Source: Coleofasciculus chthonoplastes F2-STO-03 | Lineage (GTDB): Bacteria > Cyanobacteriota > Cyanobacteriia > Cyanobacteriales > Coleofasciculaceae | Length of the DNA: 10,724 nt | NCBI GenBank assembly: GCA_040222015.1 | Contig: JAVJWO010000074.1 | Coordinates: 1-10,724, forward strand | Direction: 5' to 3' | In this document: piece by piece, positions 1 through 10,724 of the stretch | Layout of the letters: each line of letters opens with the position of its first letter | Position numbering within the stretch: the stretch's first letter is position 1 | Translations under genes and position numbers: made by a program | Notes under the pieces: generated by a model | What the model saw: only the letters and a program-made list of their open reading frames with translations | Told to the model about the DNA's origin: nothing | Database searches by the model: none

Positions 1-63
1 AAAAAACACCGGATTCTCAACCGCGATCGCACGCCAGAAATGTCGCGGTAGTGAGAGGTGGGG

Positions 64-136
64 CAGGGCGGGTTTTGGATAAAGGTTATTGGTTTGTGGG
101 TTAAGTTTGTCCCTAAACCCGCCCCTACAGACAAAT
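64..136. repeat. REP/REPIN-like inverted-repeat element, copy A
   Basis: Arms GGGCGGGTTT (66-75) and AAACCCGCCC(CTAC) (115-128) flank a 39-nt spacer. 110-136 is identical to 934-960. Confidence 0.8.
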
Positions 137-171
137 GAAACTCGCCCTAATCCCAACCTCTAAATTGATCA

Positions 172-756
172 TTAAGCGCCATAGTACGCGGGTTCTTTCC
201 CCGGTTTCCATTTGATATTGCAGCCGATACTAGGTTTTTGTTCTTCACTGACGGGAGACTGCGCCAATACCGAATCGATCGCCGATCGCAGATCCTTACC
301 CGTCACAGGTTTATCATTCCCAGGGCGGCTATCGTCGAATTGTCCTCGGTAGACGAGTTGGCGATCGCGATCGAACACAAAGAAGTCTGGCGTACAGGCG
401 GCTGTATAGGCTTTAGCCGTTTCCTGGCTTTCGTCATAACACAAGGGAAACGTCAATCCTAATTCTTTTGCCATTTCCTTTAACTTCTCAGGCGCATCGT
501 CGGGGTGAGTCGTGGCATCGTTGGCGCTAATTGCTACAATCCCCAGATCTGTATCCTGGTAGTCTCGACCTAGTTTGGCTAATTCTCCCTGTACATGCTT
601 GACAAATGGACAATGACGACAGAGAAATATCACCACTAATCCCTGTTTCCCCGCAAACGTGTCTAAGGATATCGTTTCGCCCGATACTACATCGGGTAAC
701 TGGAATTCTGGGGCTTTGTTGCCTAGAGGCAACATGGTTGAGGCTGTGAGTGCCAT
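172..756 (-). CDS. Thioredoxin-family protein (AhpC/TSA, redoxin-like)
   Basis: Contains APEFQLPD, CRHCPFV (CxxC), YTAACTPDFFVFD, YRGQFDDSRP and PSIGCNIKWK. ATG at 756 is preceded by AAGGAG (770-765), so it is preferred to the ORF-track start at 765. Confidence 0.9.
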   Translation of the reverse strand: MALTASTMLPLGNKAPEFQLPDVVSGETISLDTFAGKQGLVVIFLCRHCPFVKHVQGELAKLGRDYQDTDLGIVAISANDATTHPDDAPEKLKEMAKELGLTFPLCYDESQETAKAYTAACTPDFFVFDRDRQLVYRGQFDDSRPGNDKPVTGKDLRSAIDSVLAQSPVSEEQKPSIGCNIKWKPGKEPAYYGA

Positions 757-817
757 GATTTTCACTCCTTTGGTGACGAATTAGAGGATTTGATTGTTGA
801 ACATATAGGCGGGGAGA

Positions 818-845
818 GGGAACAGCGAACGGGGAACAGGGAACA
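818..845 (+). repeat. Short tandem heptamer repeat (STRR-like), (GGGAACA)x4, degenerate
   Basis: GGGAACA GCGAACG GGGAACA GGGAACA. Confidence 0.65.
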
Positions 846-887
846 AAACGATTTTTTATAAGCTTAACTTCTTAATTGGTTGATTTA

Positions 888-960
888 CAGGGCGGGTTTT
901 GAATAAACGCTATCATCAATCGCAACAGGAAAATCCCTAAACCCGCCCCTACAGACAAAT
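888..960. repeat. REP/REPIN-like inverted-repeat element, copy B
   Basis: Same arms and same 73-nt length as copy A, with a different central sequence. Lies just downstream of the rpaA stop. Confidence 0.8.
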
Positions 961-1001
961 AATGGCGCGTCTCAACACTCAACACTTCTCCAATCCCCAA
1001 T

Positions 1002-1751
1002 CTATTCTGATTTTGCTGAATTGGATGATCCCGCCTCAGCGGTTTCTTCACTATTGGGTAACTCCAGACAGTATCCCGCACCGTATACTGTTTTAATATA
1101 TTGGGGATGACGGGGATCAGGTTCGAGTTTGGTTCTCAGGTGGCGCACATGAACACGAATGGTTTCAATATCGTCATCTGGATCATATCCCCAGACTTCT
1201 TTGAGAATTTCACTAGGAGAAACCGTTTGACCATGACGCTGCAATAAGCAGTGTAGCAGTTCAAATTCCAGGTGGGTTAATTTGACCGTCTGATTAAACC
1301 AAATCGTCTCAAACCGTTCTGGAATCAGGGTCAAGGGACCATAGTTGAGGATTTCCGTATGCTTGGCGGCTTGGGGGATGCGGTCAGTACGTCGCAGTAA
1401 GGCGCGTACCCGTGCTAGCATTTCTTCGAGTTCAAAGGGTTTGGTCAGATAATCGTCCGCACCGGCATTAAACCCTTCTACCTTATCCTGCGTTTGACCC
1501 AACGCCGTCAGCATCAACACGGGAATATCCGTGGTGCGTTCATCCCGACGCAACCGTTGGCAAACGGTAAAGCCATCGACTCGAGGGAGCATTAAGTCTA
1601 GCATGATCAGGTCGGGCTGGAGTTGCAGCGCGATCGCCTGACCCTTGATACCATCGGGCGCTTGGTGAACTTCGTATCCTGCCATTTCTAGGTTAATGGA
1701 GACCAGTTCTGAGATTGCGGGATCGTCATCGATTAAAAGGATTCTATGCAT
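1002..1751 (-). CDS. rpaA: OmpR-family response regulator RpaA (circadian clock output regulator)
   Basis: Receiver domain ([34 protein letters not shown]) and winged-helix domain. RpaA-characteristic segments: [83 protein letters not shown] at 1751; alternative GTG at 1754. Confidence 0.92.
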
Positions 1752-1825
1752 CACTTAAGTGGTTACTAATAGGACTTGTTAAGGTTGGATAAGAACTGTC
1801 ACAGAAAACTACAGATACTGTACCG

Positions 1826-1831
1826 ATTATA
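1826..1831 (-). promoter_or_regulatory. Candidate -10 element (TATAAT) for rpaA
   Basis: ATTATA on the + strand reads TATAAT on the - strand, about 75 nt upstream of the rpaA start. Confidence 0.4.
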
Positions 1832-1895
1832 AGCGCTGATTCTAAACTACTTGTGAAGAAAATGGAAATTTTCTGTTTTTTTTCGGTAAATAAGG

Positions 1896-1901
1896 TATAA
1901 T
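1896..1901 (+). promoter_or_regulatory. Candidate -10 element (TATAAT) driving the omega-RNA
   Basis: Perfect TATAAT 40 nt upstream of the scaffold start, in AT-rich DNA. Predicts a TSS near 1908. Confidence 0.4.
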
Positions 1902-1941
1902 TTATTGCTTTCTTTAATTAATCCCCTTTTTGTCCTAGCGA

Positions 1942-2176
1942 GTCAACGACCCGCGCTTCATCCGTAAGGATAGAAGCGGGGCGTGAAAACGTCCATAGTT
2001 GACCAGCCTGAGTCTTAAATGACTACGCTATTGAAGCCATCACACCTATGAATGCGTTGAGCCAGTTTATAGCTCTGTGGCTTGTCATTAAACATCCGAG
2101 TTGGGTTGAGGAAGTGTGGCAATCATGACAAACTTCAATAGCATTGGCGAGGCTCACATTACCCGTTTAACGGAGG
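1942..2176 (+). ncRNA. IscB-type omega-RNA (HEARO) scaffold, stand-alone (no iscB)
   Basis: Motif order matches IscB omega-RNAs: GTCAAC(GACCC)...GTTGACCAGCCTGAG...GACTACG...CACC..TGCG..GCCAG..CTCTGT..TTAAACA..AGTG..CATTGGCGAGGC..ATTACCCG..GGAGG. Helices: GTCAAC 1942-47/GTTGAC 1998-2003; CGCTTC-ATCC[GTAA]GGAT-A-GAAGCG 1954-78; AGTC/GACT 2011-24; perfect 10-bp GCTATTGAAG 2027-36/CTTCAATAGC 2133-42; CTATGAA 2046-52/TTTATAG 2066-72; pseudoknot GCCAG 2061-65/TTGGC 2144-48; AGCCT 2005-09/AGGCT 2150-54. Confidence 0.85.
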
Positions 2177-2242
2177 ACAAGAAGTTGAACACATTCAACC
2201 TCGTAGTCGAGGTGGTTCTAATAGACCTCCCTGAAGCAGACC

Positions 2243-4357
2243 CTAGTTATCATCATCCTCTTCAGATGACTCCCGGTTCGATTCTTTTTTCAACTCCTCA
2301 AGTTCACGCTGCGTTTGCTCTTTCCCCCGCTTTGCCTCTTTGTAATCGGGTTGATACGTCAAAGCGTTTTCATAAGAGGTCAATGCTTCACTGTATCGCT
2401 TTAGGTTAAATAGAGCATTAGCGCGACTATTCCAGGCTTGGTAATAGCTGCGCTTATGGGCAACAGCTTGGTCATACGCCGCGATCGCGTCTTGGTATCG
2501 TTGCAATATATAGAAGACATTCCCCCGGTTATACCAGGCTTGCTCCGAATTGGGTCTCAGTTTCACCGCCTTCTCGTAAGCCGTTAATGCTTCATCATAA
2601 CGCTCCAATTTATGCAACGCCCAAGCTCGACCATACCACGCCTCATAACTGTTGGGCTGAAGTTTAACCGCTTCTTCAAATGCGGCTAACGCTTCTTGAT
2701 ACTGGCTTAACTTGTTTAAAATACTGCCCTGACTGTACCACGCTCGATAAAAATCTGGCTGAAATTGAACCGCTTTCTGGTAAGACTCCACCGCGTCACG
2801 GTGTTTGTTTAAATTGACAAACGCATTACCCCGTTGATACCAAGATTCGGCGAAATCGGGCTTATATTCTATGGCTTGGTCGTAGGATTGAAGCGCCTCT
2901 TCATACTGTTGTAAATTATGGAATGCCCAGCCACGCTGATACCAGGCTGAGGCATAATTGGGTTGAATCTCTAAGGCTTTATCGTAAGATGCGATCGCCG
3001 CCGAATAGCGCTGTAACTCCATCTGTACCATCCCGCGACGTTCCCAGGTTTCCACGTCCTCCGGTTGCATTTTCGTTACCTGATCAAACGCACTAATCGC
3101 GGCTTCATAACGCTGCAATGCAACTAACGCCTCTCCTCGTCCTTTCCACGCCTCTGGATACTCACGCTGAATTTGAATCGCCTGATCATAAGCATCCAAC
3201 GCCGCCTCAGACTGACCCAATGCCAAAAGCGCATCCCCTTGACCCAGCCAAGCTTCAGCATAGTCCGGTTGCAGTTCAACGGCACGATTATAAGCGCTGA
3301 GGGCGTCCTCATACCGCCTCAACTCCAGCAGTGTTTCACCTCGGTTATAGGATTGAGTCGCGTTGGTGGAATTAATCCAATTGATAATCCCGATTGTCGC
3401 CCCTCCTCCAGCCGCTATTATCGCCCCAGTAATCAAGAACGCCAGTATCAGTTTCTGCCGTTGAGACGATTGAGGAACAGGTGGTAGGGATGGGGATGTC
3501 GCCGCTACAGCCACCGTCGCCTTCGTGGGTTGGGTTAAATCCTGCAACGCCTGCACAGCAGCTTCCGCAGAGGGGTAACGTTGGCGAAAATCGTAGCGGA
3601 TCATTTTATCCAGAACTTTCGCCAACTCTGGAGAAACCGAGGTGCGATCGCGCCAGCACAGTTCTCCACTGTCGGGATCAACGGGCAGTTCCTGAGGCGC
3701 TACCCCGGTTAATGCTTGAATCCCCACAATTCCCACCGCATAGATATCACTACTCAAACGGGGATTCCCATTGGCTTGTTCACTGGGTCGATATCCCGGC
3801 GTACCAATCGCCACCGTAAAGCTAGAGGATTTTCCCTGCACTATCTGAGTGCTAACTTGTTTAACCGCGCCAAAATCAATTAGGACTAACTTGCGATCGC
3901 ATTTACGCCGGATCAGGTTGTGGGGATTAATATCTCGGTGAATCACATGATGCTGATGAACAAACGCTAATATAGTCAGGATTTCCTGCAACAGATCAAT
4001 CACCTGCTGATCTGACCAAGACGTTCCCGGCGTCAATTCTTTACTCAGATTATCCCCTTCAACCAGTTCCTGCACCAAATAAAATTCTTGACTCTCTTCA
4101 AAATAGGCAAATAGCTGCGGAATTTGGTTGTGATGACCCAACTGATGCAGGATTTTAGCTTCCGTTTCAAACAAACGCCGCGCCGTCTGCAAGGTAAACG
4201 GGTCAGTCGCTTGGGGTTTGAGTTGCTTCACCACACAATCGCGATCGCTAGGCAAATGTTGGTCTTGGGCGACAAATGTAGCACCAAACCCACCTTGTCC
4301 CAGTTGCCGCAAGATATTATAGCGTCCACCAATTGTTTGTCCGAGAGCCAAGTTCAT
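2243..4357 (-). CDS. Pkn2-type serine/threonine protein kinase with one TM segment and 10 TPR repeats
   Basis: Kinase motifs LGQGGFG, CVVKQL, HRDINPHN, DFG, GTPGY and DIYAVG. Hydrophobic segment LILAFLITGAIIAAGGGATIGII. Ten 34-aa TPRs (AW..RG..L..L..Y.EA...Y..A....P). Confidence 0.93.
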   Translation of the reverse strand: MNLALGQTIGGRYNILRQLGQGGFGATFVAQDQHLPSDRDCVVKQLKPQATDPFTLQTARRLFETEAKILHQLGHHNQIPQLFAYFEESQEFYLVQELVEGDNLSKELTPGTSWSDQQVIDLLQEILTILAFVHQHHVIHRDINPHNLIRRKCDRKLVLIDFGAVKQVSTQIVQGKSSSFTVAIGTPGYRPSEQANGNPRLSSDIYAVGIVGIQALTGVAPQELPVDPDSGELCWRDRTSVSPELAKVLDKMIRYDFRQRYPSAEAAVQALQDLTQPTKATVAVAATSPSLPPVPQSSQRQKLILAFLITGAIIAAGGGATIGIINWINSTNATQSYNRGETLLELRRYEDALSAYNRAVELQPDYAEAWLGQGDALLALGQSEAALDAYDQAIQIQREYPEAWKGRGEALVALQRYEAAISAFDQVTKMQPEDVETWERRGMVQMELQRYSAAIASYDKALEIQPNYASAWYQRGWAFHNLQQYEEALQSYDQAIEYKPDFAESWYQRGNAFVNLNKHRDAVESYQKAVQFQPDFYRAWYSQGSILNKLSQYQEALAAFEEAVKLQPNSYEAWYGRAWALHKLERYDEALTAYEKAVKLRPNSEQAWYNRGNVFYILQRYQDAIAAYDQAVAHKRSYYQAWNSRANALFNLKRYSEALTSYENALTYQPDYKEAKRGKEQTQRELEELKKESNRESSEEDDDN

Positions 4358-4534
4358 CTGGTTGAAAAGGAAATCCCAGCCTTGCTATGCAGTAATGATA
4401 TGATTGATTCTGACACAAAATTCTGCTAATCCCCTTTCGCCGCCCTATTCCGTGCAACTCCGCCTCTTCGTCTCTCCGCCTCAATACTGCTCAGATAAGC
4501 TGTCAATGAATATTATCTTCCCCATCTCCCATTC

Positions 4535-5407
4535 CTACATCCCAATTGGTTTCGGGATGAAATGACATTGATGCAACTCCCCATTGGGCATCGTCGTACC
4601 GCTCAAATTTGCCCCTTCTAGATTTGTATGACTCAAATTCGCCCCTTGTAAATTAGCACCACTGAGAGTCGCCTCACTCAAATTTGCGTCCTGCAAGTTG
4701 GCATCACGGAAGTCTGTCCAACGTAAGTTAGCCTTACTTAAATTGACCCGACTCAGATTCGCCCCTTGTAAGTTTTCTCTCTTGAGCTGAACACCGCTTA
4801 AATCTACTCCGGCGAGAGAGACATCAGGCGCAATTAAATAAGCACCCCCTTGTTTAAGATTAAACGCTTTAGGAAAACAAGTTTGCAGATTGTACAGACT
4901 GCTTTGCCACTTAACTTGCTCCAGATTTGCCTCACTTAAATCAGTTTCAAATAAATAACTGCGACTCAGATTGCTGCGACTCAGAGTAGCCCCAATTAAC
5001 AGAGAACCCCGCAGATCCGCGCCCAATAGGTTAACCTGGCAGAGGTTAGCACCATTGAGATCAGCACCCATCAACCGGGCAAAACTTAAATTAGTCCCAG
5101 TTAAATCCACACCCGTCAACGTGGCAAAACTCAAGTTCGCCGCCACTAAATTTGCTCCCATCAAATCAGCACCACTCAAGTCAGCACCTCGCAGATTTGC
5201 TCCTTGCAAGTCAACTCCCTGCAAATTGGCATTATGCAGGGTAGCGCGGCTCAAGTTAGCGTGGACTAATGTAGTTTGGCTCAGGTTGGCATGAGTTAAA
5301 TCTACTGCTCTCAGCGTCGCGCCTCTGAGGGTGACTCCATTGAGATCAATGAGAAAAAAATCCCGTTCGCCTGCGGCATATCTGCTCAATAGTTCATCAG
5401 GGTTCAT
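4535..5407 (-). CDS. Pentapeptide-repeat protein
   Basis: Typical cyanobacterial N-terminus ELLSRYAAGERDF. Two runs of A(D/N)Lxx repeats separated by a YNLQTCFP linker. C-terminal TMPNG cap. Confidence 0.93.
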   Translation of the reverse strand: MNPDELLSRYAAGERDFFLIDLNGVTLRGATLRAVDLTHANLSQTTLVHANLSRATLHNANLQGVDLQGANLRGADLSGADLMGANLVAANLSFATLTGVDLTGTNLSFARLMGADLNGANLCQVNLLGADLRGSLLIGATLSRSNLSRSYLFETDLSEANLEQVKWQSSLYNLQTCFPKAFNLKQGGAYLIAPDVSLAGVDLSGVQLKRENLQGANLSRVNLSKANLRWTDFRDANLQDANLSEATLSGANLQGANLSHTNLEGANLSGTTMPNGELHQCHFIPKPIGM

Positions 5408-5675
5408 CTGAATCTACCTTTATGTTTGGCTAACCCTTAGTCGTCTCGTTGCGGAATTTGTACAGCCAATGCCGATTTATTCTCTACAAACAATTGAAAG
5501 GCTGAGTAGAGAGCTTCAACGAGGGTTAATAGATCGGATGCTTTGGCGGCATTCACAGCAACTTGACAAACTTGAGTCGTGACTTCTCTGCAAGTAGATG
5601 CGCTGACCTGATTTATTTTCCCGACAGATCAATCTTAATCATAGCAGTTGCCAGACGTCAAAAAATCGTATAGTT

Positions 5676-6041
5676 TCATCTTTCAAAAGGATTTAATAAC
5701 TGTAATTCCTCAATCCATTGAAAGTTATTTACATTCCGGGTGACTAATATAAGATTATGTGTTAGAGCCGTTCCTGCGATAATGGCATCTCCTACCGTCA
5801 TGCGTCTCATTTGGCGTAGTGCTACAGCTTGATTTAAAACAGGCTGCGAAATTGGCAAGACTAACGCTACCGCAAAAAATTCATCCAGAAGTTGGCGCTC
5901 CATCTCCGTCAAACGATGATAGCCCAATGTTTCAACGTAACTGAGTGCAGAAACGGCTGAATCATGGTTGGCAATGAATTCACGTAACCAGGCATATTCA
6001 GGGCGAGTTGCGTAAATGATAATATTGCTATCCAGCAGCAT
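5676..6041 (-). CDS. vapC: VapC-family PIN-domain toxin
   Basis: PIN motifs MLLDSNIIIY, SALSYVE, DAIIAGTAL and LVTRN..NF. GGAGGAG RBS (6054-6048) supports ATG 6041 rather than 6065. Confidence 0.88.
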   Translation of the reverse strand: MLLDSNIIIYATRPEYAWLREFIANHDSAVSALSYVETLGYHRLTEMERQLLDEFFAVALVLPISQPVLNQAVALRQMRRMTVGDAIIAGTALTHNLILVTRNVNNFQWIEELQLLNPFER

Positions 6042-6306
6042 CATTCGCTCCTCCAGGGCGTTCACGATCCTGTCTGATCTGGCGCTGCCATACCAACGGA
6101 TCGATTTCTGAAAATGCCTGTGACTGCGCTAATTTTTCGAGTATTGCTGCCATTTGTTGCCCACGATTATGGGTTATAGTGATCGCCTCTTCGTCTAGAA
6201 AAGTAACCAGAACCTGAACAGTGCGATCGCCCTGAAACCACTGATTGACTTCCTCTTGCCATTCCAGTAAATTTCCTTTCAGGATTGCCCGAAATGTATG
6301 CAGCAT
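6028..6306 (-). CDS. Putative antitoxin paired with VapC
   Basis: 92-aa ORF immediately upstream of vapC and overlapping it by 14 nt. Beta-rich N-terminus (TFRAILKGNLLEW..VQVLVTFL) and C-terminal DPLVWQRQIRQDR. Confidence 0.7.
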   Translation of the reverse strand: MLHTFRAILKGNLLEWQEEVNQWFQGDRTVQVLVTFLDEEAITITHNRGQQMAAILEKLAQSQAFSEIDPLVWQRQIRQDRERPGGANDAAG

Positions 6307-6324
6307 GACTACTTGCTTTAAAGG

Positions 6325-6346
6325 TTGAACTCTATTCTAACTTCAA
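6325..6346 (-). promoter_or_regulatory. Candidate TA promoter/operator
   Basis: TAGAAT -10 on the - strand (6339-6334) sits inside the inverted repeat TTGAA-N12-TTCAA, about 20-40 nt upstream of the antitoxin start. Confidence 0.35.
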
Positions 6347-6458
6347 GGCGTGCGATCGCTCTTTATTGAATAGTAGTGAACCAGTTGTAACAAACGCAGT
6401 GATAGGAATAGGAGTAAATCCTACTTCGGCTGTAACCATAACAACTATATTCCGCTTC

Positions 6459-6489
6459 CCTCCCCTCGTAGGGGAGGACTAGGGAGAGG
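6459..6489. repeat. GC-rich intergenic hairpin repeat
   Basis: CCTCCCCT-CGT-AGGGGAGG followed by a G-rich tail (ACTAGGGAGAGG). Resembles small dispersed repeats of filamentous cyanobacteria. Confidence 0.45.
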
Positions 6490-6681
6490 TTAACATTTCC
6501 GTTCTGTCAACCGTGCCAAAAATAACAATTGGAAACTCTAAATCTGTTCACAATGAACATTATGCCAGGAAAACAACAAAACTTTAACCCAATAGGTTTA
6601 AGAGTTGTTAAAAGTTATTGAATAGTGATGGAATTCAGGTAGAATCTTCTCTTTATAAGAACGGCGACCTGGATAAGTGAG

Positions 6682-8301
6682 ATGACAACCACAAAAGCCT
6701 TGCAATTTATGCGGAGAACCGCAGAAGATGAACAACTACAGCAACGCCTAGGGGAATTGATCGGGGTTGGTGATGGGGATATCAGTAGTCAAATGGAACT
6801 CGATGAAGCAGAAGCCGACGCCTTGACGGGCGATCGCGCCCCCTTGGTGGTGAAGTTAGCATCCCAGCAGGGGTTTGAGTTTTCCGTTGACGATTTAAGA
6901 ACCGTCGTCGATGCCTTTGGGCGGTATCAGTTAGGAGAACTCTCGGAAGCCGAGTTCTCGCAACGGATTGGATTATCCAACTTAGAGCAAAACACACCAG
7001 ACAGTATTCCCTCGATTAAAAAGACATTAGAATTTGTCTATCGGGGGACTCGCTATCAACGAATTAATGGCAAACTCGTTCCTGTTATCCAACCCACTAA
7101 TTCTACGCCCAGTGTTCTGGAATTTATGCACAAGACATCTGAAGATCAGGGCTTACAGCAACAATTAGCGACAGTGTTGGGGGTTGGTGATGGAGATATC
7201 AGTAGTCAAATGGAACTCGATGAAGCCGAAGCCGACGCCTTGACGGGCGATCGCGCTCCATTAGTTGTTCAGTTTGCCGCCCAGCAGGGGTTTAACTTTT
7301 CCGTTGAAGACTTAAGAACAACGGTAGATGCGTTTCAACAGTATCAATCAGGCGAAATATCGGCTAACGATTTCTCAAAGATTATTTGTGTATCGAACCT
7401 AGATCAGGGAACAAAAGAAAGTATCTCCTCGATTAACAAAACCTTAGACTATGTCTATCGAGGGACTCGTTATAAACGCATTAATGGTAAGCTAGTCCCC
7501 GTACACGAATCGGTGAATTCTACACCCAATGTCCTGCAATTTATGCAGAAAACGGCTGATGATCCCGAAGTTAAACAAAAATTAGAAGCATTATTGGGAG
7601 TCGGTGACGGCGATATTAGTAGCCATGCCGAATTGGATCAGCAAGAAGCCGCTGCGTTAATCGGCGATCGCGCCCCGTTAGTGGTGAAATTTGCGGCTCA
7701 ACATGGGTTTGACTTTTCCGTTGAACAACTCACCACAGTTGTTGATGGCTTTGTGCGATATAAATCCAATGAACTATCCGATCAAGAGTTAGCTAAAATT
7801 CTGGGATTGTCTGATCAAAAGACACCAGCAAGTTTACCCTCAATTAAACAAACTCTAGAGTTTGTCTATCGCGGAACTCGTTACCAAAAAATTAATGGAC
7901 AATTGGTTCCCGTGGAAAAACCAGCAACGACTGTTCCCAAAGTGTTACAGTTTATGCAGAAAACCGCCGAAGATAAACAACTCCAACAACAACTGGGAAC
8001 ATTACTCGGTGTGGGCGATGGAGACATTAGTAGTTATTCAGAACTCGACACCGCAGAAGCACAAGCCCTCACGAATAACGCCCCGGTGGTGGTAGAGTTT
8101 GCTGCCAAACAGGGTTTTGAGTTTTCCAAAGAGGATTTAATTCGGGTTGTTGATGCCTTTGCACAGTATCAGTCGGGTGAATTATCTGAGAAGGAGTTCT
8201 CCAAAATTATTGGCTTTTCCAGTCAAGGAACGAAAGAAAGTTTTCCTACCCTCAAAAAGCTCGTCAGTTTTCTATCGGGCGGTGCGGGTTCCCCTAACTA
8301 G
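6682..8301 (+). CDS. Tandem-repeat protein with four Nif11-leader-like units, function unknown
   Basis: 539-aa open frame. Each unit reads LQFM.KT.ED..LQQ.L...[GVGDGDISS..ELD..EA.AL]...VV.FAA.QGF.FS.EDL......ELS..E(F/L). The first three units continue with (F/Y)VYRGTRY..ING.LVPV. Confidence 0.8.
   Translation: MTTTKALQFMRRTAEDEQLQQRLGELIGVGDGDISSQMELDEAEADALTGDRAPLVVKLASQQGFEFSVDDLRTVVDAFGRYQLGELSEAEFSQRIGLSNLEQNTPDSIPSIKKTLEFVYRGTRYQRINGKLVPVIQPTNSTPSVLEFMHKTSEDQGLQQQLATVLGVGDGDISSQMELDEAEADALTGDRAPLVVQFAAQQGFNFSVEDLRTTVDAFQQYQSGEISANDFSKIICVSNLDQGTKESISSINKTLDYVYRGTRYKRINGKLVPVHESVNSTPNVLQFMQKTADDPEVKQKLEALLGVGDGDISSHAELDQQEAAALIGDRAPLVVKFAAQHGFDFSVEQLTTVVDGFVRYKSNELSDQELAKILGLSDQKTPASLPSIKQTLEFVYRGTRYQKINGQLVPVEKPATTVPKVLQFMQKTAEDKQLQQQLGTLLGVGDGDISSYSELDTAEAQALTNNAPVVVEFAAKQGFEFSKEDLIRVVDAFAQYQSGELSEKEFSKIIGFSSQGTKESFPTLKKLVSFLSGGAGSPN
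6697..8298 (+). repeat. Intragenic tandem repeat, 4 units (spacing 417, 417, 411 nt; last unit shortened)
   Basis: Homologous FM Met codons at 6709, 7126, 7543 and 7954. Confidence 0.9.
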
Positions 8302-8419
8302 GGGCTGCTGAATAAGTGTAGAGGTGAGGGAGAGCAGGGAGAGAAGCAATGTAGAGACGTGCCATGCGCTACTAATACGCAATTTAAATGCATGACAGCT
8401 TAACCGAATAGTATTGGAT

Positions 8420-8479
8420 GTAGGGGCGGGTTTTTCTACTATCGTTTCGGTTGCACCCATAAGCAACTAAACCCGCCCC
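8420..8479. repeat. REP/REPIN-like inverted-repeat element, copy C
   Basis: GTAGGGGCGGGTTT (8420-33), a 35-nt spacer, then AAACCCGCCCC (8469-79). The complete GTAG arm is on the opposite side from copies A and B. Confidence 0.75.
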
Positions 8480-8492
8480 AATTCTCCCCCTG

Positions 8493-8524
8493 AAAAAACA
8501 CCGATCTCCAGTGAGGAAATCGGT
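8493..8524 (-). terminator. Intrinsic terminator of the small 57-aa gene
   Basis: The - strand reads ACCGATTTCC-TCACT-GGAGATCGGT-G-TTTTTT: a 10-bp stem with one G-U pair and a U6 tract, 26 nt after the stop at 8551. Confidence 0.75.
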
Positions 8525-8550
8525 AGTATTCATGTCTAACCACTAGTGAA

Positions 8551-8724
8551 TTAGTCCAAATAGCCCATGAGTTCATCACTCGATTCAGTCGCATTAGCCG
8601 CAATCGGACGATTATTCGGTAAAGGCTGAACATCCAGCGCGGTTACATTTTGATTTCGTCTCGCTAGCGCTTGTTGTGTCTCAGCTTGAGTGCTTCTATT
8701 TTTGGTTGTTGTTCTATCTGCCAT
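8551..8724 (-). CDS. Small hypothetical protein (57 aa), not in the ORF track
   Basis: Manual translation: MADRTTTKNRSTQAETQQALARRNQNVTALDVQPLPNNRPIAANATESSDELMGYLD*. Has its own terminator and an AT-rich upstream region. The C-terminal LPNNRPIA...LMGYLD resembles, from memory, a conserved cyanobacterial hypothetical motif. Confidence 0.7.
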   Translation of the reverse strand: MADRTTTKNRSTQAETQQALARRNQNVTALDVQPLPNNRPIAANATESSDELMGYLD

Positions 8725-8762
8725 AATCTATTACTGTTAAATGGGCTTCTAATCCCAAAATC

Positions 8763-8780
8763 GCTACAAAATATTACAAT
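8763..8780. promoter_or_regulatory. HLR1-like direct repeat (possible RpaB site)
   Basis: GCTACAAA-AT-ATTACAAT against the consensus (G/T)TTACA(T/A)(T/A)-N2-(G/T)TTACA(T/A)(T/A), one mismatch per half. Lies about 40-55 nt upstream of the small ORF. Confidence 0.35.
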
Positions 8781-8837
8781 TATTTTATAGTTTAACAATT
8801 CTGCACGAAAAAAGAAAATTAACCAACCCACCAGCTA

Positions 8838-8871
8838 AATGTAGAGACGTAGCATGCTACGTCTCTACATT
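8838..8871. repeat. Perfect 34-bp palindrome, GTAG-type REP
   Basis: AATGTAGAGACGTAGCA|TGCTACGTCTCTACATT, 10 nt downstream of the ilvD stop. Partial copies at 8348-8366 and about 961-977. Confidence 0.85.
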
Positions 8872-8881
8872 GCCCAAGGAA

Positions 8882-10564
8882 TCACAAATTCAAATCCGTC
8901 ACCGCACCCATACTGCTAGAAGACACTAATTTGGCATACTTCGCCAGCACTCCTTTGGTATATCGGGGTTTGGGAGGTTGCCACTTGGCGCGGCGTTGTT
9001 GCAGTTCCTGATCAGATATATTGATCTGTAATAATCGCGCCGGAGCATCAATCGTAATCGAATCCCCTTCTTCGACTAACGCGATCGCACCTCCAACGGC
9101 AGCTTCTGGGGCAACATGACCGACTACCATACCATAAGTCCCCCCAGAAAAGCGACCATCGGTAATTAATCCCACCGAATCCCCTAACCCCGCACCAATA
9201 ATCGCTGACGTGGGCGCTAACATTTCCCGCATTCCTGGACCTCCTTTGGGTCCTTCATACCGCACCACAATCACATCTCCCGCCTGAATCTTACCCGCCA
9301 AAATTGCATCCAAACAATCTTCCTCGGATTCAAACACACGCGCAGGACCGTTGATTTGGGGCGTTTTCACCCCCGTAATCTTTGCCACCGCGCCTTCGGT
9401 TGCCAAATTTCCTTTTAAAATCGACAGGTGTCCTTGGCTATACATGGGATTATCCCAGGGACGAATTACATCTTGATCCGGGGGCGGTTCATCGGGTACA
9501 TCAGCTAATACTTCCGCTACGGTTTTCCCGGTAATCGTTAATGCTTCACCCTGTAATAAATCATGGACTAGCAGCATTTTCATCACTTGGGGAATACCGC
9601 CAACCTGGTGTAAATTCGTGGTCACATATCTGCCACTGGGTTTAAGATCACACAGAACCGGAACTCTAGCGCGAATCGTTTCAAAGTCATCCAGAGTTAA
9701 ATTTACCCCGATCGCACGGGCAATTGCCAGTAAATGCAGTACCGCATTCGTTGATCCACCCACTGCCATAATTACCGAAATGGCATTTTCAAAAGCTTGG
9801 CGAGTTAAAATCTGTTGGGGTAGAATTTGCTGACGAATCGCATCAACCAGAACAAACGCCGATTTTTCCGTACTGTCCGCTTTTTCGGCATCTTCGGCTG
9901 CCATTGTTGAGGAATAGGGTAAACTCATTCCCATGGCTTCAAATGCCGAGGACATGGTGTTGGCGGTGAACATTCCGCCACAAGAACCTGCACCGGGACA
10001 AGCGTTTCGTTCGACGGCTACCAGTTGTTCTTCAGTAATCTTACCCGCACTATGTTGTCCCACCGCTTCAAAGGCGCTGACAACGGTTAAATCTTGTCCA
10101 TCCAGATGTCCGGGTTTAATGGTTCCCCCATAAACAAAGATGGCAGGAATATTCAGCCGCGCGATCGCAATCATCGCTCCAGGCATATTCTTATCACAGC
10201 CACCAATTGCCAGCACCCCATCCATACTTTGACCATTACAGACGGTTTCAATGGAGTCAGCAATCACTTCCCGTGACACCAGGGAATATTTCATCCCCTC
10301 GGTTCCCATAGAGATACCATCGCTAATGGTAATCGTACCAAAGACTTGCGGCATTGCCCCCGCTTGTTTTAATCCGGCTTCTGCCCGCAGCGCCAACTCA
10401 TTGATGCCCATATTACAGGGCGTGATTGTACTATACCCATTCGCTAACCCAACGATTGGCTTAGTAAAATCGCGATCGCTAAAACCGACAGCACGAAGCA
10501 TGGCACGATTTGGCGATCGCTGCACACCTTGGGTAACGACTTGACTTCTCAGGTTATCTGACAT
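8882..10564 (-). CDS. ilvD: Dihydroxy-acid dehydratase
   Basis: Motifs [71 protein letters not shown] and [16 protein letters not shown] near 10575-10579. Confidence 0.97.
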
Positions 10565-10602
10565 TGGCTTAATTTCCTTTGTTAATAAACTACCCAGACC
10601 TG

Positions 10603-10722
10603 CTAAGAGCTGAGGTCTGGGTTTTTAGTAGCCCTGAAGTCATTGAACAAGCTAAGACTTCGGCGTGAGCGCTCAGTCGAACGCTGAACATACTCGATAG
10701 TTCGGCTTAGCTTGCACGATAA
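10603..10722 (-). CDS. tnpB: Probable C-terminal tail of TnpB (partial; 5' part outside the window)
   Basis: Open frame from the window edge: [13 protein letters not shown][RSTERSRRS][17 protein letters not shown]. The stop falls within the right-end hairpin loop, as is usual for tnpB. No RuvC or zinc-finger motifs are visible in the window. Confidence 0.55.
10657..10683. repeat. 27-nt palindromic small dispersed repeat, apparently inserted in-frame in tnpB
   Basis: ACTTCGGCGTGAGCGCTCAGTCGAACG: central palindrome TGAGCGCTCA flanked by TTCGGC/GTCGAA. Removing it restores ...VQLSLF... Confidence 0.55.
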
Positions 10723-10724
10723 CC

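Follow-up and report, generated by a model that had tools for sequence, protein, structure and literature searches.

The DNA analyzed here, called the window below, is the stretch of 10,724 nucleotides (nt) at positions 1 to 10,724 of contig JAVJWO010000074.1 of Coleofasciculus chthonoplastes F2-STO-03. The interval of interest lies between two genes on the minus strand. The gene at 1002–1754, with its ATG at 1751, encodes the clock-output response regulator RpaA. It matches RpaA in PDB 9dvt over residues 2–238 with an E-value of 7.9e-142, in agreement with the initial annotation, which had called this divergent gene rpaA. The named members of the RpaA cluster include Coleofasciculus and Crocosphaera. 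The other gene, at 2243–4357, encodes a Ser/Thr kinase with TPR repeats. Both genes are neighbors and lie outside the element described below.

The remaining part of the window contains several other features. At 6682–8301 on the plus strand, a 539-aa protein is encoded that has four tandem repeats and matches to Nif11-like leader peptides (Pfam PF07862, TIGR03798). It is unusually long for such a precursor. At 5676–6306 on the minus strand, a PIN/VapC-type gene (129 aa) is overlapped by a 92-aa ORF that matches no family, and the two are probably a toxin-antitoxin pair. Two similar short repeat units (CCCTAAACCCGCCCCTACAGACAAAT) are present at 115–135, after a redoxin gene, and at 935–955, after rpaA.

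The comparison of 30 upstream regions reveals a block at 1755–1860 (minus strand), conserved in the family and the order, that ends near 1860 as judged by eye. The minus-strand TATAAT at 1826–1831 is the probable −10 of rpaA. Another TATAAT, at 1896–1901 on the plus strand, is a candidate divergent −10. It is seen in seven of eight congeners, and the eighth has TAAAAT. All of them lack the element, so this TATAAT must be older than the insertion. Cyanobacterial promoters often have only a −10. The promoter scan found no −35/−10 pair on the plus strand. Transcription of the plus strand from the conserved TATAAT, 40 nt upstream of the scaffold, is plausible and would include the guide. Of the 24 sequencing runs retrieved, only one, a DNA run (X1), contains at least half of the words, and the fraction is 0.13–0.16 in six RNA runs, none of which carries the allele of the window. 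The RNA contigs of runs X16 and X17 represent the allele of a relative that departs at 1901, and they say nothing on the transcription of the scaffold. The TATAAT facing away from rpaA is kept among the congeners although the DNA after it differs. It might serve the genus as a divergent promoter or as a binding site.

The scaffold itself starts at 1942. Using cmscan, a match to Rfam HEARO (RF02033) was found at 1942–2162 on the plus strand. The match covers model positions 1–211 of 211, which is the full length, and its score is 143.1 bits against a gathering score of 83 (E = 1.3e-30). It is the sole Rfam match with E ≤ 1 in the window. The omega-RNA scaffold is thus real, and its identification as an IscB omega-RNA by the initial annotation holds.

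When 40 relatives were searched at the DNA level, the scaffold turned up with 93% identity in the congeners G003 and G005, in both cases at a locus that has nothing to do with rpaA. There, each scaffold heads a complete element with an intact iscB (1588 bp in G003 and 1636 bp in G005). The product of the iscB in G003 is a 435-aa protein named IscB. These intact elements are considered here as the parents. The identity of 92.5–92.9% to scaffolds located directly 5′ of intact iscB genes indicates that the scaffold in the window descends from an iscB-linked one.

Only two segments of the window match the parent. The positions 1942–2180 (plus strand), which include the scaffold, its terminal hairpin and the RBS, correspond to parent nt 1–241 with 92.5% identity, and represent the 5′ end of an ISC2 transposon. 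The positions 2181–2227 (plus strand) correspond to parent nt 864–910 with 91.5% identity. These 47 nt are a part of iscB from codon 208 and encode the HNH motif. At the junction 2180/2181, 622 nt of the parent including the start codon of iscB are absent. At the junction 2227/2228, all parent sequence after codon ~223 is absent, including the 3′ end. Only 16 codons of iscB are left. That no iscB fits here had been noted in the initial annotation, and indeed the stop codon of the kinase (2243–2245, minus strand) closes the interval. The scaffold had also been described as an orphan. This is correct insofar as there is no iscB ORF, but the 47-nt HNH fragment was missed, and the locus is not a clean stand-alone unit. 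This fragment differs from the parent at four positions. Three of the changes are synonymous; the remaining one, H to Q, also occurs in the IscB of contig C77 of the same genome. The fragment still looks like coding sequence.

The structure of the scaffold is well preserved. The perfect 10-bp stem is formed by 2027–2036 and 2133–2142. All three sequences folded, the window and its two parents, have the 5-bp pairing of 2005–2009 with 2150–2154, which fits the pseudoknot described at the outset, and the terminal CCGT/ACGG hairpin. GGAGG comes next at 2172–2176. The stem, the hairpin with its RBS, the TATAAT at 1896–1901 and the kinase stop codon all lie where the initial annotation put them. The fold of 1908–2242 has a z-score of −4.1, and none of 100 shuffled sequences folds as well. 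Of 75 predicted pairs, 70 are identical in all three sequences, one shows a compensatory change and two show one-sided changes. The other two are broken in one sequence; pair 142/184 is broken in the window. The scaffold in the window (143 bits) scores like those of the intact parents (144.6 and 139.3 bits). Given this score and the compensatory pair, the RNA could still fold and load. The preserved pairing had been taken as a possible sign of selection. The pairing is explained by youth, given the equal scores and the coding-like piece of iscB, and the suggestion of selection is not supported.

In the predicted fold of 1908–2242, nucleotides 1926–1936 of the guide pair with 2174–2184. This pairing of 11 bp, with one G-U, spans the RBS and the deletion junction, and would hinder the loading of the guide. 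Such complementarity might keep the guide sequestered; alternatively, it may have served as a template for the deletion or be due to chance.

A contig assembled from run X1 is more than 99% alike to the window (6 differences in 1401 nt) and has 196 extra letters exactly at 2180/2181. In the simplest reading they represent an intermediate deletion, which fits a stepwise decay, although an unrelated insertion is possible. The decay series, with intact elements in G003 and G005, 196 extra letters in X1 and none of them in the window, is a useful by-product of the analysis.

The terminal 3′ hairpin of the parent and the following CTGGA were not found in the window. The 15 nt at 2228–2242, which separate the second deletion junction from the stop codon of the kinase, contain neither the 3′ end of the element, nor its TAM, nor the right part of the repeat into which it was inserted. 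In the two parent elements and the six congener loci searched, nothing closer than 3 differences to these 15 nt was found. These observations bear on the proposal that the locus is a mobile mini-element (PATE) held in place by excision and homing with an IscB acting in trans. The initial annotation had raised it as a non-autonomous element kept by a trans IscB. In its favor, the genome has 17 Y1_Tnp matches, and in several of its other orphan omega-RNAs a 3′ end is still visible, with GATGA or GTGGA after it (by eye). The copy in the window, however, has lost the parent 3′ hairpin together with the TAM, only the 15 nt are left, and no sibling copy exists. It should thus be unable to excise and to recreate its target, and the proposal is very improbable.

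The insertion site can be read from empty alleles. In G002 and G007, the alignment with the window runs to 1941, and the sequence beyond it lacks the element. The break is exactly at 1941/1942, where G007 goes on with CTGGA and G002 with CCGGA. This is where the guide was expected to end, if it came from the flank 5′ of the scaffold. The rpaA side is present in all eight congeners; the interval between rpaA and the kinase is assembled in five, rearranged in one, and in two the sequence ends shortly after the site. HEARO is absent from all ten loci covering the rpaA site in the eight congeners. The insertion is recent, as had been suggested as one of two options. The interval beside rpaA is unstable in other ways. 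In G003 (L074, 1924–3739) it contains an unrelated ORF of at least 330 aa, and in G007 (L043) it is rearranged relative to the kinase.

According to Kapitonov et al. (PMC4810608), ISC elements have GT at their start and are inserted at, or immediately before, a 4-bp site without duplication, and derivatives that carry no gene (PATEs) exist. In the family of the window element, CTGGA follows the 3′ end in three of three close family ends: G003, G005, and C170:53355–53476 of the same genome. The elements of G003 and G005 diverge from each other right after the 3′ CTGGA. At the empty site that corresponds to the G003 copy, the genome of the window and G004 both go on with CTGGG, and 13 nt are present in excess of a clean excision. 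The empty site of the G005 copy is uninformative. The related loci of the parent IscB were taken as the best 80 of 240 in genome contigs; the TAM rests on few copies, since the 3′-end motif matches only 2 of these 80, the same two that are above 64% identity. Among plasmids, 22 records are 60–80% identical, and none covers 80% of the parent. When metagenomes were scanned for a 22-nt pattern taken from the start of the element, two loci came up, both chance matches in unrelated coding DNA. The native TAM of CTGG/CTGGA for one IscB subfamily, read from filled and empty sites, is another useful by-product. In the initial annotation, an alignment of the empty site with an adjacent TAM was anticipated. 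The empty site is found at 1941/1942 with CTGGA in G007, but the TAM is gone from the window. The end in C170 consists only of the 3′ end of the same ISC family (123 nt, 89% identity). It sits directly after an IsrB element, and CTGGA comes next. This end is a second remnant of the family in the genome.

The 22 nt before 1942 (1920–1941, plus strand) form the left arm of a repeat that is dispersed in the genome; this arm served as the insertion target, and its last ~16 nt are the would-be guide. An nhmmer search (E ≤ 0.01) with a profile from five genomic copies found 124 matches, 94 of which are near full length. We take this repeat to resemble the small dispersed repeats described from Nostoc. 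The arm is present at the rpaA locus in only two of the eight congeners. The 16-nt flank lies 175–190 nt from the ATG of rpaA, close to the distance given in the initial annotation, and ~65 nt beyond the end of the conserved upstream block. Judged from these sequences, the guide is an arm of a dispersed repeat; it is not specific to rpaA and is not promoter DNA of rpaA.

It had also been proposed that the RNA is a guide module aimed at the rpaA upstream region. In this case the locus would be a domesticated module, similar to TldR, that brings a possibly dead IscB-like protein there. The position relative to the rpaA start and the intact scaffold are compatible with it, and TldR repressors derived from TnpB are a precedent (bioRxiv 10.1101/2023.11.30.569447). 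The guide-matching DNA in the window is nevertheless followed by GTCAA, which belongs to the element itself and is not a TAM. According to Meers et al. (bioRxiv 10.1101/2023.03.14.532601), single-base changes in the TAM abolish cleavage by IscB and leave the omega-RNA locus itself unrecognized. The RNA is found at this site in none of the eight congeners, the guide is a repeat arm outside the conserved block, and a piece of iscB is still attached. The RuvC D/E/D residues are kept (by eye) in the four full-length IscBs, in the C-terminally frameshifted IscB of C12 and in six long IsrB-like ORFs, and no nuclease-dead IscB or IsrB is present among these five IscBs and six IsrB-like ORFs. This reading is largely refuted and hardly credible. 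With GTCAA after the guide DNA and with the 3′ end and TAM deleted, neither excision nor targeting of the rpaA region would be expected, and the closeness to rpaA is incidental.

The RNA might instead recognize other copies of the repeat. Of 107 copies that cover the junction, seven continue with CTGGA. The closest near-match is in C10, with 2 mismatches in 16 nt (20 of 22 nt identical) followed by CTGGA; one mismatch is 5 nt from the TAM. A site in C71 has 3 mismatches in 16 nt and is also followed by CTGGA. No perfect target besides the locus itself is present in the genome. Mismatches were counted only in sites anchored to CTGGA; counts from the repeat alignment are too high for the TTGAA subfamily, where the junction is off by one base. 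Of the 19,341 CTGGA sites, 2 have ≤3 mismatches, while 30 shuffled guides gave 0.2 such sites on average and 2 at most. For ≤5 mismatches, 9 sites are observed against a shuffled mean of 6.6, with no clear excess.

Intact iscB and tnpA genes are present in the genome, as the initial annotation proposed to check. There are 35 HEARO matches (26 over the cut-off), 18 RRXRR matches, and the Y1_Tnp (TnpA) matches mentioned above. Among the 26 HEARO copies, eight have an RRXRR/iscB start within 200 nt (five long frames and three internally deleted ones), 16 have no iscB start, and two are at contig ends. Thus 16 of the 24 assessable copies lack iscB, and orphan omega-RNAs are the rule in this genome. 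The search for sibling copies, also proposed, returned none: the element in the window is a single copy without the signs of movement expected of a PATE, and the best blastn match after the locus itself extends over 49 nt. Elsewhere in the genome, GATGA follows the retained 3′ end of many omega-RNA mini-elements that carry no gene, and several of these lie directly at the start codons of host genes (by eye). The mini-elements of the GATGA type are better candidates for guides in trans than the window copy.

Four intact IscB ORFs (427–451 aa) are encoded in C77, C31, C193 and C214, and they are 62, 58, 56 and 27% identical to the parent protein, respectively. The scaffolds of the intact IscBs are 49–64% identical to that of the window. 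The site of the C77 element is ATGAA, as deduced from the comparison of empty sites, with a clean junction in four of five congeners. The elements of C31 and C193 are apparently followed by GTGGA and TTGGA (by eye). Empty sites were seen in none of five genomes for C193, and in one of five, not reaching the junction, for C31. By their flanking sequences, these two intact IscBs may prefer motifs of the NTGG type.

It can be imagined that a transcript from the TATAAT loads the non-cognate IscB of C31 or C193 and acts as a live guide in trans. Its targets would be repeat copies with CTGGA, not rpaA. The scaffold is intact, the C10 and C71 sites and the seven repeat copies bear CTGGA, and IscB binding is strict for the TAM and permissive for mismatches, in the binding data of Meers et al. 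(bioRxiv 10.1101/2023.03.14.532601). These points are outweighed by the failure to find a cognate IscB among the intact ones, as the best are 56–62% identical to the parent and their scaffolds 49–64% identical to that of the window, and by the ATGAA site of the closest of them, C77. The genome also offers the guide no perfect target elsewhere, the guide is paired with 2174–2184 in the predicted fold, and near-matching sites exceed those of shuffled guides only slightly at ≤3 mismatches and not clearly at ≤5. Such a live guide is quite improbable.

Taken together, the locus is very probably an immobile remnant of a recently inserted ISC2 transposon, an IscB-encoding member of the IS200/IS605 superfamily. 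From the comparison with empty and intact copies, an element of ~1.6 kb with omega-RNA and iscB was inserted between 1941 and CTGG(A), in a copy of the dispersed repeat ~190 nt upstream of rpaA. Considering its family, TnpA was probably supplied in trans. Deletions then removed the iscB start with codons ~1–207 and, probably in a later step, everything after codon ~223, so that the 3′ hairpin end of the element was lost along with the TAM and the right portion of the repeat. In intact elements, as outlined in two sources (bioRxiv 10.1101/2023.03.14.532601; PMC13565253), TnpA excises the element, the flank and the TAM are rejoined, and IscB cuts the joint, by which the element is restored. Without a 3′ end, the window copy would not be excised, and no target of guide plus TAM would re-form here. 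Having lost its own IscB, the remnant would be left without a cognate protein. Transcription from the older TATAAT is possible, but the remnant most likely does nothing. It looks intact because it is young, as indicated by the score equal to that of intact parents and by the piece of iscB that is still coding-like.

This account is compatible with an explanation of why the deletion happened. The repeat-derived guide could have aimed the nuclease at copies bearing the TAM, so that cells with iscB deleted survived better. The repeat behind the guide has 124 copies, the one in C10 agrees with the guide at 20 of 22 nt and bears CTGGA, and the undecayed piece of iscB, with three of four changes synonymous, suggests a recent deletion. 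On the other hand, most assessable HEARO copies of this genome lack iscB irrespective of their target (16 of 24), the best self-site is mismatched 5 nt from the TAM, and this is a single case without statistics. Selection for the loss of iscB is unlikely. The broader possibility is a minor one: self-targeting directed by the repeat may have caused the stepwise loss of iscB, or may continue by way of an intact, transcribed omega-RNA that another IscB loads in trans. If true, this would be an example from nature of OMEGA autoimmunity influencing the decay of a transposon, and of a cost limiting where RNA-guided transposons can keep their nuclease. As found, the locus matters little, being one of many decayed IscB elements in the genome. 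No report of an omega-RNA at rpaA was found by title, and its absence from print is not claimed.

The remnant can be compared with four known systems. Stand-alone omega-RNAs that act in trans were reportedly described by Altae-Tran and coworkers in 2021. The window copy resembles them in its intact scaffold away from any iscB and in its flank-derived guide. It differs in that no cognate IscB was found in its genome (62% identity to the parent at best), and no perfect target with a TAM. The TldR repressors that evolved from TnpB (bioRxiv 10.1101/2023.11.30.569447) have nothing in common with the locus beyond the notion of a transposon-derived guide close to a promoter. The locus has no dead effector, as judged by eye from the RuvC residues, no conservation and no TAM at the supposed promoter target. 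PATE-like mini-elements (bioRxiv 10.1101/2023.03.14.532601) are also omega-RNAs without a nuclease gene, in host genomes with many copies and with TnpA and IscB elsewhere. They keep both ends and can move, whereas the window has a single copy with one end, which lacks the second (3′) hairpin end and the TAM after it.

The fourth system is that of the ISC2 transposons (PMC4810608). The window copy has lost what follows their 5′ part: all but 16 codons of iscB, so that 47 nt of the HNH motif remain in place of an ORF with RuvC and HNH, the 3′ terminus and the target motif. The insertion motif here is N|CTGG, against GT|GG, TT|GG and N|ATGA listed for ISC there. The likeness lies in the GTCAAC 5′ terminus at the start of the omega-RNA, the HEARO scaffold, the RBS before iscB, the insertion without duplication before a short motif, and the HNH-type IscB of the parent.

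Follow-up and report, generated by a model that had tools for sequence, protein, structure and literature searches.

Tandem Nif11-fold units in a Coleofasciculus protein that very probably stands outside RiPP biosynthesis

A single gene of the cyanobacterium Coleofasciculus chthonoplastes F2-STO-03 encodes a protein of four tandem Nif11-fold units. The protein is very probably a stand-alone, Nif11-derived repeat protein and not a RiPP precursor. The unit forms a family of its own, members of which carry one, two, three or four copies. In each unit a G-D-G-(D/N)-I-S motif is followed by a noncanonical EF-hand-shaped loop and then by a basic Y-x-G tail. The gene was analysed within a stretch of 10,724 nucleotides, referred to here as the window.

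Organization of the gene and its product

The four units are encoded by one open reading frame (Table 1). Its 539-aa product is acidic (pI 4.67) and contains one Cys and no Trp. The units are 139, 139, 137 and 124 aa long, with pairwise identities of 52–67%, and the repetition is also detectable in the DNA, where Tandem Repeats Finder reported a period of 417 nt (2.3 copies, 75% matches, score 1012). A preliminary description of the window had listed the motifs of four Nif11-leader-like units. Every one of these was located within the 539-aa frame, and the unit ends IGLS, ICVS, LGLS and IGFS, as well as the C-terminal LSGGAGSPN, were as quoted. GVGDGDISS is exact in 4/4 units, starting at residues 28, 167, 306 and 443, and YRGTRY is exact in 3/3 internal tails, starting at residues 120, 259 and 396. 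Charge is split along each unit: the net charge is -7 to -12 in the acidic cores and +2 to +3 in the basic tails. The tail of unit 4 (..LKKLVSFLSGGAGSPN) resembles that of single-unit homologues and is unlike the YRG linker.

Table 1. Features of the four-unit gene, with positions in the window
Feature	Position	Strand	Description
Whole gene	6682..8301	+	One ORF, 539 aa, four tandem Nif11-fold units
Unit 1	6682..7098	+	Residues 1-139: helical core 1-97, flexible stretch, basic YRGTRY tail
Unit 2	7099..7515	+	Residues 140-278
Unit 3	7516..7926	+	Residues 279-415
Unit 4	7927..8298	+	Residues 416-539
GVGDGDISS motif, unit 1	6763..6789	+	Start of the insertion of ~22-25 aa relative to ordinary Nif11 domains
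GVGDGDISS motif, units 2-4	7180-7206, 7597-7623, 8008-8034	+	
EF-hand-shaped loop, unit 1	6919..6957	+	Residues 80-92, GRYQLGELSEAEF
EF-hand-shaped loop equivalents, units 2-4	7336-7374, 7753-7791, 8161-8199	+	
YRGTRY motif, linker 1	7039..7056	+	
YRGTRY motif, other linkers	7456-7473, 7867-7884	+	
Promoter-like site (TTGAAT, 16 nt, TAGAAT)	6618..6645	+	37 nt 5' of the ATG; consensus match only

Homology to Nif11 domains

Judged by sequence profiles, each unit is a homologue of the Nif11 domain. The protein matched Pfam Nif11 (PF07862) in four stretches with 73.9 bits, against a gathering cut-off of 23.8, and single units scored 26.1–26.9 bits each. With NCBIfam TIGR03798 (leader_Nif11) the score was 63.6 bits against a cut-off of 32.3, summed over three stretches of the four-unit protein. 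A Nif11 match at E<=0.01 was obtained in 104/104 aligned units or single-unit proteins. The alignment of these 104 sequences was compared by hhalign with five ordinary Nif11 proteins from the same genome, giving 94.7% (E 6.4e-8, 78 columns), and an insertion of about 22–25 residues fell between the second and third helices of the Nif11 fold. The Nif11 likeness proposed in the preliminary description thus held up in the Pfam, TIGR03798 and hhalign tests.

The top match in a profile search of PDB sequences was the MppE Nif11 leader (9zn4_A, E 0.042), with which unit positions 1–24 and 55–97 aligned. VIA-align of the unit model to 9zn4 gave a Z of only 3.1 and an rmsd of 4.3 over 65 residues (rank 49). 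Matches in a search of the ESM Atlas were Nif11 clusters only. The Nif11 domain PF07862 itself is placed in the ECOD 'LigA-like domain' X-group.

Distribution, conservation and selection

The homologues found comprised 93 multi-unit and 428 shorter proteins. Among 214 proteins for which units were counted, 107 had one unit, 12 had two, 75 had three and 20 had four. The hosts are mostly thin filamentous cyanobacteria, and a three-unit form bears Haliea labels. A stand-alone single-unit protein of about 130 aa is present in many cyanobacteria. In several lineages the multi-unit forms had separate origins or underwent separate homogenisation. No account of tandem Nif11-domain proteins was found in the titles and abstracts of the Nif11 papers listed in literature searches.

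Over 469 distinct units, F9, G30, D31, G32, E44, F67 and L72 are 100% conserved, followed by D41 and L48 (98%), I34 (95%) and S35 (94%), while position 33 is D in 68% and N in 31%. The G-D-G-(D/N)-I-S...L-D..E motif is invariant or nearly so across the family. Comparison with three Coleofasciculus orthologues of equal length gave a whole-gene dN/dS of 0.15–0.20, and the value for the tails (0.20–0.30) indicates purifying selection there too. The tails are alike within the protein, and those of units 1–3 keep the Y-x-G motif of the family; single-unit homologues have Y-L-G in place of Y-R-G.

Contigs about 93% identical to the gene and covering 6808-8300 occurred in four metatranscriptome runs, one example being a contig of 2,043 nt in run X13, but such contigs are no proof of transcription. 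The four runs carry four study codes, all from 2017, and possibly belong to one campaign.

The tail had earlier been called reminiscent of the YRG.Y motif of cyanobacterial DUF4278, a comparison that stands for the short motif and fails beyond it. FVYRGTRYQ is similar to LQYRGVRYQ of a DUF4278 protein in the same genome, and weak matches to Pfam DUF4278 (PF14105) were obtained here (17.4 bits) and in the homologue P0044 (22.3 bits), both under the 25.3-bit cut-off. When the tails were compared with four DUF4278 proteins of the same genome, hhalign gave a probability of 7% over 19 columns. DUF4278 is described in the available text of Klahn et al. (2018; PMC6212724) as belonging to IF17, the glutamine-synthetase inactivating factor. 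On that model the YRGxxY tails might act like the DUF4278 part and link the protein to nitrogen control, but such an IF17-like regulator is highly improbable. The same text places the glutamine synthetase-binding residues of IF17 in its C-terminal part, outside DUF4278, and reports a glutamine riboswitch as frequent in the 5' UTR of the IF17 family; here a search with Rfam at E<=1 gave nothing 5' of the gene, neither a glutamine riboswitch nor any other RNA, and no Rfam match adjoins it. The Y-L-G of single-unit homologues likewise departs from the motif. The sole Rfam match in the window was HEARO at 1942-2162.

Evidence bearing on RiPP biosynthesis

Among the explanations first considered was a multi-cassette RiPP precursor processed in trans, and another was a multivalent decoy or scaffold for RiPP enzymes. 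Several observations would suit a RiPP-related protein, either such a precursor or a protein that serves the genome's Nif11-leader-recognising enzymes as decoy or chaperone. The TIGR03798 score is above its cut-off, and the NCBI name of some orthologues is 'Nif11-like leader peptide family natural product precursor'. The same genome also has true N11P precursors with GG sites (L002, L004 and L005), seven Peptidase_C39 matches and two LanC-like matches. A relation of this kind is nevertheless very improbable on the evidence of cleavage sites, tails, gene neighbourhoods and other genomes.

The true N11P precursors of the genome read AGG or FGG at the cleavage site, and the corresponding positions of the four units read G-L, C-V, G-L and G-F. 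The protein has a single GG, five residues before its C-terminus, and this GG is missing from the other lineages for which sequences were read. No variable or Cys-rich core follows any unit; the tails are conserved, and the protein has a single Cys.

The seven other main ORFs of the window encode an AhpC/TSA protein, an OmpR-type response regulator, a Ser/Thr kinase with TPR repeats, a pentapeptide-repeat protein, a PIN protein, a dihydroxy-acid dehydratase and a product without a Pfam match. The earlier statement that the window contains no RiPP maturase or C39 gene was confirmed on these seven. Across 76 related loci only lineage-level synteny was seen, and no neighbour family occurred in more than 12. 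A pentapeptide-repeat cluster was present at 12/76 loci and a same-strand 244-aa protein at position -1 at 11/76; three further clusters occurred at 10/76 each, including a 133-aa protein at -1/-2 on the opposite strand. A Pfam scan of 30 of the 41 large neighbours detected no domain of the LanM, C39, YcaO or radical-SAM type; the 367 smaller neighbours were compared by clustering alone. None of the neighbours at the 76 loci pointed to calcium or to any other process. PADLOC returned one sub-threshold LmuA match (E 9.4e-4, 16.8 bits) and none for the single-unit protein.

Two complete genomes of 2.5 Mb (G276 and G140), each with a single-unit member of the family, gave no match to Peptidase_C39 or TIGR03798. 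Because the family is present in genomes that lack these matches, a decoy or scaffold role for RiPP enzymes is unlikely as the function of the family. The multi-cassette precursor is not supported, since the unit ends lack a GG site, no variable core follows them, purifying selection acts on the tails and no maturase was seen in the window or among the neighbours examined. The third suggestion, a Nif11 fold repurposed as a metal-binding repeat protein, has support as regards the fold and the stand-alone family; metal binding itself is a possibility, the loops being EF-hand-like but not canonical.

Structure prediction and fold searches

AlphaFold2 modelled the full protein with cores at pLDDT 71–90, linkers below 50 and a pTM of 0.27, a picture that suggests four independent helical domains on flexible, low-confidence linkers. 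In the single-unit model the insertion loop had a pLDDT below 50. Foldseek against the PDB gave no match at E<=0.001 for either model. A wide VIA-align search gave a best Z of 4.9, with calbindin at 4.0 and seven acyl or peptidyl carrier proteins at 3.3–3.6 over model residues 11–80. As these Z values lie within the range of common helical arrangements, the fold searches are not decisive.

The seven carrier-protein matches, together with the remark in the accessible part of a preprint that the Nif11 bundle is reminiscent of acyl carrier proteins (bioRxiv 10.64898/2026.10.04.756588), would fit a carrier-like module, namely a four-helix bundle bearing a prosthetic group or phosphate on Ser35 of the G-D-G-D-I-S loop. 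Besides the ordinary Z values, the 94% conservation of Ser35 with Gly in 5% means that Ser35 is not an obligatory attachment site, and the reading is exceedingly improbable. Carrier proteins have the motif D-S-L, whereas the motif here is D-I-S. No synthase or transferase was seen among the neighbours examined.

EF-hand likeness and possible function

A canonical EF-hand loop is 12 residues long; positions 1, 3, 5 and 12 supply oxygen ligands, position 6 is Gly and position 8 is hydrophobic. The insertion had been said to resemble part of such a loop, and the resemblance is partial. With D31 taken as position 1, the residues at 1, 3 and 5 are D, D/N and S, and position 9 is E in 68%. The insertion departs from the canonical loop in lacking Gly at position 6 and a hydrophobic residue at position 8 and in varying at position 12, and its conserved acids lie at positions 11 and 14. 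The reverse pattern is found in the second loop (unit positions 80–91), which fits at positions 6, 8, 9 and 12 but has Q/E, V/Y/H and S/A at positions 1, 3 and 5; in unit 1 none of these three is an acidic ligand.

Profile comparisons were mixed. The protein scored 19.5 bits with Pfam EF-hand_7, below the cut-off of 30, and an EF-hand family match at E<=0.01 (EF-hand_8) was obtained in just 2/104 units. One homologue (P0014) passed EF-hand_7 in the region of the second loop with 37.9 bits. A profile search of 1.84 billion proteins recovered three true multi-EF-hand proteins at whole-library E values of 2.5e-5 to 1.9e-4, and unit positions 80–91 aligned on their 12-residue loops. With phmmer, the whole protein matched only calbindin in the PDB (E 0.44 and 0.9). 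By Pfam score and residue pattern the protein has no canonical EF-hand, and the second loop is EF-hand-shaped without the canonical ligands.

It is tentatively proposed that the protein is a multivalent binding protein, each unit of which may hold a divalent cation (Ca2+) in the conserved acidic loop. The insertion (G-D-G-D/N-I-S, four residues, L-D, two residues, E) would form a cation-binding loop between two helices, and the following G-E-L-S-x-x-(D/E)-F loop would be a degenerate EF-hand that pairs with it. Capacity or avidity would grow with the number of units per chain, as it does in buffer proteins with several EF-hands, and the basic Y-x-G tail might attach to a partner protein or to the acidic core. 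A broader form of the proposal, in which the units represent a novel class of Ca2+-binding module in prokaryotes, based on the fold of Nif11 RiPP leaders and tying EF-hand-like helix-loop-helix proteins to those leaders, is unlikely.

The units might instead form a metal-independent docking scaffold, each bundle being a surface for protein–protein interaction and the conserved loop serving a structural role. With several units per chain, a partner that is oligomeric or repeated would be bound with avidity, and the basic Y-x-G tails would be second contacts. In the accessible part of the MppE preprint, tertiary-structure-dependent recognition of a leader by its enzyme is the only demonstrated function of a Nif11 bundle (bioRxiv 10.64898/2026.10.04.756588). 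The predicted beads-on-a-string arrangement with flexible linkers, the copy number of one to four, the retained L(X)4L/F spacing of leaders (LSEAEF, ISANDF, LSDQEL and LSEKEF) and the lack of conservation at EF-hand ligand positions are all consistent with docking. This explanation is nearly as probable as cation binding. Against it, the poorly shared neighbourhoods indicate no partner, and a 100% conserved G-D-G with E44 would suggest a ligand site over a surface patch.

Significance

On this evidence, family members named as Nif11-like natural product precursors are false positives of annotation and of RiPP genome mining, and simple criteria could remove them: the G-D-G-D/N-I-S insertion, a missing GG site and a conserved tail. 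The Nif11 leader fold very probably also exists as an autonomous, selected and expandable domain outside RiPP biosynthesis, and such a family bears on the origin of long structured leaders. Few cytosolic calcium-binding proteins have been described in cyanobacteria, and if the conserved acidic loop binds Ca2+, the proteins would be a new family among them. Should the units prove to be a Ca2+-binding module, long structured RiPP leaders may have been recruited from small acidic cation-binding proteins, and the tandem forms would correspond in bacteria to calcium buffers with several EF-hands.

Comparison with known systems

The unit is homologous to N11P leaders such as MppE (PDB 9ZN4), as supported by Pfam Nif11 and hhalign, and is predicted to form a helical bundle in which the N-terminal helices and hydrophobic positions correspond. 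Its predicted helices (3–15, 17–27 and 53–62) may be set against those of MppE at 2–15, 17–25 and 37–43, as given in the accessible part of the preprint (bioRxiv 10.64898/2026.10.04.756588), and the L(X)4L/F spacing is kept close to the unit end. Unlike N11P leaders, the unit has the conserved insertion after helix 2; MppE is disordered in this region according to the same text, and the counterpart in the unit is predicted to be helical and EF-hand-shaped. The unit also has no GG site or core peptide, its tail is conserved and basic, up to four copies of the domain stand in one chain, and no clustering with maturases was seen among the neighbours examined. In the available text of Haft et al. 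(2010; PMC2887384), the fused tandem NHLP-Burk precursors offer a precedent for joining two domains of leader type in one polypeptide. Those proteins are RiPP precursors encoded beside their maturases, and the four-unit protein has neither feature.

Stand-alone Nif11 proteins (PF07862) are likewise small and non-precursor, and two are encoded in the same genome (L001 and L003, 69 and 72 aa), but these are single domains with neither the G-D-G-D/N-I-S insertion nor an EF-hand-shaped loop or Y-x-G tail. Like DUF4278 and IF17, the family is cyanobacterial in distribution and has a short (hydrophobic)-x-Y-R-G-x-x-Y motif, and it differs in its sub-threshold Pfam score, its low hhalign probability and the lack of a glutamine riboswitch 5' of the gene.

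EF-hands differ from the unit in their ligands, as positions 1, 3 and 5 of its second loop are not acidic and the acids of its first loop lie at positions 11 and 14, not 12. As in EF-hand pair proteins (centrin and calbindin D28k), a helix-loop-helix pattern G-x-(L/I)-S-x-x-(D/E)-F is present, with weak reciprocal sequence matches to centrins (E 0.22–0.48) and calbindin (E 0.44). Like multi-EF-hand proteins, the four-unit protein is acidic and has one unit multiplied within the chain.

Organization of the repeat-protein gene

The repeat-protein gene encodes a four-unit member of an uncharacterized, stand-alone protein family derived from the Nif11 fold, and members of this family are in places mis-annotated as RiPP precursors. 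The gene is a single open reading frame for a 539-aa protein. In its DNA, Tandem Repeats Finder detected a repeat with a period of 417 nt (2.3 copies, 75% matches, score 1012). The GVGDGDISS anchors were used to set the borders of four units of 139, 139, 137 and 124 aa, with pairwise identities of 52–67%. GVGDGDISS is exact in all four units and YRGTRY in all three internal tails, the units end in IGLS, ICVS, LGLS and IGFS, and the C-terminus reads LSGGAGSPN; the layout and motifs are present exactly as the preliminary description gave them. This acidic protein (pI 4.67) contains a single Cys and lacks Trp, and every unit combines an acidic core (net charge −7 to −12) with a basic tail (+2 to +3).

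A promoter-like site was found 5′ of the gene, which is probably its own transcription unit because both neighbours lie on the opposite strand. Contigs of approximately 93% identity, covering nearly the whole gene, were recovered from four RNA-library metagenome runs, although transcription is not proved thereby. Just 3′ of the gene is a dispersed repeat of approximately 60 nt, with at least 45 more copies (83–91% identity) in the same genome, where 40 of 1001 first-look candidates were scored. Contig depth at this repeat was 45,000–98,000 in the four RNA-library metagenomes, compared with approximately 350 over the repeat-protein gene.

Divergent from the gene is a pair that looks like a VapBC-type toxin–antitoxin system, consisting of a PIN-domain gene (Pfam PIN, 45.2 bits) and an upstream, overlapping open reading frame with no Pfam match. 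Elsewhere in the window, a HEARO RNA matched Rfam RF02033 over its full length (143.1 bits, gathering score 83; E 1.3e-30); it is located between a response-regulator gene and a Ser/Thr-kinase/TPR gene. No large HNH/IscB-type open reading frame adjoins it, and only a 97-aa one overlaps its end.

Coordinates of features in the window and at related loci
Feature	Location	Position (nt)	Strand
HEARO RNA	window	1942–2162	+
97-aa ORF	window	2116–2409	
PIN-domain gene	window	5676–6065	−
92-aa ORF	window	6028–6306	−
VapBC-like pair	window	5676–6306	−
Promoter-like site	window	6618–6645	
Repeat-protein gene	window	6682–8301	+
Dispersed repeat	window	about 8419–8479	
Coleofasciculus variant	locus L033	4653–5918	
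Coleofasciculus variant	locus L032	7938–8823	
Coleofasciculus variant	protein P0218		
Nif11-leader precursor match	contig C89	3652–3798	
LanC-like match	contig C89	4496–5578	

Size and distribution of the family

A word-indexed search returned 93 homologues of 296–944 aa and 428 shorter ones, 120 of which were listed. When 214 proteins were scanned with the profile of A1, an alignment of the window protein's four units with 100 single-unit homologues, one unit was counted in 107, two in 12, three in 75 and four in 20. An exhaustive profile search of 1.84 billion representatives recovered no more than 92 proteins at E ≤ 0.001, 45 of which reached E ≤ 1e-10, indicating that the family is compact. 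Single-unit homologues are 122–138 aa long, carry the same insertion, start with M-x-T-x-x-V-L-x-F-M as the window protein does, and end in L-K-R-L-T-R-Y-L-S-K-T-Y-L-G.

The distribution is patchy. At E ≤ 1e-10, with at most 10 candidates scored per genome, 9 of 401 genomes sampled from the phylum (counting that of the window) contained a member, and none of three genomes of the same taxonomic family did. Named records are chiefly from thin filamentous cyanobacteria (Leptolyngbya, Elainella, Stenomitos, Pantanalinema and Thermosynechococcaceae) and Coleofasciculus, and the 90%-identity cluster of the window protein consists of Coleofasciculus proteins annotated as 'hypothetical protein' or as 'Nif11-like leader peptide family natural product precursor'. 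A 382-aa, three-unit form occurs in metagenome-assembled genomes labelled as Haliea sp., a gammaproteobacterium, on contigs of up to 1.3 Mb.

The window's genome holds no second member. In a midpoint-rooted FastTree tree of units from 27 hand-picked proteins, the four units clustered together and with units of three homologues (P0003, P0004 and P0019), while unit-by-unit orthology was kept in other clades. This grouping indicates that multi-unit forms arose, or were homogenized, separately in several lineages. Coleofasciculus variants include a three-unit, 400-aa protein in which the first part of unit 1 runs into the remainder of unit 2, and a locus where the gene is broken into two open reading frames of 185 and 131 aa; all come from metagenome bins, so repeat collapse or mis-assembly is possible.

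Relationship to the Nif11 fold

The Nif11 likeness proposed earlier was upheld by profile comparison. The window protein scored 73.9 bits over four stretches against Pfam Nif11 (cut-off 23.8) and 63.6 bits against NCBIfam TIGR03798 (leader_Nif11; cut-off 32.3), and single units tested alone all exceeded the Pfam cut-off (26.1–26.9 bits). When A1 was aligned by hhalign with five of the genome's ordinary Nif11 proteins (94.7% probability, E 6.4e-8, 78 columns), an insertion of approximately 22–25 residues fell between helices 2 and 3 of the fold, and the G-L of the units lined up with the G-G of a true leader. In a profile search of PDB sequences, the top match was the Nif11 leader MppE, a newly solved structure (9zn4_A, E 0.042), aligned with unit positions 1–24 and 55–97.

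In the available text of its preprint, the MppE leader forms a bundle of four helices (2–15, 17–25, 37–43 and 48–51), after which comes a disordered tail containing an L(X)4L motif (10.64898/2026.10.04.756588). AlphaFold2 predicted helices at 3–15, 17–27, 42–49, 53–62, 69–83 and 89–95 in unit 1, suggesting that the bundle is kept with one helix added by the insertion; the region disordered in MppE is predicted to be helical in the unit. Nif11 belongs to the ECOD group 'LigA-like domain', as stated in the accessible part of PMC12353581.

The full-length model (mean pLDDT 67.0, pTM 0.27; cores 71–90) falls below pLDDT 50 at residues 99–141, 237–279, 377–417 and 513–539. As modelled, the four units form separate domains joined by flexible linkers, and no packing between them is confident. 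A carrier-protein-like nature is unlikely, and fold searches with the single-unit and full-length models gave no match above noise.

Evaluation as a RiPP precursor

The window protein is very likely not a RiPP precursor. In true N11P precursors of the same genome (loci L002, L004 and L005), the leader ends in AGG or FGG and is followed by a short, odd core. The units have no cleavage site, reading G-L, C-V, G-L and G-F at the positions aligned to the leader GG; the only GG of the protein lies five residues before the C-terminus and is absent in other lineages whose sequences were compared. Nor is there a variable core, each unit being followed by a conserved tail. Against three equal-length Coleofasciculus orthologues (three of six loci were excluded for differing gene length), dN/dS was 0.15–0.20 for the gene, 0.12–0.17 for cores, 0.14–0.32 for the insertion and 0.20–0.30 for tails.

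RiPP genes are absent from the window, confirming the preliminary description on maturases; together with the lack of a cleavage site and variable core, this speaks against its multi-cassette precursor. Among 76 related loci holding a family gene (80 retrieved), neighbour families recurred in at most 12. The 408 neighbours lying up to three genes away included 41 of at least 550 aa; 11 of these were excluded since their first 60 residues matched already-scanned proteins or the window's dehydratase, and the remaining 30 contained no LanM, LanC, Peptidase_C39, YcaO or radical-SAM domain (Pfam). The 367 smaller neighbours were compared by clustering alone. The window's genome does have seven C39 and two LanC-like matches away from the gene. 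However, two complete 2.5-Mb genomes (G276 and G140; 99% complete) each carry a single-unit member yet gave no C39 match and no TIGR03798 match, indicating that the family's function is independent of that machinery. Any RiPP-related role is therefore unlikely.

These true precursors of the window's genome, three or more in number, are classical Nif11-leader precursors that have GG sites and unusual cores (loci L002, L004 and L005 on contigs C64, C112 and C89). One has a core with CCCYPYYGGG and a KRG-repeat, and that on C89 lies approximately 0.7 kb from a LanC-like match.

The YRG tail

According to the available text, DUF4278 forms the N-terminal portion of IF17, an inactivating factor of glutamine synthetase, and a glutamine riboswitch often precedes genes of this domain (PMC6212724). 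The likeness to DUF4278 noted earlier holds for a short motif, FVYRGTRYQ in the window protein against LQYRGVRYQ in DUF4278 proteins of the same genome, and does not extend to membership, which was rejected on a Pfam score under the cut-off, an hhalign result of 7% over 19 columns and the lack of a riboswitch 5′ of the gene. An IF17-like role is accordingly improbable. A small three-stranded sheet around YRGTRY..ING.LVPV was modelled in each linker with low confidence.

Conserved positions and the EF-hand

Seven residues (F9, G30, D31, G32, E44, F67 and L72) are invariant across 469 distinct units. Retention is 98% for D41 and L48, 97% for G64, 95% for I34, 94% for S35 and 92% for G85, while position 33 holds D in 68% and N in 31%. 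These define the insertion motif G-(V)-G-D-G-(D/N)-I-S-x-x-x-(E)-L-D-x-x-E-x-x-A-L. A second conserved loop, (Q/E)-x-(V/Y/H)-x-x-G-E-(L/I)-S-x-x-(E/D)-F, occupies positions 80–92, and Y126 and G128 are retained in the tail.

The preferred but tentative reading makes the window protein a multivalent binder in which the conserved acidic loop would hold a divalent cation. A docking scaffold that works independently of metal is almost as likely. The insertion loop itself was modelled below pLDDT 50 in the single unit, compared with a mean of 77 over a 10-residue block in the full-length model. No description of tandem Nif11-domain proteins was found in the titles and abstracts of the literature searched, nor in the available text of Haft et al. 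(2010).

The EF-hand likeness on which cation binding would draw is real but partial. The window protein scored 19.5 bits against EF-hand_7 (cut-off 30), and EF-hand families matched only 2 of the 104 units of A1 (E ≤ 0.01), whereas one relative passed the EF-hand_7 cut-off and several are named 'Ca2+-binding EF-hand superfamily protein' by JGI. Centrins and calbindin were weak PDB matches. Three of ten weak matches inspected from the exhaustive search (whole-library E 2.5e-5 to 1.9e-4) were true multi-EF-hand proteins (EF-hand_7, 141–376 bits), onto whose 12-residue calcium loops HMMER aligned unit positions 80–91; this second loop differs from an EF-hand in being non-acidic at ligand positions 1, 3 and 5. 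The insert likened to part of an EF-hand loop in the preliminary description departs from the EF-hand at positions 6, 8 and 12, where Gly, a hydrophobic residue and Glu are missing, and has invariant acids at 11 and 14 instead. Read from D31, the insertion is much like the parvalbumin-type loop (D-x-D-x-S-G), with D at position 1, D/N at position 3, S at position 5 and E at position 9.

Follow-up and report, generated by a model that had tools for sequence, protein, structure and literature searches.

The window, 10,724 nt in length, is an entire contig (C74) of the genome under study (G000; 7.7 Mb in 219 contigs), and its last position is thus an assembly break, which lies inside a mobile element. 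Phycobiliprotein and photosystem-like proteins encoded in flanking regions of element copies point to a cyanobacterium as the host. Next to the element, a full-length ilvD gene is encoded on the minus strand (Table 1); a profile search of the genome with PF00920 gave one match, so ilvD is single-copy. Exactly 20 nt (10584-10565) separate its ATG at 10564 from the end of the element, where a hairpin (10621-10593) is followed by GGGTAGTTTAT, terminating at 10585 on the same strand. A preceding sequence-only reading had placed the end of a TnpB element about 20 nt before ilvD, and this placement is borne out by a tnpB tail of 39 residues and by 23 right ends in the genome. A lack of tnpB homology upstream, together with a lack of further copies of the end, had been named as evidence against it; the tail was found by translation and the end proved to be multi-copy. 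Elsewhere in the window, a 539-aa protein (6682-8301, plus strand) consists of four repeats of about 140 aa, which presumably resemble Nif11-type leader-peptide domains. A PIN-domain-like reading frame (5676-6306, minus strand) preceded by a small overlapping one is, as judged by eye, likely a toxin-antitoxin pair.

Table 1. Features of the ilvD locus and of the adjacent element end (positions of the window).
Feature	Position	Strand	Basis or remark
ilvD, dihydroxy-acid dehydratase, 560 aa, full-length	8882..10564	-	TIGR00110 821.6 bits (cut-off 618); PF00920 and PF24877
Host-derived remnant of the ilvD leader, 20 nt	10565..10584	-	2 substitutions compared with element-free G001, G002, G004 and G007
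Predicted guide, 16 nt; proximal 12 nt (10584-10573) contain AAGGA	10584-10569	-	lengths by analogy with ISDra2 (excerpts of PMC8612924 and PMC10278001)
Shine-Dalgarno-like AAGGA, 10 nt 5' of the ATG, within predicted guide seed	10575..10579	-	sequence; function putative
Terminal motif TTAT, with the element ending at 10585	10585..10588	-	the 23 copies cease to be identical after TTTAT; in empty sites, the junction maps to the base that follows CCAC
GUUUAU, predicted 3' strand of the reRNA pseudoknot	10585..10590	-	partner AUAAAC about 22 nt past the window edge
Subterminal hairpin of the right end (10621-10593), flanked at the 5' foot by AAAA (10625-10622) and predicted to be recognised by TnpA	10593..10625	-	fold z -3.49; 3 of 9 pairs with two-sided changes
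tnpB 3' end (final 39 codons plus TAG stop), which overlaps the reRNA scaffold	10603..10722	-	translation; where aligned, 93% identical to a complete member of 404 aa
Stem 2, the long stem of the predicted reRNA scaffold	10638..10724	-	fold z -4.93; 4 of 18 pairs with two-sided changes
Insertion of a 27-nt dispersed repeat into the stem region, adding 9 residues to tnpB without a frame shift	10657..10683	-	carried by 4 of the 15 copies in the alignment; limits uncertain to within 3 nt

Complete family members were used for further classification of the element. Eight complete copies in relatives measure 1358-1402 nt (family size 1.36-1.40 kb) and contain a reading frame of 395-406 aa and no tnpA; a complete copy on contig C66 of G000 encodes 419 aa. 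The proteins match PF07282 and PF01385 (RuvC and zinc-finger) and reach 170.8 bits with NF040570 (guided_TnpB; cut-off 100), and their best solved relatives are Cas12f-type proteins (8j3r, E 1e-20). The RuvC triad D177/E267/D354 is kept in all six of the other family copies aligned. In the ilvD copy, about 1.0 kb of the middle, including the catalytic region, falls outside the assembly between contigs C61 and C74; the two ends that are assembled show 97-100% identity to the active family. Four of the 23 copies in G000 (on C40, C47, C91 and C168) are deleted or truncated. Y1 TnpA is represented by 17 PF01797 matches in G000, several of them near ends of a sister family and none tied to the ends of this family. 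Among 151 genomes of the order, the right-end pattern was matched in G000, in two same-genus genomes and by one sister-type end elsewhere, and a tblastn search of plasmids yielded distant TnpBs only (best 49%). By the features tested, the sequence adjacent to ilvD is classified as a tnpB-only member of the IS200/IS605 group (IS1341 group).

The 23 right ends in G000, all detected at E<2e-4, are followed after TTTAT by a different flank in each case, and most are located at contig breaks. The right-end hairpin also folds as DNA (z -3.5). At the left end, a 9-pair stem appears in both the MFE and the centroid structure, with a z of just -1.59 for the whole region. Where the family under study has TTAT and AAAA, the sister family pairs TCAT with GAAA, which corresponds to the IS608 pairing rule between end motif and hairpin foot. 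The general principle behind this type of rule is treated in bioRxiv 2023.03.14.532601 (available excerpt).

The left ends share a common sequence from CCAC onward. This tetranucleotide was compared with 13 empty sites, defined as flanks from relatives that align to G000 from their first bases: it is present at the junction exactly in nine, with one mismatch in three and one base off in one. Since CCAC is found at empty-site junctions, it is host DNA and no target duplication occurs; the element is inserted 3' of CCAC and has no terminal inverted repeats. The insertion point at ilvD is in register with the empty sites of two relatives (G003 and G004). From a further run (X1), one of three flanks gives CCAC at the empty site, the motifs of the other two not being found in G000. 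In 16 of 23 flanks in G000 the element is directly followed by T (background 25%), a preference that is weaker in relatives (12/28). At one locus (L156, G000:C117 near 15957), the site is empty in G000 and occupied in X1; 7 nt downstream of the insertion point behind CCAC there is an in-frame ATG, which may be the true gene start. Four left ends (on C124, C52, C164 and C50 of G000) lie inside the called 3' end of a gene on the same strand, whose frame now stops inside the element.

A comparison of ilvD upstream regions in relatives had been proposed as a way to find the empty site, and it did so: the element is absent before ilvD in all eight same-genus genomes examined (three with short upstream contigs), and in G001, G002, G004 and G007 the leader differs by two substitutions. 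In six of the eight, short tandem repeats are followed by the near-identical 20 nt before ilvD, and five relatives carry a divergent pentapeptide-repeat gene upstream. Contig C61 of G000 bears this pentapeptide-repeat gene and the intergenic block, followed by matching repeats, CCAC and the left end of the element. An 82-nt native block, located 150-280 nt before ilvD in five relatives, is intact on C61 and is now about 1.5 kb away from ilvD, past the left end. The statement that there is no room for a native promoter therefore holds for the 20-nt leader; the native region itself persists at a distance. As judged from these alignments, the ribosome-binding region of ilvD is host DNA outside the element; AAGGA is retained in G001-G005, G007 and G008.

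One contig of run X1 spans the junction (9900-10612) at single-copy depth. It shows five differences to the window within ilvD, all synonymous and clustered in 100 nt, which could be a recombination patch. This contig fits a fixed insertion with a working ilvD; X1 possibly underlies the assembly itself or comes from a close relative, so that it is maybe not independent, and contigs drop rare variants. We also want to note that a second, unrelated tnpB element (L061, G000:C61:29832-31211; frame of 417 aa, apparent target CTTAA, end TTCAC) occupies the same divergent promoter region. It points into the pentapeptide gene and ends 8-41 nt before its possible starts, so each gene of the divergent pair now has an outward-pointing tnpB element in its leader. 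In relative G005, the upstream region of ilvD (L032) is unlike that of the other same-genus genomes and the copy of the native block is found on another contig.

The last 165 nt of the element fold as RNA at z -4.9, and none of 200 shuffles folded as well. A scaffold model comprising stem 1, the long stem, the end hairpin and a pseudoknot was evaluated on an alignment of 15 copies: 97.5% of 590 cells are paired and seven pairs show two-sided changes, a result that was reached in 0 of 500 shuffles, a count that is not to be read as a probability because the alignment rows are related and the structure was drawn from the same sequences. The pseudoknot partner is located at -134 to -163 in nine of ten family copies inspected. 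The pseudoknot is paired in 13 of 13 rows and invariant within the family, with no two-sided change; its sole covariation is provided by the distant copies on C45 and C195, which pair GTAAAC with GTTTAC. The 27-nt repeat in the stem region has eight perfect matches of 30-33 nt outside the element. We take it to recall the short dispersed repeats of cyanobacteria; among the literature matches listed, nothing relevant to it was found.

In ISDra2, the guide is formed by about 16 nt of flanking sequence (PMC8612924, available excerpt). Transferred to the ilvD copy, the predicted guide would correspond to the ilvD leader and cover its Shine-Dalgarno-like AAGGA, as the sequence-only reading had proposed. 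No CCAC-adjacent genomic target was found for this guide; the best prefix comprises 8 nt, with four mismatches in 16. This applies to the family as a whole: none of the 23 guides has a CCAC-adjacent match of at least 12 nt, compared with 19% of 2500 sampled intergenic CCAC sites (p=0.007). Judged by these matches, the lack of self-targets fits selection against self-cutting by an active nuclease, and it could partly come from poor assembly in repeats.

Looking for the origin of ilvD transcription, we detected TGG, a -10-like hexamer and a further 6 nt directly in front of the tnpB ATG in all 20 distinct copies with an assembled start, including the left end on C61. The sequence around this extended -10 motif differs among the 20 copies, and about 135-145 nt lie between left end and ATG in complete members. 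Scans gave no promoter or terminator consensus at 10400-10724 of the window, no promoter consensus in the native block and no full -35/-10 sigma-70 site at the left end. A complete copy likewise has no promoter consensus and no terminator on the sense strand, and shows two antisense terminator-like matches at chance level. The right-end hairpin is followed by a U-rich run that fails the terminator rule of the scan; hairpin and run might attenuate read-through. Predicted accessibility of the leader is 0.66 (mean unpaired) for the occupied and 0.70 for the empty site. Contigs from RNA runs, which stem from relatives without the insertion, were rejected as evidence since they show no start or end. 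A 103-nt 'skip' at a left end was considered as splicing and rejected; it fits another subfamily.

Because the element separates ilvD from its native upstream DNA, ilvD is likely read through from the predicted promoter of the element, and the proposal that the gene is transcribed from within or across it gains support from the displacement of the native block to C61, past the left end. Taken together, the locus is the right end of a multi-copy IS1341-group element, inserted after CCAC between the native upstream region and the host ribosome-binding site, and ilvD is probably read through from the predicted extended -10 promoter with no dedicated coupling. The element would have been moved by a Y1 TnpA acting in trans. 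A leaderless tnpB-ilvD transcript would start at the extended -10 motif, and the displaced native promoter possibly tops up ilvD transcription. Trimming by TnpB would be confined to the 5' side of the scaffold, upstream of the window, and would not touch the ilvD part; host RNases would generate the end of the 16-nt guide, which likely is what remains, protected, after decay. The ilvD site is likely tolerated since the orientation of the element lets transcription continue into the gene. TnpB likely retains the element by cutting chromosome copies after excision, and retention through cutting of empty sites is a published model (excerpts of PMC8612924 and bioRxiv 2023.03.14.532601).

The position in a leader is not restricted to ilvD. 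Based on gene starts from our own gene calling on G000 (5906 genes, 78% coding), 7 of 23 right ends have a co-oriented start within 45 nt, with gaps of 18, 18, 19, 20, 27, 40 and 41 nt and with smc and mdh among the genes; for three of these seven starts, a family match that covers the protein from its N terminus lends support. The background at intergenic CCAC sites is about 6%, which gives p=0.0004. Of 16 left ends, none has a divergent start within 45 nt (Fisher p=0.03 against right ends). Other tnpB families in G000 pass the same co-oriented 45-nt test with 11 of 47 ends (56 of 75 domain matches examined, 47 of them with an approximate end). In relatives the enrichment was not replicated, with 2 of 28 ends equalling the background. 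These 28 exclude one duplicate site, one site shared with G000, six unparsed end motifs, one unfetched match and eight sister-type ends. Several ends in G000 and in relatives are found at gene 3' ends or inside genes. A family-wide targeting of 5' leaders was rejected on account of the count in relatives. We read the leader positions as survival at tolerated sites after recurring insertion and not as a dedicated switch. For smc, two independent insertions of the family are present at different positions, 27 nt from the start in G000 (C40:166217) and 4 nt from it in G003 (L096).

Apart from read-through from the element, ilvD might mainly be driven by the displaced native promoter across 1.4 kb, or a cryptic promoter might be located towards the 3' end of the element; in both cases ilvD expression would depend little on the tnpB transcript. 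The intact native block would allow for this, and for IS1341-type elements of Halobacterium a separate origin of the 3' overlapping RNAs was left undecided (PMC4615843, available excerpt). However, neither the element part of the window nor the native block contains a promoter consensus, the motif of the element is kept in 20 of 20 copies and lies closer to ilvD, and the second tnpB element is inserted just upstream of the native block; we regard this origin as unlikely. Less probable still is a domesticated ilvD copy, which would act either as a TldR-like repressor with a dead nuclease or as an IStron, removed from the ilvD mRNA by splicing. Both variants had been kept in play by the sequence-only reading, and the triad of the ilvD copy indeed belongs to the part outside the assembly. 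However, the assembled ends resemble the active family, and the triad is intact in the complete copies and in 6 of 6 aligned. The guide, with a best prefix of 8 nt, lacks the CCAC-adjacent target that a repressor would call for. As to splicing, no intron signal emerged: searches of the window end and of three element loci (L061-L063) gave no Rfam match save one chance match, no contig of the runs examined joined the two sides of the element, complete members with their short stretch before the ATG offer too little space for such an intron, and the element ends in T and not in G, as the terminal-G rule for introns would have it. Simple decay of the ilvD copy may also have occurred.

A further alternative is a real coupling, a modified form of the original idea that guide maturation cuts at the ilvD initiation region and thereby couples element and gene. 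TnpB on the shared transcript would hold the seed, which is the ilvD Shine-Dalgarno sequence, or host RNases would cut beside the bound protein, so that the TnpB level throttles IlvD synthesis. AAGGA indeed lies within the proximal 12 nt of the predicted guide, and four of the seven co-oriented gaps measure 18-20 nt, approximately one guide length. According to the available part of PMC10278001, 3'-extended RNA is a working TnpB substrate in vitro (AmaTnpB cleaves DNA with 59 nt of 3' padding) and host RNases may assist at the reRNA 3' end. The same excerpt reports that AmaTnpB processes 5' but not 3' sequence, which speaks against the proposed cut at the initiation region. The cut made by TnpB itself would thus be located upstream of the window, with ilvD still joined to the scaffold, whereas a cut on the 3' side would depend on host RNases and might accompany the usual decay of the RNA. 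Furthermore, about 23 loci compete for the same TnpB, the insertion is missing before ilvD in the other same-genus genomes examined, the leader is predicted to be similarly accessible with and without the element, and the gaps in relatives do not cluster at guide length. Nor would a coupling be specific for ilvD, as had been supposed, since the same geometry is found before smc, mdh and other genes. We therefore consider it improbable; if it exists, occlusion of the Shine-Dalgarno sequence by bound TnpB would be its more plausible form. Similarly doubtful is the more general version, in which elements persist in leaders because the host gene comes under the control of their leaderless promoter, the seed coincides with the host Shine-Dalgarno sequence, TnpB loading throttles ilvD, smc and mdh, and homing locks the element in place.

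As it stands, the ilvD insertion is an ordinary IS1341-group insertion. Our results define a cyanobacterial TnpB family for which CCAC, a C-rich motif, is predicted. Furthermore, the locus is a naturally occurring case in which the formation of TnpB guide 3' ends can be studied where the downstream RNA is a needed mRNA, a point left open in the available part of PMC10278001. If it were true that TnpB loading lowers downstream translation, many TnpB elements residing in leaders would be hidden post-transcriptional regulators.

IS1341 itself was reportedly first described as promoting the expression of a downstream alanine-carrier gene. With the elements of this group, the family shares a tnpB gene alone that overlaps a structured 3' RNA, hairpin ends and a tetranucleotide target without duplication, but it differs in the C-rich CCAC target combined with a TTAT end and in the predicted leaderless tnpB mRNA. 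In the article texts searched, no precedent was found for CCAC as a TnpB TAM. As in ISDra2, the RNA overlaps the tnpB 3' end and the right end, the stem-1 loop pairs with the last six bases, the guide derives from the next approximately 16 nt of flank and the donor joint equals the target (excerpts of PMC8612924 and PMC10097598). In contrast, ISDra2 carries tnpA and targets TTGAT, and its TnpB matches the family protein weakly (E 2e-08).

For IStrons, which are defined by a group I intron with splice sites at the element ends, a TnpB element that sits at an essential gene with no apparent damage to its function has likewise been described (bioRxiv 10.1101/2023.11.20.567912, available excerpt). 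The ilvD element has no group I intron and is inserted in the leader and not in the coding frame, so that splicing is not needed. TldRs, for which the available part of PMC10705468 requires the loss of at least two RuvC catalytic residues, have in common with the family the TnpB fold and a guide related to a regulatory region. The family differs in its intact triad, its mobility and multiple copies, a guide that is different at each of 23 sites and the lack of a TAM-adjacent target. Finally, insertion sequences in promoter regions that supply the transcription of the next gene are a described class (PMC9208149, available excerpt), to which the ilvD case is similar, except that transcription would come from the element's own tnpB promoter, 1.26 kb upstream, and not from an outward promoter at its end.
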